Assembly: GCA_028826165.1 (NCBI GenBank)
Contig: JAPDFW010000131.1
Span: 1 to 64,000, forward strand
From: Anaeramoeba ignava BMAN
Lineage: Eukaryota; Protista; Anaeramoebae
Length of the DNA: 64,000 nucleotides
Reading direction: 5' to 3'
Under the pieces are notes generated by a model. The model was not told the origin of the DNA, made no database searches, and saw only the letters and a list, made by a program, of their open reading frames with translations. The position numbers and the translations under genes are program-made. Shown piece after piece: positions 1 to 64,000 of the stretch. Position 1 is the first letter of the stretch. Each line of letters opens with the position of its first letter.

Positions 1-1762
1 GTCTTGTTAATAAAATTAATTTATGAACTTTGAATTTAAAAGAATCAATTGATTTAATTTCAAAATCAGGAAAATTATCTTCATTTGATTTGAATAAATT
101 GTTGAAATCATGAATAATTGAATAAATTTGATTTAGCAAATCAAAAGTTTTTTTTGGTAAATCATAGTATTTTAAATCAAGAGGATTTGCATCATTTATT
201 AATAATAAATCAATTAAATTATCTTTCTTTTTTTGATATTGAACTGCTAATGAAAGAGGAGTTTTATTTGTATTTGTTTTGGCATTTACATCAGCACCTT
301 TTGAAAGAAAAAGTTGAGCAATTTCAAATGAATTAGAATCTTCGTTGAGACTTTGACAAATAAAATGCAAAGGAGTTTCTTGATAATAATTTTTGGCATT
401 AACATCTGCTCCATTTTCAACAAAAAGTTTAGTAATCTCAAATAAATTTTGACTTATATTCTGAAATCCATATTGATATTGGCAAATTAAATGCAAAGGA
501 GTTTCATTGCTTTTTGTATTGACATTGATATCTGCTCCATTTTCAACAAGAAATTTAATAATTTTGACTGTATTGTCATCTTTTTTTTGACTTCTACAAA
601 TGAAATGTAAAGGTGTTTCAAGATTATAATTTTTTTTGGCATTGACATCTGCTCCATTCTCAACAAGAATTTTAACAATTTCAAATGAATTTTGACTTAA
701 AGATTTGCAAGCATAATGTAAAGGAGTTTCTCCAAAATTATTTTTAGCATTGACATCTGTTTTATTTTTAATTAAAATTTTGATAATTTCAAATAAATTT
801 GGATTTTCATTTGGATTGTGAATTTGATATTCATATTTATTTCTAAAAATTAAAAGTAATGGTGTTTCTTGATTATCTTTTGTTTGGACATTAACATCTG
901 CTCCTTTTGAAATGAGGAATTTCACAATTTTAATTGATTGTTGATGTTGATACTGGTTTTGGTTTTCATTTTCACAAATTAAATGCAAAGCAGTTTGATT
1001 ATAATTATTTTTGGCATTTACATCTACTCCATTTGAGACAAAAAATTCAATCATTCCAAATAAATTTTGACTTTTAATTTTACAAATTAAATGAAAAGGT
1101 GTTTCTTCATGTATGTTTTTGGCATTGACATCTAATCCTTTTGAAACAAGAAATTTAACAATTTCGAGTTGTTTTTGATTTCCAAAACGACAAGCAAAAT
1201 GTAAACATGTTTCATTATCTGATGTTTTGACATTGACATCTGCTCCTTTCGAAATAAGGAATTGAATAATTTCAAATGAATTTGAATTTTCAAATCGACA
1301 AACAAAATGTAATGGTGTTTGATTTTTATTTGTTTTGACATTGACATCTGCTCCTTTTAAAACAAGAAATTGAATAATTTCAAATAGATTTGGTTGTTGA
1401 TAAAGACAAGCAAAATATAATGGTGTTTGATTTTCTTTTGTTTTGGCATTGACATCTGCTCCATTTTCAATTAAAATATTCAAAATTTCAAGTAAATTTT
1501 TATTTTGACTTTTACAAACATAATGTAAAGGTGTTTGTTCATAATCTTTTGTTTTGGCATTGATATCTAATCCTTTTTTAATTAAATCTTTAATAATTTC
1601 AATTGGATTTTCATTTTGATTTTGACAAGCAAAATGTAAAAATGTTTCATTATTATAATTTTTGTAATTAACATCTTTTGATTGTGAAATTAAATCTTGA
1701 ATATTTTTAATTGAAATTTGTTCAAAAGAATTCGAATTATCTTTTGAATTATTTTGTCCCAT
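1..1762 (-). CDS. Ankyrin-repeat protein with C-terminal BTB-like domain (3' end runs off the window)
   Basis: Manual translation from ATG at 1762 (MGQNNSKD…) gives an open frame with over a dozen ankyrin repeats (GADVNAK…ETPLHF), then DFEIKSIDSFKFKVHKLILLTR, a BTB start. Gly2 suggests N-myristoylation. It is absent from the ORF track because no stop lies in the window. Confidence 0.9.
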   Translation of the reverse strand, partial: MGQNNSKDNSNSFEQISIKNIQDLISQSKDVNYKNYNNETFLHFACQNQNENPIEIIKDLIKKGLDINAKTKDYEQTPLHYVCKSQNKNLLEILNILIENGADVNAKTKENQTPLYFACLYQQPNLFEIIQFLVLKGADVNVKTNKNQTPLHFVCRFENSNSFEIIQFLISKGADVNVKTSDNETCLHFACRFGNQKQLEIVKFLVSKGLDVNAKNIHEETPFHLICKIKSQNLFGMIEFFVSNGVDVNAKNNYNQTALHLICENENQNQYQHQQSIKIVKFLISKGADVNVQTKDNQETPLLLIFRNKYEYQIHNPNENPNLFEIIKILIKNKTDVNAKNNFGETPLHYACKSLSQNSFEIVKILVENGADVNAKKNYNLETPLHFICRSQKKDDNTVKIIKFLVENGADINVNTKSNETPLHLICQYQYGFQNISQNLFEITKLFVENGADVNAKNYYQETPLHFICQSLNEDSNSFEIAQLFLSKGADVNAKTNTNKTPLSLAVQYQKKKDNLIDLLLINDANPLDLKYYDLPKKTFDLLNQIYSIIHDFNNLFKSNEDNFPDFEIKSIDSFKFKVHKLILLTR

Positions 1763-1837
1763 TTTATGGAAATAAATAAAAAATGAAAAAAAATAAAAAA
1801 TAAAAATTAATTTTTCATTTTTTTCCTTTTTAAATAA

Positions 1838-3805
1838 ATGTTCAAAATTACGAATCCAAAATTTTATTTAAATTTTACAAAACAAAATTTTTTTGTTTCA
1901 AATTTAATCAAAAGAAAAGCAAGTAAATACTTTACATTTGAACAAGCAAAAGAAAAATTATTCAGTTTACAATCCAAAACAATGAGAAAAGAAGAAATAT
2001 TAAGTGGACATAACAGTTTAAAAGAAATGGAATATTTTATAAAAGCATTAAAAATTCCGTTGAAAAAATTGCCAGTTATTCATGTTGCAGGAACTAAAGG
2101 AAAAGGTTCAACTTGTGCTTTTGTTGAATCGATTTTGAGGAATTGTGGATTAAAAACTGGCTTATTCACTTCTCCTCATCTTATTGATGTTACTGAAAGA
2201 ATTATGATCAATGGAAAAAATATTTCAAAAGAAAATTTTGCGGATTTGTTTGAATTTTTATATTTCAAAATTGCGGAAAATTTAAATCAAGAATACAATC
2301 AATTTCCTTCTTTTTTCCGTTTTTTATCCCTTATGGCTTTCCACTATTTTGCTCAAGAAAATGTTGATGCCGCTATTATTGAAGTTGGTATCGGTGGGAA
2401 ATCGGACTGTACCAATGTTGTACATCCGAAAATTTGTGGAATTTCAACTCTTGGTTTTGATCATATGTCTCTTTTGGGAAATACTTTGCAAGAAATTTCA
2501 AAGCAAAAAGCGGGAATTTTTAAATTTGGAGTCTCAGCAATAACTTCTCCTCAAAAACCAGTTGCTCTTCAAACTTTGATTTCAACTTCAAAAGAAGTTT
2601 TTGCTCCTCTTTCTTTGGCTCCTTCTTTATCTTTTTATTCTTTTTCTAATCATATTCATTTGGGTTTATTTGGTGAACATCAAAAAATCAATGCTTCTCT
2701 TGCTGTTGCTTTAAGTAAACAATTTTTGATCGAAAATTATGGTGTTATTGATGATTTAATTTCTGATGAAGTTCATCAAAATCATGTTTTAACTAATTTT
2801 TCATTTGAAAGAAATTTGGAAAATTCAAATCAACCTAAGAATAAAAGTAGAAATTTTATTAATTATTTAAATCGGGTTTATAAGTTTGCACAAAATCAAA
2901 ATCAAAACCCAAATTCATTTGAATATTTAGATCAAAATTTAAATTCAAATCAAAATTTAAATGAAAATGAAAATGAAAATTTCATCAACTATTTAGATCA
3001 AATTTATAAATTTTCTCAAAATCAAAATCAAATTCAAATTCAAAATCAATTAAAAATTAAAAAACATAGTGAAAATTTCATTCAATTCTTAAATCAAGAT
3101 GAAAATTTTACTAAATTTTTAAATCAAGTCGATAAATTTGCTCAAATTCAAATCCAAAAACAAGATGAAGAAGATAAAAAGAAAAATAAAAATGAAAATG
3201 AAAATGAAAATGAAAATGAAATTTTAATTGAAAATTCAACTTTATATCAAATTTCAAATCAAATCAAAAACGAAATCAAATTCTTATCACAAATATGGCC
3301 ATATTTTTTAAAAGGATTAAGTTCCACTTTTTGGCCAGGAAGATGTCAGATATATCAACCAAAAAACAAAGAAAATCAATTATATTTTCTTGATGGAGCA
3401 CATACACCAGAAAGTATCGAAATTGCAATGGATTGGTTCCGAAATCAAACATTCAAAATGAACTCAAAACCAATTAATATTTTATTATTCTCTTTCACTG
3501 GAGATCGCAATAAAGAAGATTTAATGAAAAATTTAGTTGATTTTCAATTTGATCATGTATTTTTTTCACCTTTGAAAGAATACAAAAAAGTTTCTGTATT
3601 TACTTCAGATATGTATCATTCTATGGCTAATTCTTGGGATAAACTTAATGGAAAGGGAAAAGTTCATATTCCAAATTCTTTTAGTGATCTTTTAAAAGAA
3701 ATTGATCAAATTGGATCAAATTCTTTTCCTCAAAAAATTCATATTTTTGTTACAGGAAGTTTACATTTAATTGGAGATATTTTATCTGAGTTTGAAACAA
3801 ATTAA
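1838..3805 (+). CDS. FPGS: Folylpolyglutamate synthase (FolC/FPGS) with N-terminal presequence-like extension and N/Q-rich insertion
   Basis: Motifs IHVAGTKGKGST, FTSPHL, EVGIGGKSDCTN, LGFDHM, WPGRCQ, LDGAHT and VTGSLHLIG; intronless. Confidence 0.95.
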   Translation: MFKITNPKFYLNFTKQNFFVSNLIKRKASKYFTFEQAKEKLFSLQSKTMRKEEILSGHNSLKEMEYFIKALKIPLKKLPVIHVAGTKGKGSTCAFVESILRNCGLKTGLFTSPHLIDVTERIMINGKNISKENFADLFEFLYFKIAENLNQEYNQFPSFFRFLSLMAFHYFAQENVDAAIIEVGIGGKSDCTNVVHPKICGISTLGFDHMSLLGNTLQEISKQKAGIFKFGVSAITSPQKPVALQTLISTSKEVFAPLSLAPSLSFYSFSNHIHLGLFGEHQKINASLAVALSKQFLIENYGVIDDLISDEVHQNHVLTNFSFERNLENSNQPKNKSRNFINYLNRVYKFAQNQNQNPNSFEYLDQNLNSNQNLNENENENFINYLDQIYKFSQNQNQIQIQNQLKIKKHSENFIQFLNQDENFTKFLNQVDKFAQIQIQKQDEEDKKKNKNENENENENEILIENSTLYQISNQIKNEIKFLSQIWPYFLKGLSSTFWPGRCQIYQPKNKENQLYFLDGAHTPESIEIAMDWFRNQTFKMNSKPINILLFSFTGDRNKEDLMKNLVDFQFDHVFFSPLKEYKKVSVFTSDMYHSMANSWDKLNGKGKVHIPNSFSDLLKEIDQIGSNSFPQKIHIFVTGSLHLIGDILSEFETN

Positions 3806-3913
3806 AACAAATTTTTTATTTTCTTTTCTTTTCTTTTCTTTTCTTTTTTTCCCTAAAAATAAAAAATTAATTCTTTTTTTTTTTTGAGAACTTTTTTATT
3901 TTTTTGATATTTT

Positions 3914-5635
3914 TTAGATCTTTTTTGTTGCTATTAAAGTTTGGGAAATAACTTTTTGATATTGTTGAAAAGGACCTGTTGATAATTCTTTTTGTAATTT
4001 ATAATACTTCTCATCTCCAATCAATTCTTTTGTTTTTGGATGAGTTGATATTGTAACTAAAACAGAAAATTTCCATTCAAGTGATTCTTTCATTTTATCT
4101 TCTGTTTTATCCATAATTAAATCAAGAAAATCCTTTGTTTGAAAGAACTCAATGATTCCGAAATCAAAATGAATAAATGAATTGAGGAAATATAAAGCAG
4201 ATTTACGAATTTCGATATTTGAACTTTCGCAATGAGTTTTCAAAATATAAATCAAATTACAATTTCTTTTCATGACTTGAAACAATTTATAAGGTAATAA
4301 ATTTTCATTTTGGTTTTCATTTTCATTTTCATTTTCTAATTCTTTTGTGTCTGAATTTGATTTATAGAGAAATTCGAAAATTTTCCCTAAAGATGAATTT
4401 GCATAAATTAAAATTTCAACTTTGTTGTGAAAATTGGCAAATTCACTGAGAATAAAAAGAATTCCTTGTGTGAAATTGGAGAGAATCCATTCGAGTCCTT
4501 TACAATTTGATGAAATATCTGATATAAAATTAATGATGAATCTTGTGTATTCTTGCTCTTGTTCTTCTTGTTCTTTTTGCAAAATTTTATTTAAAAACAA
4601 TTGGAATGACTCAAATTGAATTAAATTTGATCCTTTTCCATTCTGGAAAAAACCACCAAGAAATTTGAGAATGGAATCGATGAGCATTTTATTCATGAAA
4701 TTACCACCATTTTCGATTGAATCGATGAGAGTTTTCAAAATGGTTGAAAATATTGATGAAATTTCTTGAGGATTTTTATCTTCTATTGATACTTGTATGC
4801 TTGGAATATTTTCATGTAATATTTCAATAATGGAAAGTTGCCTTAGAATATCAGAATCAACTCCTTGTATTTCTTGTTGTATTCTTTTTATGATGTTTGT
4901 ATTTTGGTTGATTTTATCTTGAAAAATTTTTGAGGGTGATTCTAAATACATTTTGAATATCAAACTGTAAATTCTTAAAAGAATAGTTGATGAAGTTTTT
5001 TGGGAGTTGAAAGTATTATTTAATTCTTTTTGGAAAATTGATTTTTCATTCCAAATTAATTCAAAGCAGTTCTTAATTTTTGTTGTAATTGAAACAAGAA
5101 TATTTTCAGAAATTTTGATGAATTTGCTTGATTCATTTGTTATTAATTGTAGTAAAACAAGAAACAAATCATTATTTTGTGTGCAAAATTGAATAAATTG
5201 ATTTTCAATTAAATTTTCATCAGAATTTTCAATTTTCATTTCGTTTGAGTTTTCTTCAATTAAATCTTCAATTAAATTTTCATTTAAATTTTTAATTATT
5301 TTTTCCAAAAGTTTTAAAATAATCAAAACAAGTTCTGGATTGACACTTTGTAAACTTTTTATTATAATCCTTGAGTTTTCTTTTGTGAGAATAAATTGGA
5401 AAATTTCTTCAATTGAAATTATGAATTGTTCAATTAATTGTGAAAAATTTTTTAAAACATTTTCATCTATTTTTTTTTCATTTAATTTTTCAATTAAATT
5501 TGCAAAAGGAATTTTTTTTTGAGTTTCAATAAATTTTTCTGAATTTAAAGATGAGTTAATTAAGTATTTAATAATTTGATTAAGTTTTTCTGAATTTGCA
5601 TTTTTGATTTGTAAAGATAAATTATCTAAATTCAT
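3914..5635 (-). CDS. PSMD5: Proteasome assembly chaperone S5b/Hsm3-like ARM-repeat protein
   Basis: 573-aa helical ORF. DILRQLSIIEIL and the C-terminal FLDLIMDK…KESLEWKFSVL…LSTGPF resemble PSMD5. Confidence 0.65.
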   Translation of the reverse strand: MNLDNLSLQIKNANSEKLNQIIKYLINSSLNSEKFIETQKKIPFANLIEKLNEKKIDENVLKNFSQLIEQFIISIEEIFQFILTKENSRIIIKSLQSVNPELVLIILKLLEKIIKNLNENLIEDLIEENSNEMKIENSDENLIENQFIQFCTQNNDLFLVLLQLITNESSKFIKISENILVSITTKIKNCFELIWNEKSIFQKELNNTFNSQKTSSTILLRIYSLIFKMYLESPSKIFQDKINQNTNIIKRIQQEIQGVDSDILRQLSIIEILHENIPSIQVSIEDKNPQEISSIFSTILKTLIDSIENGGNFMNKMLIDSILKFLGGFFQNGKGSNLIQFESFQLFLNKILQKEQEEQEQEYTRFIINFISDISSNCKGLEWILSNFTQGILFILSEFANFHNKVEILIYANSSLGKIFEFLYKSNSDTKELENENENENQNENLLPYKLFQVMKRNCNLIYILKTHCESSNIEIRKSALYFLNSFIHFDFGIIEFFQTKDFLDLIMDKTEDKMKESLEWKFSVLVTISTHPKTKELIGDEKYYKLQKELSTGPFQQYQKVISQTLIATKKI

Positions 5636-5844
5636 ATTTTAAAAAAAGGAAAAAAAAAAATGAAAAATTAAAAAAAATTCAAAATTTAATTTTTTCATTT
5701 TTTCATTTTTTCATTTTTTTTTTTTCAAATAATATTTAATTAATTAATTTTCAAATTAAAAAAAAATCAGAAAAAGAAAAGAATTTTAAATTTCTTTTCA
5801 TTTCTTTAAAACATAAAACATAAAAAACATAAAACATAAATATT

Positions 5845-8800
5845 ATGAATTTTGAGGAATCAAAACTAAATTCACATCTTCAAGAGTTATTTTCAGAAAT
5901 AGAAAAAGAATTTAAATTATTATGGAATGAAAATCAAGAATGTAAATAAAACAAAATCAAAAACAAAACAAAACAAAACAAAACAATAAAATAAAAAAAT
6001 TTTTTTTTGAATTTATTTAGTAAAAAAGAAAATAGATTCATTTTATAATTCAGATACAAAACCAAAATCTTTAAAAAAGACTCGATGGGTATAAACAATT
6101 TATAATAAAATTTATTTAGAAAATTATTTAGAAAATTATTTAGAAAATTATTTAGAAAATTTATAATTAAATTTATAATTAAATTTATAATTAAATTTAT
6201 AATTAAATTTATAATAATATTTATAATTAAATATATAATTAAATTTATTTCAAAATTTATAACTAAATTTATATCAAAATTTATAATTAAATTTATAATT
6301 AAATTTATATCAAAATTTATATCAAAATTTATAACAAAATTTATAATTAAATATATAATTAAATTTATATCAAAATTTATAATTAAATTTATAATTAAAT
6401 TTATAATTAAATTTATAATTATATATATAATTAAATATATAATTAAATTTATATCAAAATTTATAATTAAATTTATAATTAAATTTATAATTAAATTTAT
6501 ATCAAAATTTATAATTAAATATATAATTAAATTTATATCAAAATTTATATCAAAATTTAAAATAATATTTATAATTATATTTATAATTATATTTATAATT
6601 AAATTTATAATTAAATTTATAATTAAATTTATAATTAAATTTATAATTAAATTTATAATTAAATTTATAATTAAATTTATAATTAAATTTATATCAAAAT
6701 TTAAAATAATATTTATAATTAAATTTATAATTAAATTTATAATTAAATTTATAATTAAATTTATAATTAAATTTATAATTAAATTTATATCAAAATTTAT
6801 AATTAAATTTATATCAAAATTTATAATTAAATTTATAATTAAATTTATAATTAAATTTATAATTAAATTTATATCAAAATTTATAACAAAATTTATAATT
6901 AAATTACAGTTCTCAAAATCAACAACAACACAAAAATGGGATATTATCCACAATTTTTGTTTCCACCGAGACATAGTTTGGGAAGTAACACCACATCCCC
7001 AAATCACAAATATATTTGGATCATCATCAGCAGATCGAATAGTTCGAATCTGGGATCACATGAGCAAAAAAACAACGAACATTTATACAGGACACAAGGG
7101 ATCAGTGAATTCAATTCGATTCCATCCAAAAGAATACAACATTTGCTGCACTTCTTCAGGGGATAAAACATGCCACATTTGGAAATATGAAAACTCAATC
7201 AATTCCAATCAAGAAGAAGAAAAAAACATTCAAAATTCGCTCAATAACAACGCAAATATTCAACAACAACAAGATATTATTGAAGCGATCCAAAACGAGA
7301 ACTTGATGGACAACAGCGACGATGATAATCTTGTTAATATCAGCGAAATTTATGTGCATTCAAGCAATTCAACAACAAGTGAAGATGAAATGGATTATCA
7401 AGAAATGAACCAATTTGTAAATCGTCCTGAACATGTTGACTTTGTTTGGGGAAGCGTATTAAATACTGAGGATGAGCGGGAAATCGACACAGAAATCAAA
7501 CAAGCAAATAAATATATTGAATCACAAGAAAACAAAGAAAACAAGGAAATCAAAGAAGATGAGAAAAAAATGGATCAAAATTTTTCATTTGAAGATTATC
7601 GATCACCAAATTCACCTCCTTTTGTAGTTTTGCAAAATATCTTGCCTCAAGAATCCAAAGAGAAACCTGAAAATATCATCAGCTCTCCTCTTGTTGAATT
7701 AAAAGGCCATAAAAATGCTGTCACTGCTGCAGATTTTCTTTTCGGTTCAGGTGACACCATCGTTACTAGCTCTCTCGATTCCACTCTTAAGCTTTGGACC
7801 ATTGAAAGTGGCAATGCTCGTTTGATAAGCACTCTTGTTGAGCACCAAGCTCCTATTTTGAATGTTGTTACTCATCATAAAGAACCTTTGATTCTTTCTT
7901 CTTCGAAAGATACTACTTTTAGATTATGGGATTTAAGAACTAAATCTAGTTCTGTTATTATTTTTAATGCTCATACTGCGTACTTATTAATATTCAAATA
8001 ATTTTATAAATAATTTTATAAATAATTTTATAAATAATTTTATATTTAATTTTATATTTAATTTTATAAATAATTTTATAAATAATTTTATAAATAATTT
8101 TATAAATAATTTTATAATTAATTTAATAAATAATTTTATAATTAATTTTATAATTAATTTTATATTTAATTTTATAAATAATTTTATAAATAATTTTATA
8201 AATAATTTAATAAATAATTTTATAAATAATTTTATATTTAATTTTATAAATAATTTTATATTTAATTTTATAAATAATTTTATAAATAATTTTATATTTA
8301 ATTTTTATAATTAATTTTATAAATAATTTAATAATTAATTTTATATTTAATTTTATAAATAATTTTATATTTAATTTAATAAATAATTTTATAAATAATT
8401 TAATAAATAATTTTTATAAATAATTTTATAAATAATTTTATAAATAATTTTATAAATAATTTTATAAATAATTTTATAAATAATTTTATAAATAATTTTA
8501 TAAATAATTTTATAATTAATTTTATAAATAATTTTATAATTAATTTTATAATTAATTTTATAATTAATTTTATAAATAATTTTATAATTAATATTGTAAA
8601 TAATTTTATAAATAATTTTTATATTTAATTTTATAAATAATTTAATAAATAATTTTATATTTAATTTTATAATTAATTTTTATATTTAATTTTATAAATA
8701 ATTTTATATTTAATTTTTATAAATAATTTTATAAATAATTTTATAATTAATTTTATAAATAATTTTATAAATAATTTTATAATTAATTTTATAAATAATT

Positions 8801-10289
8801 TTATAAATAATTTTATAAATAATTTTTATAAATAATTTTTATAATTAATTTTATAAATAATTTTATAAATAATTTTATAATTAATTTTATAAATAATTTT
8901 ATAAATAATTTTATAAATAATTTTATAAATAATTTTATAAATAATTTTATAAATAATTTTTATAATTAATTTTATAAATAATTTAATAAATAATTTTATA
9001 AATAATTTTATATTTAATTTTATAAATAATTTAATAAATAATTTTATAAATAATTTTATAAATAATTTTATAAATAATTTTATAAATAATTTTATATTTA
9101 ATTTTATAATTAATTTTATAAATAATTTTATAAATAATTTTATAAATAATTTTATATTTAATTTTATAATTAATTTTATAAATAATTTTATATTTAATTT
9201 TATATTTAATTTTAATATATAATTTTATATTTAATTTTATAAATAATTTTATAAATAATTTTATTAATAATTTTATAAATAATTTAATAAATAATTTTAT
9301 AAATAATTTTATAAATAATTTTATAAATAATTTTATAAATAATTTTATAAATAATTTTTATATTTAATTTTATAAATAATTTTATAATTAATTTAATAAA
9401 TAATTTTTATAAATAATTTAATAAATAATTTAATAATTAATTTAATAAATAATTTTATATTTAATTTTATAAATAATTTTATAAATAATATTATAAATAA
9501 TTTTATAATTAATTTTATAAATAATTTTATAAATAATTTTATAAATAATTTTATAAATAATATTATATTTAATTTTATAAATAATTTTATAAATAATTTT
9601 ATATTTAATTTTATAAATAATTTTATAAATAATTTTATAAATAATTTTATAATTAATTTTATAAATAATTTTATAAATAATTTTATAATTAATTTTATAA
9701 ATAATTTTATAAATAATTTTATAAATAATTTTATATTTAATTTTATATTTAATTTTATAAATAATTTAATAAATAATTTTATATTTAATTTTATAAATAA
9801 TTTAATAAATAATTTTATAAATAATTTTATAAATAATATTATAAATAATTTTATATTTAATTTTATAAATAATTTAATAAATAATTTTATAAATAATTTT
9901 ATATTTAATTTTTGTTTGCAAATAGACCTGTTCGGACATCACTTTTTGCACCTAAAAATGATTATATTGTTAGTGGAGGTGATGATAAAACTGTAAAAAT
10001 TTGGGATCAAAGAATTAACAAAGAACCAATAGCTTCAATTCATTGTGTTTCTGGAATTAATAAAATATCAATATCTCCACAAACATCTCAAATATTAACT
10101 CCTTTAGATAAAAATTTTGGAAGAATTTATGATTTAAGTGGGAAAGTAATTGGAAAACTTAAAGCACCAAAAACAAAACAAACTTCAATGTTATGTTGTT
10201 CTGCTTGGGATGCAAATGAAACTAAAATAATGACTGGTGGTTCTGATTCTAATATTTCTATGTGGGAACCAATAAATATTACAAATTAA
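5845..10289 (+). CDS. WDR37: WD40-repeat protein, WDR37-like (4 exons)
   Basis: Exons 5845-5941, 6021-6088, 6910-7979, 9926-10289 join in frame through GT-AG introns. N-terminal coiled coil (LQELFSEIEKEFKLLWNENQEL), then HRDIVWEV, GHKGSVNSIRFHP and further WD repeats. Confidence 0.85.
6089..6909 (+). repeat. Intronic 12-mer array (ATAATTAAATTT)n
   Basis: Fills WDR37 intron 2. Confidence 0.95.
7980..9925 (+). repeat. Intronic 12-mer array (ATAAATAATTTT)n, ~1.9 kb
   Basis: Fills WDR37 intron 3; almost purely A/T. Confidence 0.95.
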
Positions 10290-10681
10290 AAAATTTTATA
10301 TTTTTTTTTAATCAAAAAAAAATCAAAATTGAAATTTTTTTTTTTTGAATGTTTTGAATAAGGAATAAAAGAAAAAAATAAATAAAAAATCAATTTAAAA
10401 AAATAAGAAATTAAAAGAAATTAAGAAATTAAAAGAAATTCCCCTTTTTTTTTAAATTTTTTTTTTTTACTTTTAGGGAAATTTTTTGCTTTTTTTCTTT
10501 TTTTAATTTTATTATTAAATTTAAGAAATTATTAGTAATTTTTATTTAAATTATAAAAAAAAAATTTTTTTTGCTTTTTTTCTTTTTCATTTTTCTTCTT
10601 TTTATTCCTTTTATTTTTTTGAATTTTTTTTTCTTAAATAAATAAAAAAAACAAAAAATTCAATTTGTTTGTTTGATAATA

Positions 10682-12989
10682 ATGGGAAATTTGTGTTCAA
10701 AAAATATTAAAAAGCAAAATTTACAAACAGATATGAAACAAAAATTAGTTGAAAATGAACATCAACCAACACCAATTCAAAAACAAGAAGAAACAGAATC
10801 AGTTGTTATTGTAAAGAAAGTTATAAAACCAGAAGAACCTGAAGTTAAATCAGAAGTTTTACCAGAAGCACTTACACAAAAAGAAATTGAAGATTATTCC
10901 AAACGTTGCAAATGTAAGTTATTTATAACAATTTATTTAAAACAAATTAATTAAAACAATTTATTTAAAACAATTTATTTAAAACAAATTTATTTAAAAC
11001 AAATTTATTTAAAACAAATTTATTTAAAACAAATTATTTTAAACAAATTATTTATAACAAGTTATTTAAAACAATTTATTTATAACAATTTATTTAAAAC
11101 AATTTATTTAAAACAAGTTATTTAAAACAAATTTATTTATAACAATTTAATTAAAACAATTTAATTAAAACAATTTATTTATAACAATTTATTTAAAACA
11201 ATTTATTTATAACAAGTTATTTAAAACAAATTTATTTATAACAAATTAATTTATAACAATTTATTTAAAACAATTTATTTAAAACTATTTAAAACAATTA
11301 ATTTTAAAACAATTTATTTAAAACTAATTAAAACAATTAATTTTAAAACAATTTATTTAAAATAATTTATTTAAAATAATTTATTTAAAACAATTTATTT
11401 AAAACTAATTAAAACAATTAATTTATAACAATTTATTTAAAACAATTTATTTAAAACAAATTTATTTATAACAATTTAATTAAAACAATTTATTTATAAC
11501 AATTTATTTAAAATAATTTATTTATAACAATTTATTTATAACAATTTATTTAAAACAATTTATTTAAAACAAGTTATTTAAAACAATTTATTTAAAACAA
11601 TTTAATTAAAACAATTTATTTATAACAATTTATTTAAAACAATTTATTTAAAACAATTTATTTAAAACAAATTTATTTATAACAATTTATTTATAACAAT
11701 TTATTTATAACAATTAATTTAAAACAATTTATTTATAACAATTTATTTATAATAATTTTATTTATAACAATTTTATTTATAAAAATTCTTTTTTAAAAGT
11801 TACACATGACCAAATTAAAGCATTATATGAACATTATAAGAAAATTAGTGCAAGTATTGATGATGATGGTGTTATTGATAATGATGAATTGAATGAAGCT
11901 TTAGGTCTTACTCAATCAGAATTCGGAAAAAGAATTTTTAAAGTTTTTGATTTGAATGGAGATGGTGTTATTAATTTTGAAGAGTTTTTAATTGGACTTT
12001 CTCCTTTTAGTTCTACTGGAACTCTTGAAGATAAAATTGGATGTAAAAAATCTAAATTAATTTACATAATAATTAATTTACAAAATAATTAATTTACAAA
12101 ATATTAATTAATTTATAAAATATTAATTAATTTACAAAATATTTAATTTACAAAATATTAATTAATTTACAAAATAATTAATTAATTTACAAAATATTAA
12201 TTAATTTACAAAATATTTAATTTACAAAATATTAATTAATTTACAAAATATTAATTAATTTACAAAATAATTAATTAATTTACAAAATATTTAATTTACA
12301 AAATATTTCAAAATATTTAATTTACAAAATATTTATTAATTTACAAAATATTTAATTTACAAAATATTTAATTTACAAAATATTTAATTTACAAAATATT
12401 TAATTTACAAAATATTAATTAATTTAAAAATATTAATTAATTTACAAAAATATTTAATTTACAAAATAATAACTAATTTACAGAATATTAATTAATTTAC
12501 AAAATATTTAATTTACAAATAATTAATTTACAAATAATTAATTTACAAAATATTAATTAATTTAAAAAATATTTAATTTACAAAATATTTAATTTACAAA
12601 TAATTAATTTACAAAATATTAATTAATTTACAAAATATTTAATTTACAAAATATTTAATTTACAAAATATTAATTAATTCATAAAATATTAATTAATTTA
12701 AAAATAATATCTCTCGTTTTTTCTTTTAGTTTCTTTCAAAGTTTATGATATTGATGGAAATGGAGGAATTGATAAAAGCGAATTAACAATTCTACTTAAA
12801 GCTTGTTTATCTGATACTTTCTTGACTCAAATAAGTGAAGATGAACTTAAACAACTTATTGATGCAACTTTTGAAGAAGCTGATATTGATGGAAATGGAG
12901 AAATTGATATTGATGAATACACTGAAATGGTTAAAAATCATCCAAATATTTTAAACAATCTCCAAATTGATCTTCCATTTTTGAAATGA
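10682..12989 (+). CDS. Calcineurin-B-like (CBL-type) EF-hand calcium sensor (3 exons)
   Basis: Exons 10682-10913, 11800-12042, 12730-12989. MGNLCS N-terminus (myristoylation/palmitoylation), ISASIDDDGVID first EF-hand, and DLNGDGVINFEE, DIDGNGGIDKSE, DIDGNGEIDIDE. Introns are 14-mer and 16/20-mer arrays. Confidence 0.9.
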
Positions 12990-13258
12990 AAATGATTTTC
13001 TTTTCATTTCTTTTTTTGTTATTTGATGATTCTCTTTTTCTTTCCTTTTTCATTTCATTCAATTTGATTCAATTTGATTCAAGATAATTTCATTTGAATT
13101 GAAATTTCTTCTTTCTTTTTTTTTTTCTTTTCTTTGATCAAAATTTTTCAATCATTCAAATAATCAAAAAACAAAAAACAACAAAACTTTTTTTTTTCAA
13201 ATAATTTCATTTTCCATTTTTTTCTTCTTTTCTTTTCTTTTCAAAATAAAAAACAAAA

Positions 13259-14030
13259 ATGAATAAAATTGTTAAAGATTTAGTTGAAGAAATAATTGAA
13301 AAAATTTTACCTTCAAATAATAAATCAAGAATTATGATTTCACTTTCTGGAATTCCAGGAAGTGGAAAAACAACACTTGTATCATTAATTGAAAAAGAAT
13401 TATCAAAAAAAATAAAATGTGTTGCATTATCAATGGTAAATTTATACTAAAAAATCATTCAAAAATAAAATAAAAAAATCAATCAAAAATAAAAAATAAA
13501 AAATAAAAAATTAAAAGGATGGTTTTCATTATTATAAAAAAGATTTGGATAATTTCCCTAATCCTCAATTAGCTCATAAAAGAAGAGGAGCACCTTTTAC
13601 TTTCAATGTGGAATTATTCCAAAACAAGCTCAAAGAAATTTTTGAATGGAAAACAAAAGAAGATTTTATTTTTTATCCCAGTTTTGATCATATTGATCAA
13701 GATCCAAAAGAAAATAAAATAAAGATCCAAAAAGATCACAAAGTGATTTTTGTTGAAGGTAATTATTTATGTCTTGATGAACCTGTTTGGAAAGATTTAT
13801 CCCTTTATTTTGATTATGTTTGGTTTCTTGAATGTGATATTGATGTTGCAATGAAAAGAATTTATAAAAGGCATGTTAAAGCAAAATTATGTCAAACATT
13901 GGATGAATCAATTCAAAAAACTGAATTTAATGACAGACCAAATGCAGAATTGATTTTAGAAAAAAGAATTCCTAAAGGAATAACTAAATTCATTCAATCA
14001 ATTTCTGAAGAAGATGAAAATTTAATTTGA
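13259..14030 (+). CDS. P-loop kinase, YFH7-like (uridine/pantothenate kinase family; 2 exons)
   Basis: Exons 13259-13435 and 13518-14030. Motifs SGIPGSGKTT, spliced SMDGFH, RRGAPFTF, EGNYL and NDRPN. Confidence 0.9.
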
Positions 14031-14203
14031 AATAATTAAAATAAAATAATTAAAATAAATTAAAATAAAATAAAAAAGTGGAACGTCTTATTTTTTTTTT
14101 TTTTTTTGAATTTTTTTTTAATTTTAACGGTTCATTTTTTTTTTTGATTAAAAAACATTTTCAAATTTAAATTTTTATTTTTTAATTTTTCTTTTAAAAT
14201 AAA

Positions 14204-15872
14204 ATGTGTCTTTATGTTAAAGAAACAAATCAAATTTTTGATTTAAATTCTCATGATTGTTTAATTGGAAGAAGTCAAGATTGTCATCTTCAAATTGAAT
14301 TAAATCATGTTTCAAGAAAACATGCTTTAATTAGATTTAAAGAAAATGGAAAAATAACGATCGTAAATTTTGGAATTAACGGAACTTTAGTAAATGGAAA
14401 ATATATTATTAAAGAAACAGTTATTGATAATAAAACTTCTTTAATAATTGGAAATCAAGAATTTATTTTTTTCAAAAAACCTCATTTAAAACAAAATCAA
14501 AATCAAAATCAAAATCAAAATCAAAACCAAAACCAAAACCAAACCAAACCAAAATCAAAATCAATTTCAATTTCAAAAATCAAAATCAAAATCAAAATCA
14601 AAATCAAAATCAAAATCAAAATCAAATTGAAAATCAAAATCAAAATCAAAATCAAAATCAAAATCAAAATCAAAATCAAAATGAAAATCAATTTCAAAAT
14701 CAAAATCAAAATCAAAATCAAAATCAAAATCAAAATCAAAATCAAAATCAAAATCAAAACCAAAATCAAAATCAAAATCAAAATCAAAATCAAAATCAAA
14801 ATCAAAATAAAAATCAAAATCAAAATCAAAATCAAAATCAAAATCAAAAATCAAAATCAAAATCAAAATCAAAATCAAAAATCAAAATCAAAATCAAAAT
14901 CAAAATCAATTTCAAAATCAAAATCAAAATCAAAATCAAAATCAAAATCAAAATCAATTTCAAAATCAAAATCAAAATCAAAATAAAGAAAATTTCGATA
15001 ATAACTTGATTTATAAAACACCTCAATTCTCTCCTAGATTTTTTCAAAAGAAAATCACTAGAAAAGATATTGTTACTAAACTTTCTTTTGATTTTTCTGA
15101 GAATTTTGAACAAAACCAAAATAATAATGAAAAAACTCCAATTCTTCTCTTGAATAAAAACTCCAAAATTCCAAATATTGAAATAACTAACAAAAAAGAA
15201 CTTGAAATGATTGAAGAAAAATTCCAACAACTTTTCCATTCTAAAAAAAAAATCAAAAAGAATAAAAATAAACAAAATTTCCTAAAAAAACAAATTCCAA
15301 ATCAAGAAACAACTCAAATCAATATTCAATTTCAAGAATTATTAGCACTTTCAAAAAAAAGTGGAACAAAAAATAATCAATTCAAATTTTCTAATCAAGA
15401 AAATATTTCTCAAAATTTCCAAAACAAATTTTCAAATGAAAAACAAAAGTCTCCAAAATTAATTCAAGCTTTCCAAACTGCCATGAATTCAATAACTTTT
15501 GAAAATAATAATAATGAGAATAAAAATAATAAGAATAAAAATAAAAAGAAAATTGAAAATTCACAAATTCTTACTCAATCTCTACTTAAAAATCAAAGAA
15601 ATAAATTAAAAAAAACTAAACAAACAAAATTCATAAGTCCAATGACTCAAATCCAAAATGAAATTAAAGGCAAAAATCCAATTAGAGAAAAAATCCAAAA
15701 TTATGGATTTAATTCACCTTTAACTTTAAAAAAACAGAAAGAAATTGCAAAAGAAAATCAACAAGAAAAATCAAAATTTGCACAAGAAATTGCTAATAGA
15801 GTTGTTCCAGTTCCTTTTGTTGTATACGAAAATTTTGATGAAGATTATTTTGAAGAAGATTATTTTGATTAA
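14204..15872 (+). CDS. FHA-domain protein with long poly-QN linker (frameshifted in this sequence)
   Basis: FHA motifs IGRS, VSRKHA, NGTLVNG. A (CAAAAT)n tract of ~490 bp with 5/7-nt unit variants links to the second ORF, whose upstream frame reads QNKENFDNN. The tract has no GT donor. Confidence 0.7.
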
Positions 15873-16085
15873 TTTAATCAAAATTTTTTAAATAAAAGAA
15901 ATTAAAACAAAAATACGTTTTTTTCTTTCAATTTGATTTGTTTTTGTTAAAATAAGAACATTATTAAAGTTTTGTTTTGATTCTTTTTGTTTCCAAATTC
16001 TATAAAACGTCATTAAATAAAAATTTTTTTTTTTTTTTCATTTTTTTTTCTTTTTCATTTTTTTTTTTTAAATTAAATTTTAAAT

Positions 16086-18584
16086 ATGAAGTTTAAAGTT
16101 AGAACTGATTTTGGAGATATTGAAGTTGAAGCAGATGATCTTGATACTCTATATGTTATGGTAATAAGTTTACCTGAATTTTCCCGAAATTCTGATATTA
16201 AACTTATGCATGGCTCACCTAAAAAAGAGCTTATTGATTTTTCTCAACTCAAAGAAGGCGATATAATTCTTACTGAAAAAATTGGAATTGGAATTGAAAA
16301 TGAAATCAATCATTTAGATATTGATAAAACTGATTTTGATTTTCAAGAAGAATATGAACTTCAAAAAGAAATTGAAAAAATAATCAAAATGCAAACTTCT
16401 GGAATTATAGATGAGGATGAAAAAGATGAAAAAACTGAAAAAAATGAAAAAAATGAAAAAACTGAAAAAACTGAAAAAACTGAAAAAACAAAAGATGAAG
16501 ATAAAAATGAAATTGACAAATCACCAAAACATGACACTGACAGACGAGAAAAAACTGAAGAAGAAATCCAAAAAGAAATTGAACAAATTATTTTAATGGA
16601 GCAAGAAGAAAACAAGAAAAAAGCAACTGACAGACGAGAAAAAACTGAAGAAGAAATCCAAAAAGAAATTGAACAAATTATTTTAATGGAACAAGAGGAA
16701 AAAAAGAAAAAAGAAGAAAAAGCGAAAAAAGAAAAAGAGAAAAAAGAAAAAGAAGAGAAAGAAAAAGAAAAAGAAAAAGATTCTGAAAAAGAAACAGACG
16801 CCGAAACTGATGATGATACTGAAGATGATACTGAAGATGATGCATACGATACAGATGATGATACTGAAAATTATACATCAACTTACTTAGGTGATGACGC
16901 ATTTATTGATGATGATTCCAAAGTAGTCGGACCCACAATGTATGATCCAAATGATTATGACAAAGAAAAGTCTTTTCTTCCTCCACCTTTGGAAGTCGAA
17001 AGCGTTATCATTTCTAAACGATAGACAGCAAGAAGCAATGAAATATGTTGTTTCGCAATCAAAACCAAAATCCGAAAAAACGTATCCGATTGTGTTGACA
17101 AGAATAAAAGGACTCGGATATATCGAAAATGAATTAAAGAAAACATTGCTTTATATTCGTGATGAAGCACCGATTATTTCTCAAGTTTGTTCGACAACCG
17201 TTCTTCCGAAACTAGTCAAGGATACTCACTTCAGAAATCTTTTTGAGGTCGGAACTGGTCGAGGATGCACAGATCAAAATGCAAGAGGCGGTTGGGAAAA
17301 CAATCTGTTTAATAATATTTACAAGGATGCAAAACCTCATGAACGTGTCAAGTACGGGAGTTTAAATATTGTAAATGATCCTAATGGTGTTCAAGCAGCT
17401 GCTGGTTATGGTGACAGCTATCTTGTTTTTAAAAATGTTCGTTTGAGAACTACTTTTGCTTCTCAAGACACTTCTGCTAATCCGCAACTTGCTTGTTGTG
17501 AATATTATACTCATGTTCTTTCGGAGTATAGTGATGCAGAATTGACAGCTCTTATGGATGTTGCTAATGGATATATTCCTTGGCATGATTCCTCTGTTAT
17601 TTCTTCTTATAAAGAAATTCAAATACATGGACCAATTTTATTGAAAAGAGATGTTAAAGCAATCGGTATAAATTAAAAATATTTATAAAATTTATAAATA
17701 TTTCATTTACAATACATTTATTTATAAATATTTATTTATAAATATTTTAATTTCATTTAAAATACATTTATTTATAAATATTTCATTTACAATAATTATT
17801 TATAAATATTTCATTTACAATACAATTATTTATAAATATTTCATTTACAATAAATTTATTTATAAATATTTCATTTAAATACAATTATTTATAAATATTT
17901 CATTTACAATACATTTATTTATAAATATTTCATTTAAAATACAATTATTTATAAATATTTCATTTAAACAATTATTTATAAATATTTCATTTACAAATAT
18001 TTTATTTATAATACAATTATTTATAAATATTTCATTTACAATACAATTATTTATAAATATTTCATTTATAAATATTTCTATAAATATATTTATTTATAAA
18101 TATTTCATTTATTAATTATTTATAAAATTTCATTTCAAATGAAGTTTATAAAATTTCATTTAAAAATGAAAATTTATGCGATTTATAAATAATTTATAAA
18201 TATTTGATTTAATTATATAAAACCAAAAGATATAAATATTACATTTATAAACAAACTTAAAATTTATTTATAAAATTTATTTACAAATTTATTTATAAAT
18301 ATTTCATTTTAAAACAATTAAATTACATTTATTTATAAATATTTTTTTTTATTTTTTTATAACAATTTGATTTTTGATTTATTTATAAATATTTCATTTT
18401 TACAATTATTTTGATTTTGATTTTTTTTTTATAAATTTTCATTTTTTCAATTATTTATAAATATTTCATTTAAAAATATTTATAATTAATTTATTTATTA
18501 TTTCAAAATTTATTAGTTATTAGTCAAAATCCTTCAAATGAAGTTTGTAAAAATGCTGAAAGATTTGCGACTATAAATAATTGA
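16086..18584 (+). CDS. Ubiquitin-like N-terminus + acidic/coiled region + DUF3626 domain (one apparent frameshift, one intron)
   Basis: ORF 16086-17024 overlaps ORF 16942-17676 in the +1 frame. DUF3626-type motifs FRNLFEVGT, ERVKYGSLN, YGDSY and YKEIQIHGP. Intron 17666-18516; the last exon reads VISQNPSNEVCKNAERFATINN, with an uncertain 3' end. Confidence 0.65.
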
Positions 18585-18837
18585 ATTTATATGACTTAAA
18601 CAAAATATACAAAGCAAACGAGGAAAAAACAATTAAATTCCTTTTTTTCTCTTTTTTTTTCTTTTTGTGACAATTTGATTTTCCATTTTGATTTTGATTT
18701 TGATTTTGATTTTGATTTTGATTTTGAAATTGATTTTGATTTTGATTTTCCATTTTAATTTTTAAAATCAAAAAAAATTTTTTTTCATTTTTTTCCTTTC
18801 ATTTTTTTCTTTTGAAATAAAATTAAACAAATTTTAA

Positions 18838-19853
18838 ATGACAAAACCAATTCAAAAATCATTTCCACCAAGTTATCTTCATTTAATTTATGGAGAAATT
18901 GAAAAAAAAAATGTTGAACACATTTCAAATCAAGTTTCATTAATAGCATATTCAGAAATGGAATGTATTTTGCATGAATATTTATTTAATTTTGGAATTG
19001 AAGATTTTCGAGCAAGAAAAATTGAAATTACAACTGAAACTGAAACAACAAAAACACAAATAAATAATTTTTGGACTTTAAGACATAAAGGAAAAAATTT
19101 AAATTTTCAAGATAAAAAACGTCCTGCTCGTTTTTCTGTTGTTGAAGCTTCTTGTAGTGCAAATGTTGTTGATTTTTGGAAAAATGCTGGTTTTACTCAA
19201 AAAGCTTATTTATGTAAAAAAGGAAAATTTTTTAATTGTCAAGATGGAATTCATGTTTTTATTTTTCAAGTAAAATTAAAATTCATTTATAAAATTAATT
19301 TTAAAATTAAAATTAAAATTAAAATTAAAATTAAAATTAAAATTAAAATTAAAATTAAAATTAAAATTAAAATTAAAATTAAATTTAAAATTAAAATTAA
19401 AATTAAAATTAAAATTAAAATTAAAATTAAAATTCATTTATAAAATTAAAATTAAAATTCAAATTAAAATTAAAATTAAAATTAAAATTTAAATTTAAAA
19501 TTAAAATTCAATTTAATATCAAAATTAAAATTAAAATTAAAATTAAAATTAAAATTAAAATTAAAATTAAAATTAAAATTAAAATTAAAATTAAATTTAA
19601 AATTAAAATTCAATTTAATATTAATTTAGATGTGGGAAGATGAAAAACTTTTGGATAAATGGATTTGTGAAGTTTCAACAGTATCTCCTAATAATGATAT
19701 AAATTTAACTCAAATATTTGATAATATTAATGTTAAAGAGTAAAAATAAACTTCTTTTTTATAATTAAATTTTAGTTAAAATTATTTATTAATTTTATTT
19801 TAAATTTTTTTAGTTTGATTAATTTTGAAAATCCAAAAATAGATTTAATTTAA
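18838..19853 (+). CDS. MED18: Mediator subunit 18-like (3 exons)
   Basis: Exons 18838-19269, 19630-19739, 19814-19853. The pattern HEYLF…WTLRHKG…NVVDFWKNAGF…KKGKFF…VFIFQ…ICEVS matches the Med18 architecture. Confidence 0.7.
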
Positions 19854-20063
19854 GCAAATGATTTTTTCTTCTTTTTTTTTTGTAAAGGAAAAAAAAATTT
19901 AAATTAAATTAAATTAAAATTTAAATAAAAATTTAAATAAAAATTCAATAAAAATTTAAATAAAAATTTTTTTCATTTTTCATTTTTCATTTTGTTCAAT
20001 TTTTCTTTATTTTCTTTATTTTGTTTGTTGTTATTTTTTTTTTGATTAATTTTTTTTTTAAAA

Positions 20064-24796
<4,733 letters not shown>

Positions 24797-24947
24797 TCAA
24801 AAAAAAAAGTGGAATTTTTTTTGCTTTTTTTTTGCTTTTTTTTTTAAAAAGAATTGGTTTCAAATTTAATTGAAAAACAAAAAAGAAAATTTATTTTTTT
24901 TTCATTTTTTTTTCATTTTTTTTTCCTTTTTCCTTTTTGAAATAAGA

Positions 24948-26096
24948 ATGAAAGAGTCTTCACAATCAAGTTATTTAAATTTAGTAGTTGTTATTCTTTT
25001 TATTCTTGCTTCTTTTGTATTCGTTTATTTTGGTGATTCAAATAATCAAAATCAAAATCAAAATCAAAATCAAAATCAAAATCAAAATCAAATTAAGAAT
25101 GAAAAAGAAAAAGAAAAAGAAATTAAGAAAGAAAATGAAAAAGAAAAAGAAATTAAGAAAGAAAATGAAAATCAAATTCGAGATGAAATTCATATTAAAA
25201 AGTTAAATGAGAATGAAATTAAAAACAAAGAAATTGCCAAAAAAATTAACAAAGATTGGAAACCATTGAATGTTTTAGAAAACAAAAAGAAATGGAATTT
25301 GGAAAATAAAAGAATTTGTGTTTTAATGGTTGATAATCGGAAATTAGAATATCATTTCAATATTTCAGATGAAGAAAAACCAATTCCTTATCATATTTCA
25401 AGTGTTTATTCAAATTATTTATATTCAGAATATCATCAATATGATTTTTACAGAATGGATTTTTCAGAAAAAAAGGATGATAAACATTATTTTCCAAAAG
25501 AATTTGAAGAACCAGAAGATGAATCAAGAACATTTCATTGGAATAAATTATTAGGAATATATCAAATGTTGGATTATTTTGATTATGATATTGTGATGTA
25601 TCTTGATAGTGATTCAGTTTTTTCCGATTTTGAAAAATCAATTGAGGAATTTCTTTATGAAAATGTGGAATATTCAGAAAGTGTATCTCTGATACTAACC
25701 AGAGATTTGGATTGTGCAGTAGATTTTGTGAATACTGGAGTGATGATTTTTGTTAAGAATGATTTTGCAAAAAAAATGATTATTGATTGGTATAATTTTC
25801 CTTTAAAACAGAATGAATTCAGATGGTCTTTAAATAATTGGGGATGGGATCAAGTAGTTATGGGTCAATATATTTTCAAGAATGAACCTTGGAAATCACA
25901 TATTGCTATTCTTCATCATCTTACTATGAATAGTCCTAATGGTCGTTTTGTTAAGCATTATTGGGGATTGACAACAGAAGTAAGAAATAAGCATATTTCT
26001 TCTGTTTTATTTTATAATTTTTTTCTTTATAATCATTTGCTTTACAAAAAAGATATTTTGGATTTGGATTCGGATTCTTCTATTTTTCTTTTTTGA
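24948..26096 (+). CDS. Type II membrane glycosyltransferase, GT34 (GMA12/MNN10-like)
   Basis: ATG at 24948 (MKESSQ…), N-terminal TM helix, then WNKL, YLDSDS (DxD), NTGVMIF and WDQ motifs. Confidence 0.85.
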   Translation: MKESSQSSYLNLVVVILFILASFVFVYFGDSNNQNQNQNQNQNQNQNQIKNEKEKEKEIKKENEKEKEIKKENENQIRDEIHIKKLNENEIKNKEIAKKINKDWKPLNVLENKKKWNLENKRICVLMVDNRKLEYHFNISDEEKPIPYHISSVYSNYLYSEYHQYDFYRMDFSEKKDDKHYFPKEFEEPEDESRTFHWNKLLGIYQMLDYFDYDIVMYLDSDSVFSDFEKSIEEFLYENVEYSESVSLILTRDLDCAVDFVNTGVMIFVKNDFAKKMIIDWYNFPLKQNEFRWSLNNWGWDQVVMGQYIFKNEPWKSHIAILHHLTMNSPNGRFVKHYWGLTTEVRNKHISSVLFYNFFLYNHLLYKKDILDLDSDSSIFLF

Positions 26097-26139
26097 TTTT
26101 TTTTTCCATTGAATAAATATGGATGAGAAGAACTTTAAT

Positions 26140-27897
26140 TTTTTAAATAAATAATATTATTTTAATTTTAGAATATTTTCTAAAATAATTAAAATAAAAA
26201 TAATTTAAATTTAATCTAAATTTAATCTTATTGAAAATAATTAATATAATTTGAAATCAAAATTGAAAATATTTTAATCAAATTTTTTAAATAATTAATA
26301 TTTTAATTAATTTTAATTTTAGAATATTTTTTAAAATAATTAAAATAAAAATAATTTAAATTTAATCTAAATTTAATCTTATTGAAAATATTTAATTTAA
26401 TTTTAAATCAAAATTGAAAATATTTTAATCAAATTTTTTAAATAAATAATATTATTTTAATTAATTTTAATTTTAGAATATTTTTAAAATAATTAAAATA
26501 AAAATAATTTAAATTTAATCTAAATTTAATCTTATTGAAAAATTTAATATAATTTTAAATCAAAATTGAAAATATTTTAATTAAATTTTTAAATAATTAA
26601 TATTATTTTAATTAATTTTAATTTTAGAATATTTTTAAAATAATTAAAATAGAAATTATTTAAATTTAATCTAAATTTAATCTTATTGAAAATATTTAAT
26701 TTAAATTTGAAATCAAAATTGAAAATATTTTAATCAAATTTTTAAATAATTAATATTATTTTAATTAATTTTAATTTTGGAATATTTTCTAAAATAATTA
26801 AAATAGAAATAATTTAAATTTAATCTAAATTTAATCTTATTGAAAATATTTAATTTAATTTTAAATCAAAATTGAAAATATTTTAATCTAATTTTTAAAT
26901 AATTAATATTATTTTAATTTTAGAATATTTTTAAAATAATTAAAATAGAAATTATTTAAATTTAATCTAAATTTAATCTTATTGAAAATATTTAATTTAA
27001 ATTTAAATCAAAATTGAAAATATTTTAATCAAATTTTTAAATAAATAATATTATTTTAATTAGTTTTAATTTTAGAATATTTTCTAAAATAATTAAAATA
27101 AAAATTATTTTAAATTTAATTTTAAATTTAATCTTATTGAAAATAATTAATATAATTTTAAATCAAAATTGAAAATATTTTAATCAAATTTTTTAAATAA
27201 ATAATATTATTTTAATTATGGAATATTTTTAAAATAATTAAAATAGAAATTATTTAAATTTAATCTAAATTTAATCTTATTGAAAATAATTAATTTAATT
27301 TTAAATCAAAATTGAAAATATTTTAATCAAATTTTTAAATAAATAATATTATTTTAATTAAATTTAATTTTAGAATATTTTCTAAAATAATTAAAATAAA
27401 AATGATTTAAATTTAATCTAAATTTAATCTTATTGAAAATATTTAATTTAAATTTAAATCAAAATTGAAAATATTTTAATCAAATTTTTAAATAAATAAT
27501 ATTATTTTAATTAATTTTAATTTTGAAATATTTTCTAAAATAATTAAAATAAAAATAATTTAAATTTAATCTAAATTTAATCTTATTGAAAATATTTAAT
27601 ATAATTTTAAATCAAAATTGAAAATATTTTAATTAAATTTTTAAATAAATAATATTATTTTTATTAGTTTTAATTTTAGAATATTTTTTAAAATAATTAA
27701 AATAAAAATTATTTAAATTTAATCTAAATTTAATCTTATTGAAAATAATTAATTTAAATTTAAATCAAAATTGAAAATATTTTAATCAAATTTTTTAAAT
27801 AATTAATATTATTTTAATTAATTTTAATTTTGAAATATTTTTAAAATAATTAAAATAAAAATTATTTAAATTTAATCTAAATTTAATCTTATTGAAA
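26140..27897. repeat. Intergenic tandem satellite, ~153-bp unit x12
   Basis: AATCTTATTGAAA recurs at 26224, 26375, 26528, 26679, 26833, 26975, 27130, 27273, 27426, 27579, 27732 and 27885. Confidence 0.95.
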
Positions 27898-27969
27898 AAA
27901 AAAGAAAAAGAAAAAAAAAATTTTTTTTTGAAATTTTCATTTTTTTTTCTCAAAATAAAATAATATACA

Positions 27970-30584
27970 ATGCAAGAAAATAAACAATTAATAAAAAAAA
28001 CAGTTTTGTACACAATATCGATAGTAATATTTATAGAATTAATGATAACATTTATAGTAGGGATCACAGTATTAGTGATAAAAAACAAAAACCAAACAGA
28101 AACAATAGAAATAACGGAAAATAAAAAATTTTCGAAAAATGTAATTATGATAATTCCAGATGGATTTGGAATATCAAGTCAAGTATTAGCAAGAGAATAT
28201 GAAGGAGTTGATTTTTTGCCTTTGGATCAAATCCAAAAAGGAAATTCACATACAAAATCTGCTTCTAATCTTATTACTGATTCTGCTGCTGGTGGTACTG
28301 CTTTATCTTGTGGTATTAAAACTGATAATGGTGAAATTGCTATGGATCCGCAAGGCAAACCTTGTTTGACTTTGTTGGAAGCTGCAATGATTCATTCAAT
28401 GGCTACTGGAATCGTTGTTAAATCTAGATTAACTCATGGTAATTAAAATTATAAATTAAAATTTAAATCAAATTAAAATTAAAATTAAAATTAAAATTAA
28501 AATTATAAATTAAAATTAAAATTAAAATTAAAATCAAAATTTAAAATTAAAATTAAAAATTAAAATTAAAATTAAAATTAAAATTAAAATTCATTTATAA
28601 AATTAAAATCAAAATTAAAATCAAAATTAAAATTAAAAATCAAATCAAAATCAAAATTAAAATTAAAATTAAAATTAAAATTAAAATTAAAATTAAAATT
28701 AAAATCGGATAAAAATTAAAATTAAAATTAAAATTAAAATTAAAATTAAAATTAAAAATTAAAATTAAAATTAAAATTAAAATGAAAATTAAAATTAAAA
28801 TTCATTTAAAATTAAAATTAAAATCAAAATTAAAATCCAAATTTAAAATTAAAATTAAAAATTAAAATTAAAATTAAAATCAAAATTAAAATTAAAATTT
28901 AAAAAAATTAAAATTAAAATTAAAATTAAAATTAAAATTAAAATTAAAATTAAATTTATAAAATTAAAATTAAAATTATAATTAAAATTAAAATTAAAAT
29001 TAAAATTAAAATTAAAATTAAATTTAAAATCAAAATTAAAATTATAATTAAAATTAAAATTAATTTTAAAAAAATTTTAAAAATAATTAGTTTAATTAAA
29101 ATTAAAATTAAAATTAAAATTAAAATTAAAATTAAAATTGGATAAAAATTAAAATTAAAATTAAAATTAAAATCGAAATTAAAATTAAAATTGGATAAAA
29201 AATTAAAATTAAAATTAAAATTAAAATTAAAATTAAAATTAAAATTAAAATTAAAATTAAAATTAAAATTAAAATTAAAATTAAAATTAAAATTAAAATT
29301 AAATTTAAAATTAAATTTAAAATTAAAATTAAAATTAAAATCGGATAAAAAATTAAAATTAAAATTAAAATTAAAATTAAAATTAAAATTAAAATTAAAA
29401 TTAAAATTAAAATTAAAATTCATTTAAAATTAAAATTAAAATTAAAATTAAAATTAAAATTAAAATCGGATAAAAAATTAAAATTGGATAAAAAATTAAA
29501 ATCGGATAAAAAATAAACAGCAACACCAGCATCATTTTCAGCACATCAATTAAGCCGATCACAAGAACTTGACATTGCAGTTCAACAATTAAATTCTGAT
29601 TTTGGAAATATTGATGTATTATTTGGGGGAGGAAGAGACATGTTTATACCAGTAAGCATGGGAGGACAACGAACAGATGGAAGAAATTTAGAAACAGAAG
29701 CAGAAGAAAAAGGGTACACAGTGATACATACATCAAGCGAGCTCAACAACTCAAATCTAAGCACACCAGTCTTGGGACTCTTCCAAATGGAAGCATATCC
29801 ATATATTATTGATAGACAAAACTTCACTGATCCACCTACTTTGGAAAGTACTTCAAATAGGGCTCTTCAATTACTTTCCCAGAAGGCACAACAACAAGAC
29901 GTCTATGGGTTCTTCTTGATGATAGAGTGTTCCTTGATCGATTTTTGTGCGCACCAGAACGACCCTGCTTGCCAAGTCAGAGAAACAGTGCAATGCAATG
30001 AAGTTGTCAAAAATATGAAGAATTTCATTGATTCAAATCAAGATGATTCGCTTTTAGTAATCGTTGCAGATCACGAAACAGGCGGTTTATCTCTTGGCTC
30101 CACTGTTGTTTTGGATGGGAAAAATGTGTCTGATTATGTTTACTATCCTGAATTACTCAAGTCTGTTAACAAATCAAGTTATTTAATGACTGAATTAGTT
30201 TATAATAATCAATCCACATTTGAAGAAGTTTTATTGAATTATGCCAATATCTCAAATTTAACTCAATCCGAATTGGATAATCTTAATTGGGCTGTGGATT
30301 CTCTTTCTTTTGATAATTTGAACCATGCTTTGAGTCGTGTGATTTCGCAAAGAGCGTATCTTGGTTGGACTACTTATGCACATACTGGTGTTGATGTTAT
30401 GATTTATGCTCATGGTTCTCATTCTGAGGATTTTGTTGGTTCAATGGATAATACTGATGTTGCTAAAAATATCGCTAATTTTTTACAGTTTGATCTTGTT
30501 AAAGATAGAGTATTTGTTGAAAATTCTGAAATGAGTTATTATTCAACTGATTCTCCAAAAATTAATGATTCTTTTCATCCATAA
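27970..30584 (+). CDS. Membrane-anchored alkaline phosphatase (PHO8-like; 2 exons)
   Basis: Exons 27970-28438 and 29521-30584. TM helix, then IPDG, TDSAAGGTA (catalytic Ser), spliced THATPA, IDFCAH, ADHETGG and HTGVDV. The intron is (AAAATT)n. Confidence 0.95.
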
Positions 30585-30687
30585 AATGAAAGAAATTTAA
30601 ATTTTATTTTAATTTAAATTTTGAATTTAAATTTTGATTTTTTAATTTTGATTTTTTAATTTTTGATTTTAAATTTAATTTTTGATT

Positions 30688-33600
30688 TTATTTTCTTTTT
30701 TTCACTCGATGATCTGTTTTTCCTAAAAGTGATTCATTTAAATCATTTGAATTCCAATTTGAAGTAATATTTTCCATTTTAATTTTCCCATAAATTGATG
30801 ATTTTTGAGTTTCATTATCACTTTCAAGATATTTTTCAGCAAAATATTTTCCTCTATAAGAATTACGTTTAATTGCTTCAGCATGATGAGGTTCAAGACA
30901 AAGATTTTTTCTAGTAATCATTCCAACAACTTTGAAAGTTGAATCAATAATAACAAGATGTCTTAATCCCATTGTTCTTTTTTTTTTTAAAAAAAGGAAT
31001 TAATTTTCAATTTAAATTTTTAAATTAATTTTTTATCCGATTTTAATTTTAATTTTAATTTTTATATTAATTTTAATTTTAATTTTTATATTAATTTTTA
31101 AATTAATATAAATTTTTAAATTAATTTCAATTTTCAAATTAATTTTTAAATTAATTTTTTATCCGATTTTAATTTTAATTTTTATATTAATTTTTAAATT
31201 GATTTTAATTTTTAATTTAATTTTAATTTTAATTTTTAAATTAATTGTAATTTTGTTTAAACAAACCGAAATAAATCAAAAACTCGTTGAAGAGGTGTGT
31301 CTTCAAGTAAAAAATAAGGACAAGTATTTATATAAGGCTTTAAATCAACAATCTTATTATAATCACCTTCATCAAGTTCAATTTCCTCAATTGTGGTATA
31401 TCTAGGATAATCATCCATAAACTTTTCATTTTCAAGAATATCTTTATCATTAAAAGAGCGATTAAAATTATGATTCAATTTAAGATTTTCATCATGAGAA
31501 TTAGAACTTGAATCAATATTCTCAGTTTCGGAGTTAGAAAAACTAGTAACTCCAACACGAACTTGCTGTTTCTGCAAGGAAAATTTATGCTTCAAGATAA
31601 CAATCAAATGATTGCGGAGAATGAGTCCGCGAAATTTCTGCTCCTGAGAGACAACAGGAAATCCATAATGGGAGCATGTTGTCAAAACCTGTTTGATTTC
31701 ACCAGGTGTTGTTGTTTCATGAAAATATTTCACTTCCTTCGACATCACATCCTTTGCCTTTAGCACGGCAATTTGGTCGATGCGAAGCGGATATTCCCAC
31801 TCCAAAAAAGGGATCTCGTTGATGTGAATATGCTCATCATAGAGACCGTGATTGAAAAGATCGCCAACTATCTTGGCAATCATAATTGTTAGCATAATGG
31901 GTAAACCGTAAGAAATATCATTTGTAGCCTCAAGCATAATGACTGTTAATGAGATGGTCATACGCATCACACCGCCAAGAAACGATGCAGATCCAATCAA
32001 TGCAAATACTTGCGGACTGATGCTTAGTTTTGGAAATAAATGCTGGCAAATCTCCCCAAATAATCGTCCGTAAGACGCACCACTCAAAATTGTAGGGATA
32101 AACAACCCGCTTGGTGCATAAATCCCGTATGTCCAGCATGACATCAGGAAATAAATGATCGAAAATAATGCCAATGTTGTGTAGGAATAATTCCCACTGA
32201 AATGAAATAAATTTTTGATTGATTGTTCTTGTGTGTCGAAAAAAATTGTTGCCATGTCGTTATAATATCCTTTCTTGCAATATATCAATTTTCTCTCTGA
32301 GTTTGTTTCCGCTGTATTGAGATAACATGTGTGTGTTGAGAAAGAGAGTGTAAATGACAATACAGAAGTTACAAGTCCAACCAAAATAACTTCAAGCCAG
32401 CGCGAAAATGATGTTTTCAAATATTTTCGACGCAATTCGGCAAGTTTGATATTCAAGAAATTATAAAATGCTCCAAGAAATCCTCCAATTAATCCAAGAA
32501 CTATAAAAAAAGGGAAAAGGTTGATATTGTATCCGCTTTTCTCTCCAATATCAAATGACCCAAAACTGATCAATCCGGGTCGTGATAATTGTCCCCATTT
32601 TGATTTGTCTTCTCCAGCTCCTGAGAGGAAAAAATTCAGTGAAAATGTTGAAAGCATTGATGCAAAAAATACTCTCCATGTTAATGGTGAACTCCAATGC
32701 GATGCACCTTCTTCCATTGCAAAGAGGACTCCTCCAATCGGTGCTCCGAATGCCGCAGAAACACCTTTTTTTTTTTTTAAATTTTCAAATTGATTTTAAA
32801 TTTTAATTTTGATTTTAATTTTGAATTTGATTTTAATTTTGATTTTTATTTTGAATTTTAAATTTGATTTTTAAATTTTAATTTTAATTTTGATTTTTAA
32901 TTTTAATTTTGATTTTAAATTTAATTTTGATTTTAATTTTGAATTTCAATTTGATTTTAATTTTAATTTTGATTTTAAATTTAATTTTGATTTTAAATTT
33001 GATTTTGATTTCAAATTTAATTTTGATTTTGAATTTGAATTTGAATTTGAATTTGATTTTGATTTTAAATTTTAATTTTCATTTTGATTTTAATTTTGAT
33101 TTTGATTTTAAATTTAATTTTGATTTTAATTTTGAATTTGATTTTAATTTTGATTTTGAATTTGATTTTAAATTTGATTTTAAATTTGATTTTGATTTTG
33201 ATTTTGATTTTAATTTTAATTTTGAATTTGATTTTGATTTTGATTTTGAATTTGAATTTAAATTTGATTTTGATTTTGATTTTATAAATGAATTTGATTT
33301 TGATTTTGATTTTGATTTTAAATTTGATTTTAATTTTTAATTTAAATTTGATTTGATTTTAATTTTGAATTTGAATTTGATTTTGAATTTGATTTTGAAT
33401 TTGATTTTGATTTTTAATTTAAATTTAATTTTCATTTTGATTTTAAATTTAAATTTGATTTTGATTTTGATTTTGATTTTGATTTTGAATTTAATTTTCA
33501 TTTTGATTTTAAATTTAAATTTAAATTTGAATTTTGATTTTGAATTTGATTTTAAATTTGAATTTGATTTTGATTTTGATTTTCATTTTAATTTTAAATT

Positions 33601-35504
33601 TGATTTCAAATTTCAGATGAAATAGATCAAATCATCATAAAAATAAATAACAAACCAGCAGCAGCACCACCAGCAACAAAATCCATTTTTTCTCTATCAT
33701 TTCTAAACAATCTCAAAATTTTCAAATCAGCATTCCAAGTAGAAGATTTTCCTTGAGTAATACCAGCAGCAATAACAGCACCTGAATGAATCATTGGACC
33801 TTCTTTTCCAACAAGAAGACCACCAGCAACAGAACAAAGCACACCAACAGCTTTTGAAAATAAAGTCTTAATACGAACCAGTCGAGGAATTTTTATTCCA
33901 TTTAAATAACATTTGATTTCTGAAATTCCACTTCCTCTTGCGACTGGTTCAAGATATGCAACTAAAAATCCTGATATTGCTACAAGAACTAAATTGATAG
34001 CTATATATACAAAAAGTGGTCTTATATAGCATCGTAAACTAGAACTTGTTTCACATCCAGATGGTATTGCTAATTCGGTCAAATTGAATTTCCATCCAGA
34101 TATTTTGTATACAAAAAAATCAATTAAAAATGCTACAAATCCTGTTAAAAATCCTATTAATGCTGCTAAAACCCATCGAAGAGAATGCAATAAAACTTGA
34201 CTCTTTTAAATTTTGAATTTGAATTTGAAATTGAAATTAAAATTAAAATTGAATTTGAATTTGAAATTGAAATTGAAATTGAAATTGAAATTGAAATTGA
34301 ATTTGAAATTGAATTTGAAATTGAAATTGAAATTGAAATATTTGAAATTGAAATTGATTTAGAAATTGAATTTGAAATTGAATTTGAAATTGAAATTGAA
34401 TTTAAAATTGAATTTGAAATTGAAATTGAATTTAAAATTGAAATTGAATTTAAAATTGAAATTGAAATTGAAATTGAAATTGAATTTAAAATTGAAATTG
34501 AAATTGAAATTGAATTTGAATTTAAAATTGAATTTGAAATTGAATTTGAAATTGAATTTGAAATTGAATTTGAAATTGAAATTGAAATTGAATTTGAATT
34601 TGAATTTTAAATTGAATTTGAAATTGAAATTGAAATTGAAATTGAATTTGAAATTGAATTTGAAATTGAATTTGAAATTGAATTTGAAATTGAATTTGAA
34701 ATTGATTTAGAAATTGAAATTGAAATTGAAATTGAATTTAAAATTGAAATTGAAATTGAATTTGAAATTGAATTTGAATTTAAAATTGAAATTGAATTTG
34801 AAATTGAAATTGAAATTGAAATTGAATTTGAAATTGAAATTGAAATTGAATTTGAAATTGAAATTGAAATTGAAATTGAATTTGAATTTAAAATTGAAAT
34901 TGAATTTGAAATTGAATTTAAAATTGAAATTAAAATTGAAATTGAAATTGAAATTGAATTTGAAATTGAAATTGAAATTGAAATTGAATTTGAATTTGAA
35001 TTTAAAATTGAAATTAAAATTGAAATTGAAATTGAAATTGAAATTGAAATTGAATTTGATTTAGAAATTGAATTTAAAATTGAAATTGAAATTGATTTAG
35101 AAATTGAATTTGAAATTAAAATTGAAATTGAAATTGAAATTGAAATTGAAATTGATTCAGAAGGTCAAATGAAAAGTTGAATATAAATTTGAATTTGTAA
35201 GTTTTAAAAAAAAAATTTTTTTTAAAAAGAAAAAGAAAGAAAAAAGTTTTGATTAGTTTTTTTTTTTCAAATTTTTTATTTAATTTTATATTTAAATTAT
35301 TTATTACTCCTCTTGATAATTTTGATTGCCATTCAAGTACAACTGAACTTTCATAAGTATCATAATTTAAACTTTCAAATTTTTGGATAATTTCTGGATT
35401 AATTTCCTTTTATTTTAAAAAATCGAATTTTTTTTTTTTAATTTAAAATTATTTAAAATTAAAAAATTATAAATAAAAAAATTTGATTTTACTTTAACCA
35501 ACAT
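30688..35504 (-). CDS. CLC-6/7-type Cl-/H+ antiporter with CBS domains (5 exons)
   Basis: Exons 35504-35493 (MLVK), 35406-35308 (FESLNYD), 34202-33656, 32764-31267, 30976-30688. Motifs GSGISE, GKEGP, GAPIGGVLFAMEE, PSGLFIP and two CBS domains. Confidence 0.93.
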
Positions 35505-35565
35505 TTGCAAAAAAAAAAGAACAAATGAAAACTAAAAAATGAAAAAATGAAAAAAATGAAAAATG

Positions 35566-35696
35566 AAAAAATGAAAAAATAAAAATTTTATTCCACTTTT
35601 ATTTTATTTGTTTATTTGTTTGTTTGAATTGAAATTAAAATTAAAATCTAAATTAGTTATTTTTATGTTTAGTTTTATGTTTATTTTTATTTAAAA
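35566..35696. repeat. Direct repeat, left copy
   Basis: AAAAAATGAAAAAATAAAAATTTTATTCCACTTTT…TTTGAATTGAAATTAAAA…TCTAAATTAGTTATTTTTATGTTT…TATTTAAAA matches 36251-36400 apart from slippage indels. Confidence 0.9.
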
Positions 35697-35859
35697 GAAT
35701 AAAAAAGGAGAAAAAAAATAAATTCTCCTTTATCCTTTTTGATCTATCCACTTTTAATTAAAATAAAAAGCAAAAAAATTTTATTTGAAATTATTTCATT
35801 TTTTTATTTACTTTTTTATTTACTTTTTTATTTACTTTTTTATTTACTTTTAAATTGAA

Positions 35860-36060
35860 ATGTCAGAAAAACCAAGAGTTACTCTTCACGGATTAGATGG
35901 AGAAACTGCAGAGTATTCAGTGAATGGGGATGGATACTTGAACCAATGGGGAGTGGATTGGCTTTGTGAGCATGGTTGGTTAAGTATTGAAGATGTTCCT
36001 GACGACGATAAGGTGAAAGTGTGGAGAGATGGTTCGCCAAGTTGATCTTTGGATAATTAA
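35860..36060 (+). CDS. Candidate novel 66-aa selenoprotein (Sec at TGA 36043-36045)
   Basis: MSEKPRVTLHGLDGETAEYSVNGDGYLNQWGVDWLCEHGWLSIEDVPDDDKVKVWRDGSPS-TGA-SLDN-TAA. The ORF is GC-richer than its flanks, has an upstream TTTCATTT at ~35794, and has a SECIS in the 3' UTR. Confidence 0.8.
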
Positions 36061-36080
36061 TTGTTCTTTTTTTAAAAAAA

Positions 36081-36166
36081 GATCTTTTTGAAGTTATTTA
36101 AATGATAAAACTCAACTAAACTGTTTTTCAGCTTTGAGTTTTTGAAAGAATTTCTTTAAAAAGATC
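36081..36166 (+). promoter_or_regulatory. SECIS element (eukaryotic type II)
   Basis: Helix 1 is GATCTTTTTGAAG (36081-93) paired with CTTTAAAAAGATC (36154-66). The core is A-TGAT (36102-06) with TGAA (36143-46). Helix 2 is AAAACTCAA paired with TTGAGTTTT. Unpaired AAA (36118-20) lies 11 nt from the core, followed by the mini-stem CTG-TTTTT-CAG. Confidence 0.88.
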
Positions 36167-36250
36167 ACAAAAACAACAAAAACAAAAAAAAGAACTTTAT
36201 TTGATTTCTATTTTTCCTCTTTTTTTTGATTTTTTTGCTTTTTTTGAAAT

Positions 36251-36400
36251 AAAAAATGAAAAAATAAAAATTTTATTCCACTTTTTATTTGTTTGTTTGT
36301 TTGAATTGAAATTAAAATCTAAATTAGTTATTTTTATGTTTATTTTTATGTTTATTTTTATGTTTATTTTTATTTATTCAAAATTTATTTTTATTTAAAA
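36251..36400. repeat. Direct repeat, right copy (3' flank of the GT61 gene)
   Basis: Matches 35566-35696. Confidence 0.9.
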
Positions 36401-36401
36401 T

Positions 36402-38890
36402 TTATTGTAAATCTTTGAAATGATAATCTTCATCCAAAGCTTTATTTAAAACCTTCTCAACTCTTTTCAAAGGAACCTTCAAATTTTTGCCTTTTGATTC
36501 AATAAAAACTCTCCAATATCGACAACCAGTAGTATGAGAAATCCAATAAATAATAGCATCAGTTTTTCGAGAAGATTTCGGGAAAAATTCAATAACATTT
36601 GGATGAGATAAACTGAATAAAACATTATAAAAAGCGCCACCATGCAATCCAATTACAATTTTAGCATTTGAAAAATATTCAACTAATTCTTTTAAATCAG
36701 TATGTTCTTTATGAGAAAAAATTTTCAAATCGTCTCCAAATCGTGCGGATAAATACGCCGTGATTTGCTTATCATTTACAACATTTCTTTCATTGTAAGT
36801 ATTTTTTCTTGGCAAATAAATAACATATTTTGGATTTGGATTTCGGAACTTTTCAAAATTCTCAGTTTCCAAAATAAATCTCAACAAAAAATTTTTGACT
36901 TCTGGAAGCTTTCTAGGATTTTCCCAGGGCAAGTTGCACGGAATAAACAAGTTATCGGCTTTGTAGGAATGAATATTATCGACAAACTCGACCGTAACAT
37001 TAAAGTCTGTTTTAACAAATTGCCAAAATTGATAGAGAACAGGGTCTCTTGGTCTCAAACCGACAATGGTCCAACCTTGATCCTTTATGAAGGGTCTAAT
37101 CTGAACTAACAAACAAGCAGTACGATCGATCCAGTGCTGGAACTGCGCGCCCCATTCTGTATTTACTAAGACAACTTTGTCAAAGTGTCTTGGCTTGTGC
37201 AAAATCGGGTTTTCCAAGTTATGAATCGTTGTATTTGGACGACAAATAGGGACGTCCCTAAATTTCCTATTTTGAACAACCGTCAAGTTCCCGTACATGA
37301 TGTCTGTGTAGTTGAAATACGCTTTTCTTGTTTTCTTGTCGATCACTTGATTATAACGGGGTTTTTCTAGTTTGATAAAGAGATCAAATGATTCTTCATC
37401 TATAAAATGTGGTGCTTCTAATGTAAATGGTTCATATTTGATTTGATAGTCGATTTGATGTTCGGATACTATTTTTTTCGTTATTGGTAATTGTTTTCCA
37501 TATCCTGGATCATCGATGTATTTTAGATCTTCTTCTGTTTGAAATAAATATGGATTTTCATATTCCTCAAAAAGAGTGTCGAATTGAAAATCGACTGATC
37601 TATTATTTGTAGAACCTTTTTTGGAATTAATTTTAATTTTTAAATTTGATTTTATAAATGAATTTTGATTTTAATTTTGATTTTGATTTTGGATTTGATT
37701 TTATAAATGAATTTTAATTTTGATTTTGATTTTGATTTTGATTTTAATTTTGATTTTAATTTTATAAATGAATTTTAATTTTGATTTTAAATATAATTTT
37801 GATTTTGATTTTATAAATGAATTTTAATTTTGATTTAAATTTTGATTTTCATTTTAATTTTCATTTTCATTTTCATTTAAATTTTGATTTTGATTTTGAT
37901 TTTATAAATGAATTTTAATTTTATAAATGAATTTTGATTTTGATTTTAATTTTAATTTTAATTTTGATTTTGATTTTGATTTTGATTTTGATTTTAATTT
38001 TGATTTTGATTTTAAATATAATTTTGATTTTGATTTTATAAATGAATTTTAATTTTGATTTAAATTTTGATTTTCATTTTAATTTTCATTTTCATTTTCA
38101 TTTAAATTTTGATTTTGATTTTGATTTTAAATATAATTTTGATTTTGATTTTGATTTTAATTTTAATTTTGATTTTGATTTTCATTTTGATTTAAATTTT
38201 GATTTTGGTTTTAATTTTAATTTTAATTTTAATTTTAATTTTAATTTTAATTTTAATTTTAATTTTAATTTTAATTTTAATTTTAATTTTAATTTTAATT
38301 TTAATTTTAATTTTAATTTTAATTTTAATTTTCATTTTAATTTTGATTTTAAATTTTAATTTTAATTTTCATTTTCATTTTAAATTTAATTTTAATTTTC
38401 ATTTTAATTTTGATTTTGATTTTGATTTTCATTTTAATTTTGATTTTCATTTTAACTTTGATTTTGATTTTAATTTTAATTTTGATTTTGATTTTAAATA
38501 TAAATTTGATTTTCATTTTGATTTTAATTTTAATTTTGATTTTAATTTTGATTTTGATTTTGATTTTCATTTTAATTTTAATTTTAATTTTAAATTTGAT
38601 TTTAATTTTAATTTTAATTTTCATTTTAATTTTGATTTTAATTTTAATTTTGATTTTAATTTTAATTTTAATTTTGATTTTGATTTTGATTTTAATTTTA
38701 ATTTTAATATTAAATTTTCATTTTCATTTTAATATTAAATTTTACTTAAAAAAGGGAAAGAAGAATGCGTTAAATAGTGTAAAAATAAAAATATTAAAAA
38801 AATTATAATTGAATATAATTTCGCATCAACACTTTCAAATTTCTTTAAAATTGATTGAATAAAAATAAAAAAACGTATTTTAAAACTCAT
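36402..38890 (-). CDS. Glycosyltransferase family 61 (DUF563)-like type II membrane protein (2 exons)
   Basis: Exons 38890-38746 (MSFKIRFF…, TM helix) and 37615-36402. Motifs FQHW, YLPR…RNVVN, FSNAKIVIGLHGGAFYNVLF and VIEFFP. Confidence 0.85.
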
Positions 38891-39163
38891 CAAAAAATAT
38901 GATTTTGTGTTGTTGGAATGATATAAATAATAATATAAATAATAAAAAGTAAAAAAGAAAAAATGAAAAAATGAAAAATGAAAAAAATGAAAAATGAAAA
39001 AATTTTTTTTTAAATGATTAATTTTTTTTTTTTGTTAGATTTTAGAAAGTATTGTTCCACTTTTAAATAAAGAAAAATGATTTGAAGATTTTTTATTTTT
39101 GATTTTTATTTTGAAAAATGTTTCTATTGGAAAAGAAGAAGAAGAAGAAAGAAAAAATTGGTT

Positions 39164-42100
39164 TTAGTTAATTCTGTTAGTAAAAGGATAAATAAAAATG
39201 GAAGATTTTTTTGAAATTTCAGGAATTTCTTTAGATTTTCCATTGGGAAAATATTCCAAAGCACGAATCCAAGGAAATTGAACTAAACCAGGAAGAAGAG
39301 GAAGAAAATTGTAATTAATTGTTTGAATTGAACGAGGAAGAACATGAATTTGAGTTGAAGAAAAACCTGAGAAAAAAAAGGATCCTTTGTTTTCAATTTC
39401 AAAAGAAAAACGGCAAATATTTGATGAATTATTCTGAATCTCAATTTTGCAAGTTATTTCCTCTCCAATATATCCTTCATGTGGGATTTCAATTGAAACT
39501 GTCACTAATTTCTTCAAAATCACAACTTTTGGAATCGGAAAAAATATTGATGTTTCTAATAATTCTTGATTCCATTTCCCAGGAAATTGTCCTGTTTGAA
39601 AATCACTTTTTGGATCGTGAAAAATCAAATTTTTTCTTTTGAATTGAATCTCGACATTTCCGATTGGAATCAACGAATTAGTTTTTGCATTTTGCAAGGA
39701 ATTCAAACAGAATAAATTGGAAAATCGATGGCCTTTATGTATTAAATTTTGATCCAAATCATTTTCGATTGATTCTTGATTCCAAAGTGTGAAATCTTTT
39801 GATAAATTAACTGAAAATTTGGAAATTTCCATTTGAGTTGGCACTTCAATAGAGGTTGATGAAGAAAGGAAAAATTTATGGTTGTAAACTAACGAAGGAT
39901 GACCTTGTGATGTGTGCTCAAAGCTTGGAGAGAAGAATTGGAAATCTGTTTTGAAGGGAGTCTGGAACGAAAGGATAAAATCAATGAAAGTTGCTGTTTT
40001 ATAATTATTTTTTGTTTCATATTCCACTTTTAATTGAAAATTTTGTCTGACCTCTTCCTCGCTACGAAAGAATAAGATCTCCTTGTGCGTGCAATTAGGA
40101 GGTATTTCTGGAATATTGATTTTGGTTCCGTTGACGGATTCTTCAGGACTGTCTCGAAAAACTCTACACTTATCATACTTTCCTGTAGCAATAAGAATAT
40201 ATTCTCCACTTAATACATGATCTTCATGACTAGAAAATGAGAACTCAATTGGATAATATTCGTGTACCAAAGGTGGTGGATCAGATTTAATGCGAATCTT
40301 CATCCGTGGCTCTGGTCGAATTACATATACAGTTGGTCGTTGTGGAAATGAAATTGGATCGAATTTTTCAAGTTGTGAAATTTCAAGTGGATTCCAATGG
40401 AATTTAATAGAGCTTATATTTTCCTTTCCAACGCACAACACAACACCAGTACATTGTATTTGTTCGATTTTGCGCGCTTGGAGTTCGAATGTCAGAATTT
40501 TTGGGGTGTCTGGAAGAAGAATAAGTGTTTCTCCTTCGTTTTCATTATCGATATCTTGATATTCAAGTGAGAAATTATGTGTTTGTTCGTTGAAAAAGAA
40601 TTCTAGCTTAGATATTGAAAGAAGTTTTGGAAAGTGTGAACAGAAGTAACTTTTAAGAATAATTTTCTGATTTTGGAAAATTGTTGATTTTGTAAAATGA
40701 ATTCGTAAATCAATTAAATTGAAAAAAGGATCACTTGTTGAAATAACAATAACTTCAGAAGGATTAAGGGGTTCTATATTGAATTTAAAGGAGTTTAATT
40801 TTAAATTGAATTTTAATCTTTTGGATTCTAAATTAAATTTAAATTTCAAAATGAATTTTAATTTTAATTGAATTTTAAAATGAGTTTAATATTGAATTTT
40901 AATTTTAAATTGAATTTTAATTTCATATTGAATTGAATTTAATTTTAAAATGAGTTTAATATTGAATTGAATTTAATTTTAATTTGAATTTTATATTGAA
41001 TTGAATTGAATTGAATTTTTTACTTCAATAGAAGAAATAAACTTTTGAAAATATAAATTCCTCTTTGTAGATTTTAAATTAAGCTCAGGTGATAAAATTG
41101 TAAGAAGAGAAATTAGAAAAAGTTGCTTATCATTGGTTTTAATTCCACATTCCATCAATAAATCAAGAGGATGTAACAACAAACAAGACCATTTTTCCTT
41201 TCGAATTTTATTTGGAATATTTTTCAATTTGGAAACAACTTCAGCGAATAAATTTTGTTCAAAAAGTTGATCCGCAATTTTCATTTCAAAAGTAAGAAGT
41301 AATTTATCGGAATGTGGAGTTTGACGGGAATAGAAATCAAACGCTCTTTCAAATAATTGAATGATTTCAGAAGATTGAGGAATATTTTCTTCAGCGATTA
41401 ATTCTTGCAATAAATTAAACTCATTATTTGATTGTCCAATAAAATTAATACTTGGCAAATCAAATAACTTTGAATAATAAGTTTTGTATGAATTTTGACT
41501 TTTTGGAATTTTGTCAATTTCTTGTTGATAAATTTCAATCAGCCTTTTGACAAGATTATATCTTTTAAGGGCATATTCACCAGCTAGAGAGTAATAAAAT
41601 CCAATATTATGCCATGGGTTTAATTGGGGAGATAAATTTCGGTTATCAAATTTCTCAAGAAGTTTTGCAATCGCTGAATATTGATGAGAAATACTTGAAT
41701 AATCAATGAAAATTGTATCTTGTGATTCAGGTTGAAATTTGATGAAGAATTGAATGTGTTTTCTGAATTCATCAAGTCCTTCAATAACGTTATTTGAAGA
41801 GAAAAATAATTTTATCATTTTGATCATAAGAATTTCAAGTAAAATTTTAATTTCATAAAAATTTTGTTTATTGGGTGTAATTTCCTTGATTTCTTGATAT
41901 GCTTTTTTGTAATATTTAATTGCATTTTTGGTTTCTGATCTGCATTCGCTATAAAACCCACATTTGAATTGATGTCTTGCTATTAATTTTGCTTGTGTTT
42001 TTTTATTGAGATTGTCTTGATATTTTTTGATATTTCGTATTTCTTCTTTATAAAGTCTTGCAGCAAAATTATGAATTGTATATTCTACTCTTTTGAGGTT

Positions 42101-43117
42101 TTGTTCAGATTCGTTTGATGAGTAAATGAGAATGGATCCTTTTTTGGCTTCTAATTCTCCTTTTCTTTTTAATGAGATGATTTTTTCTTCCAAAATTTCA
42201 TCTTTTTCAAATAATTCATTTTAGAATTAAATTGAAATTAAAATTTAAATTAATATTAAATTAAATTAAAATTAAAATTAAAATTAAATTCAAATTAAAT
42301 TCAAATTAAATTGAAATTAAAATTAAATTGAAATCAAAATTAAAATTAAAATTAAATTAAATTAAATTAAATTTAAAATTAAATTAAATTTAAAATTAAA
42401 ATTAAATTAAAATTGAATTGAAATTAATATTAAAATTAAAATTAAAATTAAATTAAAATTAAAATTAAATTCAAATTAATATTAAAATTAAATTCAAATT
42501 AAATTCAAATTAAATTGAAATTAAATCAAAATTAAATTGAAATTAAAATGAAATTAAAATTAAAATTAAAATTAAAATTAAATATGAAATTAAATTAAAA
42601 TTAAAATTTAAATTAAAATTAAAATTAAATTAATATTAAAATTAAATTGAAATTAAAATTAAATTTAAATTAAATTGAAATTAAATTAAAATTAAATTCA
42701 TAATAAAATTATTCAAATTTTTAATATACTCGCAATAGTGTTATTACTGGGAATAACTAGCAATATTATAAATTTCATATTTCTTAATTTAGAACTCTCA
42801 TTTAAATGATGAATTTGATCAACTATTTCTTTTTCTTTTGATTGCCATTCATTTAAATCTAAAATATAACAAGAAACAGTAACAACTGGATAAGTATAAA
42901 AATGTTTAATAAGCCAATCTGCCTTGAGAATTCCTTCAGGAATATAATTTTCTCTTGATATATTTGTTTTTCTTTTGTGTGCTTTCATTTGAGTAAAAGA
43001 AACAAAATGAAATTTTTTTGCAAAATTTTTTTGAATCAAATTTTGAGTTTCTTGATCTCCTGATAATCCAACTAAAGGAATTGGTTTTGCTAATATTTCT
43101 GTTGGATAATAAAACAT
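39164..43117 (-). CDS. TRAPPC11: TRAPP III subunit 11 (foie gras/gryzun), 3 exons
   Basis: Exons 43117-42730, 42201-41024, ~40773-39164. PEGILKADWLIKH, ARHQFKCGFYSE and a C-terminal FLPLLPGLVQFP Ig-like domain. The last junction is off by one base. Confidence 0.88.
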
Positions 43118-43255
43118 CTCGAAAAGAAAAAAAATATTTTTATAAAATTTAAAAGAATCAAAAAAATGAAAAAAAAAAGGAATAAAAATGATTTTTAATT
43201 TTTTAAAAAAAAAATTTTGAAAAGAAAAAATTAATAAAAAAAAAATATTTATTAA

Positions 43256-43579
43256 TTAAATAGTCCATTTATTTCCACAATGAAGACAAGAACAAAAAGT
43301 TGTCATTGGTTCATCTGCTGAACGGATTTGAAGCTCGTAAAAATTAGCTTCGTATTTACCGCATTTTGGGCATTGCAAAGTTGTTGTTTTCTGACCTTGA
43401 TTTGCATTTGTTTCAACAAAAGTCACTTTATTTATTTTAGTTTTTAAATCAATAGGAAATATTCTTTCTTGAGTTATATTATATCTATATGGACATGTTT
43501 GACAAACTAATGTTAATCTTCCTGATTCACTTCCTCCTGAAAATAAAAGTAAATTTCCACAATAAGGACAAAATTGCAT
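43256..43579 (-). CDS. POLR3K: RNA polymerase III subunit C11
   Basis: MQFCPYCGNLL, CQTCPY, CPKC and QIRSADEPMTTFCSCLHCGNKW zinc ribbons. Confidence 0.93.
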   Translation of the reverse strand: MQFCPYCGNLLLFSGGSESGRLTLVCQTCPYRYNITQERIFPIDLKTKINKVTFVETNANQGQKTTTLQCPKCGKYEANFYELQIRSADEPMTTFCSCLHCGNKWTI

Positions 43580-43619
43580 GAATAAATTTATTTAATTTGA
43601 AAAAAAATGAAATTCAAAA

Positions 43620-45938
43620 AAATTTATTTAAATTTTTAATAAATAAAATATTTTAATATTTTAATAATAAAATTGAATATAAAATTATATTTTTAAATTA
43701 ATTTATAAATTAAATATTAAATTAAATCTATTTTCATTCTTTATATTTCTATATGTTTAAATATTTAATAAATAAAATATTTAAATCTAAATTAATAAAA
43801 TAATATTTTAATAATAGAATTAAATATAAAATTATATTTTTAAATTAATTTATAAATTAAATATTAAATTAAATCTATTCTCATTTTTTATATTTATATG
43901 TTTAAATATTTAATAAATAAAATATTTAAATTTAAATTAATAAAATAATATTTTAATAATAGAATTAAATATAAAATTATATTTTTAAGTTAATTTATAA
44001 ATTAAATATTAAATTAAATCTATTCTCATTTTTTTATATTTATATGTTAAAATATTTAATAAAGAAAATATTTAAATCTAAATTAATAAAATAATATTTT
44101 AATAATAAAAATTGAATATAAAATTATATTTTTAAATTAATTTATAAATTAAATATTAAATTAAATCTATTTTCATTCTTTATATTTATATGTTTAAATA
44201 TTTAATAAATAAAATATTTAAATCTAAATTAATAAAATAATATTTTAATAATAAAATTAAATATAAAATTATATTTTTAAATTAATTTATAAATTAGATA
44301 TTAAATTAAATCTATTTTCATTTTTTATATTTATATGTTAAATATTTAATAAAGAAAATGTTTAAATCTAAATTAATAAAATAATATTTTAATAATAAAA
44401 TTAAATATAAAATTATATTTTTAAATTAATTTATAAATTAATTATTAAATTAAATCTATTTTCATTTTTTATATTTATATGTTAAATATTTAATAAAGAA
44501 AATATTTAAATCTAAATTAATAAAATAATATTTTAATAATAAAATTAGATATAAAATTATATTTTTAAATTAATTTATAAATTAGATATTAAATTAAATC
44601 TATTTTCATTTTTATATTTATATGTTTAAATATTTAATAAATAAAATATTTAAATATAAATTAATAAAATAATATTTTAATAATAAAATTGAATATAAAA
44701 TTATATTTTTAAATTAATTTATAAATTAAATATTAAATTAAATCTATTCTCATTCTTTATATTTATATGTTTAAATATTTAATAAATAAAATATTTAAAT
44801 CTAAATTAATAAATTATTATTTTAATAATAGAATTGGATATAAAATTATATTTTTAAATTGATTTATAAATTAGATATTAAATTAAATCTATTTTCATTT
44901 TTATATTTCTTTTGTTTAAATATTTAATAAATAAAATATTTAAATCAAATTAATAAATTAATATTTTAATAATAAAATTGAATATAAAATTATATTTTTA
45001 AATTAATTTATAAATTAAATATTAAATTAAATCTATTTTCATTCTTTATATTTATATGTTTAAATATTTAATAAATAAAAATATTTAAATTTAAATTAAT
45101 AAAATAATATTTTAATAATAAAATTAAATATAAAATTATATTTTTAAATTAATTTATAAATTAAATATTAAATTAAATCTATTCTCATTCTTTATATTTA
45201 TATGTTTAAATGTTTAATAAATAAAATATTTAAATCTAAATTAATAAAATAATATTTTAATAATAAAATTAAATATAAAATTATATTTTTAAATTGATTT
45301 ATAAATTAAATATTAAATTAAATCTATTCTCATTTTTATATTTATATGTTTAAATATTTAATAAATAAAATATTTAAATCTAAATTAATAAAATAATATT
45401 TTAATAATAGAATTGGATATAAAATTATATTTTTAAGTTAATTTATAAATTAGATATTAAATTAAATCTATTCTTATTCTTTATATTTATATGTTAAATG
45501 TTTAATAAATAAAATATTTAAATCTAAATTAATAAAATAATATTTTAATAATAGAATTGGATATAAAATTATATTTTTAAATTGATTTATAAATTAAATA
45601 TTAAATTAAATCTATTCTCATTCTTTATATTTATATGTTTAAATATTTAATAAATAAAATATTTAAATCTAAATCAATAAAATAATATTTTAATAATAAA
45701 ATTAGATATAAAATTATATTTTTAAATTAATTTATAAATTAGATATTAAATTAAATCTATTCTTATTCTTTATATTTATATGTTTAAATGTTTAATAAAT
45801 AAAATATTTAAATCTAAATCAATAAAATAATATTTTAATAATAAAATTAGATATAAAATTATATTTTTAAATTAATTTATAAATTAGATATTAAATTAAA
45901 TCTATTCTCATTCTTTATATTTATATGTTTAAATATTT
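43620..45938. repeat. Intergenic tandem satellite, ~145-bp unit x16
   Basis: AAATCTATT recurs from 43724 to 45898 at 144-147-bp spacing. Confidence 0.95.
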
Positions 45939-46569
45939 TTCCTTTTTTTTTAATTGATCATAAAAAGAAATTTGTTTTTTTTTAATTAGTTTTTCATTTT
46001 ATTCATTTTTATTAATTTTGATCTAAAAAAATCAAACTAAGAAAAAATTCTTGTTTAATTTTAAATTTGCTTTGGTGGATTTGAGTTGTTTATTTAATTC
46101 AAAATTCAATTCAAAAAGAAAAAAAAAGAAAAAAGATCAAAATGAATAAAAAATTCTTTTTGCTTCATTTTTGTTTTAATAAAATCACAAAAGGAAAAAT
46201 GAATTAAAAATTTAATTGTGATTCTTTGTTGGATTTACTATTTATTCAATTTATTCAATTTATCATTTTTTTTCTTCTTCTTTCCAATTTTAATTTTATT
46301 AAAATTTAATAAAAATTTAAAAAAATTCCATCAAAGATCTTCATCATTCTTCTTTTTTAAAACCAAAAAAAAAAAAGCAAAATTCAAATTACAAAATCAA
46401 AAATTAACCAAAAAAAAAACTAAAAAAAAAATTTAAAAAGATTTTTCATTTGTTTCTTTGCATTTTTTTTTTCTATTTTTGTTATTTTTGTGCAAAAATT
46501 CTTCTTAAATTATTATTATTTTTTTTAATTTTTTTTTATCATTAATTTTGAATCTTTTAAAAAAAAAAA

Positions 46570-48467
46570 ATGTCAAGATATTCAAACTTTTCTCATCACA
46601 AAAAAGTAGTTGGAAATTATTTACTTTTAAAAACAATTGGAAAAGGAAGTTTTGGAAAAGTAAAACTTGGAAAGCATATTCTTACTGGATCACAAGTAAA
46701 AAATTGAATATAAAAAAATTCTAATATAAAAAAATTCTAATTCGATTTTTTCTTTTTTAAAAAGGTTGCAATTAAAATTATTGATAAATCATTAATTTCA
46801 ATAAGAAAAGGAGCTGAACAAAGACTCAAAAATGAATTGAAAATTTTACAAGAAATTAAACATCCAAATGTTATTTCTTTATATGAAATTATTGAAACTA
46901 AATCATTTGTTTATCTTATTACTCAATATGCTTCTGGAGGAGAACTTTTTGATTTCATTGTTTCTCATGGAAGATTAGAAGAACCTCTTACAAGAAAATT
47001 TTTTAGACAAATAATTGATGGTAAAAAAAAAAAACGGAAAAAAAAATTTTTTTTGTTCCACTTTTTTTTTTAATTAAAAATTTTCTTCTTAATTTTTTTT
47101 TCTTCCAAAATTTTTCTTATTTAGCTGTTGATTTTTGTCATAGTCATAATATTGCTCATAGGGATATAAAACCCGAGAACATTTTATTAGATGAAAAACT
47201 CAATATCAAGATCATCGATTTTGGACTTTCTAGCTTTATATCTTCAAATGGATTATGCAAGACATGTTGTGGATCACCATCATATTCAGCACCTGAATTG
47301 ATCAAAGGGAATATCTATGATCCTATCAAGGCAGATATATGGTCGATGGGTGTTCTTCTGTATGCTTTGTTATGTGGGAAGCTTCCTTTTCCTGGGACGA
47401 CAACTAAAGAAATCTGTGAAAGTATTTTATCAGCAAAATTTTCAGTTCCTTCTCATGTTTCAGAATCTGCAAAAGATCTATTAGAAATAATGATTGAGCC
47501 GAATCCTTTTTTGCGAGCTTCACTTGAGGAGATAAGATATCACAAATGGCTTAGTATTGGATATTCAGAACCACCTGAACGAATTATCATTCCTAAAAAC
47601 ATTTTGGAAAATCCAAAAGAATCAATAATTAATTTTTTAGTTGAAATTGGAGTTTCAAGAGATTCTTTATTAACTTCTTTGAAGAAAAACAAGTTCAATT
47701 CCTTCACCGCCACATATTTATTGGTTCATATGGAGATGAAGAAGAATCCCAATTATAAACTGCCAGTAAAACTTCGCGATGGAAAGATATATGTTGATCT
47801 CGCTGATAAATCAAAAAAAACTCCAAAAAATGAAGATCAAAATCAAGAAGGTTTTTCCAATCAAAAAAGACAAAGTGGAAGATTTCGGATCACAAAATGT
47901 ACAGAAGATTCTGAGAAGAATATTGTACCTGAAAAAGATCAAGCGAAAGTGGAGAAAGAAGAAGAGAAAAAGGAAACAAAGAAGAAGAGAACTCAAGAAA
48001 AAATTCAAGATCTTCATCCAAAATTATTTCGCAAAAAAATAGGGGATCGTTCTGCCACAGTGAATCTCAACGAAAAGATAACAAAAGATCTCCGCAAGCC
48101 TCGAGCACTTACTGTTCCCAAACAAGAGGACTTGAAGGAACCTGAAAAAAAAGATCAAAATTCTGATTCTCAAGAAGTTGATGAAGTTCGACAAATAAGA
48201 GGTCCTTTTCAAGTTACATCAACTTCTTCGAAATCACCAACAAAAATTATTTCTTTATGTCGCAAAATCCTTTCTCAAAATAATATTCCTTTTGCTTCTG
48301 TTTCTCCTTTTGTGATTAAGTGCACTGTTGAAAATATTGAGTTTGAAATTGAAGTTGTTAGTATTCCTGGTTTGAAAAAATTTAATGTGATTAAATTTAA
48401 AAGAATTTCTGGAAATTGTTGGGAATTTCAAAATATTTGGAGTCAAATTGCTCCTAAATTGAATTAA
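46570..48467 (+). CDS. AMPK-related MARK/Kin1-like kinase (kinase-UBA-KA1; 3 exons)
   Basis: Exons 46570-46695, 46765-47020, 47125-48467. Motifs [18 protein letters not shown] and [12 protein letters not shown], a UBA-like ATYLL, and C-terminal KA1 (FEIEVV…[11 protein letters not shown]). Confidence 0.92.
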
Positions 48468-48685
48468 TTTTTTTCATTTTTCACTTTACTTTTCTTTTTG
48501 CTTTATTTTTACTTTTTTTTTTAATTTGTTTGTTTTTGTATTCATTTTTTTTATTAAATCAAAACAACTTGATAATTTTTCTTTTTTTTTTGGGTTTTGA
48601 TTTATTTTGATTTCTTTTTAAATTTCTTTTTAAATTTCTTTTTAAATTTCTTTTTAAATTTCTTCTAAATTTTTTAATTTGATTT

Positions 48686-51022
48686 TTAATATGGATCAAA
48701 TAAAAGTTGAGAAAATCTTTTCAATCTTTCAATTCCTCTAATTTCAAAAGGAAAAAGTGGCATTTTTGTCACATAAAAATCTTCATAAAGAATATCAATA
48801 TCATCCAAATATTTTTTTTGTAATCTTGATCTTGAATCACATAAGGGACAATTCTTTAAAAATCTAAGATTTTCTGAATCATTTTGAGAATTGATTTTCA
48901 ATTTAGTTTGAATTCCATTTGCAATTTCTTCTTGTGTTTGTTGATCTTGTTTTAAAATTTCTAAAATTTTCTCTGATTTTTCTGGAATTATTAATTGATT
49001 TACTACAAGATTATTTGTATTAATTCCAAATTTAAATAATTCTTGAACCATTCTTTCTGTTTCATACAAAGATAAAAATTCCGCAATACAAACATTAATA
49101 AAAGTAGTTTTTTCCTTGAGAAAAAATTTGATCGTCATAAAGAATATTGGAGTATTTTTGTTTTTGTTTTGTTTTGTTTTTAAATGATTTAAAAGAAAAA
49201 TCTTGTTATTGAATTTCCTTTTTTTTTTTGGAATTAAATTAGACGAAAAAAAATACTGAATCTCTTAATTGAGCTGTTACTTGATCCAAAGATTTGTTTA
49301 AAATATCCATTTGTTCTTCTTCAGGTTCATCTGATTCTGATAAAAAATCTGGCATCAACTAAATTGATAATATTTATTAATTTTAATTTTAATTTTGGTT
49401 TTAATTTTAATTTTAATTTTAATTTTAATTTTGATTTTAATTTTAATTTTGATTTTAATTTTTCAATAAACCTTTGTTGCTAATTTTAATGCTGTTGATT
49501 TTAAATCAAATATTTTTGAAAAGGGTTTGTTTAGAAATTCAGGAAGAGATAATAATTTTAATGTATGTCCTGTTGGTGCAGTGTCAAAAACAACTACAGA
49601 AAATTCCATATCAGAAACAAGTCTAAATTTTTTTTTTTTCAATTTAATTTTTCAATTTAATTTTTTTCCAATTTAATTTTTTTCCAATTTAATTTTTTTT
49701 TAAAATGGTTTTCTACTTCATAAAATTAAAAAAATTCATCATTTCATCAATTCCTGGAAATGATTTTGTTGCATTTTGAAAGAAATTAAATGTTGGATTT
49801 GATTGTGAATTATCTAATTTTTTTTCAAGATCATCTTTTTCATCCAATTCGAAAGAATTGTTTGTTTCCTTTTTAATAATATTTAATTTTATATTTAATT
49901 TAATATTTAATTTAATTTAATATTTAATTTAATTTTATATTTAATTTAATATTTAATTTAATATTTAATTTTATATTTAATTTTATATTTAATATTTAAT
50001 TTTATATTTAATTTTATATTTAATATTTAATTTTATATTTAATTTAATATTTAATATTTAATTTAATATTTAATTTTAATATTTAATTTTATATTTAATT
50101 TTTATATTTAATATTTAATTTAATATTTTAATATTTAATTTTAATATTTAATTTTATATTTAATAATTTTATATTTAAATATTTATATTTAATTTTTTAT
50201 ATTTAATTTAATTTTTATAATTTAATTTTTATATTTAATTTTATATTTTAATTTTATATTTAATTTTAATATTTTAATTTTTTTAATTTTTAATTTTATT
50301 TTAATTTAATTTTATATTTAATATTTAATTTTATATTTAATTTTAATATTTAATTTAATATTTAATTTTTATTATTTAATAATTTTTAATTTTTATATTT
50401 AATTTAATATTTAATATTTAATTTTTATATTTAATATTTAATTTAATTTAATATTTAATTTTATATTTAATTTTAATTTTATATTTATATTTAATATTTA
50501 ATTTTATATTTTTATTTTATATTTAATTTTATATTTTATTTTTTTATATTTAATTTAATTTTATATAATTTTATATTTTATATTTTATTTAATTTTAATA
50601 TTTTAATTTTTAATATTTAATTTTTATATTTAATTTAATATTTTATATTTAATTTTTATATTTAATTTAATATTTAATTTTATATTTAATTTAATATTTT
50701 ATATTGAATTTTATATTTAATTTAATATTTAATTTTATATTTAATTTAATATTTAATTAACCATCGCATATAAATTTGTAAATCCATTAATTTTTGTTGG
50801 TTCAGATGTTATTTTTTGGTCAAAAGCATCTGATAAATTATGAGCAGGATCAGTTGAAATTATTAAAACACTTTCTCTAAATTTTGAAAGTTCAATTGCA
50901 AAACTACAACTAATTGTTGTTTTTCCAACACCACCTTTACCTCCAAACATTATCCATTGAAGAGATTTTCTTTGTAAAAGATTAGATAAAGTTGTTTTAT
51001 TTATTTTTATTTCAGATTCCAT
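48686..51022 (-). CDS. GET3: GET3/ASNA1 tail-anchored protein insertion ATPase (5 exons)
   Basis: Exons 51022-50762, 49868-49717, 49622-49472, 49358-49257, 49114-48686. Motifs [43 protein letters not shown] and CxxC. Confidence 0.95.
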
Positions 51023-51460
51023 TATTTTTTAAAAAAGAAAAAAATGAAATTTAAAAAAATGAATTTTAATTTTTATTTTGTTTTTGTTTTTGTTTTTGTT
51101 TTTATTTTTGTTTTTATTTTTATTTTTATTTTTGTTTTTATTTTTGTTTTTGTTTTTGTTTTTTTTGTTTTTGTTTTTGTTTTTATTTTTGTTTTTATTT
51201 TTATTTTTGTTTTTGTTTTTGTTTTTGTTTTTATTTTTATTTTTATTTTTATTGTTGTTTTTATTTTTGTTTTTTAAATAAATAAAAGAACATCATTTGT
51301 AAATGACAAATTCAAAAAAAATTTTTCCATTTTTTTCTAAATTCATTTTTTTTCTTTTCATTTTTTTTTTTCAAATTTTTATTCTTAATCCAAAAAAAAA
51401 AAGCAAAAACAACAAAAACAACAAAAATAATAAAAATAAAAATAAAAATAAATTCATTAA

Positions 51461-52894
51461 ATGCATCATAGACAAGCACAACAAAAAACACCACAGCTTG
51501 TGCGAGGAGCATTTGATCCTAACGCACAACCAAGAAAATTACCATCACCAACTCAAGGAAGATTTCCTCGAGCAAAAGTAATTGAAACAACTGGAAGATC
51601 AGGATTTCCAAAAGCAAAAAAAAACAAAGAAGAAAAAAAAGTTGAAAATTCATTTGAAAATAAAGGAATTAAATTACCAACTCCTCCTCCAAAAACTAAA
51701 ACACCAACTTCAATTGTGGAAACAATTTCAACACCAAATCCATTAGTTTCAAAACCAACTCCAATTTCCAATCAAAATCAAAATTTAAATCAAAATCAAA
51801 ATCAAAATTTAAATCAAAATCAAAATTTAAATCAAAATCAAAATTTAAATCAAAATCAAAATTTAAATCAAAATCAAAATTTAAATCAAAATCAAAATTT
51901 AAATCAAAATCAAAATTTAAATCAAAATCAAAATTTAAATCAAAATTCAAATCAAAATCTAAATCAAAATCAAAATTTAAATCAAAATCAAAATTTAAAT
52001 CAAAATCAAAATAATCAAAATCAAACTTTCCCAAAACCAAAATCACCAATTACAAAATTAACTGAAAAAAGTTTAAGTGCAAGAATTAATCCAAAAAATT
52101 TTGTTCCAAAAAAATTAAATGAAAAAAATTTAACTGAAAACAATTTGAATGAAAATATCACTCAAATAAATCCAAATGAAACCAGTCTCAATCCATCAAA
52201 TATACAAAAAAGTCAAAAAATTCAAAAAATTGAAAAAATTCAAAAAAGTCAAAAAATTTCAAAACAAAAAATAGAAAAAATTAATATTCTTGAACCATTG
52301 AAATTTCATGAAGATCAATTAACAAAGATTTCACCAGGATATCGATATACAGATTATTGGGTGGATCTTTCTTGTTTTGTTCCTTCACTTTCTGTGTTTC
52401 CGATAAATTATTTTTCAAAAACTTTAGTTTCAATTGATATTAGTATGAACAAATTTACACAATTTCCAGATATTTTATTGCAATGTAAAGAACTTGAATA
52501 TCTTGATATTTCTCACAACTCAATTTCTTCACTTCCTCAACTTTCTAATTATTTTCCTAAACTTTCAACTTTAGATGTTGGTTTTAATAATTTGACATCT
52601 TGTGATTTTATTCGAGGATTGAAAAACATTTCCAAATTAAGTTTAAATGGAAATCAAATTCGACAACTTCCTGATGAAATTGCTTCTTTTACTTTTTTGA
52701 AAGAACTCTATTTTGATTCTAATCAAATTTCTTCAATTCCTCAAAATTTTCGTAGTTTACGTTTAATAAATTATTCTGGTGAAAATAATAATCTTAAACC
52801 TGAAGATTTTAATATTTTACAATCATCAAAACAAACAATAGAAACACAATTTCCAAAAGCAAAATCAAAAAAAGAAACAATATCAAAAAATTAA
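51461..52894 (+). CDS. Pro-rich / QNLN-repeat protein with C-terminal leucine-rich repeats
   Basis: LxxLDISHNxI-type LRRs (about 5-6) after a Pro-rich region and an (NQNQNL)n tract. Confidence 0.85.
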   Translation: MHHRQAQQKTPQLVRGAFDPNAQPRKLPSPTQGRFPRAKVIETTGRSGFPKAKKNKEEKKVENSFENKGIKLPTPPPKTKTPTSIVETISTPNPLVSKPTPISNQNQNLNQNQNQNLNQNQNLNQNQNLNQNQNLNQNQNLNQNQNLNQNQNLNQNQNLNQNSNQNLNQNQNLNQNQNLNQNQNNQNQTFPKPKSPITKLTEKSLSARINPKNFVPKKLNEKNLTENNLNENITQINPNETSLNPSNIQKSQKIQKIEKIQKSQKISKQKIEKINILEPLKFHEDQLTKISPGYRYTDYWVDLSCFVPSLSVFPINYFSKTLVSIDISMNKFTQFPDILLQCKELEYLDISHNSISSLPQLSNYFPKLSTLDVGFNNLTSCDFIRGLKNISKLSLNGNQIRQLPDEIASFTFLKELYFDSNQISSIPQNFRSLRLINYSGENNNLKPEDFNILQSSKQTIETQFPKAKSKKETISKN

Positions 52895-53243
52895 AATTAT
52901 AATAATTGAAATTTATAATTTGAGTTTTGGATTGAATTTTCTATTTCTTTTTCAAATTGAATTCTTTTTTTTTTTTTCCTTTTTTTTTTAAATCAAAAAA
53001 AATAAAATAAAAAAAGAAATTAATAATTTTGTTTTTGTTTTTTTTGTTTTTTCGACTTTTTTTTTTTTTTGGTTTTTAAAAAAAATTTTTGAAAGAAAAT
53101 CGAAAGTTGAAGAAGATGACAAACCAAATTAAAAAGAAAAAAAAAAAAAGAAAAAAAAACGGAAAAAGTGAAAAAGTTGAAGAGAACTGAAAAGAAAAGC
53201 AAAAAAGAAGGAGAAAGAAAAAAGGGGAAAGAAAAAGAAAAAC

Positions 53244-55404
53244 TTAGTTCTTTGCTTTCAAAGCAGCTTCCAAATCAGCAATTCGTTTTTCTTGTGCTTT
53301 AATTGTTTTCTCAGCTTTTTCAAGTTTTTCACGAAGAAGAACAGGGTCAGTAATTTCAAGAGTAGGAGTATCAGTTTGTTTTTCAGGTTTGAATTCAGCT
53401 TTAATTTCTGGTTGAACAAATCCACCTTCCAAAGAGATTTTTTCTGGAAGATTGTTTCCACCTTCGAACCATTCATCAGCAGTCATTCCTGGTTCCATTC
53501 CAAATGTTGGTGGGAAGATATCATCTTGGAAGAAATCTGATTTTCTTGGGACAACAAATGGAATTGGTTGGATCATGTTGTTTGCCATTTTGTAAGCTCT
53601 TGCAATTTCACATGAATTAACATCACATGCCAATTTAGGTGCCATTGCCATTCCGTGTGTTGGAACTGAGGATTTGAATTCACTAAGTGCATAATAATAT
53701 GGAGGTTCATCAATCATTTCGTAATATCTAATGTTTCCATCTCCCTAAAAAATAAATCAAAAATCAAAAATCAAAAATCAAAAATCAAAAATCAAAAATC
53801 AAAAATCATTTTTATAAAATTAAATTTACTTTTCCTGCAAGATATAAAACACTTGTATCTGGATCATAAAATGGCATAATAACTCCTGATGATGTATCAA
53901 TGTTCATTGTGCTCAATGGTTTTTCCATTTCTCTTGGATCCCAAATAGCAAATTGTCTATCACTTGTTCTTGAAAATCCAACTGTGAAGATTTTATCTTT
54001 ATCTGTTAACCAAACAACTCTGAAACCTTTAACACCAGTATGAGCTTCAGTTTCCTTTTTTTGGAATAAAAATATAAAATTGAAAAAAAATTTAAATTAA
54101 CATGAAATATTTAAATTAACATGAATTATTTAAATTAACATGAATTATTTATATTAACATGAATTATTTAAATTAACATGAAATATTTATATTAACATGA
54201 AATAATATAAAAAATTTAAATTAAAATGAAATGATTTAAATATTTAAATTAACATGAAATAATATGAAATATTTAAATTAACATGAAATAATATAAAATA
54301 TTTAAATTAAAATGAAATGATTTAAATTATTTATATTAATATGAAATGATATTAATTATTTATATTAATATTAAAATATTTATATTAACATGAAAATATT
54401 ATTTATTTAAATATATTAAATATTTAAATTAACATGAAATAATATAAATTATTTATATTAACATAAATTATTTATATTTTAATATGAAATGATTTAAAAA
54501 TATTTAAATTAAAATGAAATAATATTAAATATTTAAATTAAAATGAAATAATATTAAATATTTAAATTAACATGAAATGATATTAATTATTTATATTAAT
54601 ATGAAATGATATTAATTATTTATATTAATATGAAATGATATAAATTATTTATATTAATATGAAATGATATTAAATATTTATATTAACATGAAATATTTAT
54701 ATTAAAATGAAATGATTTAAAATATTTCAAAATATTTATATCAACATGAAATGATTTCAATTAAAAATATTTCAATTTACAGCAATTGGTGATGTATCGG
54801 CTCTTGGATCATAAATTCTAAGTTTTTTATCTTTTGCACTAATAGCAAATTGTGAACCATCCATATTCCAAGAGAAACTTTGAATAATATTAGAAGGACC
54901 AGTAGTAGTGATTTTCTCTTCACCTTTTTCAATATCCCAAATCTTAACAGTATAATCAGCAGAAGTAGTAGAAACAACATTATTAGCAGAAGGATGGAAA
55001 ACAATATGACCAACTTTTCTCTTGTGGCCATTAAGATTTTGTACAGATTCTTTCATATCTTCCTTGAGTCCTTCATCAGGAATATTCCAGATTTTAGCAG
55101 TGCAATCTTCAGATGATGAACCAATCAAATTTGGATTGAAAGGATTGAAAGCAAGATCAAGAACTTTTCCAGTGTGTCCTTTAACTAAAGGAATAACTCC
55201 AAGTTTTCCAACTGATGTTAATGGAAGAACAGCAAATGCTCCACCTCCTCCTGATGCCCAGCAAGCGGCAACAAATTTTGTGTTTGCTGCAACAAAATTT
55301 CCATCCCAAGCTGTTTTAGTTGCTTGAATTCCATCAAAACAATTTTCTCTTTTTGCTTCAGTTCCAAAAACGTGTCGATATTTACTTCTTCTTACAATAT
55401 TCAT
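53244..55404 (-). CDS. Coronin (3 exons)
   Basis: Exons 55404-54781, 54054-53830, 53744-53244. VRRSKYRHVFG, WD repeats, GKGDGNIRYYE, VPRKSDFFQDDIFP and a C-terminal coiled coil. Confidence 0.97.
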
Positions 55405-56105
55405 TTGTCTTGTTTTAAGATTAAAATTTTTATGTTTGTTTTTTTTTTTTTTTGTATAAAAAGATTTGAATTAATTTTATATTTTCATTTTGTTTTTGTT
55501 GTTGTTTTTTTTTGTGTTTTTTTTTTGATGAATAGATTTTTTGCTTTTTTTTTTTAATTAAAATTTTTTTTTTTTTTGCTTTTTTTTTTTTAATTAATAA
55601 GAATAATTTTAATTTAAAATTAAATTTAAAATTAAATTTTTAAATTATAAATTATGTGTCATTTTGTTGTAATTTTAATTTTTTTAATAATTTTCTTAAA
55701 TAATTTTCTTTTTTCTTAAATAATAAAATTAAAATAGAAAAAAAACTTTTTTTTTTATAAATTAATTGATTTAAAATAAATTTATAATTTTCCTTACTTT
55801 TAATTAAAATGAAAAAATGATCTTTTAAAAAATTAAAAAAAAAAATTTTTTTTAAATTAAAATTAAAAAAAAAAAAAAATTAAAATAAAAATTTTTAAAT
55901 AAAATTGCCTGCAATTAATTTCTAATTATTTTATAATATTTTTAATTTTATTCCTTATTAATTTCTTATTAAATTATGATAAAATTCTTGAACTCCCCTT
56001 TAATTATTTAAAAAGGAGAAAAAAAAAATTTTTTAATTAAAAAAAATAAATTTAAAATTAAAAAGGAGAATTTTTTTTATTTCATTTTTTCTCTTTTCCT
56101 AATTC

Positions 56106-59100
56106 ATGAACCAAAAAAGTGTCAGTGAAAAAGAAGTTGGAATTATTTCTTTTCTTTCTAAAACTCAACCTTTTCCTTCAATTTTAAAACAAAGATATTC
56201 AGATTTTATTGTAAATGAAATTGATGAAAATAGAAAAGTTGTTTATTTAACAAATAAAAATTATGAAGAAGAAGAAACAGAAAAACCCACAAAATCAACA
56301 AATTTAGAAGGTTTTAAGCAAATCAAAGAGATATTTTCTGAAGAAATTTCTCAAAAATTTGAAGAATTCTTGAAAAATTTGCAAAATTCAAAAAAAATCA
56401 AAATTCAAAATTCAAAAAAATTTTTTCAATTTCCAGAAATTGAATCTAAAGAAACAAGAAAAAGAGTTCATGAAATTATTCGTGATAACTTTGAGAATTT
56501 AATCAGCAAGACAGATGATAAAAATTCTATTATAACTCAAGAAAAAACTGGGAATATTAGATATTGGCCTTCAAATAGGCCTGTTTATTTAAAATTTGTT
56601 TTATATAAAGAAAATCAAGAATTAAACGGTGCAATCTCTTTGATATCAAGATTGACTCGGTATTTTTCAAGCCATCTTTATTTCTACTTTTCTTACAAAT
56701 GAAAAAAAATTCAAAAACAAAACAAAACAAAACAATTTTTAATAAATCATTATTTTCTTATAGAATTGGTCCAAAAATTTTTTCTTATGCTGGTATTAAG
56801 GATAAAAGAGGAATTACAACTCAAAATATTACTGCTTTTAAAGTTGAAGCACAAAAATTAGAGAAAATTAATTCTCGTTTAAGAAAAATTCAATTAGGAA
56901 ATTTTGAGTACTTTATTCCAAAATTAAAATCATCTTAATATAAATATTTAAAATATAATTATAAATATTTAAAATATAAATATAAATATAAATATTTAAA
57001 ATATAAATATAAATATAAATATAAATATAAATATTTAAAATATAAATATAAATATAAATATAAATATAAATATAAATATAAATATAAATATAAATATAAA
57101 TATAAATATAAATATAAATATAAATATAAATATAAATATAAATATAAATATAAATATAATTATAAAATATAATTATAAATATAAATAATAAATATAAATA
57201 TTTAAATATAAATATAAATATAAATATTTAAAATATAAATATAAATATTTAAAATATAAATATAAATATTTAAAATATAAATATAAATATAAATCTAAAT
57301 ATAAATATTTAAAATATAAATATAAATATAAATCTAAATATAAATATTTAAAATATAAATATTTAAAATATAAATATAAATATAAATCTAAATATAAATA
57401 TTTAAAATATAAATATTTAAAATATAAATATTTAAAATATAAATATAAATATAAATATAAATATAAATATTTAAAATATAAATGTAAATATAAATATAAA
57501 TATAAATATAAATATAAATATAAATATAATTTTTAGGTATATTGATAATCCAATTAATTTAGGACAATTATGGGGAAATCGATTTATTATTTGTTTAAGG
57601 TTTTCTATAAAAAATTCAAAAATAAATTAAAATTCAAAATTAAAATTCAAAATTAAAATTCAAAATTAAAATTCAAAAGGGATATAAAAGGAAATGATGA
57701 AGAAATTATAGAAGCAACAAACTCACTTAAAAATAAAGGATTTATTAATTATTTTGGTCTTCAAAGATTTGGTTCATCATCGATTCCAACACATAAAATT
57801 GGAATTGCTCTTATTCAAAAAGATTGGAAAAAAGCAGTTGAATTAATTTTAGAAAATCGACCAAATGGTTTTTATTCAGAAAATTTAAAATTCAAATTTT
57901 AAAAAAATAATATTTAAATATTTTTTTATAATAAAGACACTCCAGATATTACTCAAGCTAGAGATTATTATTTCAAAGAAAAAAATCCTGCAAAAGCTTT
58001 TAATGCTTTTCCTAAAAGTTTTATTGCTGAAAGATCTGTTCTTGCAAATTTAAAAAAACAAAAAGATAATTTTAAAAATGCAATTTTTGGTATTACAAGA
58101 AATTTAAGAATGCTTTATGGTCATAGTCTTCAAAGTTATTTATTTAATTGGATGACAACAACAAGAATTCAACAAAATCAAGATGAAATTTTGGAAGGAG
58201 GTATAAATAAAATTAAATTAAATCAATTAAATAAAATTAAATTAAATTAAATTAAATCAAATCAATTTAAAATAAATTAAATTAAATTAAATTAAATTAA
58301 ATTAAATTAAATCAATTAAATTAAATCAATTAAATTAAATCAATTAAATTAAATCAATTTAAATCAAATCAATTAAATTAAATAAATTAAATCAATTAAT
58401 CAAATCAAATTAAATTAAATTAATTAAATTAAATTAAATCAATTAAATCAATTTAAATTAAATTAATCAAATTAAATCAAATTAAATTAAATCAATTAAA
58501 TTAAATTAAATTAAATTAAATCAATTAATTAAATTAAATCAATTAAATAAATTAAATTAAATTAAATTAAATAAATTAAATCAATTAATTAAATCAAATC
58601 AAATTAAATTAAATCAATTAAATTAAATTAAATTAAATTAAATCAATTAAATCAATTAAATTAAATTAAATCAATCAAATTAAATTAAATTATATTATAT
58701 CAAATCAAATTAAATTAAATTAAATCAATTAAATTAAATCAATTAAATAAAATTAAATTAAATTAATTAAATCAATTAAATCAATTAAATAAAATTAAAT
58801 TAATTAAATCAATTAAATCAATTAAATTAAATTAAATTAATTTAAATTAAATTAATTAAATCAAATTAAATTAAATTAAATTATATCAATTTAAATTAAA
58901 TTAATCAAATTAAATTAAATTAAATTAAATCAAATTAAATTAAATCAAATTAAATTAAATCAATTAAATCAAATTAAATTAAATCAATTAAATTAAATCA
59001 AATTAAATCAAATCAATTAAATTAAATCAAATTAAATTAAATAAATTATATCAATTAAATCAATCAAATTAAATCAAATTAAATTAAATTAAATTAAATT

Positions 59101-60026
59101 ATATCAAATCAAATTAATTAAATCAAATCAAATTAAATTAAATTATATTAAATTAAATTAAATTAAATTAAATCAAATTAAATTAAATTAAATTATATCA
59201 ATCAATTAAATCAATTAAATTAAATTAAATCAATTAAATTAAATTAAATCAATTAAATAAATCAAATAAATTAATTAAATTAAATTAATTAAATTAAATC
59301 AATCAAATTAAATCAAATCAAATTAAATTAAATTATATTAAATTAAATTAAATTAAATAAATTAAATCAATCAAATTAAATTAATTAAATTAAATTAAAT
59401 TAAATTAAATTAAATCAAATTAAATTAAATCAATCAAATTAAATTAAATTAATTAAATTATAGATCTTGTTCTGATTGACTCAAATCCTTATATTGTAAA
59501 AAAAGAAGATATTGAATCTAAAAAATTTTCAATCGAAGATGTTGTTCTTCCAATTCCAGGAGAATACTCAATTTTTCCACAAAATCAAGAAGTTTTAAAA
59601 ACTATTGAAGAAAAATTATCAAAAGAAAATATTACAATGGATCAATTTAAAGAAGCTTCAAAAGAGTTATTACTAACAGGAGACTATCGAAATATCATCC
59701 AAATTCCTCAAAATGTTCAATTTGAAATTGTTTATTATTCAGAACCTGATGAATTATTATTGAAAGAAAATATTGAAAGTTTAGATATTGATTTAAGTCA
59801 AAAAGTTCTTAAATCAAATACTGATTCTTTTGAAGATAATCAAAAAAAATTAAAAGGTTTAATTCTTCAATTTGATTTAAAATCATCAGATTATGCAACA
59901 ATGTGTATTAGAGAAATTACAAAAATGGATACCTCAACTGAAATTCAAACAAAACTTGCAAGAAATTCAAAAAAAAGAATTTTAGAGGAAAATGAAAATG
60001 AAAAAGAAAAAGAAAAAGAAAATTAA
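56106..60026 (+). CDS. PUS7: Pseudouridine synthase 7 (TruD family; 6 exons)
   Basis: Exons 56106-56659, 56764-56907, 57537-57599, 57680-57867, 57937-58200, 59464-60026. Motifs [41 protein letters not shown] and YATMCIRE. Confidence 0.95.
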
Positions 60027-60164
60027 AATTAAAATTAAAAATAAATAAAATTAAAAGAATTTCATTTTATTTGTAAGTTTTCCAATTAATTGATCTAAAA
60101 AAGAAATCAAAATTCCAAAAAAAAAAAGAAAAAAGAAAAAAGAAAAAAGAAAAAATTTTTCTTC

Positions 60165-60947
60165 TTATTTTTGTTCAAGAATTTCAGCAATTTTTAAACG
60201 TTTTTCTTTTTTATGAAATTCAATAGCTGTCAAGTTGTTTGGATTCTTCAAATCAAAATTAATTTTCTCATGAAAACGAACAAAAGTATGAGCAGTTTCT
60301 TCATCTTGTATATAAAATAAAGGTGTATAACCAAAACGGTCTTGGTGATTAATGTCAGCTCCATGAGAAATTAATTCATGAACAATTTCAGGATGACATT
60401 GACGTGTAGCATGATGCAAAGCAGTTGTATTCATCATAGCCTGAGCATTTATGTCAATGTCACTTTGTTTTAAAAGTTCTTGAACAACTTCAAGTCTTCC
60501 ATAATGAGAAGCGGAAATTAACGGTGACCATTTTTTTTCATCAGTAGAATTGACATTAGCACCTTTTTCGATTGCGTCAATGACAGCTTTCAAATTCCCT
60601 TTTTTTGAGTAGTAAATCAAGAGAGATCCTTCAATTTGACTTTGACTTGTTTGCTTGTCATATTTTTGAAGCAAAGTAACAAGTTTCTTTTTGCCATGAC
60701 AGCCAGCATACATGATAGCTGTCATTTCTTTTTTGTCTTTGATTGCTGCATCAGCTCCGTTTTCAATTAATTTGACAGCTATTTCTTCTGTTCCTAATAA
60801 AGCTGCATGCATTAATGCTGTCATGCCAGAACTGTCAGTTGAATTGACTTTGGCTCCTTTTCGAAGAACTAATTCAACGTTTTGTAAATGTTTTTCTTTT
60901 ACACAATGAATAAGTGGTGTTTCTTGAAAAGTATCAGAAATATTCAT
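60165..60947 (-). CDS. Ankyrin-repeat protein
   Basis: About 7 ankyrin repeats (GMTALMHAA, WSPLISAS, TTALHHAT). Confidence 0.9.
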   Translation of the reverse strand: MNISDTFQETPLIHCVKEKHLQNVELVLRKGAKVNSTDSSGMTALMHAALLGTEEIAVKLIENGADAAIKDKKEMTAIMYAGCHGKKKLVTLLQKYDKQTSQSQIEGSLLIYYSKKGNLKAVIDAIEKGANVNSTDEKKWSPLISASHYGRLEVVQELLKQSDIDINAQAMMNTTALHHATRQCHPEIVHELISHGADINHQDRFGYTPLFYIQDEETAHTFVRFHEKINFDLKNPNNLTAIEFHKKEKRLKIAEILEQK

Positions 60948-61155
60948 TTGATTATAATTATAATTATTATTATAATTATTATTATTATTATTTTTTTTAT
61001 TATTAGGAAAATGAAAAAGAAAATGGAAAAAAAAAATGAAATTATTTTTTTCTCCTTTTTTTAAATTATTTTTTTTTTCATTTTTTTTTTCTCTTTTTTT
61101 AATTTTTCTTTTATTATTTTTTAATTATAATTTTTCTTTTATTATTATTATTATT

Positions 61156-64000
61156 ATGACTTCAATTTCTCAATTTAATGCCAAAGCAATTTTGGATTTT
61201 CAAAGTCAAGAACAAGAAAATTTTTCTTTTTCAAAGGGTGATGAGATTGTTATTACTTTAGTCGAAGGCAGTAAATCTCTTTTTCTTTTTTTCTTTTTAT
61301 TCCAAATCAATTTTTCATCAATTATTAATTTATCAAAAAAAAAAATTTATTCTCACAAAAAAAAAATTGTCAAAAATTAAATTAAAATTATTAAAATTTA
61401 TTATTAAAATTAAATTAAAATTAAATTAAAATTATTAATATTTTTTTAACTGAATTAACCAAATTTCCAAAAAAAAAAAAATTCAATTTTTAAGATAATT
61501 GGGTTGGATATTTATTAAAAGATCCTGAAAAAAAAGGCGCATTCCCAAACAAGTAAAAAATTAAAATACAAAATTAAATACAAAATACAAAATTAAATAT
61601 AAAATTAAAATACAAAATTAAATACAAAATTAAAATACAAAATTAAAATTAAAATTAAAATATAAAATTAAAATAAAATTAAAATAAGTTATGCTGAAAA
61701 AATTCAAAATCAAGCGAATAAACCAAGATTTCCAAACCGCTTTAATCCTCAAGCTATAAGAAGAACACCTCCACAAAATTTTCGTAAATTTCCATCTCGA
61801 AAAGAAATTAAACCTCCAGATTCTCCTTTACCAGCTTTACCAATAACAAAACCAATTTTAAATAATGAAAATCAAAATCAAAATGAAAATTTAAATCAAA
61901 ATGAAAATCAAAATCAAAATCAAAATCAAAATCAAAATCAAAATCAAAATCAAAATCAAAATAAAAATTTAAATCAAAATCAAAATCAAAATCGAAATCA
62001 AAATCAAAATATCAATCGTACGAGTCCAAATCCAAATCGAAATCAAAATTTGCTTAGAAGTTCAAATTCAACTAGAAATTTAAATTCAAATAGAACTCCA
62101 AATTTAAATACAAATAGAAGAAGCCCAAATTTAAATTCAAATAGAACTCCAAATTTAAATACAAATAGAACTCCAAATAAAATAAGTCCAACTAATTTAA
62201 ATTCAAATAGAACTCCAAATAAAATAAGTCCAACAAATTTAAATTCAAATAGAACTCCAAATTTAAATACAAATAGAACTCCAAATAAAATAAGTCCAAC
62301 TAATTTAAATTCAAATAGAACTCCAAATAAAATAAGTCCAACTAATTTAAATTCAAACAGAACTCCAAATTTAAATACAAATAGAAGAAGCCCAAATTTA
62401 AATTCAAACAGAACTCCAAATTTAAATACAAATAGAACTCCAAATTTAAATACAAATAGAACTCCAAATTTAAATACAAATAGAACTCCAAATAGAATAA
62501 GTCCAACTAATTTAAATTCAAATAGAACTCCAAATTTAAATTCAAATAGAAAACCAGAAATAATAAGAAATCAAAACGAAAAACAAAGTGATAATTCCTT
62601 GAAAAAGTTTGGAAGTATTCATGATAAATTTCCAGGATTTTTTCAAAATCAAAATTCAAATGAAAAAACCGAACAAACAAATTCTCCAAAATGGTCTCGA
62701 TTCCAAAGCAAGACATCAAATCTCCCAAAAACAAATGAAACTCAAAATGAAATTAAAAATGAAATTAAAAATGAAATTAAAAATGAAACTCAAAATGAAA
62801 CTCAAAATGAAACTCAAAATGAAACCAAAAATGAAACTCAAAATGAAATTAAAAATGAAATTAAAAATGAAACTCAAAATGAAACTCAAAATGAAACTAA
62901 AAATGAAAACACAAATTTCAAAAAACTCGAACCTCCAAAAACAAAACCACCAGAACTCCCATTACCAAAACCACCAGAACTTCCAAAGAGAGATATAGAT
63001 ATAGAATCAAAAAAGTTAAATCAAAATGAAACAACAAATTTAAATACAAATCCAAATAAACGACCACCATTACCAATGAGAAATCAAGATTTAGAGAAAA
63101 TGATTCCAAAAGAAATTCCAAAAGAAATTCCAAAAGAAATTCCAAAAGAAATCCCAAAAGAAATTCCAAATGAAATTCCAAAAGAAATTCCAAAAGAAAT
63201 CCCAAATGAAATTCCAAATGAAAAAAAAGATCCAAAAATTGAAACACAAAAATTACTTGAAAAAATTAAGAATAAACCAGGTCCGCCAAAAAAACCTCCA
63301 ATTTCACCACCAAGAAAAAATTCAATAAGACCACCACCTCCAGATAAAAAACCACCACCACCACCAATGGCAGAAAATCAACAAACAACTACAGATTCTG
63401 ATTCTCAAAAAAAACAAAAAGGAAACAAAAATCAAAATTTTAAAAATAATTTACAAAATGTTCTTTCAAGAGAAAAACCACTTCCAATAAAAATTGAAGA
63501 AACAGAAGTAAATAATGATAATCAAAAAAAATCTAGTCCTACTGAACCTCAAATTGAAAGCAGTAAAGATGATGATCTTATTGTAGAAGTTAAAGATGTA
63601 AAATTGTCAAAGAAAGAACTCAAACAAAAAGAAAAAGAAAATAAAAGATTGGAAAGGGAAAACAAAAAGAAAGAAAAAGAAAAAGAAAAAGAAAACAAAA
63701 GATTAGAAAAAGAAAAAGAAAAAGAAAGAAAAAGATTGGAAAAGGAAAAATCAAAACAAGAAAAAGTAAAAGTAAAAGAACCAGAAAAAGGCAAAAATCA
63801 AGAAATAGATTTAGAATCAGAATCAGAATCAGAATCAAAATCGGAAAAAGAAAAAGAAAAAGAAAAAGAAAATCAAAATCAAAATAAAAATAATAAAAAT
63901 CAAAATCAAAATCAAAAAGAATCAGAAAAGGAAAATGAATTAGATTTAAAAGAAGGTCCAGATATTGTTGATTTTTCGAAACAAACTTTCGAAATTACAA
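61156..64000 (+). CDS. SH3-domain protein with long Pro-rich/low-complexity region (runs off the window)
   Basis: Exons 61156-61270, 61495-61552, 61689->64000. The spliced SH3 reads AKAILDF…FSFSKGDEI…NWVG…GAFPNNY. The frame appears open to the window end. Confidence 0.85.

Follow-up and report, generated by a model that had tools for sequence, protein, structure and literature searches.

We conclude that positions 35860-36166 on the forward strand of the window most probably hold a real, unannotated selenoprotein gene of Anaeramoeba ignava, in which a UGA codon is read as Sec under the direction of a SECIS element. The window is the whole 64,000-nucleotide stretch that was analyzed (contig JAPDFW010000131.1, positions 1 to 64,000). 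A selenoprotein had been proposed in a sequence-only reading of this DNA, and the Sec machinery of the genome, the SECIS models and a paralog with its own UGA and hairpin all speak in favor of that proposal. The coding part of the candidate gene is composed as follows.

35860-36042, forward strand: 61 sense codons of the candidate selenoprotein gene (ORF listing, homologs and AF2 model).
36043-36045, forward strand: in-frame UGA, proposed Sec residue 62 (sequence; the paralog likewise has a C-terminal TGA).
36046-36060, forward strand: four post-UGA codons TCT TTG GAT AAT (Ser-Leu-Asp-Asn) and the TAA stop at 36058-36060.

The ORF starts with an ATG at 35860, and its predicted read-through product is 66 residues long. 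When the sequence was re-read, the coordinates given earlier for this ORF, with its 61 codons, TGA, four further codons and TAA, proved to be exact. TGA is a minority stop here, ending only one of the 11 long ORFs in the window. The extension that follows the UGA is too short, with four codons here and two in the paralog, for coding conservation to be scored, and an extension of such length is expected by chance in 80% A+T sequence.

Downstream of the TAA, the RNA is predicted to fold into a complete form-2 SECIS hairpin, the parts of which are listed here from the base to the apex.

36081-36166, forward strand: complete form-2 SECIS hairpin (MFE fold, Rfam SECIS_1, cross-detection by model R1, covariation).
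36081-36093 with 36154-36166, forward strand: outer helix 1, 13 bp (MFE fold).
36096-36099 with 36148-36151, forward strand: inner helix 1, 4 bp (MFE fold).
36102-36105, forward strand: AUGA, 5' half of the tandem G.A core (fold; in register with the AUGA in the SECIS elements of the SPS2, SelW-like and Rdx genes).
36144-36145, forward strand: GA, 3' half of the core (sequence and fold).
36106 with 36143, forward strand: U.U mismatch directly after the AUGA (fold).
36107-36115 with 36134-36142 (region 36107-36142), forward strand: helix 2, 9 bp, perfect (fold).
Apical part, forward strand: CU, unpaired AAA at 36118-36120, mini-stem CUG/CAG (36121-36123 with 36129-36131) and a U5 loop.

The unconstrained MFE fold of 36066-36172 has an energy of -24.6 kcal/mol (z -3.2), and two of 200 shuffled sequences fold as well. 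This fold reproduces the hairpin first drawn from the sequence, with its 13-bp helix 1, core, 9-bp helix 2, AAA and CUG/CAG mini-stem. The 13 bp assigned to helix 1 in that drawing are all there, to which the fold adds the 4-bp inner helix 1, absent from the earlier list and separated from the outer helix by a small internal loop. The core is left unpaired (AAAUGAU opposite UGAAA), with AUGA opposite GA and both aligned to the core columns of Rfam SECIS_1. Form-2 elements have a helix 2 of ~9-12 bp and an unpaired AA(A) some ~10-13 nt 3' of the core; in this hairpin the corresponding values are 9 bp and 12 nt, since 12 nt lie between the last A of AUGA and the AAA, and not 11 as had been counted. 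The apical mini-stem is found both here and in the paralog, and helix 1 below the internal loop shows covariation (13 + 4 bp in the window, 7 + 6 + 4 bp in the paralog).

As for its placement, the hairpin begins 20 nt past the TAA on the coding strand, a position compatible with a 3' UTR. The spacing between UGA and core had been described as short, at ~57 nt. Short it is, although the distance between UGA and AUGA is 56 nt, and it is 53 nt in the paralog. Martin et al. are reported to have found in 1996 that UGA-SECIS spacings of 51-111 nt work in mammalian constructs, and both of our values sit at the lower edge of this range. The conservation of a short spacing in both paralogs argues that this geometry is tolerated or selected.

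The paralog itself, at G000:C61:353536-353721 on the minus strand, was the one relative to emerge when the 61-residue ORF was compared with all six frames of the genome. With its hairpin it spans the following segment.

G000:C61:353408-353721 (L008, 1349-1656), minus strand: second family member, CDS and SECIS (six-frame search, fold).

The second gene has 62 codons, followed by TGA, AAT AAC and TAA, so that its post-UGA extension reads Asn-Asn and both loci finish with Asn and then TAA. Its protein is 32% identical to that of the window, with which it shares an MSxK start and an identical CEHGW motif, and its tail before the UGA reads CPCPKK. The hairpin that follows folds into the same architecture. 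The sequence-only reading had looked to homologs for a verdict, and here is one, in the same genome, with a TGA at the equivalent C-terminal position and a conserved hairpin. A profile search with the whole family returned only these two members in the genome, each with the Cys and the TGA.

The two loci have been conserved very unevenly. DNA identity is 49% in the CDS and 38-51% in the flanks, and reaches 89% in the upper SECIS, that is, inner helix 1, core, helix 2 and apical part. The sequence of outer helix 1 differs between the loci, and compensatory changes keep it paired in both. Judging from these identities, the two paralogs appear to have diverged anciently. An upper SECIS at 89% identity against a CDS at 49%, together with a helix 1 that is rewritten and still paired, argues that the hairpin is neither a product of chance nor a relic.

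For the candidate UGA to be read as Sec, as the sequence-only reading had recognized, the genome must hold the Sec machinery, and we searched the A. ignava assembly (42.8 Mb) for it. A tRNA-Sec with the anticodon TCA (70 bits, above the Rfam cut-off), SepSecS (404 bits), a Sec-containing SPS2 and eEFSec are all present. The catalytic motif of SPS2 (KG-U-SCK) contains an in-frame TGA, and a SECIS of its own lies 3' of the gene. The eEFSec on contig C24 has human eEFSec as its best PDB match (E 2.4e-26), with EF-Tu and eIF2-gamma far behind; the first SelB-like match had been another protein, eEF1A, and was rejected. PSTK gave a weak match only in the genome search. The following list gives the SPS2 and eEFSec genes together with further loci that carry the marks of known selenoprotein families.

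G000:C64:1028999-1031640 (L004, L005): SPS2 gene, with its SECIS at C64:1031569-1031630 (fold z -5.7).
G000:C24:178580-180790 (L055), minus strand: eEFSec gene.
G000:C71:143338-143734 (L023): SelW-like gene, single exon, with the redox motif CLV-UGA and a form-2 SECIS ~100 nt after the TAA.
G000:C15:55435-55837 and G000:C137:507346-507683: Rdx-family loci, each with a SECIS.
G000:C66:505578-505891 (L038), minus strand: Rdx-like exon starting with an in-frame TGA (KG-U-RQNG...), 65 codons to the TAA, with a SECIS-like element after it (37 bits with model R2).

In the C15 and C137 loci the Pfam match begins after the CxxU position, so that the first exon probably lies elsewhere; an upstream exon of the Rdx-like locus on C66 was not found. 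Taken together, the machinery and these selenoprotein loci indicate that the genome decodes UGA as Sec. Some of these genes are broken up by simple repeats. The introns of SPS2 measure ~0.2-0.75 kb, and at least the ~0.75-kb one is filled with a TTTAA-type microsatellite, and eEFSec has at least three exons, separated by introns made of (AAATTC)-type microsatellite. The single glutathione peroxidase homolog (G000:C104:1005992-1006300) has no in-frame stop and is presumably a Cys form.

The SECIS elements of these loci provide positive controls from the same genome. We built a covariance model, R1, from the two candidate hairpins alone and ran it unfiltered on small loci around the SECIS elements of known families, with the following scores.

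SelW-like SECIS: 41.1 bits, full length, in register.
SPS2 SECIS: 20.3 bits, full length, in register.
Rdx SECIS on C15: 17.2 bits, full length, in register.
Rdx SECIS on C137: 10.3 bits, full length, in register.

All four elements are thus matched with AUGA, UAAA and UGA(A/U) in register. When default filters were applied to whole loci, R1 missed the SPS2 SECIS. A model-guided alignment was used, MAFFT having failed to bring the SPS2 SECIS and the candidates together. In the resulting five-element alignment, 97.5% of the cells are standard pairs and 15 of the 16 pairs change on both sides, figures that describe an alignment fitted to the model; when the partners are slid by one to three columns, pairing falls to 35-51%.

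On short loci, the Rfam SECIS_1 scores are 27.0 bits for the candidate (E 0.005), 26.5 for the paralog, and 39.5, 28.1, 26.4 and 20.1 for the positive controls. The 27 bits of the candidate lie below the Rfam gathering score of 35, a cut-off that only one of the four controls reaches. On a 701-nt segment (35700-36400) SECIS_1 returned no match even at E 10, a silence that is a filter artefact, because the same model matches the element in a 98-nt locus. By SECIS_1 score, the candidate elements are therefore indistinguishable from the controls of this genome, and the check with SECIS models suggested from the outset places the candidate, with SECIS_1 as with R1, at the level of those controls. 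The hairpin is more than chance, given a second locus with the same arrangement and a SECIS_1 E value of 0.005 in the small-locus search.

The likeness extends to structural detail. The SPS2, SelW-like and Rdx elements have, like the candidate, an AUGA core, a helix 2 of 8-11 bp, a (N)UAAA apical bulge and a mini-stem. A U-rich loop is common to the candidate and to the SPS2 and SelW-like elements, which also have the same layout of CUAAA and mini-stem. The candidate has the 3' context UGAA, as do all five of the other SECIS elements examined except the one on C137, which has UGAU. The candidate pair differs from the SPS2, SelW-like and Rdx elements in the U.U mismatch after the core, where these have an A-U pair. 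It also differs in the distance from UGA to SECIS, which is ~55 nt in the pair versus roughly 300-450 nt in the SelW-like gene, where the UGA lies near the N terminus. A second model, R2, built from the five elements and run genome-wide, recovered the elements it was trained on, together with one more plausible element (the one on C66, at 37 bits) and three weaker matches. The R2 matches on C126, C68 and C93 lack the look of a SECIS and were rejected.

The predicted protein is acidic, without a hydrophobic stretch or a CxxU, and has a single Cys, residue 36, within the CEHGW motif; the translation thus agrees with its first description as acidic, with one Cys, no TM helix and no CxxU. Searches were made with the 61-residue piece, as the four-residue tail is too short to search. 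The 61-residue ORF had no match in Pfam or in a word-based search of protein sequences, exact look-ups gave no record in the public protein collection for either of the small proteins, and two metagenome-contig scans found nothing. By contrast, an exhaustive HMMER search with the two paralogs against 1.84 billion representatives yielded 11 matches, eight of which are true relatives with E values from 1e-5 to 7e-20, and a family profile added five more.

P0001-P0005, P0007, P0009, P0010 and P0132-P0136: relatives, an uncharacterized ~55-residue eukaryotic domain.

Some of these relatives are single small proteins of 57-67 residues, and others are N/Q-rich with two to four tandem units of ~55 residues. 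All come from metagenome or metatranscriptome contigs except for one partial record under a rotifer assembly, and none has a Pfam domain or a name. Identities are 25-41%, and the MSxKPxVT start is shared. The landmarks of the family alignment, beside the conserved N terminus, are DG, G, (W/F)L, HG, P and D(K/R). An AF2 model computed with this alignment has a mean pLDDT of 84.6 and predicts a β-hairpin (residues 6-10 and 16-21), a short strand and an α-helix (residues 29-38) that carries Cys36, with the last four residues disordered. Foldseek, VIA-align and ESM Atlas gave no match above noise. A SUMO/ubiquitin-like β-grasp was considered and rejected: a two-sequence profile matched a tandem SUMO2 chain with an E value of 0.0017, which rose to 0.086 with the 14-sequence family profile, and the structural comparisons by Foldseek and VIA-align lent the fold no support. 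The homologs, the conserved N terminus and the confident AF2 model together indicate that the coding sequence is real, and its similarities assign the gene to a family of uncharacterized ~55-residue eukaryotic domains with neither a Pfam entry nor a solved fold.

Within this family, the A. ignava pair stands apart in its candidate redox residues. Where the pair has the helix Cys, the relatives have N, D, R, A or S, and they read (D/E/S/N)HGG where the pair reads HGW; no relative has a C-terminal Sec tail. For the two relatives whose DNA was readable, the stop codons are TAA and TAG, and neither has a SECIS. Helix Cys and C-terminal UGA thus co-occur in both A. ignava members and in no other relative examined. 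A TGA or a Cys had been expected opposite residue 62 in homologs. The paralog supplies the TGA, whereas no family member has a Cys aligned with the Sec, at or near its position, and the C-terminal tails, which differ in length and sequence, cannot be aligned. The classic sign of a selenoprotein, a homolog with Cys in place of Sec, is hence lacking from this family. The suggestion of a new family holds in so far as no known selenoprotein family matches; more exactly, the two genes appear to be Sec-bearing members of an uncharacterized small-domain family in which the other members examined are not selenoproteins.

The gene lies in very A+T-rich surroundings. The G+C content of the window is ~20%, with stretches below 7%, and it drops to 1.5-8% over kilobase-scale stretches (8001-10000, 20001-22000, 26001-28000 and 44001-46000). 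Microsatellite-like arrays, for example at 34197-35200 and 37927-38800, yield long artefactual ORFs of the (EI)n, (KL)n and (NF)n kind. Gene and SECIS are flanked by two copies of a direct repeat.

35566-35690, strand not assigned: AT-rich direct repeat of ~125 bp, upstream copy (repeat comparison).
36251-36361, strand not assigned: the same direct repeat, downstream copy (repeat comparison).

The copies are 88-97% identical to each other, and matches elsewhere in the genome are of low complexity and reach only 70-77%. A dispersed or mobile element was rejected on these grounds, the repeat looking like a local duplication of low-complexity DNA. On the minus strand, an ORF of the GT61 glycosyltransferase family (36402-37346) converges on the selenoprotein gene, and since its stop is 236 nt from the SECIS, the 3' UTRs of the opposite strands may overlap. 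Another ORF of the window is 100% identical to an annotated CLC chloride channel of A. ignava, with the next best match, from A. flamelloides, at 50%. No relative of the small protein was found in a 22-kb A. flamelloides region around the CLC ortholog, and the 10 kb on either side of that ortholog hold no relative and no SECIS, and hence no syntenic copy.

How else could these observations be read? Chance might have placed an ORF and a hairpin side by side in A+T-rich intergenic DNA that holds no gene. The ORF is indeed only 61 codons long, has no Pfam match and apparently has no public protein record, but significant eukaryotic homologs with a conserved N terminus, a confident structure model and a paralog of the same architecture leave this reading with next to no probability; homologs, family alignment and locus identities effectively refute it. 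If the gene is granted, its UGA could be a plain stop and the hairpin a relic SECIS, or an unrelated element acting in 3' UTR stability or localization, with no Sec inserted. The want of a Cys homolog at the Sec position and the very short post-UGA extension are in keeping with such a stop. However, a relic would not have stayed 89% identical while the CDS fell to 49%. Moreover, the hairpin bears the full SECIS signature, a model built from it and its paralog recovers bona fide SECIS elements and SECIS_1 scores it like the controls, and both paralogs end in TGA, the rarely used stop of the window. We therefore regard a plain stop as very improbable.

A third reading, which we find unlikely although it deserves more weight than a plain stop, accepts both the gene and a functional SECIS and supposes that recoding across ~55 nt is inefficient. 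In that case ribosomes would mostly make the 61-residue protein that stops at the UGA, and the version with Sec would be a minor isoform or one regulated by selenium. In favor of this reading, neither paralog has more than 56 nt between UGA and SECIS, and non-Sec relatives of 57-67 residues function without the tail. Yet the spacing and a near-identical core have been kept in paralogs that diverged anciently, which suggests a geometry that is selected and works, and the helix Cys, which is confined to the two members with a UGA, can be understood only if the Sec tail is produced. A selenoprotein gene whose UGA is recoded thus remains the preferred reading.

On the preferred reading of a recoded UGA, a single-exon gene would give rise to an mRNA encoding 61 residues, a UGA read as Sec62, Ser-Leu-Asp-Asn and the TAA stop. 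The hairpin would be transcribed as part of its 3' UTR, where, by analogy with other eukaryotes, the SECIS 56 nt past the UGA would recruit a SECIS-binding factor and eEFSec with Sec-tRNA(Sec), leading to Sec insertion. The product would be a small soluble domain in which a β-hairpin and a short strand combine with a helix, and its flexible C-terminal tail would carry the Sec. Since a helix Cys and a C-terminal Sec co-occur only in the two A. ignava members, we propose a Cys36-Sec62 couple; judging by the two sequences and by analogy, the most likely chemistry would be redox chemistry, in which Cys36 and Sec62 form a selenenylsulfide through the mobile tail, as in thioredoxin reductase or in tails of the SelK/SelS type.

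Going further, we lean, with some hesitation, toward the idea that the two genes found a new selenoprotein family, in which a non-redox mini-domain gained a helix Cys and a Sec tail together, with a frozen upper SECIS and, at 53-56 nt, spacings among the shortest natural ones between UGA and SECIS. If this is true, it would speak either for a constraint on compact recoding that is specific to the family or for gene conversion of the SECIS, and this in a deep-branching anaerobe.

SECIS-directed recoding of UGA is a known mechanism; what is new is this protein family as a selenoprotein, and the lineage. In the literature searched we found no description of an Anaeramoebae selenoproteome. The A. 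ignava genome paper makes no mention of selenium (PMC11550330), and all that a 2026 preprint on A. pumila reports about Sec is a pair of tRNA-Sec genes. For metamonads, the literature searched reports SelW paralogs without detectable SECIS elements in Spironucleus (PMC2874811, PMC3916229) and a Sec synthesis pathway in Preaxostyla (PMC10703272), and nothing beyond these. With this gene and its paralog, the known selenoproteins would gain a family specific to one lineage. The pair would also join the SPS2, SelW-like and Rdx loci as Sec genes that the standard annotation of this genome has missed. Moreover, the pair offers a natural test of the minimum UGA-SECIS distance in eukaryotes, and, if the redox reading is true, would be a case of an existing small fold that acquires a Cys/Sec pair.

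Among known systems, the SECIS elements of Dictyostelium discoideum are, like the candidate, of type II, leave an AAA unpaired and have a U-U mismatch directly after the core (Lobanov et al. 2007, PMC2375036). They have a UGUA before the core that the candidate lacks, and the host of the candidate is a metamonad-related anaerobe, not a dictyostelid.

Membership in known selenoprotein families finds no support in the profile searches. PF10961 (SelK_SelG) has no match anywhere in the genome, and the candidate, with no Pfam match and no TM helix, does not qualify as a SelK or SelS; PF10262 (Rdx: SelW/SelT/SelH) matches three other loci of the genome and not this one. Protists have lineage-restricted selenoproteins, such as Sel1-Sel4 of Plasmodium and SelTryp of kinetoplastids, which are small or novel, confined to one lineage and were found only via their UGA and SECIS. 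The candidate resembles these in kind, and no sequence similarity to them surfaced in the exhaustive search of 1.84 billion representatives. With its 66 residues, it is unlike thioredoxin reductase, SelK and SelS in having no sequence relationship to them and in lacking a TM helix, a Gly-rich segment and an adjacent Cys-Sec dyad. Like thioredoxin reductase (GCUG), SelK and SelS, however, it has its candidate Sec a few residues from the C terminus, where the model predicts disorder; another part of the protein could plausibly supply a resolving Cys, and the Sec would be decoded through a SECIS in the 3' UTR.
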